32,000 nt of DNA, taken from contig JAQTNI010000007.1 in NCBI GenBank assembly GCA_028713935.1, positions 1-32,000 of the forward strand, read 5' to 3'. Positions within the stretch are counted from its first letter, which is position 1. Every line of letters starts with the position of its first letter. Both the position numbers and the translations under genes were made by a program. A model generated the notes under the pieces. The model saw only the letters and a list, made by a program, of their open reading frames with translations. It was not told the DNA's origin and made no database searches. Shown here one piece after another: positions 1-32,000 of the stretch. This DNA is from Candidatus Iainarchaeum sp. Its GTDB lineage: Archaea > Iainarchaeota > Iainarchaeia > Iainarchaeales > GCA-2688035.

Positions 1-253
1 GGTAACTGTTGTTGTGTTTGAACCTGTTGTGGGTATACTGATAAAGTTTTTTTTCATCTATTTCGTCATCAATAATTAGATTGGTCTTTTTTAGCTTTTC
101 AAGGGCATTCTCATCACTCGGCAAAGCATTCGCTTGTAGAGCTTTTTTTACTTCGCCGTCAATAATTGAAATCGAACCGCTTAGAGTGTTGTATGCAATA
201 AAAAAATTCTCATCTTTTGTCGGAATAAAAAAATTATATTTTGAAACTTTCAT
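1..253 (-). CDS. Partial CDS (N-terminus only, runs off the left edge): N-terminal domain of a radical-SAM/SPASM-type maturase-like protein
   Basis: Absent from the ORF track because it is open at the window edge. Reverse complement from ATG 253..251 reads MKVSKYNFFIPTKDENFFIAYNTLSGSISIIDGEVKKALQANALPSDENALEKLKKTNLIIDDEIDEKKLYQY... The KYN...YNTLSGS...IID.E...DDE pattern is the usual N-terminal module ahead of the CxxxCxxC cluster in SPASM maturases. The cluster itself lies outside the window. Confidence 0.4.
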   Translation of the reverse strand, partial: MKVSKYNFFIPTKDENFFIAYNTLSGSISIIDGEVKKALQANALPSDENALEKLKKTNLIIDDEIDEKKLYQYTHNRFKHNNSY

Positions 254-316
254 TTCCAATCCCTTCCCTTAAACAAATCTGTTTTGTCACATCATATCTA
301 TTTGGTTGAATTTTAT

Positions 317-691
317 TCAATTTGTTGGCTGATTTTTTGTTATTTCATTTTTGTCAAACATTTGGTCCATTTCTTCGTCCGGAGTTAATTCTTTTGTCTG
401 GCTCGTTTTTGCATAATTTTCCTCAAAGCTTATTACAAATTTTTTTACTTGTTGAATCCATTCTGAATTCAAGTAATATTTTTTGTTGTAATGCACAACA
501 ATTTCTTGTGCTAGCAAGTTTTTCAGTGTTTTTTGCACTGCTTGATAAGTAATGGCTATTCCTTGCCTTTTGGTTAGCAGGGAGTAAATTGTTTTTGTTG
601 TCAATGGCCAGTTTTCTGTTAAAATTGAAACAATGTGGTCTCTTGTGTCTGCTTGCTTTTTTTGAATGCAAGGCAAAATCAAAGCAATCAT
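317..691 (-). CDS. Small winged-helix DNA-binding protein
   Basis: 124 aa. HIVSILTENWPLTTKTIYSLLTKRQGIAITYQAVQKTLKNLLAQEIVVHYNKKYYLN has a helix-turn-helix plus wing pattern. Divergent from the 821..2107 gene. Confidence 0.55.
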   Translation of the reverse strand: MIALILPCIQKKQADTRDHIVSILTENWPLTTKTIYSLLTKRQGIAITYQAVQKTLKNLLAQEIVVHYNKKYYLNSEWIQQVKKFVISFEENYAKTSQTKELTPDEEMDQMFDKNEITKNQPTN

Positions 692-820
692 CCTGTGCTC
701 TCCTTTTTGGTTGTTTTTGTTTAGACTGTTCTGTATTGATTGCAGTGATTTTCCTTATTATATATTTTTAGCAATACCGTACAACTTTGTTGTAAAAATT
801 AGATAACTTTTTATGCTGTT

Positions 821-2107
821 GTGGTTTCATATATTTTTATGGAATTGCAGTTATCTGACTATTTTATTGTGCCTAATGGCAACAAGGCTGTTTTGGACAC
901 TATTTCATTGCAGGCGTCTAATGAGAAAGAAAGAACCAATATTTTTTTCACTATTGGATATTATAATGCAAATTATTATTATCTTTCGCAATTAGTGTCT
1001 CTTGCAAAATTTTTCTCTTCTAGCAAAAACTCTTTTTTGTATATTCTCTTGTCAGATACTGACATAATTTATAAGAAAAGAAAAGGCCCTATTTCGGGTG
1101 ATGAGTTTTTTTTAATAGAGAAAAACATTGTAGAAATGAAGAATATTTTGGTTTCTCTCGGAGCAAAAGAAGAAAACATATTTATTTACAGGTTATCTGA
1201 AGCGTTTTTGAGATTGATTGAACGTGATAAACGGCAAGTAATAAACCTTTTTAGTGCTTTAATTCGTTTTCCAAACCAAGAATTAAAAATGGATCCAGAA
1301 ATGGCAAAATTGCAATATAGGCCACTTAATTATTCCTATACCATTGCTTATGCTCTTAGAGCATTTTTAGACTCAATTTTGGCAGCAAATTTTTCCACGC
1401 TCTATCCCGAGGACATAGAGGGCAAAATCAATATTCGTGTTATTGGATATGGTGGAAGTCCATTGGAATTCAAAGTTAATGAACAATTATTGAAAGAAGA
1501 CCTTATTTCAAATTCACCGCCAATTCTAATAACATTGCCTATCCCTTGTTTTGGCAGAGGCGACAAAAGCAGTGGAAAATTTTGCATTCCTGACTGGAAT
1601 ATGGGCCCAGAGGAAATTTATTCAATAATTAGCCAATACAAGGTTCCTTCAAGCCACATACAACTTTTTTTCTCTGAATTGTTAAACAAAAACCTCGAAA
1701 AATTTATTGTATTAGAAGGGAGCTCTAAAAAAATTGAAAGTAAACCCCCCAAATTGGCATTATACCCTATAGATTCACAAAGGCTAATATTGGCACACAA
1801 TTTGTTCAACTTTCTTCGAGAAACAAAAGAGAAGACCTACAAAACAAAAACTTTGCCTGATTTCTTGTCTGTTTCGAAAGAAAGCGAAATGAAAGAATTG
1901 CTCAGAACGCTCAAAAGCAAAGTAGCGCGCGACATTTTAAGATTAACTAATGGCGAATATACCGTGTCAGAATTAGCAAAAAAATTGAATAAGCACATTT
2001 CAAATGTAAGCCGCATTGTTAACGAGTTAAAAAAAATGGATCTAATAAGAATTGATGAAAAAAGGAAAATCCACAAAGGAGTTAAGACAATAAAGGTAAA
2101 TCTCTAG
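821..2107 (+). CDS. Hypothetical protein: degenerate class-I (TyrRS/TrpRS-like) catalytic-domain look-alike fused to a C-terminal ArsR-type wHTH
   Basis: The track start is GTG 821; ATG 839 (MELQLSDYF) is more likely. The C-terminus ILRLTNGEYTVSELAKKLNKHISNVSRIVNELKKMDLIRID is a typical ArsR/TrmB wHTH. The N-terminal ~300 aa runs parallel to archaeal TyrRS: FFTIGYYNANYYYLSQLV...ILLSDTD vs IGFEPSGKIHLGHYLQI...ILLADLH, and LPIPCFGRGDKSSGKFCIPDWNMGPEEIYSIISQ vs [36 protein letters not shown]. The HIGH and KMSKS motifs are not conserved. Confidence 0.55.
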   Translation: MVSYIFMELQLSDYFIVPNGNKAVLDTISLQASNEKERTNIFFTIGYYNANYYYLSQLVSLAKFFSSSKNSFLYILLSDTDIIYKKRKGPISGDEFFLIEKNIVEMKNILVSLGAKEENIFIYRLSEAFLRLIERDKRQVINLFSALIRFPNQELKMDPEMAKLQYRPLNYSYTIAYALRAFLDSILAANFSTLYPEDIEGKINIRVIGYGGSPLEFKVNEQLLKEDLISNSPPILITLPIPCFGRGDKSSGKFCIPDWNMGPEEIYSIISQYKVPSSHIQLFFSELLNKNLEKFIVLEGSSKKIESKPPKLALYPIDSQRLILAHNLFNFLRETKEKTYKTKTLPDFLSVSKESEMKELLRTLKSKVARDILRLTNGEYTVSELAKKLNKHISNVSRIVNELKKMDLIRIDEKRKIHKGVKTIKVNL

Positions 2108-2885
2108 CTTTTTGTTCAATTAAATTGCATATTTCAACCGCTGCTTTTTCCCTAATTGTGCTAAAAGAAGGCCATTCATTAAAATCTATAAGCACAGCAT
2201 TACTTTTAGTGAAAATAATGTCCCCCCCGAACACGTCTGTTTTCAAAACAGTAGTTGCCTTTAAAGCAATTTTTCTAATCAAACTAAGTTCGATTTGGGA
2301 AACCTGTTCTAAACTTGTTGGAGGTAAAAGAATAGTATTGCCAATCCCATAAAACTTGATTTCTTTACCTTTTACATATTCTTGGATTAGCACATTTTTT
2401 ACCCCCTTTTTGTGCAAACAATTCAAGGCTTGGTTTAAATCTTGGCTGCTTTTAATCAAGAATTTTTCATCTGCATCGCCAAAATGATTATCCCCATCTT
2501 TTAGAAAAAAAGGAAATTCGGTTTCATTAAAACAATCTTTAATGCTAACAATCTTTGTTTTTGGGATGGGCACTTTGCCATCAAAGAGTTTTGTAAATAG
2601 GTCTTTTCTGTTTATGCAAATCTTAACACTTTCAGGCGGATTAATTATAAGCACACCGTGGTTCTTGATTTTATTTAACTTGTCAAGTGTTTCTAGGTTT
2701 CTTGAAAGCGAAAAAATAATGTTAGTGGAATTTAATCCATCAAAATCATTAAGCAGACTAACCGAATAGTTTCTAGAAAGAAGTTCATCTTTAACAGCTT
2801 CGGCAATAAGCTTATCACTATCTGCTTTTGCACCCTTATTTTTTTCCCGGTAAAATCCTAAAACCTTCAACTTTGACATAAACAA
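2082..2885 (-). CDS. ATP-grasp domain protein (ligase/kinase, substrate unknown)
   Basis: 267 aa. FPFFLKDGD...LIQEYVKGKEIKFYGIG...DVFGGDIIFTKSNAVLIDFNEWPSF matches the ATP-grasp central and C-terminal lobes. Its 3' end overlaps the 821..2107 gene by 26 nt in convergent orientation. Confidence 0.65.
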   Translation of the reverse strand: MFMSKLKVLGFYREKNKGAKADSDKLIAEAVKDELLSRNYSVSLLNDFDGLNSTNIIFSLSRNLETLDKLNKIKNHGVLIINPPESVKICINRKDLFTKLFDGKVPIPKTKIVSIKDCFNETEFPFFLKDGDNHFGDADEKFLIKSSQDLNQALNCLHKKGVKNVLIQEYVKGKEIKFYGIGNTILLPPTSLEQVSQIELSLIRKIALKATTVLKTDVFGGDIIFTKSNAVLIDFNEWPSFSTIREKAAVEICNLIEQKARDLPLLS

Positions 2886-2931
2886 CTTTTAGGGGAAATA
2901 GATTAAAATAGTTTGCAAATGGGGTAATATC

Positions 2932-3687
2932 ATGGGAAAAATTGTTTTAATGTTCGATTTAGACGGTACAATCCTAGACACTAATATCCAACATGCCATT
3001 TTGGCTGCAGAAGTAATGCACAATCATTTTGGATTATCGCCAAAAGAAGCTACCAAGAGATATCATGAAACCTCGGGAATTCCCTTTCCAAGGCAATTAG
3101 AAAAAATTTTTCCAAACGCTACAGAGGGACAAAGAAAAAAATGCGCCGAAGAATACGCAAGCCAAAAGCGACGAATCTATGAAAATGCGCGCTTGTTCGG
3201 AGATGTTATACCCACTCTTGAAGCATTACACCAAAAAGGCTATGAACTAATTCTCTCATCAGCTGCTGCTCCAGAACTTATTGACCTTTCTTTGAAAAAA
3301 TTTGGGTTAACTAAGTATTTTTCTGAAGTTTATGGAGAATCAAGAGGATTGAAAGCTCAGCATATCAATGCATTACGCGCTGAAAGGGCAAATCATACTG
3401 TTGTTTTTGTTGGTGATTCTCGTTACGATGTAAGCTTTGGCAAAACCGGCCAAGTCGTTACTATTGGCAGAGCAGGCAAAAGAAGAGAAGGCTTATGGCG
3501 CATACCTGCCTTGTACAAAGCGGGGGCCACTGTTGCAACAAAAGATCTTAGGATTTTGACAAAACTAGACCTTGAAAAAGTAGCAGCAACAGCCACAAAA
3601 AATAGGCGCGTTATACGCAAATCCCCAACAAAAAATCCATATCCTTTGAGAAGAGTGCTTGGAAAGATTCGCCGCATAAAACCATGA
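2932..3687 (+). CDS. HAD-superfamily hydrolase (phosphatase-like) with a basic C-terminal tail
   Basis: Motif I FDLDGTILDT, motif II LILSSA, motif IV FVGDSRYD. The C-terminus KNRRVIRKSPTKNPYPLRRVLGKIRRIKP is strongly basic. Confidence 0.8.
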   Translation: MGKIVLMFDLDGTILDTNIQHAILAAEVMHNHFGLSPKEATKRYHETSGIPFPRQLEKIFPNATEGQRKKCAEEYASQKRRIYENARLFGDVIPTLEALHQKGYELILSSAAAPELIDLSLKKFGLTKYFSEVYGESRGLKAQHINALRAERANHTVVFVGDSRYDVSFGKTGQVVTIGRAGKRREGLWRIPALYKAGATVATKDLRILTKLDLEKVAATATKNRRVIRKSPTKNPYPLRRVLGKIRRIKP

Positions 3688-3753
3688 CTTGCCCTATAAT
3701 TAATAAGAAGAATCAATTTTTTTTAAGCCGAAAAATAAAAAACTTTGGAATTG

Positions 3754-4359
3754 TTAAAAACCCATTTTTTTCTTAATACTTTTTCCTGTGAATTTTGCAA
3801 AAGGCTCTGCCTGCGGGGTATGATCTAAAACAACTTCAAACTTTGTAATCCCTTTGGAAATTAAAAGTTTTCTAGAAAAATAGTCTAACAAACTTCCAAT
3901 GCCTTCTCTCCGATACTCTGGTTTAACTAAAACCCCGCCATGCGGAGCAATGCCGTCTTCTCCCTTCCTTAAAACATATTTCCTGTCCATTGCGCCAATA
4001 TAAACTTCTTTGTTTCCTTCCCAAGCATTTGCAAGAAAAATAGCCTGATGATATCCAGGGGATAATTCAGCATGCATTTCCCTTATAATCAATAAGCGAC
4101 TGGTTTTTGGGATAACATAACAATTCACAAACTTAAAGCCATTCGCATAACCAGAATAAACAATAATATTGGGCACGCTAATTGGTTCGCCTCGAAACTC
4201 AAAATTAATTTGATTGCCAGAACGTTGAACCGGTAACTTTGTTCGCATTATTTGCCTAACCTTGCCAAAATAGCTTTGAGTTGCTTCCGATTCTGCTTCT
4301 GCAGCAGGGCGTTTTGGAGGCCGAGAGGCATTAACAGGTTTTCTGCGTTTACGCGACAT
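3754..4359 (-). CDS. GNAT-family N-acetyltransferase with a basic N-terminal extension
   Basis: GGVLVKPEYRREGIGSLLDYFSRKLLISKGITKFEV is the GNAT motif A (R/Q-x-x-G-x-G). The N-terminus MSRKRRKPVNASRPPKRPAAE is Lys/Arg-rich. Confidence 0.65.
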   Translation of the reverse strand: MSRKRRKPVNASRPPKRPAAEAESEATQSYFGKVRQIMRTKLPVQRSGNQINFEFRGEPISVPNIIVYSGYANGFKFVNCYVIPKTSRLLIIREMHAELSPGYHQAIFLANAWEGNKEVYIGAMDRKYVLRKGEDGIAPHGGVLVKPEYRREGIGSLLDYFSRKLLISKGITKFEVVLDHTPQAEPFAKFTGKSIKKKMGF

Positions 4360-4467
4360 CTGATCAATACTAATAAGCCGTTAACAATATTTAAACATTT
4401 ATAAGCCAAATCAGTTCTCTGTGCTTAGAAGGTTTTCTTTTTAAATGAAATTCTCATAACTAATATT

Positions 4468-5235
4468 ATGAGTTCAATTTCGGAATTATCTTGTGCGATT
4501 AAAGCAGCAAAGTCTTGTGAGACGATTATTTCAACAAGTTTTAGAAAATCCATGGCCTACGAAAAAAAGAGTGCCCAAGAAGTTGTAACCAAAGTAGACT
4601 TTGCTTGTGAAAATGTTATTAAAAAAATTTTGAAAAAATCTTTTCCGGATTATGGTTTTGTTGGAGAAGAAACTTCACCAGAACTTTTAGAAAACGGTTG
4701 TTTTTGGATAGTTGATCCAATTGATGGTACTACAAATTTTTTGCACGGTTTGCCGTGTTTTGTTGTATCCATTTGCCTTATAAAAAATAACGAACCTGTT
4801 ATCGGAGTAATTTTTGACCCAATACATGGCGAATTATTTTCAACAGAAAAAGGAAAAGGAGCTTTCCTAAACAAAACCAATGCATTTGTTTCAAAAACAC
4901 CGGATCTCGCAGATTGCATAATCCAATTTAACTCTGCGTATAATCATCGGAGCGAAGCTGGCGCATTAATACAAAAATTTGGCGACAAAGTTCGTGACCC
5001 CCAAATGGGGAGAAGCACTGCATTACAAATGGCTGACATTTGTTGCGGTAGAAGCGACGCATTCATAAAAATAGAAGCAAAAATCTTTGACTTATTGGCA
5101 GGAATTCTTTTAATCAAAGAAGCTGGCGGAAAAATTACGACATTCGAAGGTAAAGAATTCAAACTATTCAAAGACAAAAACATAGTTGCCAGCAATGGAA
5201 AAATCCACGAAGCACTCCTAAATGAACTTAAGTAA
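4468..5235 (+). CDS. suhB: Inositol monophosphatase / archaeal FBPase-IMPase family protein
   Basis: GFVGEE, WIVDPIDGTTNFLHG and FDLLAG (WD-x-x-AG equivalent) are the IMPase family metal-binding motifs. Confidence 0.85.
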   Translation: MSSISELSCAIKAAKSCETIISTSFRKSMAYEKKSAQEVVTKVDFACENVIKKILKKSFPDYGFVGEETSPELLENGCFWIVDPIDGTTNFLHGLPCFVVSICLIKNNEPVIGVIFDPIHGELFSTEKGKGAFLNKTNAFVSKTPDLADCIIQFNSAYNHRSEAGALIQKFGDKVRDPQMGRSTALQMADICCGRSDAFIKIEAKIFDLLAGILLIKEAGGKITTFEGKEFKLFKDKNIVASNGKIHEALLNELK

Positions 5236-5333
5236 TAACATAGACGCTAGCTAATTTGTGGCGTAAAGAGGCGACGTCTATTTTTGACCGAAACAAGGAA
5301 AGTATTTTAAAGATTAAAAACTAATTTTTTATT

Positions 5334-6569
5334 ATGTCACTAAAGTATGATGTGCTTGTTGTTGGTGCGGGCATTTCGGGTTGTATTTTTGCAATGAGTG
5401 CTGCAAGAAACGGTGCGAAAGTTTTGCTTGTTGAAAGAAAGAACGAAATAGCCGCGCCACTTAGAGGCGGTGAAGCTTTTTGCAAGCCTTTTTTTGATTT
5501 GCTTGCTGAAGAAATGCCTTTTTTGAAAACAGTTCCAAAGTGGGAGCTTTCTGGGACGAAAATGGTTTTGGAAAAGTTTGAGATTCTTAACAAAGAACCC
5601 AAGTGGCTTGCATATATGTTAGAAAGAAGAGTTTTCGAAAAAACTTTGGCCATAGAGGCGGTTAAAAGTGGCTGTGAAATTTTATTGGCTTCTACTTTTA
5701 GGGGTTTTATTTATAACAAAGGCTTAGCAACTGCTGCAATTGTTGATACCCCGGATGGAAGAAAAAAGATAACCGCCCGCGTTTTTGTTGGTGCGGATGG
5801 TTATGCTTCTAAAGTGAGGTCTGTTTTAGGGCTAAAACAGTTTTCAAAAGACTTGGGTACGGCGATTGAAATTGAAATGGCTGGTGCAAAACTTTCAACA
5901 GAAGAATACATTCAGATTTTTGTGGGGCAAGTTCCTGGGGGGTATGCTTATATTTTTCCAAAAGGCGGTGGGCGAGTTGCAACTGGGGTTGGAATGCGTC
6001 CATTGATTGAAGCTGGCAAAAAAAAGACGCCCATAGAATATTTTAATTTACTTAAGAATGAAATTCCCGAGCTGCATTCACAGCTCCAAAATGCAGTGGC
6101 TTTGGAAATTAAGGGCGGCTGCATAGATTTGGAAGGGCCAATAGCGGCAGTCCATAAAAATATTTTGTTAGTTGGCGATGCGGCAAATCAAAGTTTTGCA
6201 TATGTGGGAGAGGGGATTCTTCCTGGCATGGTTGCCGCGCAAATAGCCGGAGAGGCAGCTGCACAATATATTAAAAATAATGATCTCATAATTTTAAAAA
6301 ATTATGAAAAAGACTTTTTGGCATCAGAAATAGGCAAAGAAGTCTTGCATACTGCGGAAATAAAAGATGCAATAAATTTTGTTTTGGCTTCTAATAAATC
6401 TAAGGAGTACAAGCAATTTTTTACTGCTTTATTAGAAATGGAAATAATTGATTGCAGCAAAGCGGCAGTTAAAGAAACAATGAAAAATAACACGGTACAA
6501 GAATTAGTTGAATTAGCAAAAGTCAAGATAAAAGAAAATAATTTTAGTGTTGAAATTATCCAAAGATAG
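5334..6569 (+). CDS. Geranylgeranyl reductase family flavoprotein (archaeal lipid saturation)
   Basis: FAD dinucleotide fold YDVLVVGAGISGCIFAMSAARNGAKVLLVERK. GADGYASKVR and PGGYAYIFPKGGG are characteristic of GGR. Confidence 0.85.
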   Translation: MSLKYDVLVVGAGISGCIFAMSAARNGAKVLLVERKNEIAAPLRGGEAFCKPFFDLLAEEMPFLKTVPKWELSGTKMVLEKFEILNKEPKWLAYMLERRVFEKTLAIEAVKSGCEILLASTFRGFIYNKGLATAAIVDTPDGRKKITARVFVGADGYASKVRSVLGLKQFSKDLGTAIEIEMAGAKLSTEEYIQIFVGQVPGGYAYIFPKGGGRVATGVGMRPLIEAGKKKTPIEYFNLLKNEIPELHSQLQNAVALEIKGGCIDLEGPIAAVHKNILLVGDAANQSFAYVGEGILPGMVAAQIAGEAAAQYIKNNDLIILKNYEKDFLASEIGKEVLHTAEIKDAINFVLASNKSKEYKQFFTALLEMEIIDCSKAAVKETMKNNTVQELVELAKVKIKENNFSVEIIQR

Positions 6570-6741
6570 CGTTTGTTGGGCAAAGCCCTACACAAACCTT
6601 GTTTTTGCAACTTTTGCATTTTTTTTCATTTATTGTTAAATCCATGCCTTTTGAATCAAACGCATTCTTTGGGCAAAAATTAAGACAAGCAAAACACTTA
6701 ATGCATTTTTCAGGAATGATTTTTGTCATTTTAATCACCAA
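6556..6741 (-). CDS. Small 2x[4Fe-4S]-type ferredoxin
   Basis: 61 aa with CIKCFACLNFCP (CxxCxxCxxxCP) and CKSCKNKVCVGLCP. It overlaps the stop of the upstream same-strand gene (6731..7891) and is convergent with GGR, overlapping it by 14 nt. Confidence 0.75.
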   Translation of the reverse strand: MVIKMTKIIPEKCIKCFACLNFCPKNAFDSKGMDLTINEKKCKSCKNKVCVGLCPTNAIFG

Positions 6742-7891
6742 TGTGCTTTTTGTAATCCCTTGGGATCGGCGCTATTACAAACAAGGATGGCAAGTATATT
6801 TTATTATAACTAATTTTTTTTCCAGAAAGATTTTTTATTAATACACACCCAAAATCAAATTCCGCTTTTTCTCCGCCAACCAGTTTTAGTGAATTTTCTC
6901 TCCATTGTTCTTTTTCCCAAAAACAATCAACAAAAAGAGAGTAACCTTTGTTTTTAATGTACTCTTCATTTTGAGTTAGCAATTCAAAAACCAAATGCGC
7001 TGCAATATTGGTTTTTCTTTTGTCCCGCAGTATAAATTCAAACGGCGTGTAAGCAAAGAAAAAACTGTGGTTTTTACTGTAATGTGGTTTGCCAAACATC
7101 CATCCGCTCCAAGCGCCAACAAAATATAACAAGACTGATTCTATGGTATCTCCTTTTTTTGCTATCAGTCCGTGCGCAATTTTGTCGTTGAAAATTTTTT
7201 GCAAGTGTTTTTTTGTGTAAACCATGGAAAATTGAACATCTTTGTTGTGTAAATTTATAAAATCGGCAACTTTGCCCAAGTCATTTTTGTTTATTTTTTC
7301 AATGCTTAATTGTTCTTCCTTTCTGTGCATTTTATTTTTTAATGAAATATTCCAGCGCCCGAATCTTAGCACAATTTTCCAAAGCATGCCAAGTTGATTT
7401 TCTTTTTTGGCGCCTAAAGAAATTCGTAAATCGCTCCCCGCAGGGTACCAGTAGAATCCATTGATTTGTTCATATTTTCTTTTTTCAAAAACTTTTTTGT
7501 GCTTTTCAACGCGGTTTACAAAATCCCAGCCAAAAATAAGTTTTACTTTCTTTTTTTTAGCTTCTTTTTCAATTTCTTCAAAAAGCTTATCAAATATTTC
7601 AAAATAATTTGAATGCATTTCCGGCAGAATACAGTTGTCCACAAAAAAAGCAATTTTTTGTTTTTTTCCGTTTACTCTGCCATAAAAAAGGATTGCCCCC
7701 AATGAAGCGACTATTTTTCCGTTAATTTTTGCTATTCTTATTATTGTGTCTTGGTCTAAATAGCGGTGTATCCATTTTGGGGGGAACCGAAAGTATTCAA
7801 ATTCTTTTTTTTGGTGGTATGTTGATTTATAAAACAGGGCTAAGAGTTCTTTATCGTCTTTTTCATTGTAATTTGCAATTTCTATTGACAT
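6731..7891 (-). CDS. Hypothetical protein, probable tandem GNAT-like acyltransferase fold
   Basis: 386 aa, very AT-rich. The N-terminal half (IIRIAKINGKIVASLGAILFYGRVNGKKQKIAFFVDNCILPEMHSNYFEIFDKLFEEIEKEAKKKKVKLIFGW) resembles a GNAT core. The second half repeats a similar beta-rich layout. The assignment rests on pattern only. Confidence 0.45.
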   Translation of the reverse strand: MSIEIANYNEKDDKELLALFYKSTYHQKKEFEYFRFPPKWIHRYLDQDTIIRIAKINGKIVASLGAILFYGRVNGKKQKIAFFVDNCILPEMHSNYFEIFDKLFEEIEKEAKKKKVKLIFGWDFVNRVEKHKKVFEKRKYEQINGFYWYPAGSDLRISLGAKKENQLGMLWKIVLRFGRWNISLKNKMHRKEEQLSIEKINKNDLGKVADFINLHNKDVQFSMVYTKKHLQKIFNDKIAHGLIAKKGDTIESVLLYFVGAWSGWMFGKPHYSKNHSFFFAYTPFEFILRDKRKTNIAAHLVFELLTQNEEYIKNKGYSLFVDCFWEKEQWRENSLKLVGGEKAEFDFGCVLIKNLSGKKISYNKIYLPSLFVIAPIPRDYKKHIGD

Positions 7892-7912
7892 TCAAAATTC
7901 ACTTTCTTTTTT

Positions 7913-9199
7913 TTATTTGTCTGTTATGGCCGGGTTTTTTCTTGAAATTGATAAAAGATTTATGGTTTCCTGTAACTGGTGGATGTATGCATTAGGTTTC
8001 CCTCTTGTTTCCCCCACAGTGTATATAAGCAGGAAATCATTTGTTTTTTGTAACAGTTTGTCCCGTGTTTTGAAAATATTTCTGCCAAGGGTTTCGAGCC
8101 TTACTGCACAAGATACGCCAAACAAGAATGCCGGTTCTTGTATGTTTAAGATTAAAGGATCTAAACTATTGAGTAATTTTTCTCCTGAGGTCGTTAAAAA
8201 TTCAAATTTGTTGCCTCTTGCAGTATGGCCAAGTATTATTTCTTTTCCCGTAAAAATTGGGACTGGGTATGGGTGTAATGTGCCATCAGGAAAATAGATT
8301 CCTATGGGGTAGTAAATTGTTTTTCTGTGTATAAATTCATCCAAGACTTTTTCATCCCATCCATTTGCTTCAAGGTATTTTTTTTGAGCATCCACTCCAT
8401 CGAAGTCCTTTATCAAATAATCCCAAAGTGCTTTTTTTTGAATTGTGCCATTTATCCCCGTGCTTTGTAATCCATGGCCCCCATCCATAAAAACATTAAA
8501 ATTTGTTGAGAGCCCCAGTGCAATTACAGTATTTTGTAGTACTTTATCAAAGAAAAACTGGTAGTTTCTGGTGTAATTATTGTCATCATTTGTAGACCCT
8601 CCAAAAACTGAAAAATCAGGCAATTGTTTTCTTATTTCTTCTGCAATTTCTTGTTCTCTCCCGAGTCCTTTTTGAATAACCAGAGTAGATAGTTTTATTA
8701 TTGATGGCAAAAGCAATCTTAGAAAAGGATTTTTTACAACCTTGATTTTTCCAATTCCTGGCATAATCGGGTAGGACGGACCAGAAGTAATTAGTAAAAG
8801 TAACTTGTTTTGAAATTTAAATTTAAAATTTTTTATTTTTTTAATGCAATTTCTCGCGGCATTCTTTGGGTTTCTTTTAGTATTTATTCCAAACCCAATT
8901 TCAAAATCAAGTTCGTCAGAATAAATTGCAGCCGCGGCAATGCCTTGGGTGCAAGCAGCATTTGCAGTAAGAAAACCAGTAACAGTCCCTCCCACTAGCG
9001 GCGTTTCTTTTGGAATGTTTTGGTAAATTGTGTCTAATATTTTTTGGAATCCCCTGTTTTTTTCATGGTGAATAGTGGAAAAAAGAAGGACAAAGGTGGG
9101 CGGTTTGCTAAGCTTGCTTAATGCCTGTGTGATAACCTCTTTTGCTGCTTCTTCTGGATTCCAGTTCTGGCTAGTGCCAATTCCAACTTCAAAAACCAA
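7913..9199 (-). CDS. FIST-domain (FIST_N + FIST_C) sensory protein
   Basis: EEAAKEVITQALSKLSKPPTFVLLFSTIHHEKNRGFQKILDTIYQNIPKETPLVGGTVTGFL is the typical FIST N-domain opening. At 428 aa the length fits FIST_N+FIST_C. Confidence 0.6.
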   Translation of the reverse strand: MVFEVGIGTSQNWNPEEAAKEVITQALSKLSKPPTFVLLFSTIHHEKNRGFQKILDTIYQNIPKETPLVGGTVTGFLTANAACTQGIAAAAIYSDELDFEIGFGINTKRNPKNAARNCIKKIKNFKFKFQNKLLLLITSGPSYPIMPGIGKIKVVKNPFLRLLLPSIIKLSTLVIQKGLGREQEIAEEIRKQLPDFSVFGGSTNDDNNYTRNYQFFFDKVLQNTVIALGLSTNFNVFMDGGHGLQSTGINGTIQKKALWDYLIKDFDGVDAQKKYLEANGWDEKVLDEFIHRKTIYYPIGIYFPDGTLHPYPVPIFTGKEIILGHTARGNKFEFLTTSGEKLLNSLDPLILNIQEPAFLFGVSCAVRLETLGRNIFKTRDKLLQKTNDFLLIYTVGETRGKPNAYIHQLQETINLLSISRKNPAITDK

Positions 9200-9373
9200 T
9201 TTTTCTCACTTTAATAGAATAAGGCATTGGAAATATAAAAAACAATCTTTTAACCTTTTATGTATAAAAAAAGCCAGTTGTTTGCACAATTTTTATTTTG
9301 CTTGCAAGGAAGAGAAGGGCAAGGATTATTGCGAGAATAATTATTCTTGTTTTTGTGTTCATGTTTTTGCCTT

Positions 9374-9739
9374 TTAATCAAACAAGGAAAAGATTTCCTC
9401 AACGGGTTTTTGCCTGCAAAGACAGCCGTTTTTTTCAATCAAATGCTTTTTTGCAAGTTCTTGGGTGATTTTGGAGATTTTTTTGCTTGAGAGGTTAAGG
9501 GCTTGGGAGATTTCTTCTTCGGATTTGTAAAACCAGGAATCTGTTATGTATAAGAATGTTTTGCTGTGCTCTGTTTTTTTGTGCGGAATTTTTTTTCGCA
9601 GTAAGCGCAGCTGCGCTAGCTTTAATATGCTGATTTTTCCTGCCGATGGCTCAACAAAACTTTGCAATTTATCAAACCCCTTTTTAATAAAAATTCGCAC
9701 GCGCCCGAAGGCGCGTGGAGCAGGCTCACCAATATGCAA
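9374..9739 (-). CDS. Small wHTH protein; start uncertain
   Basis: The C-terminal half SEEEISQALNLSSKKISKITQELAKKHLIEKNG is HTH-like. The track start is a TTG at 9739 inside a GC-rich hairpin cluster. An alternative TTG at 9667 sits about 20 nt from an A/T-rich TATA-like box (9681-9695). Confidence 0.45.
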   Translation of the reverse strand: MHIGEPAPRAFGRVRIFIKKGFDKLQSFVEPSAGKISILKLAQLRLLRKKIPHKKTEHSKTFLYITDSWFYKSEEEISQALNLSSKKISKITQELAKKHLIEKNGCLCRQKPVEEIFSLFD

Positions 9740-9784
9740 CGCCCGGAAGCGGGTTTGCTTTCAGAAGCAGTGCTGCCTTGAAAG
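9698..9784. other. GC-rich cluster of three hairpins (candidate small structured RNA or structured leader); strand unresolved
   Basis: H1 9698-9717 is CACGCGCC-CGAA-GGCGCGTG, which reads as C(UUCG)G on the minus strand. H2 9736-9758 is GCAA..CCCG-GAAG-CGGG.TTGC. H3 9758-9784 is CTTTCA...TGAAAG. H2 and H3 as written share nucleotide 9758, so both cannot include it. GC content is far above the flanks. A TATA-like TTTTTAATAAAAATT lies just upstream on the plus strand and a T-run (9800-9806) lies downstream. Confidence 0.3.
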
Positions 9785-9933
9785 CAGGTTGTTCCGCATT
9801 CTTTTTGTATGGCGTTTTGAATTGGGTGCTCTAAAGAATTGCTGTTCAGGGCATTAATATAAGTGAGGTTGAAAATGCTTCAACCAAGGAGTTGAGTATT
9901 CCTTTTTGTATTTTTTGCAGTGCTGTTTTCTTT

Positions 9934-10437
9934 ATGGTGAAAAGCAGTGATTTTTATTCGCAGATTGCTCTTGGCTATAATGAATTGCATGCCGAGGAGC
10001 AATTGAAAAAAGCCGAATTTGTCAAATCAAAAATCAATTTGAATGGCTTGTTATTGGATATTGGCGCGGGAACTTGTGTTTCCACCAAAGAATTTTTGGA
10101 TAAGGCTGAAAGGATTGTGGCTCTTGACCCTTCTAAGGCCATGCTTTTGCAGTGTTCTTCGCAGGAAATTTTGCGTGTTTGTGCAAAAGCAGAGAAATTG
10201 CCTTTTCCCGATGCAATTTTTGATTCTGTTGTTTCCTTGACAGCACTGCATCATTCAGATTTGGAAATTGCTTTTGCTGAAATAATGAGGGTTGCAAAGC
10301 CGAATGCAAAAATTGCTGTTTCTTTTTTGAAGCAGTCAAAAAAAATTGTTCTTGCAAAAAGGCTTTTCAGGGATTTTGATTGTTTTGAAGAGGCAAAAGA
10401 CCTGGTTTTTGCCAAGGATTTTGGCAAAGCAAAATAA
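9934..10437 (+). CDS. Class I SAM-dependent methyltransferase
   Basis: Motif I LLDIGAGTCVST. The post-I and later motifs are IVALDPS, LPFPDAIFDSVVSLTALHH and RVAKPNAKIAVS. The track start TTG 9892 is probably over-extended; ATG 9934 (MVKSSDFYSQ) is preferred. Confidence 0.8.
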   Translation: MVKSSDFYSQIALGYNELHAEEQLKKAEFVKSKINLNGLLLDIGAGTCVSTKEFLDKAERIVALDPSKAMLLQCSSQEILRVCAKAEKLPFPDAIFDSVVSLTALHHSDLEIAFAEIMRVAKPNAKIAVSFLKQSKKIVLAKRLFRDFDCFEEAKDLVFAKDFGKAK

Positions 10438-10515
10438 TAGTTTTTTAAACCCTACATTGGACAAATTATTCTGCCATTAATTAGTTGCCTTAATTTTGGT
10501 TTTTGAATTTGAATT

Positions 10516-11697
10516 TTGCGGGGGATTTTTTTGGAAGAAACTGAGGATTTGAAGTCTACTGGAAAATTTGCAGTTAAAGAAGAGGGAAAAAAGCCTGTTC
10601 TTGGCTTTATTGCAATTGCAGCTGTTTTTTTGGTTGTTGGAATTCTTGCGGGCGGATTTTTGGTTCCGCAGGCAGGCCTTGCAACTTTGCCAAGCACAAG
10701 CGGAAATGCCAATGCAGGAAATTCTTCCGCTGTTGCCGACAAGACAATAAAATATTTGAATGACAATTTTTTTTCAGCACAGGGAGTGGAGGCAAAATTG
10801 TCTTCCGTGACTGAAGAATTTGGAATGTACAATGTTGCTTTTGATGTTTACAAGGGAACTGAAAAGCAGGGTTCAATGAGTGTTTATGCTTCAAAAGACG
10901 GAAAAGAAGCGCTTGTAGCATCACAGGTATTGGAATTGGACACACCTGTTACGCAGCCAGCCCAGACCGGCCAGCAGTTTTCTTATGAAGGTGTGGCTAA
11001 ACCAGACACTCCTTTGCTTGAAGCATTTATTGTTTCAAACTGCCCTTTTGGCTTGCAAATGCAGCGCCTTTTAGCGCCAGTAGCAACTGGCCTTGCACAA
11101 AATATCAAAGTAAGGTATCTGGGTTCCATTGTAAATGGCAAAATAACCTCTATGCATGGCGATGCCGAGGCACAAGAAAATTTGCGCCAAATTTGCATTC
11201 GTGAGGAACAGTCTGATAAATATTGGGCGTATGTCGCAGAGTACATAAAAGCCGGGAATGTGGATTCTGCTTTGTCTGTTGCAGGCATAGACAAGATAAG
11301 CTTGGATTCTTGCATGGCAGACCCGCAAAAAGGGTTAAAGTATGCCCAGGCAGATTTTGACAGGGTAACTGAATTGACTGCAAAGTTTGCAAAGGACTAT
11401 TCTGTTACGCAGGAAATTTCTTTTCCCTCGCCAGCAGTAGTGCTGAACAGTGAAACAACTCTGGAGTTCAGTTCACAAGGCAACTATTATTCGCCTTCAG
11501 AGGAATTTGCATATGCTGCTGCAAAAGGCGTGACTTATAATGCAAGGTCAGCTGAAAACGTGAAAAATCTTTTATGTGATGGCTTCAACACAATGCCAGC
11601 AGCCTGTTCCGCAAAGCTTTCTGAAGAACAAGCAGCAACATCTTTCTCTGAGCAATACTCTGGCGGAAGCTCCACTGGCGGAAGCTGCGGAAGCTGA
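10516..11697 (+). CDS. Membrane-anchored extracytoplasmic thioredoxin-fold (DsbA-like) protein with a monothiol CPFG site
   Basis: N-terminal TM anchor PVLGFIAIAAVFLVVGILAGGFLV. LEAFIVSNCPFGLQMQ...SMHGDAEAQENLRQICIREEQSDKYWAYVAEYIKAG...AGIDKISLDSC matches the DsbA-like family common in uncultivated archaea. The start is non-ATG (TTG) and uncertain. Confidence 0.6.
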   Translation: MRGIFLEETEDLKSTGKFAVKEEGKKPVLGFIAIAAVFLVVGILAGGFLVPQAGLATLPSTSGNANAGNSSAVADKTIKYLNDNFFSAQGVEAKLSSVTEEFGMYNVAFDVYKGTEKQGSMSVYASKDGKEALVASQVLELDTPVTQPAQTGQQFSYEGVAKPDTPLLEAFIVSNCPFGLQMQRLLAPVATGLAQNIKVRYLGSIVNGKITSMHGDAEAQENLRQICIREEQSDKYWAYVAEYIKAGNVDSALSVAGIDKISLDSCMADPQKGLKYAQADFDRVTELTAKFAKDYSVTQEISFPSPAVVLNSETTLEFSSQGNYYSPSEEFAYAAAKGVTYNARSAENVKNLLCDGFNTMPAACSAKLSEEQAATSFSEQYSGGSSTGGSCGS

Positions 11698-11722
11698 ATA
11701 GTTAATCGTGTGGGGAAATGAA

Positions 11723-12064
11723 ATGAATTTCCAAAAGATTTTCGTTTTGTTTTCCTTTTCAATTCTTTTTCTTTTGCTTGGCTGCACTCAAAGCAGCGAT
11801 TCTCCTTTGCCTGAACAGCAAATAGCCCTGAAAGAATGCAAGCAATTGTGCAATGCCTCTCTTCCAAAGTCTGATATTGACTGGCCTTCAGGGCCCTGCC
11901 TTGGAAACCCAATGCAGCAAAATCCTGATTGGGTGTGTGACATAGCGCAAAATCCTCGCATTGCTCTTGATGATATCGCAGGAAACCAGTGCAGTGCTTT
12001 TCCTTCGCCTACAAACCATTTTGTTGAACTGGACAGCCAGTGCAATTTAATAAAGTTTTACTGA
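11723..12064 (+). CDS. Small secreted Cys-rich lipoprotein
   Basis: MNFQKIFVLFSFSILFLLLGC is a signal peptide with a lipobox (LLGC). The mature part has 6 further Cys residues. ATG 11723 is preferred over the track's GTG 11708. Confidence 0.55.
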   Translation: MNFQKIFVLFSFSILFLLLGCTQSSDSPLPEQQIALKECKQLCNASLPKSDIDWPSGPCLGNPMQQNPDWVCDIAQNPRIALDDIAGNQCSAFPSPTNHFVELDSQCNLIKFY

Positions 12065-12127
12065 TTTTTTGCAGTTTTGCCAATCCCTTTTTATTAAATT
12101 TGGCGCATAATTATTTAGGTGTTTTTT

Positions 12128-12349
12128 ATGGAATTTGATGTTGTTTTTGAAAAGCAGAAGGAAGGTGGTTTTACTGTTTATGTTCCGGGCTTGCCTGGCT
12201 GCATTTCTGAAGGGGAAACAAAATTGGAAGCATTGAAAAATGTCAAAGAAGCAATTTCCCTTTATCTTGAAGAAAAGAATAAATCAGAAATAAGGCAATT
12301 ATTGGATTCTGTCTCTATAGAAAAAGCCGCCGTGAAAATTCATGCCTAA
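12128..12349 (+). CDS. hicB: HicB-family antitoxin (N-terminal HicB fold only)
   Basis: MEFDVVFEKQKEGGFTVYVPGLPGCISEGETKLEALKNVKEAISLYLEE is the classic HicB/UPF0150 signature. AGGTG lies 5 nt upstream of ATG 12128. It overlaps hicA by 8 nt. Confidence 0.8.
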   Translation: MEFDVVFEKQKEGGFTVYVPGLPGCISEGETKLEALKNVKEAISLYLEEKNKSEIRQLLDSVSIEKAAVKIHA

Positions 12350-12560
12350 ACTCTGGAATGTTTCTGCAAGAGAAGTTGTTAAAGTTTCTTCTCGGCTTGG
12401 TTTTGTTTTTGCAAGGCAAAAAGGCAGCCACATTATTCTGAAGCACAATGATGGCAGGCTTCTTGTAATCCCAAATCATGAAAAACTAAAAATTGGCACT
12501 TTGCTGCAGATAATAAAAGCCCTGGGAATCAGCAGGGAAGAATTTGAAAAATTGCTTTAA
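12342..12560 (+). CDS. hicA: HicA-family mRNA interferase toxin
   Basis: REVVKVSSRLGFVFARQKGSHIILKHNDGRLLVIPNHEKLKIGTLLQIIKALGIS is the YcfA/HicA dsRBD-like fold with the conserved GSH...H. Confidence 0.85.
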   Translation: MPKLWNVSAREVVKVSSRLGFVFARQKGSHIILKHNDGRLLVIPNHEKLKIGTLLQIIKALGISREEFEKLL

Positions 12561-12626
12561 CACTATCTTTTTGTAAACCATGGTTTTTTATTAGCCAACA
12601 ACCATTATCTTTTGAGAGGTGTTTTT

Positions 12627-12863
12627 ATGAAAAAAGTGATTGTTTATTCAACTGATACCTGCCCTTTCTGCACAATGGCAAAGGATTTCCTGAAAAGCAA
12701 AAAAATAAAATTTGAAGAATTCAATGTTGCTGAAAATGAGGCAAAGCTGCAGGAAATGCTGAAAAAATCTGGCCAGACAGGAGTGCCTGTAATTGACATT
12801 GCAGGAGAAATAATAACCGGCTTTGACAAGGAACGCATAGAAAATGCGCTTGGCCTGAAGTGA
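12627..12863 (+). CDS. Glutaredoxin / NrdH-like redoxin
   Basis: MKKVIVYSTDTCPFCTMAKDFLKSKKIKFEEFNV...GVPVIDIAGEIITGFD has a CPFC active site and the GVP cis-Pro region. AGGTG lies upstream of ATG 12627. Confidence 0.85.
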   Translation: MKKVIVYSTDTCPFCTMAKDFLKSKKIKFEEFNVAENEAKLQEMLKKSGQTGVPVIDIAGEIITGFDKERIENALGLK

Positions 12864-12881
12864 AGCATTGGATGTTTTTGG

Positions 12882-13151
12882 ATGAATGCCGCTGAAAAAC
12901 AAATTTTGGATGAAGTAAAGGCTTATGCAAGGAAAAACGGCTTCAGGATAAATCCTGACAGCAAAATAGTTGAAGCTGTTGTAAAGGGCCTTGCAAAAAA
13001 CCTTGGAAGATATGGCAAAAAAATCTGCCCCTGCAGGGTTCCGACTGGCAAGGCAGAAGACGATGAAAAGCTTGTCTGCCCCTGTGCTTTTCACATTGAA
13101 GAGATAAAAAAAACAGGCCACTGCAAATGCCGCCTTTTTTTCGCCAAATAA
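12882..13151 (+). CDS. Ferredoxin:thioredoxin reductase catalytic-subunit-like protein (ferredoxin:disulfide reductase, FDR)
   Basis: ICPCR...x16...CPCAFHIEEIKKTGHCKCRLF is the CPC/CPC/C-x-C cluster-plus-disulfide signature of the FTR catalytic chain. At 89 aa it is a single-subunit archaeal type. Confidence 0.8.
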   Translation: MNAAEKQILDEVKAYARKNGFRINPDSKIVEAVVKGLAKNLGRYGKKICPCRVPTGKAEDDEKLVCPCAFHIEEIKKTGHCKCRLFFAK

Positions 13152-13390
13152 CTCCGAGTTTTCCATAATTTCGGCAAACGCACGGCTATGGATTTTGAAT
13201 AATTTTTTTTAAAAAAATTTGGATTTCGTATTGTTTTTTGTTTTGGCATAATGCCTTTTTTGTTTTTAATGTTTTTTTTGTTTTTTTTGTTTGGAAAGCA
13301 AAATAATTTTTTTCAGCAGCAAATTTTATAAACAGGCGAATTGTTATTATTTTGCAAAAAAATTTTTGTTTTTTTGAAGTTTGGTTTGCC

Positions 13391-13401
13391 TTTTTTAAAA
13401 A
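13391..13401 (+). promoter_or_regulatory. TATA-like box about 27 nt upstream of the nrdD ATG (probably a leaderless mRNA)
   Basis: gCCTTTTTTAAAAAg is followed by 21 nt and then ATG 13423, with no SD. Boxes with comparable ~22-nt spacing precede glyS, nop5 and doc. Confidence 0.4.
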
Positions 13402-13422
13402 GATTTTTCGGGAGCTGGTTGC

Positions 13423-15462
13423 ATGGTTCAAAAGTTTTTGGAGTCTGTCAGGAAGCGCGATGGTTCAATTGCCCCTTTTGATGCCAACAGGGTTACTGAA
13501 GCTATTTTTTCCGCTGCAAAGGCTGTCGGCGGCACTGACAGGAAAATTGCTGAGCAATTAGGCGAAAAAGTAGTCCATTCCCTGAAGAAAAAATTTGGCA
13601 CAAAAATCCCTGAAGTTGAGGAAATCCAGGATGCGATTGAAAAAGAGCTTATTGAGGCTGGCCATGCGAAAACAGCCAAGGCATTTATTCTTTACCGCAC
13701 CAAAAGGGCTGAGCTGCGCGAAGCAAGCGCTTTTTTGAAAAAAATTTCCAGCATTGTTGATGGTTATGTTTCCTGTTCTGATTGGCGTGTTTTGGAGAAC
13801 AGCAATGCGGGCTATTCTCTTTCGGGAATGCAGGCCCATATTTCCGCTGCTGTTATTGCTGAATACACTTTGAGGAATATTTATCCTGAAGAAATTTCGA
13901 GTGCGCACAGGAACGGGGATTTTCATATTCATGATCTGGGAAATGGTGTTTTTTCAGGTTATTGTGCTGGCTGGTCTCTTGGGCAATTGCTTGAGCTTGG
14001 CTTTAATGGTGTGCCTGGCAGAATTTCCGCAAAGCCGGTTAAGCATTTTAATGCTGCGCTTGGCCAGATAGTGAATTTTATGGGCACTTTGCAGAATGAA
14101 TGGGCTGGTGCACAGGCTTTCAATAGCTTTGACACTTATCTTGCGCCTCTTGCAGCAAAGGATAATCTTTCTTATAAGCAGATAAAGCAGTCTTTGCAGG
14201 AATTTATTTTTGCAACCAATGCAACAAGCAGATGGGGAAACCAGGTTCCTTTCACTAACATTACAATGGACTGGACAGTTCCGGAGGACATGAAGGACGA
14301 CCCTGTTCTTTATGGCGGGGAATACCTTGAGAATGAAACTTATGCTGTTTACCAGAAGCAAGTTGAGCAAATCAACAAGGCTTTTTTGGAAATAATGGCT
14401 GCAGGGGACATGCATGGAAGGGTTTTTACTTTTCCAATTCCAACTTATAATATTACAAGGGATTTTGAATGGAATTCAGAAGCCGCAAACCTTTTGTTTG
14501 AAATGACTGCAAAATATGGAATTCCTTATTTCCAGAATTTTGTGAACAGTGCATTGAAGCCAGGCGATGTCAGGTCAATGTGCTGCCGCTTGCAGTTGAA
14601 CCTGAAAGAACTGAAAAGCAAGACCGGCGGCTTGTTTGGCAGCGGTGACAAAACAGGCAGCATTGGCGTTGTTACAATTAACATGCCAAAAATCGGTTAT
14701 CTGGCAAAAGATGATTCTGATTTTTTTGAAAGGCTTGAGCAATTAATGTATCTTGCAAAGGAAAGCCTTGAAATAAAAAGAAAAGAGGTTTCAAAAAACC
14801 TTGAAAACGGGCTTTTGCCTTGGAGCAAGCGTTATTTGGGAACACTTGACTATCACTTTTCAACTATTGGGCTTGTTGGAATGAACGAAGCCTGCCTCAA
14901 TTTTTTTGATGAAGGCATTGCAACAAAACAGGGAAGGGATTTTTCATTGAAAACACTTGAATTCATGAGAAACAGGCTTCAGGAATTCCAGCAGGAAACA
15001 GGCCATATTTATAATCTGGAAGCTACTCCTGCAGAGGGCACTTCTTACAGGCTTGCAAGAATTGACAAAAAGCTTTATCCTGAAATCAAGACAGCCGGAA
15101 CAAAAGAATCTTATTACACCAATTCAACTCAATTGCCAGTGAATTTCACTGACGATATTTTTGAGGCTTTGCAGCACCAGGACGAATTGCAGTCCAAATA
15201 CACTGGGGGCACTGTCCTGCATGGCTTTTTGGGAGAAGCCGTTTCAGATGCAGAGGCCTGCAAAAAGCTTGTGAAAAAAATTGCTTATTCTTTCAAGCTG
15301 CCGTATTACACTATCACTCCAACCTTTAGCATTTGCCCTGTTCATGGTTATATCAAGGGGGCGCATTTCAATTGCCCAGTTGAATTAAACGGCAACCAAG
15401 CAAACGGAGGTGAAACCCAATGGCAGTCTGCAACAGTAAAACTGAAGTCTATAGCAGAGTAG
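13423..15462 (+). CDS. nrdD: Anaerobic (class III) ribonucleoside-triphosphate reductase, large fragment lacking the glycyl-radical motif
   Basis: N-terminal ATP-cone (RKRDGSIAPFDANRVTEAIFSAA). Thiyl-Cys loop GDVRSMCCRLQL. C-terminal TPTFSICPVHGYIKGAHFNCPV is followed by the unrelated tail ELNGNQANGGETQWQSATVKLKSIAE*. The RVxGY motif is not in this frame. Confidence 0.9.
   Translation: MVQKFLESVRKRDGSIAPFDANRVTEAIFSAAKAVGGTDRKIAEQLGEKVVHSLKKKFGTKIPEVEEIQDAIEKELIEAGHAKTAKAFILYRTKRAELREASAFLKKISSIVDGYVSCSDWRVLENSNAGYSLSGMQAHISAAVIAEYTLRNIYPEEISSAHRNGDFHIHDLGNGVFSGYCAGWSLGQLLELGFNGVPGRISAKPVKHFNAALGQIVNFMGTLQNEWAGAQAFNSFDTYLAPLAAKDNLSYKQIKQSLQEFIFATNATSRWGNQVPFTNITMDWTVPEDMKDDPVLYGGEYLENETYAVYQKQVEQINKAFLEIMAAGDMHGRVFTFPIPTYNITRDFEWNSEAANLLFEMTAKYGIPYFQNFVNSALKPGDVRSMCCRLQLNLKELKSKTGGLFGSGDKTGSIGVVTINMPKIGYLAKDDSDFFERLEQLMYLAKESLEIKRKEVSKNLENGLLPWSKRYLGTLDYHFSTIGLVGMNEACLNFFDEGIATKQGRDFSLKTLEFMRNRLQEFQQETGHIYNLEATPAEGTSYRLARIDKKLYPEIKTAGTKESYYTNSTQLPVNFTDDIFEALQHQDELQSKYTGGTVLHGFLGEAVSDAEACKKLVKKIAYSFKLPYYTITPTFSICPVHGYIKGAHFNCPVELNGNQANGGETQWQSATVKLKSIAE
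15406..15413 (+). promoter_or_regulatory. Shine-Dalgarno GGAGGTGA inside the nrdD 3' region, 6 nt upstream of ATG 15420
   Basis: GGAGGTGA-aaccca-ATG. This is the same AGGTG-type SD seen before hicB, grx, the 16672 ferredoxin, nmd3 and the 25106 antitoxin in this window. Confidence 0.55.
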
Positions 15463-15569
15463 TCGGCTATTTAAGGCCTGTCCAGGCATGGAATGCAGGA
15501 AAACAGGAAGAATTCAGGGACAGAAAAACCTTTTCAGAAGCAAAGGCACTTGAAAAATGCAAGGAATAA
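15420..15569 (+). CDS. nrdD: 49-aa mini-ORF encoding the NrdD glycyl-radical motif (separate frame from the large nrdD ORF)
   Basis: Below the ORF-track length cutoff. It reads MAVCNSKTEVYSRVVGYLRPVQAWNAGKQEEFRDRKTFSEAKALEKCKE*. RVVGYLRPV...WN.GK..E...R is the class III RNR glycyl-radical signature. It has its own SD and ATG and overlaps the last 43 nt of the large ORF. Confidence 0.7.
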   Translation: MAVCNSKTEVYSRVVGYLRPVQAWNAGKQEEFRDRKTFSEAKALEKCKE

Positions 15570-15610
15570 TTTTTTTTAATTTTACTTTCAAATTTTTTCT
15601 TTTTTGATTT

Positions 15611-16324
15611 TTGGGTGTTTGTTTGCCGCTTGTTTTTAAGGGATTGCAGAAAACCACTTTGATTGATTTTCCTGGGCAGATTGCCTGCACTTTTTTCCTG
15701 CCAAAATGCAATTTCAAATGCGGTTTTTGTTATAACCCAAACCTTGTTTTTGATGAGGAAACAGGCACAAGAATTTCCGAAAAAGAGGCTCTTGCTTTTC
15801 TTGATGAAAGAAAAAACTTTTTGGACGGGGTATGCATTTCCGGCGGAGAGCCCACTCTGCATCCAGGCCTTCCGGAATTTTGTGCAAAAATCAAGGAAAA
15901 AGGCCTGCTTGTGAAGCTTGATACGAATGGTTCAAATCCTGAAATGTTGAAAAGCCTGATTGAAAAAAATCTTGTTGATTTTGTTGCAATGGACATCAAG
16001 GCTTCAAAGGAAAAATATTCCCTTGTTTGCGGGGCAAAAATTGATTTGGAAAAAATTTCCGAAAGCATTGGACTCATAAGAAAATCCGGAATTGATTATG
16101 AATTCAGGGCAACTGTTGTGCCATTGCTTGAAGAAAAAGACTTGTTGGAAATTGGCGAATGGCTTAAGGGAAGCAAAAAATTTGTTTTGCAGCAGTTCCA
16201 CAATGAAATGCCGCTTCTTGGAAAAAACCTGCAAAAGCTTTCCCCTTATTCTCCTGAACAATTAAAAAAATTTGCGGAAAAATTAAAGCCTTTTTTTGGA
16301 AAAATTGAAGTAAGGGGAATTTAG
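15611..16324 (+). CDS. nrdG: Anaerobic RNR activating protein (radical SAM)
   Basis: KGLQKTTLIDFPGQIACTFFLPKCNFKCGFCYNP (CxxxCxxC) and GVCISGGEPTL. The start is non-ATG; candidates are TTG 15611 or TTG 15623. Confidence 0.85.
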   Translation: MGVCLPLVFKGLQKTTLIDFPGQIACTFFLPKCNFKCGFCYNPNLVFDEETGTRISEKEALAFLDERKNFLDGVCISGGEPTLHPGLPEFCAKIKEKGLLVKLDTNGSNPEMLKSLIEKNLVDFVAMDIKASKEKYSLVCGAKIDLEKISESIGLIRKSGIDYEFRATVVPLLEEKDLLEIGEWLKGSKKFVLQQFHNEMPLLGKNLQKLSPYSPEQLKKFAEKLKPFFGKIEVRGI

Positions 16325-16374
16325 CTGAAAACAAGGCTTTTTTAAGGTTCTGGAACAATTTTTTATGTGGTTTT

Positions 16375-16659
16375 ATGCCTTCTAAAAAGCCTTTTCTTAA
16401 AAAGAAAAGCCTTGGGAAAAGAAAAGCAAATGAAAAGCAGGCTGGGCTTGTTACTGGGGAAATGACTTTTGCAGAGCTTACAAGCAGGCATCCTGCTGCT
16501 ATTCCAATTCTTTTTGAATATGGCTTGCACTGCATTGGCTGCCATGTTTCTGCTTTGGAGACAATTGAACAGGGCGCTCTGGCCCACGGCCTGTCAGAAG
16601 AGCAATTAAAAGAAATGCTTGGAAAAATCAATGGTGTTTCAAAAACTTCAAAAAATTAG
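16375..16659 (+). CDS. DUF1858-type redox-disulfide domain protein (CxxC) with a basic N-terminal extension
   Basis: MTFAELTSRHPAAIPILFEYGLHCIGCHVSALETIEQGALAHGLSEEQLKEMLGKIN matches the hybrid-cluster-protein-associated redox disulfide domain. The N-terminus is PSKKPFLKKKSLGKRKANEKQ. Confidence 0.65.
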   Translation: MPSKKPFLKKKSLGKRKANEKQAGLVTGEMTFAELTSRHPAAIPILFEYGLHCIGCHVSALETIEQGALAHGLSEEQLKEMLGKINGVSKTSKN

Positions 16660-16671
16660 CAAGGTGGTTCA

Positions 16672-16851
16672 ATGGAAAGGCCCTATATTGATTATGGAAA
16701 ATGCAATGGCTGCGGGACATGCATAAATGTCTGCCCTGTAAGCGTTTTTGCAAAGGAAGCCAAGAAAACAGTTGTAAAAAACCCCAGCGAGTGCATTCAA
16801 TGCAGGGCTTGCGAAGCGAGCTGTCCGCAGAAGGCAATTCAGGTAAAGTAA
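16672..16851 (+). CDS. 2x[4Fe-4S] ferredoxin (59 aa; below the ORF-track cutoff)
   Basis: MERPYIDYGKCNGCGTCINVCPVSVFAKEAKKTVVKNPSECIQCRACEASCPQKAIQVK has two canonical CxxCxxCxxxCP motifs. AAGGTGG lies 4 nt upstream of the ATG. Confidence 0.75.
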   Translation: MERPYIDYGKCNGCGTCINVCPVSVFAKEAKKTVVKNPSECIQCRACEASCPQKAIQVK

Positions 16852-16926
16852 CTGATTTATTGTGGAATCAGAAGGCATTAGCGGTTTTATTAAGATTCTA
16901 GAGTTTCTTTCTTTTGGCAACTTACA

Positions 16927-16953
16927 TTTTCTTTCTTTTTCAAAGAAAGAAAA
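16927..16953. other. Perfect 12-bp pyrimidine/purine hairpin between the ferredoxin and the beta-CASP gene
   Basis: TTTTCTTTCTTT-TTC-AAAGAAAGAAAA. It resembles the hairpins at 30881-30903 and 21822-41. It may be a terminator or a processing signal. Confidence 0.4.
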
Positions 16954-16972
16954 GGCAGGTTTAGTGTAATGC

Positions 16973-18247
16973 ATGCATGAAATTTTTTTTACTGCGCTTG
17001 GTGGAGCCAAAGAAGTTGGCAAAAGCTCTCTTTTAATTGATTATGGCGAAAAAATCCTTTTTGACAGGGGAGTAAAATTAAATGCAAGGAAAACAGAGTA
17101 TCCCTTGCCTGTCACAACAAATCTTGATGCAGTTATAATTTCACATGCACATTTGGACCATAGCGGAAGCCTGCCGCACCTGTTTTTGCAGTCCAATGTA
17201 ATAAGCTTTTTGACTGTTTCAACTCTTGACCTTGCAAAATTGCTCTGGTTTGACTCTTTGAAAATCGCAGGCTTGGAGTCAATGGCTCCTGAATGGACAA
17301 AAGAAGAAATTCATAAGGCTGAAAAATTTTCTTTTCCGACCCATTACAAAAAAAATATTCAGATAACAAAAGAAGCGCATCTCGAGTTTTTTGATGCGGG
17401 GCATATTCTTGGAAGCGCTATTTCTGTGCTTTCGCTTAAGCGCCAGAAAATTGTTTATACTGGGGATTTCAAGTTTTTGGAAACAAGGCTTCATCATGGC
17501 GCAGACTTAAGCAGGATTAAAAACACTGATATCCTGATAACAGAGTCAACTTATGGAGACAGGGAACATCCTCCAAGAAAAGAAGTTGAAAAGCTTTTTG
17601 TTGAAAAAGTTGTGGACACTCTTGATAAAGGCGGGCATGTTCTTGTGCCTGCTTTTGCAATTGGCAGGAGCCAGGAAATAATTGACATCTTGCATGAATA
17701 CAAAATCGGCGCGCCTGTTTTTTTTGACGGAATGGGCCAAAAGGCAGCAAAAATAATGCTTGACCATCCAGACCTGCTTAAAGATGCGCGTTTTCTAAGG
17801 AAAGCGCTTTCAAATGCAATCTGGGTCAGGAATCCTTCTTTCAGGAAAAAAGCCTTGAAAGAGCCGAGCGTTATTGTTACAACTGCTGGCATGCTTTCCG
17901 GAGGCCCGGTTGGTTATTACCTGAAAGAAATTTACAAGAACAGTGACAGTGCTGTTCTTCTCACTGGCTATCAGGTTGAGGGAACTCCTGGCAGGCAGTT
18001 GCTTGAAACAGGCAAAATTGAGGTTGATGGTTCCCTTCTTGATGTTGCCGCCCATGTTGAAAAATTTGATTTTTCAGCGCATGCTGACCAGGCTGAAAGC
18101 ATCCAGGCAATAAGAAAGCTTTCGCCAAAAAAAATTGTCCTTGTCCATGGTGATGCAGAAGTGATGCCTGTTTTTAAAAAGAAAATACTGGAAGAAACAG
18201 GCATTGAAACAGTTGTTCCAAGCATTGGCGAAAGAATAAAATTGTAG
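16973..18247 (+). CDS. MBL-fold beta-CASP ribonuclease (aCPSF2-like, no KH domains)
   Basis: GGAKEVGKSSLLIDYG, ISHAHLDHSGSLP (HxHxDH), FDAGHILGSA, TESTYG, and the C-terminal HGD motif VLVHGD. Confidence 0.85.
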   Translation: MHEIFFTALGGAKEVGKSSLLIDYGEKILFDRGVKLNARKTEYPLPVTTNLDAVIISHAHLDHSGSLPHLFLQSNVISFLTVSTLDLAKLLWFDSLKIAGLESMAPEWTKEEIHKAEKFSFPTHYKKNIQITKEAHLEFFDAGHILGSAISVLSLKRQKIVYTGDFKFLETRLHHGADLSRIKNTDILITESTYGDREHPPRKEVEKLFVEKVVDTLDKGGHVLVPAFAIGRSQEIIDILHEYKIGAPVFFDGMGQKAAKIMLDHPDLLKDARFLRKALSNAIWVRNPSFRKKALKEPSVIVTTAGMLSGGPVGYYLKEIYKNSDSAVLLTGYQVEGTPGRQLLETGKIEVDGSLLDVAAHVEKFDFSAHADQAESIQAIRKLSPKKIVLVHGDAEVMPVFKKKILEETGIETVVPSIGERIKL

Positions 18248-18248
18248 T

Positions 18249-19052
18249 TTGAACATATTTGAAATAGTTTTTATGACAATTTTACGCATTTTACTCGAAT
18301 CACTTGTTTTGCTGAAAAGCCAGCCCAAGCTTTTTTTGCCAAAAATAATAGTCGCCTTTTTATTCGGGGCTGCGCTGCTGTTAACCGCACAATTGTTCCT
18401 GAAAGGGCCTTTAACCCAGGCTCTTTCTCCAAATTATAATTTTTGCAGTGAATTGGATTGCGTTACGTTTATTGCAGAAACACTTTTGCTCCTGGTTTTT
18501 ATTTCCATTATTATCATCATAGATATTTTTACAAATGCCATGTATCCCGCAATGGTAAGGGATTTTTTCAATAAAAAGAAAATTTCTTTCAGGTCTGCTT
18601 TTGGCTCGCTTAAGGGCAAAAAAATCAAGATTTTTTTGTCAATAATCCTGATTGAATTGCTGCTCTGGCTTCCGTTTGTTTTGCTTGCAGAAGTCCTGAT
18701 TTTTACAAACAATAAGCTGTTTTTATATCTTTTTATAGTGGTTTTCCTTGTAATTTACCTTGCGCTTGCAACTATTTTTTATTTCGCATACCCTGTGCTT
18801 GTTATTGGCGAAAATTTTTTCCTTAAAATGTTTTCTGAAGCCTTCAGGATGAGCCATGGAAAGGGCTCAAAAATCATTGTTTTTTCTTTTCTGCCTTTTT
18901 TCATTTCAATTCTAAGTTTTTTATTGGCTTTTCTTGCAAGAGACCCTGGCTTTCTTTTGTTGTTTATCCTGGTTCGTTTCTTAATGGCTTTGCTGCAGAC
19001 CTATCACATGGTTTTGAATCCAAGCATTTTTTTGAAATACTCCGAATTATAG
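18249..19052 (+). CDS. Polytopic membrane protein of unknown function
   Basis: 267 aa with 5-6 hydrophobic spans and coding-like periodicity. It abuts the next gene. TTG start. Confidence 0.5.
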   Translation: MNIFEIVFMTILRILLESLVLLKSQPKLFLPKIIVAFLFGAALLLTAQLFLKGPLTQALSPNYNFCSELDCVTFIAETLLLLVFISIIIIIDIFTNAMYPAMVRDFFNKKKISFRSAFGSLKGKKIKIFLSIILIELLLWLPFVLLAEVLIFTNNKLFLYLFIVVFLVIYLALATIFYFAYPVLVIGENFFLKMFSEAFRMSHGKGSKIIVFSFLPFFISILSFLLAFLARDPGFLLLFILVRFLMALLQTYHMVLNPSIFLKYSEL

Positions 19053-19061
19053 GTGAAAAAA

Positions 19062-19757
19062 ATGTCTGCTTTGTTCTGCCCTGGCTGCGGCTCCACTAAT
19101 GGCCCTTTTTTCAAGGGCTTATGCAGGGATTGTTTTCTGAAAAAGCATTCCCTTTTTGAGCTTCCGCCAAAAACAGTGATTAAGCGCTGCAAAACCTGCG
19201 GAAGAATACTTTTTTTGGGAAAATGGCTGAACCAGGAAAACAGCCTGCTTGAAAAAATAATTGAAAAAAACATGAAAATTTTTGAATTGGAAAATCCAAA
19301 GCTTAAGATTTCCTTTTCTCCGGAAGAAAAAGGAAAAATCCTTGCAAAAGCCGCTCTTTCCGGAGAAATCTGCTCAAATAAAATTGAACAGGAAAAAGAG
19401 GCGATTATTGAATTCACGAGCAGCCTTTGCGATTCCTGCATGAAAGTTGTTTCAAATTATTACGAGGCGACAATACAGCTGCGGTTTGAAAAAAAAGAAA
19501 CCGGAGAAAAAATTGTTGCAGAAATTGAAAAGCTGCTTTCTTCGCTTTCAGGCGAGGATTTGCTTGCAAAAATTGTTTCCGCAAAAAAGCAAAAAACCGG
19601 GATTGATTTGGTGTTAGGGTCTAACAAGAGCGCTTCAAAAATAGCAAAGGCAATTGCCACAAAGTACAATGCAAAATTAGTTGTCTCATACAAGCAGGCA
19701 AAAGGCGGAACAAGGGACGAAGCAAAAAAAAGATTCACTTACTGCATAAGAATTTGA
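19062..19757 (+). CDS. NMD3-family (ribosome biogenesis / export adaptor homologue) Zn-ribbon protein
   Basis: MSALFCPGCGSTNGPFFKGLCRDCFLKK...KRCKTCGRI...LCDSCMK is the NMD3 N-terminal Cys-cluster layout. AGGTGA lies 5 nt upstream of ATG 19062. It is shorter than typical archaeal NMD3. Confidence 0.5.
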   Translation: MSALFCPGCGSTNGPFFKGLCRDCFLKKHSLFELPPKTVIKRCKTCGRILFLGKWLNQENSLLEKIIEKNMKIFELENPKLKISFSPEEKGKILAKAALSGEICSNKIEQEKEAIIEFTSSLCDSCMKVVSNYYEATIQLRFEKKETGEKIVAEIEKLLSSLSGEDLLAKIVSAKKQKTGIDLVLGSNKSASKIAKAIATKYNAKLVVSYKQAKGGTRDEAKKRFTYCIRI

Positions 19758-19764
19758 GTCCTGT

Positions 19765-20475
19765 TTATGCTTCGAATTTTTTTAGTGCCGCAATTATTTC
19801 TTCAACGGGTTTTTTTGTTATTATTACAGGGATTTTTTCGGATTCGGCTATTTTTATTGCAATAGGGTCAACTGTTTCGGCTTCAAGGTTTCCGTGCAGG
19901 ACAACTATTGCGGGTTTCATGTCAGTGCTGAACCTGCCGATTTTGACTGCAATCAATGGGCTTCTGCCGTTTTCAACAAACCTGAAAATCAGTGCCCTTT
20001 CTGGTGTTTTGCCGTACAAAAGCATGTATTCGTGCACTGGAATCTCAAGGATTACTTTTAATGAATCAATAATGCTGTAACCATAAATCTGTGTTTCTTT
20101 CAGCCTTGAGGGATTTGCAACGCATTGCCCTTCAATTATTTTTGCGAATTCAGGGCCTTTTAATGCCGAGCCAAATTCGTGTGCCTGGAATGCTGCTTCT
20201 TTCGGCTTAAAGTCCTTGTCAAGTTGCTTTACAATTTTTCCGCCGCGGTTCTTGTCTATTTCCATTAAGGCTGAAACAAGCCTGCTAATTATCCCTATGC
20301 CTGGGCTTTTTCTCCTGCCTCCTTCATAATCGGAAATAGTGCTGTTGCTTACTTTTAAAAAATCAGCCAGTTCTGTCTGTGAAATTCCGAATATTTCGCG
20401 CCATTTTTTCATGCTTCCGCCAGGGTCTTTGCTCAGGCAGATTTCCCCTGCAATAGTATTTTCCAATTGGTCCAT
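19765..20475 (-). CDS. XRE/Cro-type HTH transcriptional regulator with a C-terminal alpha/beta domain
   Basis: MKKWREIFGISQTELADFLKVSNSTISDYEGGRRKSP is a canonical XRE HTH. The layout is that of a conserved archaeal regulator. Confidence 0.7.
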   Translation of the reverse strand: MDQLENTIAGEICLSKDPGGSMKKWREIFGISQTELADFLKVSNSTISDYEGGRRKSPGIGIISRLVSALMEIDKNRGGKIVKQLDKDFKPKEAAFQAHEFGSALKGPEFAKIIEGQCVANPSRLKETQIYGYSIIDSLKVILEIPVHEYMLLYGKTPERALIFRFVENGRSPLIAVKIGRFSTDMKPAIVVLHGNLEAETVDPIAIKIAESEKIPVIITKKPVEEIIAALKKFEA

Positions 20476-20553
20476 AAATTCAACTCGGTTAGTAAATTAG
20501 GGCAAAACACGTTTTTAAGGCTTTCAATTCCAAAAAATTTTGCAATCAGGCAG

Positions 20554-20679
20554 TCAGCTGAACAATTCAAAAATTTTTACTAACAAATCGGGCCAAATAA
20601 AAAATAACACAAACATTGCAACAACTATGAGACAGACAATTATTGCAATTATTGTGTCAAAACCGCCTGATTTTCCCAA
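20554..20679 (-). CDS. Possible 41-aa single-TM peptide (TTG start); weak call
   Basis: (M)GKSGGFDTIIAIIVCLIVVAMFVLFFIWPDLLVKIFELFS. GAGGCGG lies 5 nt upstream of the TTG. There is no other support. Confidence 0.2.
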   Translation of the reverse strand: MGKSGGFDTIIAIIVCLIVVAMFVLFFIWPDLLVKIFELFS

Positions 20680-20800
20680 TGTTCCGCCTCTTTTGTTATA
20701 TTGTGGCTGGCTTGAATTTTAAAATTAGTGGTTTACACTCAAGTTTAAAATCTCTTTTGCCCCTGATGTTAATAGCAAATAAAAATTAGGGTGGTTAAAA

Positions 20801-21673
20801 ATGTGGGAATTTGTTTATCTGTTTTTTCTGATTGCAGTAATAGTCGTGGTTTTTGCTTTATCCATAAAAATTGTCAGGCCAACTCAAAGAGGGCTGGTTG
20901 AAAGGCTTGGAAAATATCATCATTATGCTGGCCAGGGAATTCACTTTTTGATTCCGTTTGTGGATGCAATAGTCAGGGTCAACATTACTGAACAAATGGT
21001 TGATGCCCAGCAGCAGGAAGTCATTACAAAGGACAATCTTAATGCAAAGGTTGATGCCCAGATTTATTTTAAGGTTCAGGATTTGGAAGAAGGAGTGAAA
21101 AGAAGCCAGTACAAGGTGAACAATTACCAGGTTCAAATCGTGTCGCTTGCAAGAACCACTCTCAGGAATATTATTGGCCAATTGTCTTTTGAAGAAGTCA
21201 ATTCAATGAGAGACAAGTTAAACCAGGAACTTGCGAAAGCGCTTGACAAGGAAACAGCAACCTGGGGAATTTCTGTTGTAAGGTCTGAATTAAAAGAAAT
21301 CCAACCTCCACAAGATGTCCAGGAAACAATGAACAAGGTTTTGATTGCAAAGAATTCCAAAATAGCGGCAATTGATTTTGCAACTGCAAAAGAAACAGAA
21401 GCAGACGGCTTCAAAAGGGCTGCAATAAGGCAGGCAGAAGGCCAGAAAACCGCGGAAATTTTAACTGCAGAAGGCCAGGCAAAAGCCATAGAACTTGTCA
21501 ACAAGGCAGCTGATGCCTATTTCAAGGGAAACGCAGTTGACCTCAAAAAACTTGAAACATTGCAGTCAACATTGAAGGACAACAGCAAAATAATTGTTTC
21601 AAGCGATTTGCCAATAATGGAACTGATTTCAAAAATAGCAGCAGTAAAAGAAAACAGGAAAAAAACAAAATAG
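20801..21673 (+). CDS. SPFH/Band-7 (stomatin/prohibitin-like) membrane protein
   Basis: N-terminal TM, then VRPTQRGLVERLGKYHHYAGQGIHFLIPFVDAIVRVN...VITKDNLNAKVDAQIYFKV. The C-terminus is an Ala/Glu/Lys coiled coil. Confidence 0.85.
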   Translation: MWEFVYLFFLIAVIVVVFALSIKIVRPTQRGLVERLGKYHHYAGQGIHFLIPFVDAIVRVNITEQMVDAQQQEVITKDNLNAKVDAQIYFKVQDLEEGVKRSQYKVNNYQVQIVSLARTTLRNIIGQLSFEEVNSMRDKLNQELAKALDKETATWGISVVRSELKEIQPPQDVQETMNKVLIAKNSKIAAIDFATAKETEADGFKRAAIRQAEGQKTAEILTAEGQAKAIELVNKAADAYFKGNAVDLKKLETLQSTLKDNSKIIVSSDLPIMELISKIAAVKENRKKTK

Positions 21674-21698
21674 CCCTTTTCTGATTAAGAAAAATTAG

Positions 21699-21884
21699 CG
21701 GACCCGGTGGGATTTGAACCCACGACCCCCGCCTCGCTCCAGCTTTTTTTAATAAAAAACAATCTGGGAATTTTTTTTAACAAAACCAGTTTTTCGAAGA
21801 AAAACTGCTCTTTTCCCAGGGCTTTTCTCTTCAGAGAAAAGGCCTTAGGAGTGCGGTGCCCTATCCAGGCTAGGCTACAGGTCC
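21699..21884 (-). tRNA. tRNA-Arg(CCU) interrupted by a 111-nt intron at the canonical 37/38 position
   Basis: Minus strand reads GGACCUG UA GCCU AGCCUGGAUA GGGC A CCGCA CUCCUA|intron|A GGCGG GGGUC GUGGG UUCAAAU CCCAC CGGGUCC G. The exons total 75 nt and CCA is not encoded. The 31-39 pair is an A.G mismatch. Confidence 0.8.
21735..21845 (-). other. tRNA-Arg intron (BHB-type, 111 nt, highly structured)
   Basis: The 4-bp central helix is CUCC(32-35)/GGAG. It is flanked by the 3-nt bulges UA|A and CG|A. The outer helix is GGC.UUUU/AAAA.GCU. Internal hairpins are CUUUUCUC-UGAA-GAGAAAAG, CUGGGAA...UUCCCAG and CAGUUUUUC-UUC-GAAAAACUG (GAA on the plus strand). Confidence 0.7.
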
Positions 21885-22128
21885 ATGTTATTAATTTTGT
21901 AATGAATTTGTTTAAAAATGCTTATATGCGTGATTTGTCAATTTCCTTCTTTATTTTTTCCTGTATTATTTCTAGTTCGCCTGGGTTTGCGCGGGAAAAT
22001 AATTCTGGGTTGAATAGTTCATTTGATTTGTGCAATGGCACTAAGTGGAGATGTGCGTGCGGCACTGAAAATCCGACTATAACCATGCCAATTCTCTTTG
22101 CATTCATGGCTTTTTTTAGTGCCTTCCG

Positions 22129-22823
22129 CGAGAACCCCTGATACGCTTTAGCGTATGGATGAATCGCGGTCTTTTTCTACAATTTAACTGTTGTTTTTAT
22201 TGCAAGAAACGACAGTGGCGCGTCCGCCTTCGGCGGAAGCGCTTTACAATCTATTTTGTATAGCGGAAGCTTTCAAAAAGGTTTCTGTTTCTTGCAGGAA
22301 GTGTTTTGTATGGCTAGTTTTACTTTGTTTGAATCTGCGCATTGTGTTGGAGAGTCAAATCTGCATTTGCAGTTCACTCCAAAATACAGGAAGCCTGTTT
22401 TTGAAGATGAAGTTGTGAGAAAAGCCTGTGAACTGGCCTTTCAAGGAGTAGCGGCACAACTCAAAGTTGTTTTGTCTGGAATCGGTTTTGGCCCAGACCA
22501 TGCGCATCTGTTTGTTAAAAACTGGAAAAACTACAGCATAGTGGAGTTGGCGCGAAGATTCAAAGGCGCGGTTTCTCATGCACTCAGAAAAGCGTATCCT
22601 GAGCGACTGCAAAAATACTTGTGGGGCAATGCTTTTTGGACAGGTGGATATTTCTATCGCACGGTAGGAGCAGTAACTGTGCAAGCAATGAGAAAATATG
22701 TAATAGAAAGCCAGCAAAAACACTGGAAAAAAACAAACACAGTATCAGAGCAAACAACACTAATGCACTTCAACTAGACTGCCGGACTCACGACTCGGCG
22801 GGCTTTAGCCCGCCGTAGTTCAA
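22129..22823 (+). mobile_element. IS200/IS605-family insertion sequence (IS200 type, tnpA only); left boundary approximate
   Basis: About 0.7 kb carrying a Y1 transposase. Subterminal hairpins are ATACGC-TTTA-GCGTAT (22141-56), GCGCgTCCGCC-TTC-GGCGGAaGCGC (22218-42) and CGGCGGGC-TTTA-GCCCGCCG (22796-815). TCAA follows at 22820-23, then the HIT codon-aligned flank resumes. There are no terminal inverted repeats, as expected for this family. Confidence 0.75.
22310..22777 (+). CDS. tnpA: IS200/IS605 family Y1 (HUH) transposase TnpA
   Basis: MASFTLFESAHCVGESNLHLQFTPKYRKPVF (HUH), GPDHAHLFV and WGNAFWTGGYFYRTVG (catalytic Tyr region). ATG 22310 is preferred over the track start 22256. Confidence 0.85.
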   Translation: MASFTLFESAHCVGESNLHLQFTPKYRKPVFEDEVVRKACELAFQGVAAQLKVVLSGIGFGPDHAHLFVKNWKNYSIVELARRFKGAVSHALRKAYPERLQKYLWGNAFWTGGYFYRTVGAVTVQAMRKYVIESQQKHWKKTNTVSEQTTLMHFN

Positions 22824-23385
22824 TGGTTTGGATAATTTTTTTGCAGACTGAAAAAGAGCTTCATACAATTGTTCATCTAAATCAAATATGTCTTCTGTGT
22901 GCTGCTTTGGAATTATCATCAAGTGCCCAGGCTTTGCAGGCGCAATATCAAGCAGTGCAATAAAATTGGAATTTTCCCAGACAATATAATCCAAAGTTTT
23001 GCCTTCAATTATTTCGCAAAATTTGCATTTTGGCATTTTAAGTCAATCCAGTATTGTTAAGAGCCGAGAATTCTGCGGTTTATGCTGAAATGGAGCCTTT
23101 GTGCCCGCAGACGAATAAGCAATATCTGTTAATCCATTATTTTGATACTTTTCTTCGTCTAGCCCTTGGTTTTGCAGCAGACCTTAGTGCGCGCATAACA
23201 GATGGCGGAAGTGGTTTTCTGACAATCGCTATTTGTTCAGGCGTAAGTACTCTTCTAAAGCCTGGTGCGAAACGCGGGCCTTTGATAAGTGCCCACAACT
23301 TTGCTGTAGTTGGTCTTCTCATGTTTCTTGACATTCTTTATCACCATAGTTATCTGTGGATATTCAACAATATATTTCTTTCTTT

Positions 23386-23952
23386 TCATAAAACTGTTGT
23401 CAATATTGTAAGTGTTATTGCGGCTGCAATCGGAATCGTGAAATTGTCATTAATCGGCAGGAGCTCTGCAAGCATTGCAATTATCACTGTTGCAATTGCA
23501 ATTGGCAATGGGAACAGCACAGCAAGGAACGGCAGCGAGGCCAGAATTCCAGCGATTGTTCCTTCAAGTGTTCTTTTCCCGGCAAGCCTGTGTTTTCCGA
23601 ATTTTATTCCAATTATTGTTGAAGCGCTGTCTCCGAAGATTAGTGCGCAGAGAGCCCCGATTGCAATAAGCGGGTTCCTGAAGAAAAACAGGATTATTAT
23701 TGCAGCCAGAAAGAAAAAAATTGCGCCCTGCCCAGGCCATTCTTTTTCGTGTTCCCTTTCAACTTTTTCAACAATTTTGGAAAAAACAGGAATTTTTATT
23801 CCATGCTTTATTGCAAGGGAAATTGTTATGCCTGCAAGCAGGCAGGCGAGCAGTATTTCAAAAGTTGCCTCGCTTCCTAGAAGCACGAGAAGTGCAATGA
23901 AAATGCTTCCAAAAAGCAGGTGAATGAATTGCCTGCGCATTTCAAAAATCAT
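23386..23952 (-). CDS. CTP-dependent polyprenol (dolichol) kinase / cytidylyltransferase-family membrane protein
   Basis: Multi-TM. LIFGDSASTIIGIKFGKHRLAGKRTLEGTIAG is the CTP_transf_1/SEC59-like motif. Its start overlaps the flpA stop (ATGA), which suggests translational coupling. Confidence 0.65.
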   Translation of the reverse strand: MIFEMRRQFIHLLFGSIFIALLVLLGSEATFEILLACLLAGITISLAIKHGIKIPVFSKIVEKVEREHEKEWPGQGAIFFFLAAIIILFFFRNPLIAIGALCALIFGDSASTIIGIKFGKHRLAGKRTLEGTIAGILASLPFLAVLFPLPIAIATVIIAMLAELLPINDNFTIPIAAAITLTILTTVL

Positions 23953-24611
23953 TTTTTCTCACATAAAAAAATGCAATGGTGTTTTTCAAACGGGGCAAGA
24001 TTTACCTGCTGCAAAACATTGAATTGTTTTTCCAACTCTTTTTTTTCTTCCGCAAAAATTTTTTCAGGCTTTTCCGATTGAGAAATGCTTTTTGCCTTTA
24101 TTACAATAATGCCAAATTTTCCTTTTTTCAGGAACAATTCCGCGTTCTTGTTGAAAATTTCAGCCTGGTTTTTTTGTGAAATATCCTGGTAAAGCAATTC
24201 AATTTTTGTTTCTTCAAGCTCTTCTGCATAGGTTTCAGGCTTGCCAGCATCGGCAAGGATTGGAAGCATGTTTTTGCGCAATTCGCACAATTCAACAAAT
24301 TTTCTCATTACTTTTTCCGCAATATCGACTCCAAACAAAAGCCCATTTTCCCCAATAATATCGGAAACATGGCTTGGGGTAGTGCCTTCAGCAGAGCCAA
24401 GGTACAAAACATTTCCGCCTTCTTTCAGGGGAATGTTTTTCAGGCTATTTTTTATTCCCGCACAGAGCTTTGAGCGCCAGGGAACCCACTCCCTGTATTC
24501 AAGGCCATTTTCAACAACAAGGGCCTCGCCATAAACTTTTTTGCCAGGCACAAGGTTCTTGGTGAAAATCTTTCCATTGGATTCAAAAATTCCTGAAAAA
24601 ATTTGTTTCAT
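23949..24611 (-). CDS. flpA: Fibrillarin (C/D box sRNP 2'-O-methyltransferase)
   Basis: YREWVPWRSKLCAGI, VLYLGSAEGTTPSHVSDI, LPILADAGKPETY. ATG 24611 (MKQIFSG) is preferred. The track's N-terminal extension to 24710 overlaps relE and is rejected. Confidence 0.9.
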   Translation of the reverse strand: MKQIFSGIFESNGKIFTKNLVPGKKVYGEALVVENGLEYREWVPWRSKLCAGIKNSLKNIPLKEGGNVLYLGSAEGTTPSHVSDIIGENGLLFGVDIAEKVMRKFVELCELRKNMLPILADAGKPETYAEELEETKIELLYQDISQKNQAEIFNKNAELFLKKGKFGIIVIKAKSISQSEKPEKIFAEEKKELEKQFNVLQQVNLAPFEKHHCIFLCEKK

Positions 24612-24631
24612 TAAAGTCCACTTTCTTAGGA

Positions 24632-24913
24632 TTAGATATTTTTGTAAGTGTTTTCTTTTCTTCTTTCTATTTTTAAAACTCTGATTATTTTTTGTTCCCA
24701 ATATACACAATAAGTGGCCCGATAGCGCGACAATCTTATTCGATATGTGTCTGTCTCTCCGGCAATCTTCCTAAGATCAAATTCTTTTGCAGGCACAGGA
24801 TTCTGGCCCAGCTTTAAAAAGAGCTCATTCAGCCTTGCCCTTATTTTTCCATCACATTTTTTGAGAAATTTTTCAGCTTTGTTGCTGAACCTTACTTCAA
24901 ACAAGCAGACCAC
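24632..24913 (-). CDS. relE: RelE/ParE-family type II toxin
   Basis: FSNKAEKFLKKCDGKIRARLNELFLKLGQNP...TYRIRLSRYRATYCVYWEQKIIRVLKIERRKENTY is the RelE fold signature (YR.R.G.YR..Y.......I.V..I..R). GTG start. Confidence 0.75.
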   Translation of the reverse strand: MVCLFEVRFSNKAEKFLKKCDGKIRARLNELFLKLGQNPVPAKEFDLRKIAGETDTYRIRLSRYRATYCVYWEQKIIRVLKIERRKENTYKNI

Positions 24914-24920
24914 CGTAATT

Positions 24921-25106
24921 TCAGCAAAAAACTTCTCTGAAAGTTTTTTCCCTGCCAGATTCCATTTCTTTCTTTATTTTTCTAATCTCACTTAATTCTT
25001 TAGCAGAAACTTTTTCTTCAGGAATAAGGGCATGCTTTACTGTTTCAATTTCATTTTTCAGGCTTTTAATTTCCTTGTAAATCAGTTCCATTGTCACAGT
25101 TTCCAT
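24921..25106 (-). CDS. Putative antitoxin partner of RelE (small helical protein)
   Basis: 61 aa ending 7 nt upstream of relE. AGGTG lies 8 nt upstream of its ATG. It is coiled and helical with an acidic-basic mix. The call rests on position. Confidence 0.45.
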   Translation of the reverse strand: METVTMELIYKEIKSLKNEIETVKHALIPEEKVSAKELSEIRKIKKEMESGREKTFREVFC

Positions 25107-25200
25107 TTACAACACCTAAATAACTGTCTTTGCAGCAGTATAAAAACATATTCTGTCAATGACTTAAAAATTCCTGAAAAAACCCGTTCCTTGTTTTCGC

Positions 25201-25593
25201 TTATACAAACACAGTAAGGCCAGTTTGCCAGTTGGTTTTACCGCCTTTTGGAATATCATAAATTGTTTTTACTTTATTGAGTTTTTTAACCAATATAAGG
25301 GTTCTTCTTGGAACTTTTTTGTTTCCTTCTGTTTCAAGCGCAGTTGTTTCAAAATACTCTCTGGGAAAAAAGGAAGAAAGTGTTTTTGGCCCTATCCGCC
25401 ATAAGTCTATGGGATATTCGTGCTTTGGATAATGCCAAGAAGGCACTGTTATAAAAATGTAACCTCCAATTTTGCAACATTTTGCAGAGCACTTTGTACA
25501 CAAAATATTTAAAAAATAACCATAATAATAGTTATAATAACCATTAATAGGGTTATGGTTTTTGAATGGGTTTTTTGTCTGTCTTGAAGTCAA
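25201..25593 (-). pseudogene. 5'-truncated remnant of a class I SAM methyltransferase
   Basis: Only the distal part is recognisable: ILCTKCSAKCCKIGGYIFITVPSWHYP resembles ...RVLKPGG.l.i.vP. There is no motif I. The N-terminus overlaps the divergent MNT start by 28 nt. Confidence 0.35.
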
Positions 25594-26087
25594 ATCCTGA
25601 TGTGAGAAAGCTGTTTGGAGAGCGCGAGCTGGTTATTATTGAAAAGCAGTTATTGGGCGTGCCTTTGACACAATCAGAGAAGAACAGGCTGTCAAGGGAT
25701 ATTCGGCGCAAACTGAAGGCAATTTCCGCCTTGGCTGGTTTTGAACCTGAATTTTCCCTGAAAAAAAGCAGTGAAATAAAGCGCTGGGTTGATGAAGCGC
25801 TTCAAACTATTTTGAAAAGCGGGTTTTCGCCCAGCATAAAGAAAATTTTTTTGTTTGGCTCTGCTGTTGAAAACAAGCTGTCCTTGCGTTCTGACATTGA
25901 TATTTGCGTGGAATTCAATAAAATTTCCAAAGAGGAGGCCAATTTGTTCCGCAAGGAAATCCTGGGCATCGCCAATCAACGAATTGATGTGCAGGTTTTT
26001 AATGTTCTCCCTTCAAAGATTCAAAAAGAAATTCTTGCAAAGGGAAAAGTTTTATATGAACGCCCGCATTCAGGACAAAATCCGTGA
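25566..26087 (+). CDS. MNT-type minimal nucleotidyltransferase (antitoxin of the HEPN/MNT module) with an ~85-aa N-terminal extension
   Basis: IKKIFLFGSAVENKLSLRSDIDICVEF carries the GS-x(9-10)-SDxD polymerase-beta NTase motif. It overlaps the HEPN gene by 32 nt. Confidence 0.75.
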   Translation: MGFLSVLKSNPDVRKLFGERELVIIEKQLLGVPLTQSEKNRLSRDIRRKLKAISALAGFEPEFSLKKSSEIKRWVDEALQTILKSGFSPSIKKIFLFGSAVENKLSLRSDIDICVEFNKISKEEANLFRKEILGIANQRIDVQVFNVLPSKIQKEILAKGKVLYERPHSGQNP

Positions 26088-26466
26088 AATAGAAAATTAT
26101 CTTGAAGAACTTTCAGAAATTTTGCCCTCTTCTTTTAGGGAATATTCTTTTGATTTGAAATCAAAGGCGGCTTGCGAGCGTTATTTTGAAAAAATTGTTG
26201 AGGCAATTGTTGACCTGGCTTTTTTGGTTATCCGTGAAAAAGGATTGCAAACTCCGGAAGAGGACAAGGAAGCTTTTGACATTCTTTGCAAGGCAAAAAT
26301 AATTGATGCTCCACTGGCGACTCGCTTGAAAGAGGCAAAGGGAATGCGGAACTTTTTGGCTCACCAGTATGGGGCAATTGATGACAAAATTGTTTTTAAG
26401 GCATTAAAAAAAGAGCTTCGGAAGGATGCGGGCATTTTTATTGCCTCAATAGAAACATCCTTTTGA
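26056..26466 (+). CDS. HEPN-domain (DUF86) toxin
   Basis: MNARIQDKIREIENYLEEL...ACERYFEKIVEAIVDLA...LKEAKGMRNFLAHQYGAID contains the R-x4-H HEPN RNase motif. ATG 26056 is preferred over the track start 25855. Confidence 0.8.
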   Translation: MNARIQDKIREIENYLEELSEILPSSFREYSFDLKSKAACERYFEKIVEAIVDLAFLVIREKGLQTPEEDKEAFDILCKAKIIDAPLATRLKEAKGMRNFLAHQYGAIDDKIVFKALKKELRKDAGIFIASIETSF

Positions 26467-26473
26467 TACAAAT

Positions 26474-27283
26474 TCACTTTTGCTTTTGCAGTTGTTTTGC
26501 CCTTTCATCGAGGCCTTTTTGCAGTTCTTTTGCGATTTCTTTTTTTCCAAAAAAGTCCATTTTTATTGCAATGGAAATTTTTCCTGCAAGGGAACGAGCC
26601 AGTTTTCCCTTGTTTTCAAAAGAAGCCTGTTTCACCATTGGGTGCTGGAACAAGAGGCCGTATTTTGGTGTTTTTGCATTTGGGTTTTTCACATGCCTGA
26701 AAAAGGCTTTTTTTGCCCCAAGAATCTGTATTGTGGAAGAAGGCATTAATGCAAGCCTGCGCAGGCTTCCTGCCTCTTTGAGCATTTTTGCCCCCAAAAC
26801 AGAGCCGCAGATTTGCGAGAAATTCGGGGCTTTTTTCTGCATTTCTTCTGTTAAAAATTTTTCAAGCGAATTTCTTTGTTCCCTGATGTTTAAAGCATTC
26901 AAGGCGAGCATTTTGATTTCCGCCATTGCTGTTTCCGGAATTTTAGAGCCCATGCTTTTTTTTGCTTTTTCAATAACAAGCTTTGCTGTTGCAGGTTCCT
27001 TGATTATGTCCGCAATTGCTTTTTCAGAGAATTTTTCTTTTTCCCCGACAAAATAAATAAGCTTCAAAAAAGCCTCGGGATTTTGCAATGCCCTTCCAAG
27101 CTCTGGAAAATGCGATGAATACCATTCTGCGCAGTGCTCTGAAAGAAGGTTAAAAATTTCGTCCAAATCCTGCAGTGCATTGACTGCCCTGATTATGTGC
27201 TCTTCTTCTCCAGAGTATTTTTCTTCAACCTTTTCGCGGGTTTTCTTGATGAGCTTTTTGCGCAGTTCTTCTATCCGGTTCAT
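26474..27283 (-). CDS. nop5: Nop5 (Nop56/58) C/D box sRNP core protein, apparently lacking the N-terminal fibrillarin-binding domain
   Basis: HIIRAVNALQDLDEIFNLLSEHCAEWYSSHFPEL (NOSIC) and APNFSQICGSVLGAKMLKEAGSLRRLALMPSSTIQILGAKKAFFRH...PKYGLLFQHPMV...GKLARSLAGKISIAIKMD (Nop domain). ATG 27283 (MNRIEELRKK) is preferred and gives 269 aa. Confidence 0.85.
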   Translation of the reverse strand: MNRIEELRKKLIKKTREKVEEKYSGEEEHIIRAVNALQDLDEIFNLLSEHCAEWYSSHFPELGRALQNPEAFLKLIYFVGEKEKFSEKAIADIIKEPATAKLVIEKAKKSMGSKIPETAMAEIKMLALNALNIREQRNSLEKFLTEEMQKKAPNFSQICGSVLGAKMLKEAGSLRRLALMPSSTIQILGAKKAFFRHVKNPNAKTPKYGLLFQHPMVKQASFENKGKLARSLAGKISIAIKMDFFGKKEIAKELQKGLDERAKQLQKQK

Positions 27284-27289
27284 AATCCA

Positions 27290-27322
27290 ATTGAACAGCA
27301 ATTGGTTTAAAAAAGGTTTTTT
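27290..27322 (-). repeat. Direct repeat copy 1 (promoter and 5' region immediately upstream of the nop5 ATG)
   Basis: Plus strand reads ATTGAACAGCAATTGGTTTAAAAAAGGTTTTTT. It matches 27798-27830 at 30 of 33 positions, including 19 consecutive identities. Both copies start exactly 6 nt from the respective start codon. Confidence 0.8.
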
Positions 27323-27404
27323 GAACAACGTATTTATGGCGAAATCTAAGATTAGAGGAATTGTCAAGCAACTGATAAAAAAGAACATGCCTGCACTAAA
27401 AAAA

Positions 27405-27791
27405 TTAGCTTAAGCTTTCTTTTATTATTTTGACCAATCTTTTGATTCTTATTTCTTTTTTTGCAACGGCCCATTCAAGTTCGCTTAATTTTTCCTGATT
27501 TAATTTTTTTGGATTCAAAGTAAACCCATTTATTTTAAGGAAGGTTAATCCCGCAATAAGCCCTGTTCTCTTGTTGCCTTCTGCAAAGATATGCCTGTCT
27601 GTTATTTCCCAAATCAAAAAAGCGGCTTTGTTTGCAATGGCATCTTTTTTGTTTTCAAAATTAAACTTTTTTTTGACAGTTTCAGCTATCAAAAATAATG
27701 CGCCAAAATCCCGTATTGCAAAAGGCTCGCCAAAAACAGAAACAATTTCCTGATTGATTAAAATTATTTGGTTAGCACTCAAATATTCCAT
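27405..27791 (-). CDS. doc: Doc (death-on-curing) / Fic-family toxin with no recognisable adjacent antitoxin
   Basis: MEYLSANQIILINQEIVSVFGEPFAIRDFGALFLIAE...HIFAEGNKRTGLIAGLTFL has the Doc variant of the Fic motif (H-x-F-x-x-G-N-K-R). ATG 27791 is preferred over the track start 27842. Confidence 0.8.
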   Translation of the reverse strand: MEYLSANQIILINQEIVSVFGEPFAIRDFGALFLIAETVKKKFNFENKKDAIANKAAFLIWEITDRHIFAEGNKRTGLIAGLTFLKINGFTLNPKKLNQEKLSELEWAVAKKEIRIKRLVKIIKESLS

Positions 27792-27797
27792 AAATTC

Positions 27798-27830
27798 ATT
27801 GAACAGCAATTGGTTTTTAAAGGGTTTTTT
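27798..27830 (-). repeat. Direct repeat copy 2 (immediately upstream of the doc ATG)
   Basis: Plus strand reads ATTGAACAGCAATTGGTTTTTAAAGGGTTTTTT; see copy 1. Confidence 0.8.
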
Positions 27831-27860
27831 CTTGGCAAACAATTTGGTTTCTTGAGCAAG

Positions 27861-28745
27861 TCAGGTTATCAGTGCCGCACCAATAAGCATTAGGATTATT
27901 GCAAAAAATTTCTGCAGGATTGTGGATTTTCCAATCTCCTCTTTTAGAATTCTTGGAAAAAACATGCTGAGTGTTATTGTTATCAGCAGGACGAAGAGCG
28001 GCTGTATTGAGCTCAGTGCATTTACCAGCGTTACAAAGCCAATTGAAGTGGCAATTATGATAAACAGCACTCCCGTAAGATTCAAAGACTCATTTAATGC
28101 AATTGCAGCAAAAGGCTTTTTTCCGTGCTCCTTCAAAGTTGAAACAAAACTTGGCAAGCAAAAATAAATCATCGGTATTATTGCAATAAATGCGCCTATT
28201 CTTTCGAATGAAAACACTGTCCAGAAATCAGCAAAGGAAAGAAGATACTTTATTACCACTAATTCAACTGCAAAAACAAAGGCAGAGAGAATAGCGATCA
28301 ATGCTGGTTTTCCAAGCCGGATTTTTGTAATGCTTTTGGAGGAAATCAAAACAGCCCCGGCAATCAGGAGGATAATGCCAAAATATTTTATTGGGGCAAG
28401 AACCTCATTCAAAAAAACAGATGCAATGACCAGAACAAAAAAAGGCGACAGGTAAAAAATCGGCACTATTCTGGATATTTCCTCGAACTGCACTGCCTTG
28501 AAATATAGTGCATTTCCCAAAAAATACAGAAAACCTGAAATAATTGCTAGGCCAATATTAAACAGGGAGAAGCTTGCAAAGCCTTGTGTTAAAAAAATTA
28601 CTGCACTTGCAATCAGGCCGACTATTCCAAGAATTGAAACATTGATTAGTGGGTTTCTAACCCATTTTGTGAGAATAAACTTGTCAATTGTATTTACAAC
28701 CGCAAAAATCAATGCAGCCAAAACTGCAAACAAAACCCAGCTCAT
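27861..28745 (-). CDS. EamA/DMT-superfamily transporter
   Basis: 294 aa with about 10 TM spans in two similar halves. The opening VLFAVLAALIFAVVNTIDKFILTK is EamA-like. Confidence 0.8.
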   Translation of the reverse strand: MSWVLFAVLAALIFAVVNTIDKFILTKWVRNPLINVSILGIVGLIASAVIFLTQGFASFSLFNIGLAIISGFLYFLGNALYFKAVQFEEISRIVPIFYLSPFFVLVIASVFLNEVLAPIKYFGIILLIAGAVLISSKSITKIRLGKPALIAILSAFVFAVELVVIKYLLSFADFWTVFSFERIGAFIAIIPMIYFCLPSFVSTLKEHGKKPFAAIALNESLNLTGVLFIIIATSIGFVTLVNALSSIQPLFVLLITITLSMFFPRILKEEIGKSTILQKFFAIILMLIGAALIT

Positions 28746-28768
28746 TGCCAGTATATTCTCTAAAAAAT

Positions 28769-28779
28769 CTTTTAAAAAA
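28769..28779 (+). promoter_or_regulatory. TATA-like box about 28 nt upstream of the glyS ATG
   Basis: AAAAAATCTTTTAAAAAACC is followed by 22 nt and then ATG 28802, with no SD. The layout matches the nrdD, nop5 and doc upstream regions. Confidence 0.4.
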
Positions 28780-28801
28780 CCTTTCAGAATTAATTGTTCC
28801 T

Positions 28802-30298
28802 ATGCCGAAAGAGGAAATCAACAATTTGGCTTTGAGAAGGGCCTTGTTTTACCCTGCTGCGGAGATTTATTCCAATGCTCCGGGCGGCTTCTGGGAGTTT
28901 GCTGATGCTGGAGAAAAAATCCGCAGGAAAATTGTTGATTTGTGGAGAAAAGAGCTTGTTGAGAAAGAAGGCTTCATTGAAATTTCCGGTGCACAGATTT
29001 TGCCTGAAGATGTTTTCAAGGCATCAGGGCATATTGCTTCTTTTTCCGATCCTGTTGTGCAGTGCAAAAAATGCAGTTCTTTGCATAGGGCTGATTCTCT
29101 GCTTTCGGAAAAAACAAAGGAAGTTGTTCCTGAGTCTCTTGCCACAACTGAACTGGATAGAATGATTAAGGCGCATGGAATTGAATGCCCGAAATGCAAG
29201 GGCAAGGATTTTGCAGAGGTAAAAAAATTCAATATGATGATGAAAGTTGACATTGGCGCTACTGGCAATCAGGTTTCTTATTTGAGGCCTGAAACCTGCC
29301 AGAGCATTTTCCTTGATTTTAAAAGAATTTATCGGACAATGGCGAATTCTTTGCCTCTTGGAATTGCGCAGGCTGGCAGTTCTTTCAGGAATGAAATTGC
29401 GCCCAGAAATACTCTTTTGAGGCAGCGTGAATTCGGCCAGATGGAAATAGAAATTTTTTTCAATCCCCACAGGATTAATGAAATTGAAAATTTTTCCGAA
29501 ATAGAAAATTTCAAATTGAATTTGTTTCTTTTGAAGGAAAAGGGAGTTAAAAAAATTTCGTGCAAAGAGGCGGCTGAAAAAAAAATTGTTTCGGGAAAAT
29601 TGGTTGCTTATTTCCTTGCAAGAGCGCAGCAGTTTTATTCAAAATTGAACATTCCTGATGAAAAAATGCGGTTCAGGCAGCTTGCCAAGGATGAAAGGGC
29701 TTTTTATGCTTCCGAAACATGGGATTTTGAAGTTGAAACAGATTTGGGCTGGATAGAATTAATGGCCTGCAATTACAGGACAGACCATGATTTGAAAGGG
29801 CATGGAAAACAAAGCAAGCAGGACATGGTTGTAACAGACAACAATGAAAAAGTTTTGCCGCATGTTTTTGAGCTTTCAGCAGGCATAGACAGGGCTTTTT
29901 ATGTTGCGCTTGACCTTGCTTTTAAGAAGGAAAAAAGAGGCCCCGAAGAAAGGATTTTTTTGAACCTGCCCGCGAGGATCTCCCCTTACCTTGCAGGAAT
30001 TTTTCCGCTTGTGAAAAAAGACGGCTTGCTTGAAAAAGCAATGGAAATTTTCAGGCAACTGAATTCTTTTGATTTTGATGTCCTGTTTGAGGAAAAGGCA
30101 AGCATTGGAAAGCGCTATGCGAAAATTGATGAAATCGGTGTTCCTTTTGCAATTACAATTGATTATGATTCCCTGAAAGACAATTCCGTTACCCTGCGTG
30201 AAAGAAATTCAATGCAGCAAAAAAGAGTGAAAATAGATTCTTTGCCTGAAATTCTCTGGCATTTGAAAACAGGAAAAAAAAGCTTTGAACAAGCCTGA
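28802..30298 (+). CDS. glyS: Glycyl-tRNA synthetase, archaeal/eukaryotic alpha2 type (class II)
   Basis: LALRRALFYPAAEIYSNAPGGFWEFADAGEKIRRKIVDLWRKELV, FRNEIAPRNTLLRQREFGQMEIEIF (motif 2), GIDRAFYVAL (motif 3), plus a C-terminal anticodon-binding domain. The track start 28688 is rejected because it overlaps the EamA gene. Confidence 0.9.
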   Translation: MPKEEINNLALRRALFYPAAEIYSNAPGGFWEFADAGEKIRRKIVDLWRKELVEKEGFIEISGAQILPEDVFKASGHIASFSDPVVQCKKCSSLHRADSLLSEKTKEVVPESLATTELDRMIKAHGIECPKCKGKDFAEVKKFNMMMKVDIGATGNQVSYLRPETCQSIFLDFKRIYRTMANSLPLGIAQAGSSFRNEIAPRNTLLRQREFGQMEIEIFFNPHRINEIENFSEIENFKLNLFLLKEKGVKKISCKEAAEKKIVSGKLVAYFLARAQQFYSKLNIPDEKMRFRQLAKDERAFYASETWDFEVETDLGWIELMACNYRTDHDLKGHGKQSKQDMVVTDNNEKVLPHVFELSAGIDRAFYVALDLAFKKEKRGPEERIFLNLPARISPYLAGIFPLVKKDGLLEKAMEIFRQLNSFDFDVLFEEKASIGKRYAKIDEIGVPFAITIDYDSLKDNSVTLRERNSMQQKRVKIDSLPEILWHLKTGKKSFEQA

Positions 30299-30305
30299 TT
30301 CCGGA

Positions 30306-30776
30306 TTACCTGTTTGGCACTACATTCAGCAATGCATCAACAAGAGGCCCTGTGCACTGTTTCTTCAAATCTTTTACCTGTGCTGCCCCAAAAGCATCAT
30401 AATTTCCCAATTCTTCTTTTGGAACAAGGCAGGCCATGCTCTTGCCCTGAAGCATCACTGCCATTACCTGTGCAATAGCGGCGTCCTTGCTTTTCGGGTC
30501 AACAGTTATTTTTTCCATTTTATAACTTATTTTGCAATTCTCCCCATCCAAACCAAAAATTGAAATTTTCAGGCCTATGTCAGCTTCCGGGCTCTGGCTT
30601 TTTTCAGTTATAACAGCAAAAGCCTTTTCGCATTGTTTTGTTGCATCAGAAATGCATTCCTTGTTTGTTCCGCAATCCTTCAGGCCAGCAGTATCATCAG
30701 GCGCCACAGGCTGTGCGCAGCCAAGAAGCACAATAATGCAGATAAGCAGAATCTGCAGTGAAAAAACCTTTTTCAT
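30306..30776 (-). CDS. Secreted lipoprotein of unknown function
   Basis: MKKVFSLQILLICIIVLLGC is a signal peptide plus lipobox. The mature part contains 6 Cys. Confidence 0.55.
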   Translation of the reverse strand: MKKVFSLQILLICIIVLLGCAQPVAPDDTAGLKDCGTNKECISDATKQCEKAFAVITEKSQSPEADIGLKISIFGLDGENCKISYKMEKITVDPKSKDAAIAQVMAVMLQGKSMACLVPKEELGNYDAFGAAQVKDLKKQCTGPLVDALLNVVPNR

Positions 30777-30906
30777 AAAAAGAACAGGGGTTTCTTTGTT
30801 TAAATATTTAACGCCACAAATTTTTTATGTTAGCGGAGCGAACTCCAAAATCGCGAAGCGATTTTGTTTCTTTTCCCAGGTTTTCTTTGCTCTGCAAAGA
30901 AAAGCT

Positions 30907-30979
30907 GCCGCAGTAGCATAACGGTTATTGCTCCGGTTTCGTAAACCGGCGGTTGGGAGTTCAAATCTCCCCTGCGGCT
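30907..30979 (+). tRNA. tRNA-Thr(CGU)
   Basis: GCCGCAG UA GCAU AACGGUUA UUGC U CCGGU UUCGUAA ACCGG CGGUU GGGAG UUCAAAU CUCCC CUGCGGC U. It is 73 nt with no intron and CCA is not encoded. Confidence 0.85.
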
Positions 30980-31015
30980 TCACATGTTAAACAAATTTAT
31001 TAGGCAAAGTGAGAG

Positions 31016-31978
31016 ATGAATATTATGAATATGAGCGATATACAAAATGCACATTGCAGGATAAAACAGCATATCAAAAAGACTCCTTTAAAGCACTCAA
31101 ATTTCTTCAGTTTGTTTTGTGGGGGAAACGTTTACCTAAAGCTAGAGAATCACCAGATTACTGCTTCATTCAAGATTCGAGGAGCATTAAATAAGATGCT
31201 CCAGTTGACTGAAGAGGATAAAGCAAAAGGGGTTATAACCGCGTCTGCTGGGAATCATGCACAGGCAGTTGCCATATGCGCGGAAAAATTGGGTTTAAGT
31301 GCAAAGATTGTTGTCCCAAAAACAACGCCCCAAAAGAAGATAGACAAGATAAAGATTCATGAGGTCAAGCTATTGTTGTATGGGAAAACTTATGATGAGG
31401 CTGAGCAAAAGGCAATTTCCATTGCTGAAGAAGAAAACAGGACGTATATCTCCCCTTATAATGATAAACTTGTCATTGCGGGTCAGGGGACAATTGGGTT
31501 GGAAATATTAGAGGATTTACCAAAGATTGATGTGATTTTAGTTCCAGTTGGTGGTGGAGGTTTAATTTCAGGAATTGGAATTGCGGTTAAAAATAAGAAT
31601 CCGACTATCAAACTTATCGGGGTTCAATCTAATGCTTCCCCCGTAATGTATAAATCACTTAAAGCGGGAAAAATAGTGGATGTGGCAATAAAAAACTCCA
31701 TAGCGGATGGTCTTTCTGGAGGAATTGAAAAAGGTTCAGTCACCTTCGAAATATGCCAAAAATATGTGGATGAGATTATATTAGTGAATGAAACAACAAT
31801 TCAAAAAGCCATAAAAATGCTCTGGGAAAACCAAAAGGAAATTTCTGAAGGCGCCGGGGCAGTAGGGCTTGCAGCAATATTGGAGAATAAAAAGCGTTTC
31901 AAAAATAAAACTACTGTTGTTGTTATAAGCGGCGGAAATATAGATGACGATATTTTTAAAAAAATTATCAGTCAATGA
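31016..31978 (+). CDS. PLP-dependent threonine/serine dehydratase (threonine ammonia-lyase family, no ACT domain)
   Basis: YLKLENHQITASFKIRGALNKM (PLP lysine motif SFKIRGA), ASAGNHAQAVA, and the Gly loop VPVGGGGLISG. Confidence 0.8.
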   Translation: MNIMNMSDIQNAHCRIKQHIKKTPLKHSNFFSLFCGGNVYLKLENHQITASFKIRGALNKMLQLTEEDKAKGVITASAGNHAQAVAICAEKLGLSAKIVVPKTTPQKKIDKIKIHEVKLLLYGKTYDEAEQKAISIAEEENRTYISPYNDKLVIAGQGTIGLEILEDLPKIDVILVPVGGGGLISGIGIAVKNKNPTIKLIGVQSNASPVMYKSLKAGKIVDVAIKNSIADGLSGGIEKGSVTFEICQKYVDEIILVNETTIQKAIKMLWENQKEISEGAGAVGLAAILENKKRFKNKTTVVVISGGNIDDDIFKKIISQ

Positions 31979-32000
31979 AATAGTTACAAGCGGTTTCTAG

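Follow-up and report, generated by a model that had tools for sequence, protein, structure and literature searches.

A class III RNR locus of Candidatus Iainarchaeum that very probably encodes its glycyl-radical domain as a separate peptide

Introduction

The nrdD locus in the 32-kb stretch of Candidatus Iainarchaeum DNA analyzed here (the window) very probably encodes a class III (anaerobic) ribonucleotide reductase (RNR) whose two polypeptides are translated separately. The large subunit is the 679-aa product of nrdD (13423..15462, frame 1), identified from the ORF list, Pfam, NCBIfam, and motif coordinates, while the small subunit is a glycyl-radical domain peptide of 49 aa (15420..15569), identified from Pfam, its orthologues, dN/dS, and AF2; these and all genes given with coordinates below lie on the + strand. 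Comparative sequence data strongly support the two-piece enzyme, which the sequence-only reading of the locus had listed among four options: the small ORF is conserved with its Shine-Dalgarno (SD) site and ATG, and it is under purifying selection. The same nrdD split recurs in dozens of bacteria and archaea that are not related to one another. In all class III RNRs that to our knowledge have been solved or studied biochemically, the radical domain is on the same chain as the rest of the enzyme.

The Two Chains and Their Neighbors

The 679-aa NrdD contains an ATP-cone (Pfam) and the catalytic barrel of class III RNRs with its thiyl-radical cysteine loop, MCCRLQ, at residues 386-391 (nt 14578-14595). 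The chain is well conserved (64-92% identity to homologues) and matches NCBIfam NF006126 over positions 3-646 of 684 with 1014 bits (cut-off 548). Toward its end lie three candidate metal ligands, namely C638 and H641 in a C-x2-H arrangement, both within 15331-15351, and C651 in NCPV, within 15370-15381. After C651 the frame reads into a C-terminal tail of 26 aa, ELNGNQANGGETQWQSATVKLKSIAE (15382..15459), which is non-conserved as judged from the AF2 model and the tails of relatives, and then stops. By motif and Pfam check of the large ORF, the 679-aa chain lacks the RVxGY glycyl-radical motif. The sequence-only reading had described the chain with this ATP-cone, the CCRLQ loop, three ligands, and no radical motif, and the description holds throughout.

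The motif that class III RNRs carry on the same polypeptide sits here on the 49-aa ORF, which starts MAVCNSKTEVYSRVVGYLRPVQAWNAGKQEEF, is in the -1 frame relative to nrdD, and overlaps the large ORF by 43 nt. As had been proposed, the motif is intact in this frame: the predicted radical glycine is peptide Gly16 in RVVGY (nt 15465-15467), and peptide Cys4 (nt 15429-15431) is the candidate fourth metal ligand. All four candidate ligands are thus present, distributed 3+1 over two chains. The two ORFs are complementary on the 562 positions of Pfam NRDD, with the large ORF matching positions 1-525 (E 1e-169) and the small ORF positions 526-562 (E 7.5e-12). On NCBIfam NF006126 the small ORF covers positions 646-682 of 684, and NRDD models are the only Pfam and NCBIfam matches of the peptide. 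Its orthologues P0121-P0123 are 86-92% identical, and a dN/dS of 0.03-0.08, at a saturating dS of 0.6-1.9, indicates strong purifying selection.

For structure prediction, AF2 was run on an artificial concatenation of the large and small ORFs. The model (pLDDT 84, pTM 0.80) matches the class III RNR structures 9dca, 8p23, 4coi, and 1h79. Its peptide part is confident (pLDDT 73-90), and the tail/linker at 658-680 is the only disordered part (pLDDT <50). A PDB search with the artificial junction fragment gave no match, whereas the full-length queries did match.

The radical-SAM activase that accompanies class III RNRs is encoded close by, in an nrdG-type ORF (15611..16324; Pfam Radical_SAM and Fer4_12) that has the same position in the related loci L161, L163, and L164; its start is uncertain, with several TTG candidates at 15611-15659. 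Upstream of nrdD are genes for a glutaredoxin/NrdH-like redoxin (12612..12863; Pfam Glutaredoxin, E 2e-19), likely starting at ATG 12627, and for a protein like the catalytic subunit of ferredoxin:thioredoxin (disulfide) reductase (12882..13151; Pfam FeThRed_B, E 2.4e-20), both syntenic in L161. Downstream of nrdG follow a DUF1858 protein (16375..16659; Pfam DUF1858) and a 2x[4Fe-4S] ferredoxin (16672..16851; Pfam Fer4 families), both syntenic in L161, L163, and L164; the ferredoxin is the probable electron donor of the operon. The window also contains a tRNA with an intron of ~115 nt.

The Gene Boundary

The SD site of the small ORF, GGAGGTGA (15406..15413), lies 6 nt before the ATG and within the coding sequence of the large ORF, just as the sequence-only reading had placed it. 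That several genes of the region use the same SD type, as was also suggested, is true only loosely: the octamer occurs as a single copy in the window, both strands counted, and the sites of the neighboring genes are weaker and of the GGTG type. In another frame, the tail codons of NrdD are the SD and start of the small ORF (NGGE = aacGGAGGTGAa). The tails differ among relatives, with KGGE or KEV present wherever the SD sits.

The same arrangement is found in independent assemblies at 92%, 84%, and ~75% identity (L001 and L161-L164) and also in complete isolate genomes. Among close relatives the frame of the small ORF differs, while its SD and ATG are kept. It is -1 in L161 and +1 in L163 and L164, with overlaps of 26 and 8 nt, respectively; in L004 a TAA is immediately followed by the ATG, and L005 likewise has an in-frame stop and then ATG. 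The GGAGGTGA site itself is kept in L001, L161, L163, L164, and L004.

A deletion of 47 nt does restore an NrdD C-terminus (...NCPVCNSKTEVYSRVVGY, 699 aa), as had been noted, and every register between 15377-15423 and 15382-15428 gives this result. The further claim that these 47 nt are an insert is not upheld. In fused relatives the third ligand is separated from the fourth at the same point by a native variable loop of 10-25 aa, such as CPIEVNGGDIVKCSKRTEVYSRVVGY. The 47 nt are not an insertion but belong to this native loop region, inside which the gene boundary falls. The flanking CAGT direct repeats, which the sequence-only reading had pointed out, are absent in L001 (92% identical) and L161 (84% identical), and the window contains 116 copies of CAGT where ~125 are expected; the repeats are due to chance.

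Recurrence of the Split

The 153 classifiable related loci include 92 with a fused NrdD and 59 with a split one, the latter having a large NrdD without radical domain and a small downstream ORF. The radical motif was searched with a relaxed regular expression that includes the EVWTRVMGY and LVYSR variants, which left only L105 and L131 unresolved. The metagenome scan returned relatives of at most 64% identity, a ceiling set by the seed peptides, and closer relatives were taken from their encoding contigs. The conservation in relatives by which the sequence-only reading had proposed to judge the locus is present: the small ORF starts with ATG in 56 of the 59 split loci, and an SD core of at least 5 nt precedes it in 48, compared with 86 of 1180 random control ATGs (7%). 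The frames 0, +1, and +2 occur in 19, 14, and 26 split loci, the spacing between large and small ORF ranges from -43 to +212 nt, and in many loci the two are 50-212 nt apart, with every frame of the gap closed by stops. The small ORF always directly follows a large NrdD without radical domain; in 165 loci, a complete NrdD was never found with a further radical-domain ORF in its vicinity.

Other counts agree with this picture. Of the 120 best NrdD homologues, 96 end 10-30 aa past the third ligand and have no radical motif. Small peptides of 33-80 aa form 109 clusters, nearly all of them stand-alone with a Met start and a few being contig-end fragments. Split NrdD is found in Iainarchaeia, Nanoarchaeia, Victivallales, spirochaetes, Thermodesulfobacteria, and Desulfuromonadales, cultured isolates among them; the small gene is present in Thermodesulfatator indicus (Thein_0123), Desulfuromonas sp. 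DDH964, and Geopsychrobacter electrodiphilus. The RefSeq names of the small genes are generic or "hypothetical." On a rough gene tree, the split was gained or reverted ~14-15 times.

Alternative Explanations

As general explanations, bypassing and frameshifting are excluded by these comparative data, and so are RNA excision and a pseudogene or artifact. Recoding into a single fused NrdD, either by a -1 shift within 15414-15462 or by a hop from GUU (15379-81) to GUC (15426-28), would fit the -1 difference between the frames, the synonymous Val codons on both sides of the 47 nt, and an A4 run at 15438-41. We consider it very unlikely, however, since slippage at the A4 run would miss Cys4, no X_XXY_YYZ heptamer was found in a scan of the overlap, GAA and not a stop follows the GUU take-off codon, the local fold resembles that of shuffles (96- and 151-nt RNA; z = -0.06, 0.16), and the conserved SD and ATG would be left unexplained. 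The proposed pair of bypass codons is not conserved either: L161 has GTT, but its landing codon would be GCA and its gap 44 nt. A shift of +1 would be needed in L163 and L164, L004 and L005 have the stop followed by ATG, and the long gaps with stops in all frames recur in many loci. Bypassing of the T4 gene 60 type was rejected for want of matched conserved codons, a take-off stop, and a stem-loop signal, and programmed -1 frameshifting for want of a heptamer and because in relatives the small ORF lies in the +1 or 0 frame or beyond a long gap. As the ORFs overlap by 43 nt in this clade, slippage at the A4 run may still give a low-level fused product there. Next to no credence can be given to the removal of the 47 nt from the mRNA, for instance as a bulge-helix-bulge (BHB) intron by the tRNA-splicing endonuclease. 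The host is an archaeon with an intron-containing tRNA, and register 15377-15423 allows a hand-drawn helix of 4 bp (AUUG/CAAU) with 3-nt bulges, but when all six deletion registers were enumerated by hand this AU-rich central helix was available in only one and the outer helices of a BHB in none. The folding energy equals that of shuffles (z near 0), L161 would need 44 nt and L163 and L164 another length class (1 mod 3), removal would be needless in L004, and the same split exists in bacterial lineages without the endonuclease. With no hBHBh'/HBh' motif and neither length nor frame conserved, an archaeal BHB intron was rejected.

Just as little credence can be given to an nrdD that was recently inactivated by a lesion, is decaying as a pseudogene, or contains an assembly or sequencing error. 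The gene does appear frameshifted relative to textbook NrdD, and the homopolymers AAA and CCC lie near 15413-18; against this stand the low dN/dS of the small ORF at saturating dS and the same layout in L001, L161-L164, and complete isolate genomes. The intact nrdG and redox partner genes, which had been cited as an argument against a pseudogene, are indeed intact by Pfam. It is also improbable that the peptide is a spare of the GrcA/YfiD type for a complete NrdD elsewhere, with the 679-aa protein a degenerate paralogue. GrcA is a precedent for a free glycyl-radical domain (PMC13450708), and the view taken here is that of a 32-kb window, while the remainder of the genome could encode a further full-length NrdD or an RNR of another class. 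Yet in the 165 loci no second radical-domain ORF accompanies an NrdD that is already complete, the small ORF invariably stands right behind a large NrdD that lacks the domain, and the large chain is conserved and in an operon with nrdG. The GrcA comparison made in the sequence-only reading is useful as an analogy, but the peptide is probably an obligate subunit and not a spare, because the large subunit itself lacks a radical domain.

Proposed Mechanism and Implications

In the two-piece enzyme, the 679-aa chain would supply the ATP-cone, the barrel with the thiyl-radical cysteine loop, and Cys638, His641, and Cys651. The 49-aa chain would be made from its own strong SD and ATG inside the 3' end of the large gene and would supply the fourth ligand, Cys4, together with the glycyl-radical loop RVVG16Y. 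In this NrdD lineage the second zinc knuckle is interrupted by a variable loop on the surface, and the gene boundary would fall within that loop. By docking on the large chain, the peptide would complete the 3+1 metal site, and its glycine loop would enter the barrel. The adjacent NrdG activase would place the radical on Gly16, and the Grx, FDR, and ferredoxin genes would provide reducing equivalents. The buried radical domain of a glycyl-radical enzyme must come out to meet the activase and go back in afterward, and oxygen destroys such an enzyme by cutting its chain at the glycine. A plausible benefit of the split is that the oxygen-cleaved radical part is a cheap piece, replaced and activated separately.

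A more tentative idea, which we regard as possible though rather doubtful, is that the detached peptide is a consumable, exchangeable radical cofactor, charged by NrdG, docked via the shared metal site, and swapped after oxygen cleavage or radical loss. Free peptide would then be made in excess from the strongest SD of the window and charged by NrdG. If this is true, the peptide would constitute a built-in RNR repair cycle for microaerotolerant anaerobes, and the split would be a recurrent adaptive solution and not an accident, given its repeated gain or reversion on the rough gene tree.

An RNR with its radical domain as a free 5-6-kDa peptide would make activation off the enzyme testable, as well as exchange after damage and the retention of the domain, for which the metal site shared by the two chains is the apparent holder. 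The split also bears on annotation, since in public data the majority of the close homologues of this NrdD appear truncated or frameshifted. They risk being called pseudogenes, being length-filtered from RNR phylogenies, or being miscounted in inferences of anaerobic dNTP synthesis for DPANN archaea and other uncultured lineages.

Comparison with Known Systems

The canonical NrdD of phage T4, E. coli, Thermotoga maritima, Prevotella copri, and Streptococcus thermophilus, with NrdG, is the known single-chain class III RNR. The split locus shares with it the ATP-cone, the barrel, the thiyl-Cys loop, the candidate ligands of the C-terminal metal site, RVxGY, and the adjacent radical-SAM activase; it differs in that the chain stops within the second zinc knuckle, the last ~37 positions of Pfam NRDD being a separate gene product. 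A full-text search of the literature outside subscription-only journals turned up no account of a class III RNR that is split.

GrcA/YfiD and T4 Y06I, the PFL cofactor, resemble the peptide as small free glycyl-radical domains that work with a large GRE barrel, and a 2026 review names the formate lyases as the sole GRE class with such proteins (PMC13450708). GrcA, however, is homologous to the C-terminus of PFL, whereas the peptide matches NRDD models alone and has no PFL-type homology. GrcA is a spare for a PFL with its own domain, while the partner of the NrdD peptide has no radical domain at all, and unlike GrcA the peptide also bears a putative metal ligand.

In the split class II RNR NrdJa/NrdJb of Pseudomonas aeruginosa and Thermus phage phiYS40 (PMC4520616, PMC5704485, PMC9669993), a C-terminal Cys-rich/zinc module is likewise encoded by a separate adjacent gene. 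This is an analogy of gene architecture only: that enzyme belongs to another RNR class with AdoCbl as cofactor, and its detached part is 150-220 aa and serves re-reduction, not radical storage. Identity with a split class II RNR was rejected, the protein being NrdD and not NrdJ by Pfam and NCBIfam. In phages, nrdD can also come in two coding pieces, through group I introns, inteins, or homing endonucleases (PMC3653736), but these interruptions are mobile elements removed at the RNA or protein level, whereas the locus described here shows neither a mobile element nor a splicing signal and has a translation start dedicated to its second piece.

nrdD and Its Small Downstream Gene

The nrdD open reading frame of the window (13423..15462, + strand) encodes 679 amino acids with an ATP-cone and the Pfam NRDD domain, which is covered at model positions 1-525 of 562 (E 1e-169); NCBIfam NF006126 matches with 1014 bits (positions 3-646 of 684). 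The protein carries MCCRLQ (residues 386-391), C638-P-V-H641 and N-C651-P-V, followed by 26 residues (ELNGNQANGGETQWQSATVKLKSIAE) and a TAG stop codon. The RVxGY motif is absent from the whole large ORF, including this tail. Exactly the missing part, NRDD positions 526-562, is supplied (E 7.5e-12) by a 49-aa ORF in the -1 frame (15420..15569, + strand; MAVCNSKTEVYSRVVGYLRPVQAWNAGKQEEFRDRKTFSEAKALEKCKE), whose ATG at 15420 lies 6 nt downstream of the SD GGAGGTGA, a sequence with no other copy in the 32 kb. A 47-nt deletion in any of six registers regains ...NCPVCNSKTEVYSRVVGY.

The sequence-only reading had described the large-ORF motifs, the out-of-frame ORF, the SD spacing and the effect of the deletion, all of which were reproduced, and had attributed them to a 47-nt insert (15382-15428) flanked by CAGT direct repeats. 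The observation is real, but its reading as an insert is wrong. Of the top 120 NrdD homologues, at 64-92% identity, 96 end 10-30 residues past the third-ligand "CP" without a radical motif, while in most of the 24 complete homologues ligands three and four are separated by a variable loop (e.g., CPIKVDGGDKVKCGKRTEVYSRVVGY, CPIEVNGGDIVKCSK). What follows CPV thus belongs to a native loop, within which the gene boundary falls. The CAGT repeats are missing in the relatives L001 (92% identity) and L161 (84%), the tetramer shows no enrichment in the window, and in L161 the same restoration would take a deletion of 44 nt, not 47. The textbook junction after the 47-nt deletion reflects register, the peptide retaining the canonical C-x4-EVYSR spacing.

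The window is archaeal, as shown by an intron-bearing tRNA gene (below) and by its closest genome match, a Candidatus Iainarchaeum MAG (Diapherotrites, DPANN; 92% identity). The operon is syntenic in the Iainarchaeia clade (Grx-FDR-(nitroreductase)-NrdD-small ORF-NrdG-DUF1858-ferredoxin-beta-CASP). In the window, L001 and L161 the small ORF lies in frame -1 with a 43-nt overlap (start MAVCNSK in the window). Two further relatives have it in frame +1, with overlaps of 26 nt (L163; aaggaggcgaaacaggATG, start MSKCNARCEVY) and 8 nt (L164; aaggaggtgacactcaATG, start MSECGEKTEIY), and L004 in frame 0, its TAA followed directly by the ATG (start MDKCGQKTEVY). Across these junctions SD, ATG and peptide are conserved, while the frame relation varies. 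At the junctions of the window (15382..15459), L001, L161, L163, L164 and L004, the semi-conserved ends of truncated NrdD proteins in databases (KGGE, KEV, ..MQCTV*, ..VQRAV*, ..VKANV*) are the SD and first small-ORF codons read in the frame of the large ORF, and not a functional protein motif. Compared among the window, L001 and L161, the small ORF has a dN/dS of 0.03-0.08 (dS 0.6-1.9). As far as sequence comparison reaches, the locus is shown to hold two separately initiated genes of exactly complementary domain content, both under purifying selection and co-located with nrdG.

Directly 5' of the RNR operon lies a pair of ORFs overlapping by 8 nt, a HicB-like antitoxin (12119..12349, + strand; PF15919, E 5e-10) and a HicA toxin (12342..12560, + strand; PF07927, E 3e-18). 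A tRNA gene (21699..21884, - strand; Rfam 39.3 bits) with an intron of ~115 nt in the anticodon-loop region was missed by ARAGORN.

Alternative Explanations for the Junction

For the window itself, several other mechanisms that might join the two frames or account for their separation were examined. A -1 frameshift could work only within 15414-15462, which has no X_XXY_YYZ heptamer and whose only A4 run is placed 3' of the Cys4 codon. Translational bypassing, proposed by the sequence-only reading with GUU and GUC as take-off and landing codons, is not supported: the take-off codon is followed by GAA and not by a stop, local RNA folds have no extra stability over shuffles (z = -0.06 and 0.16), and the codon pair is GUU/GCA in L161. 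Recoding as such appears ruled out by the differing junctions of the closest relatives.

Removal at the RNA level, also proposed earlier, would find a BHB-like element in a 4-bp helix (AUUG/CAAU) with 3-nt bulges, formed in register 15377-15423 only; the outer helices are absent, and the split is common to bacteria. The remaining suggestion, a recent lesion, pseudogene or assembly artefact, is excluded by the recurrence of the split architecture across loci and cultured isolates and by the constraint on the small ORF in close relatives.

Distribution of Split and Fused Loci

For a census, 80 genome and 80 metagenome loci and four contigs of close relatives were classified by script. NrdD was fused in 92 loci and split in 59, each with an identified small ORF farther downstream that bears the radical motif; two split loci (L105, L131) had no small ORF found, six were unclassifiable contig ends, and five lacked the anchor motif. 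The 59 small ORFs encode 41-196 aa (median 53), either overlap the large ORF by up to 43 nt or follow it after a gap of up to 212 nt, and relative to it occur in frame 0 (19 loci), +1 (14) or +2 (26). ATG is the start in 56/59, and 48/59 are preceded at a distance of 3-13 nt by an SD core of 5 nt or more, vs. 86/1180 random ATGs of the same loci. Of the explanations offered earlier, the two-piece class III RNR is the right one, and it reaches far beyond a single genome. In L105 and L131, which have a truncated large NrdD, both strands of more than 1 kb of downstream sequence were free of any recognisable radical-domain ORF; perhaps the small gene is located elsewhere or has diverged beyond detection.

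Archaea with the split include Iainarchaeia, Nanoarchaeia/Woesearchaeota and one Methanosarcinales MAG; bacteria include Victivallales, Thermoguttaceae, several spirochaete groups, Leptospirales, Bacteroidaceae, Thermodesulfobacteria, Desulfuromonadales, Holosporaceae and Gracilibacteria. Protein names add Margulisbacteria, Saganbacteria and Bipolaricaulota. The 49-aa peptide, used as query in a word-indexed search, retrieved 109 clusters (33-80 aa); nearly all were stand-alone with a Met start, and a few were contig-end fragments of full-length genes. Cultured isolates with the small gene are Thermodesulfatator indicus DSM 15286 (Thein_0123/WP_013906755.1), T. autotrophicus (WP_157627886.1), Desulfuromonas sp. 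DDH964 (WP_197463659.1) and Geopsychrobacter electrodiphilus (WP_020674937.1); in isolate genomes it is named "hypothetical protein" or just "anaerobic ribonucleoside-triphosphate reductase". Among four close relatives the ORF is called only in L164; in L161, L162 and L163 nrdD and nrdG seem to be separated by some 160 nt of "intergenic" sequence. Given these misses by gene callers, split NrdD systems are under-annotated in public data.

Architectural Variants and Evolution

In 38 loci the split is of the window type, with three ligands left on the large chain and a peptide start M-x-x-C. In the other 21 the large chain retains the full CxxC knuckle, with coiled-coil-like helical extensions on both pieces (spirochaetes, Bacteroidaceae) or a CPxCDEELIA-type large-chain tail. 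In the helical group (L026, L045-L048, L062, L064, L068, L111, L117, L127, L128) the large chain ends in a charged segment, e.g., CPRCKEEQEEELKKQIIELEHER.., and a matching helix opens the small ORF ahead of ..EGTxxEVYSRIVGY, which suggests association via a coiled coil and not via a shared metal site.

On a neighbour-joining tree (350 core residues, 153 loci), Fitch parsimony gives a rough 14-15 changes between fused and split, one of 15 being a regex misclassification of L112; this rough estimate shows the split state to be polyphyletic. Long-loop fused forms adjoin split forms, suggesting that loop expansion preceded the split.

Other arrangements were also encountered. A fused NrdD of 752 aa (P0066) has two tandem glycyl-radical domains (..EIFSRVVGYYRP.. 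then ..EVFSRVVGYYRP..), and split locus L064 has a second, partial small-gene copy ~390 nt downstream (5237 and 5631). A thioredoxin/glutaredoxin-like domain with CxxC lies C-terminal to the radical domain on fused chains (L007, L012, L013, L019, L053, L054, L069, L071) and on detached small ORFs of 161-196 aa (L045-L048, L050, L068, L117, L127), the small subunit of the latter thus comprising radical domain plus redoxin. Homologues of 1071-1113 aa (P0024, P0037, P0038, P0043, P0047, P0078) contain an intein (PF14890/PF14528) and also lack the C-terminal radical domain, so intein invasion and C-terminal split coexist in one gene.

Structural Model and Proposed Mechanism

An AF2 model of the large ORF joined directly to the small one, from an alignment whose 103 rows comprised fused, large-only and small-only homologues, had a mean pLDDT of 84.4 and a pTM of 0.80, and matched class III RNR structures 9dca, 8p23, 4coi and 1h79 (probability 1.0, TM 0.6-0.75). 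Solved class III RNRs are all single chains that include the radical domain. The peptide part reached pLDDT 73-90, and residues 658-680 (large-chain tail and peptide Met1) stayed below 50. Residues 391-407 (14593..14643; ..LNLKELKSKTGGLFG..), after the MCCRLQ thiyl loop, had pLDDT ~42 despite a deep alignment; this may reflect finger-loop flexibility or dependence on the docked peptide.

No examined locus combined a complete NrdD with an extra radical-domain ORF; a partial duplicate adjoining the small gene of L064 was the one apparent exception. This makes the peptide the sole radical domain of the enzyme and not a spare. It would bind by completing the Cys/His/Cys + Cys site, inserting Gly16 beside the MCCRLQ cysteine, and NrdG would generate the radical on the free or bound peptide. 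The Grx, FDR and ferredoxin neighbours could act as reductants, as in the Methanosarcina barkeri system cited in PMC5704485. Excess peptide may come from the strong internal SD, and possible benefits are that the part sensitive to oxygen is cheaply replaced or that the activase gains easier access.

Relation to Known Systems

The sequence evidence strongly supports a widespread class III RNR encoded by two genes, whose assembly, activation and selective advantage are put forward as proposals. The terms "split NrdD", "NrdD is split" and "split class III" are absent from the searchable literature, which excludes subscription-only papers and RNRdb notes, and large RNR phylogenies applied length filters or counted the radical domain with the rest of the chain (PMC9531940, PMC9669993). 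Interruption of phage nrdD by introns, inteins or homing endonucleases is a separate phenomenon (PMC3653736). Within RNRs, the closest architectural analogy is the split class II NrdJa/NrdJb (PMC4520616, PMC5704485, PMC9669993). The closest functional analogy to the small peptide is GrcA/YfiD of pyruvate formate-lyase; however, GrcA belongs to the PFL-type domains and serves as a spare for an enzyme that is itself complete, whereas the NrdD peptide is the sole radical domain.
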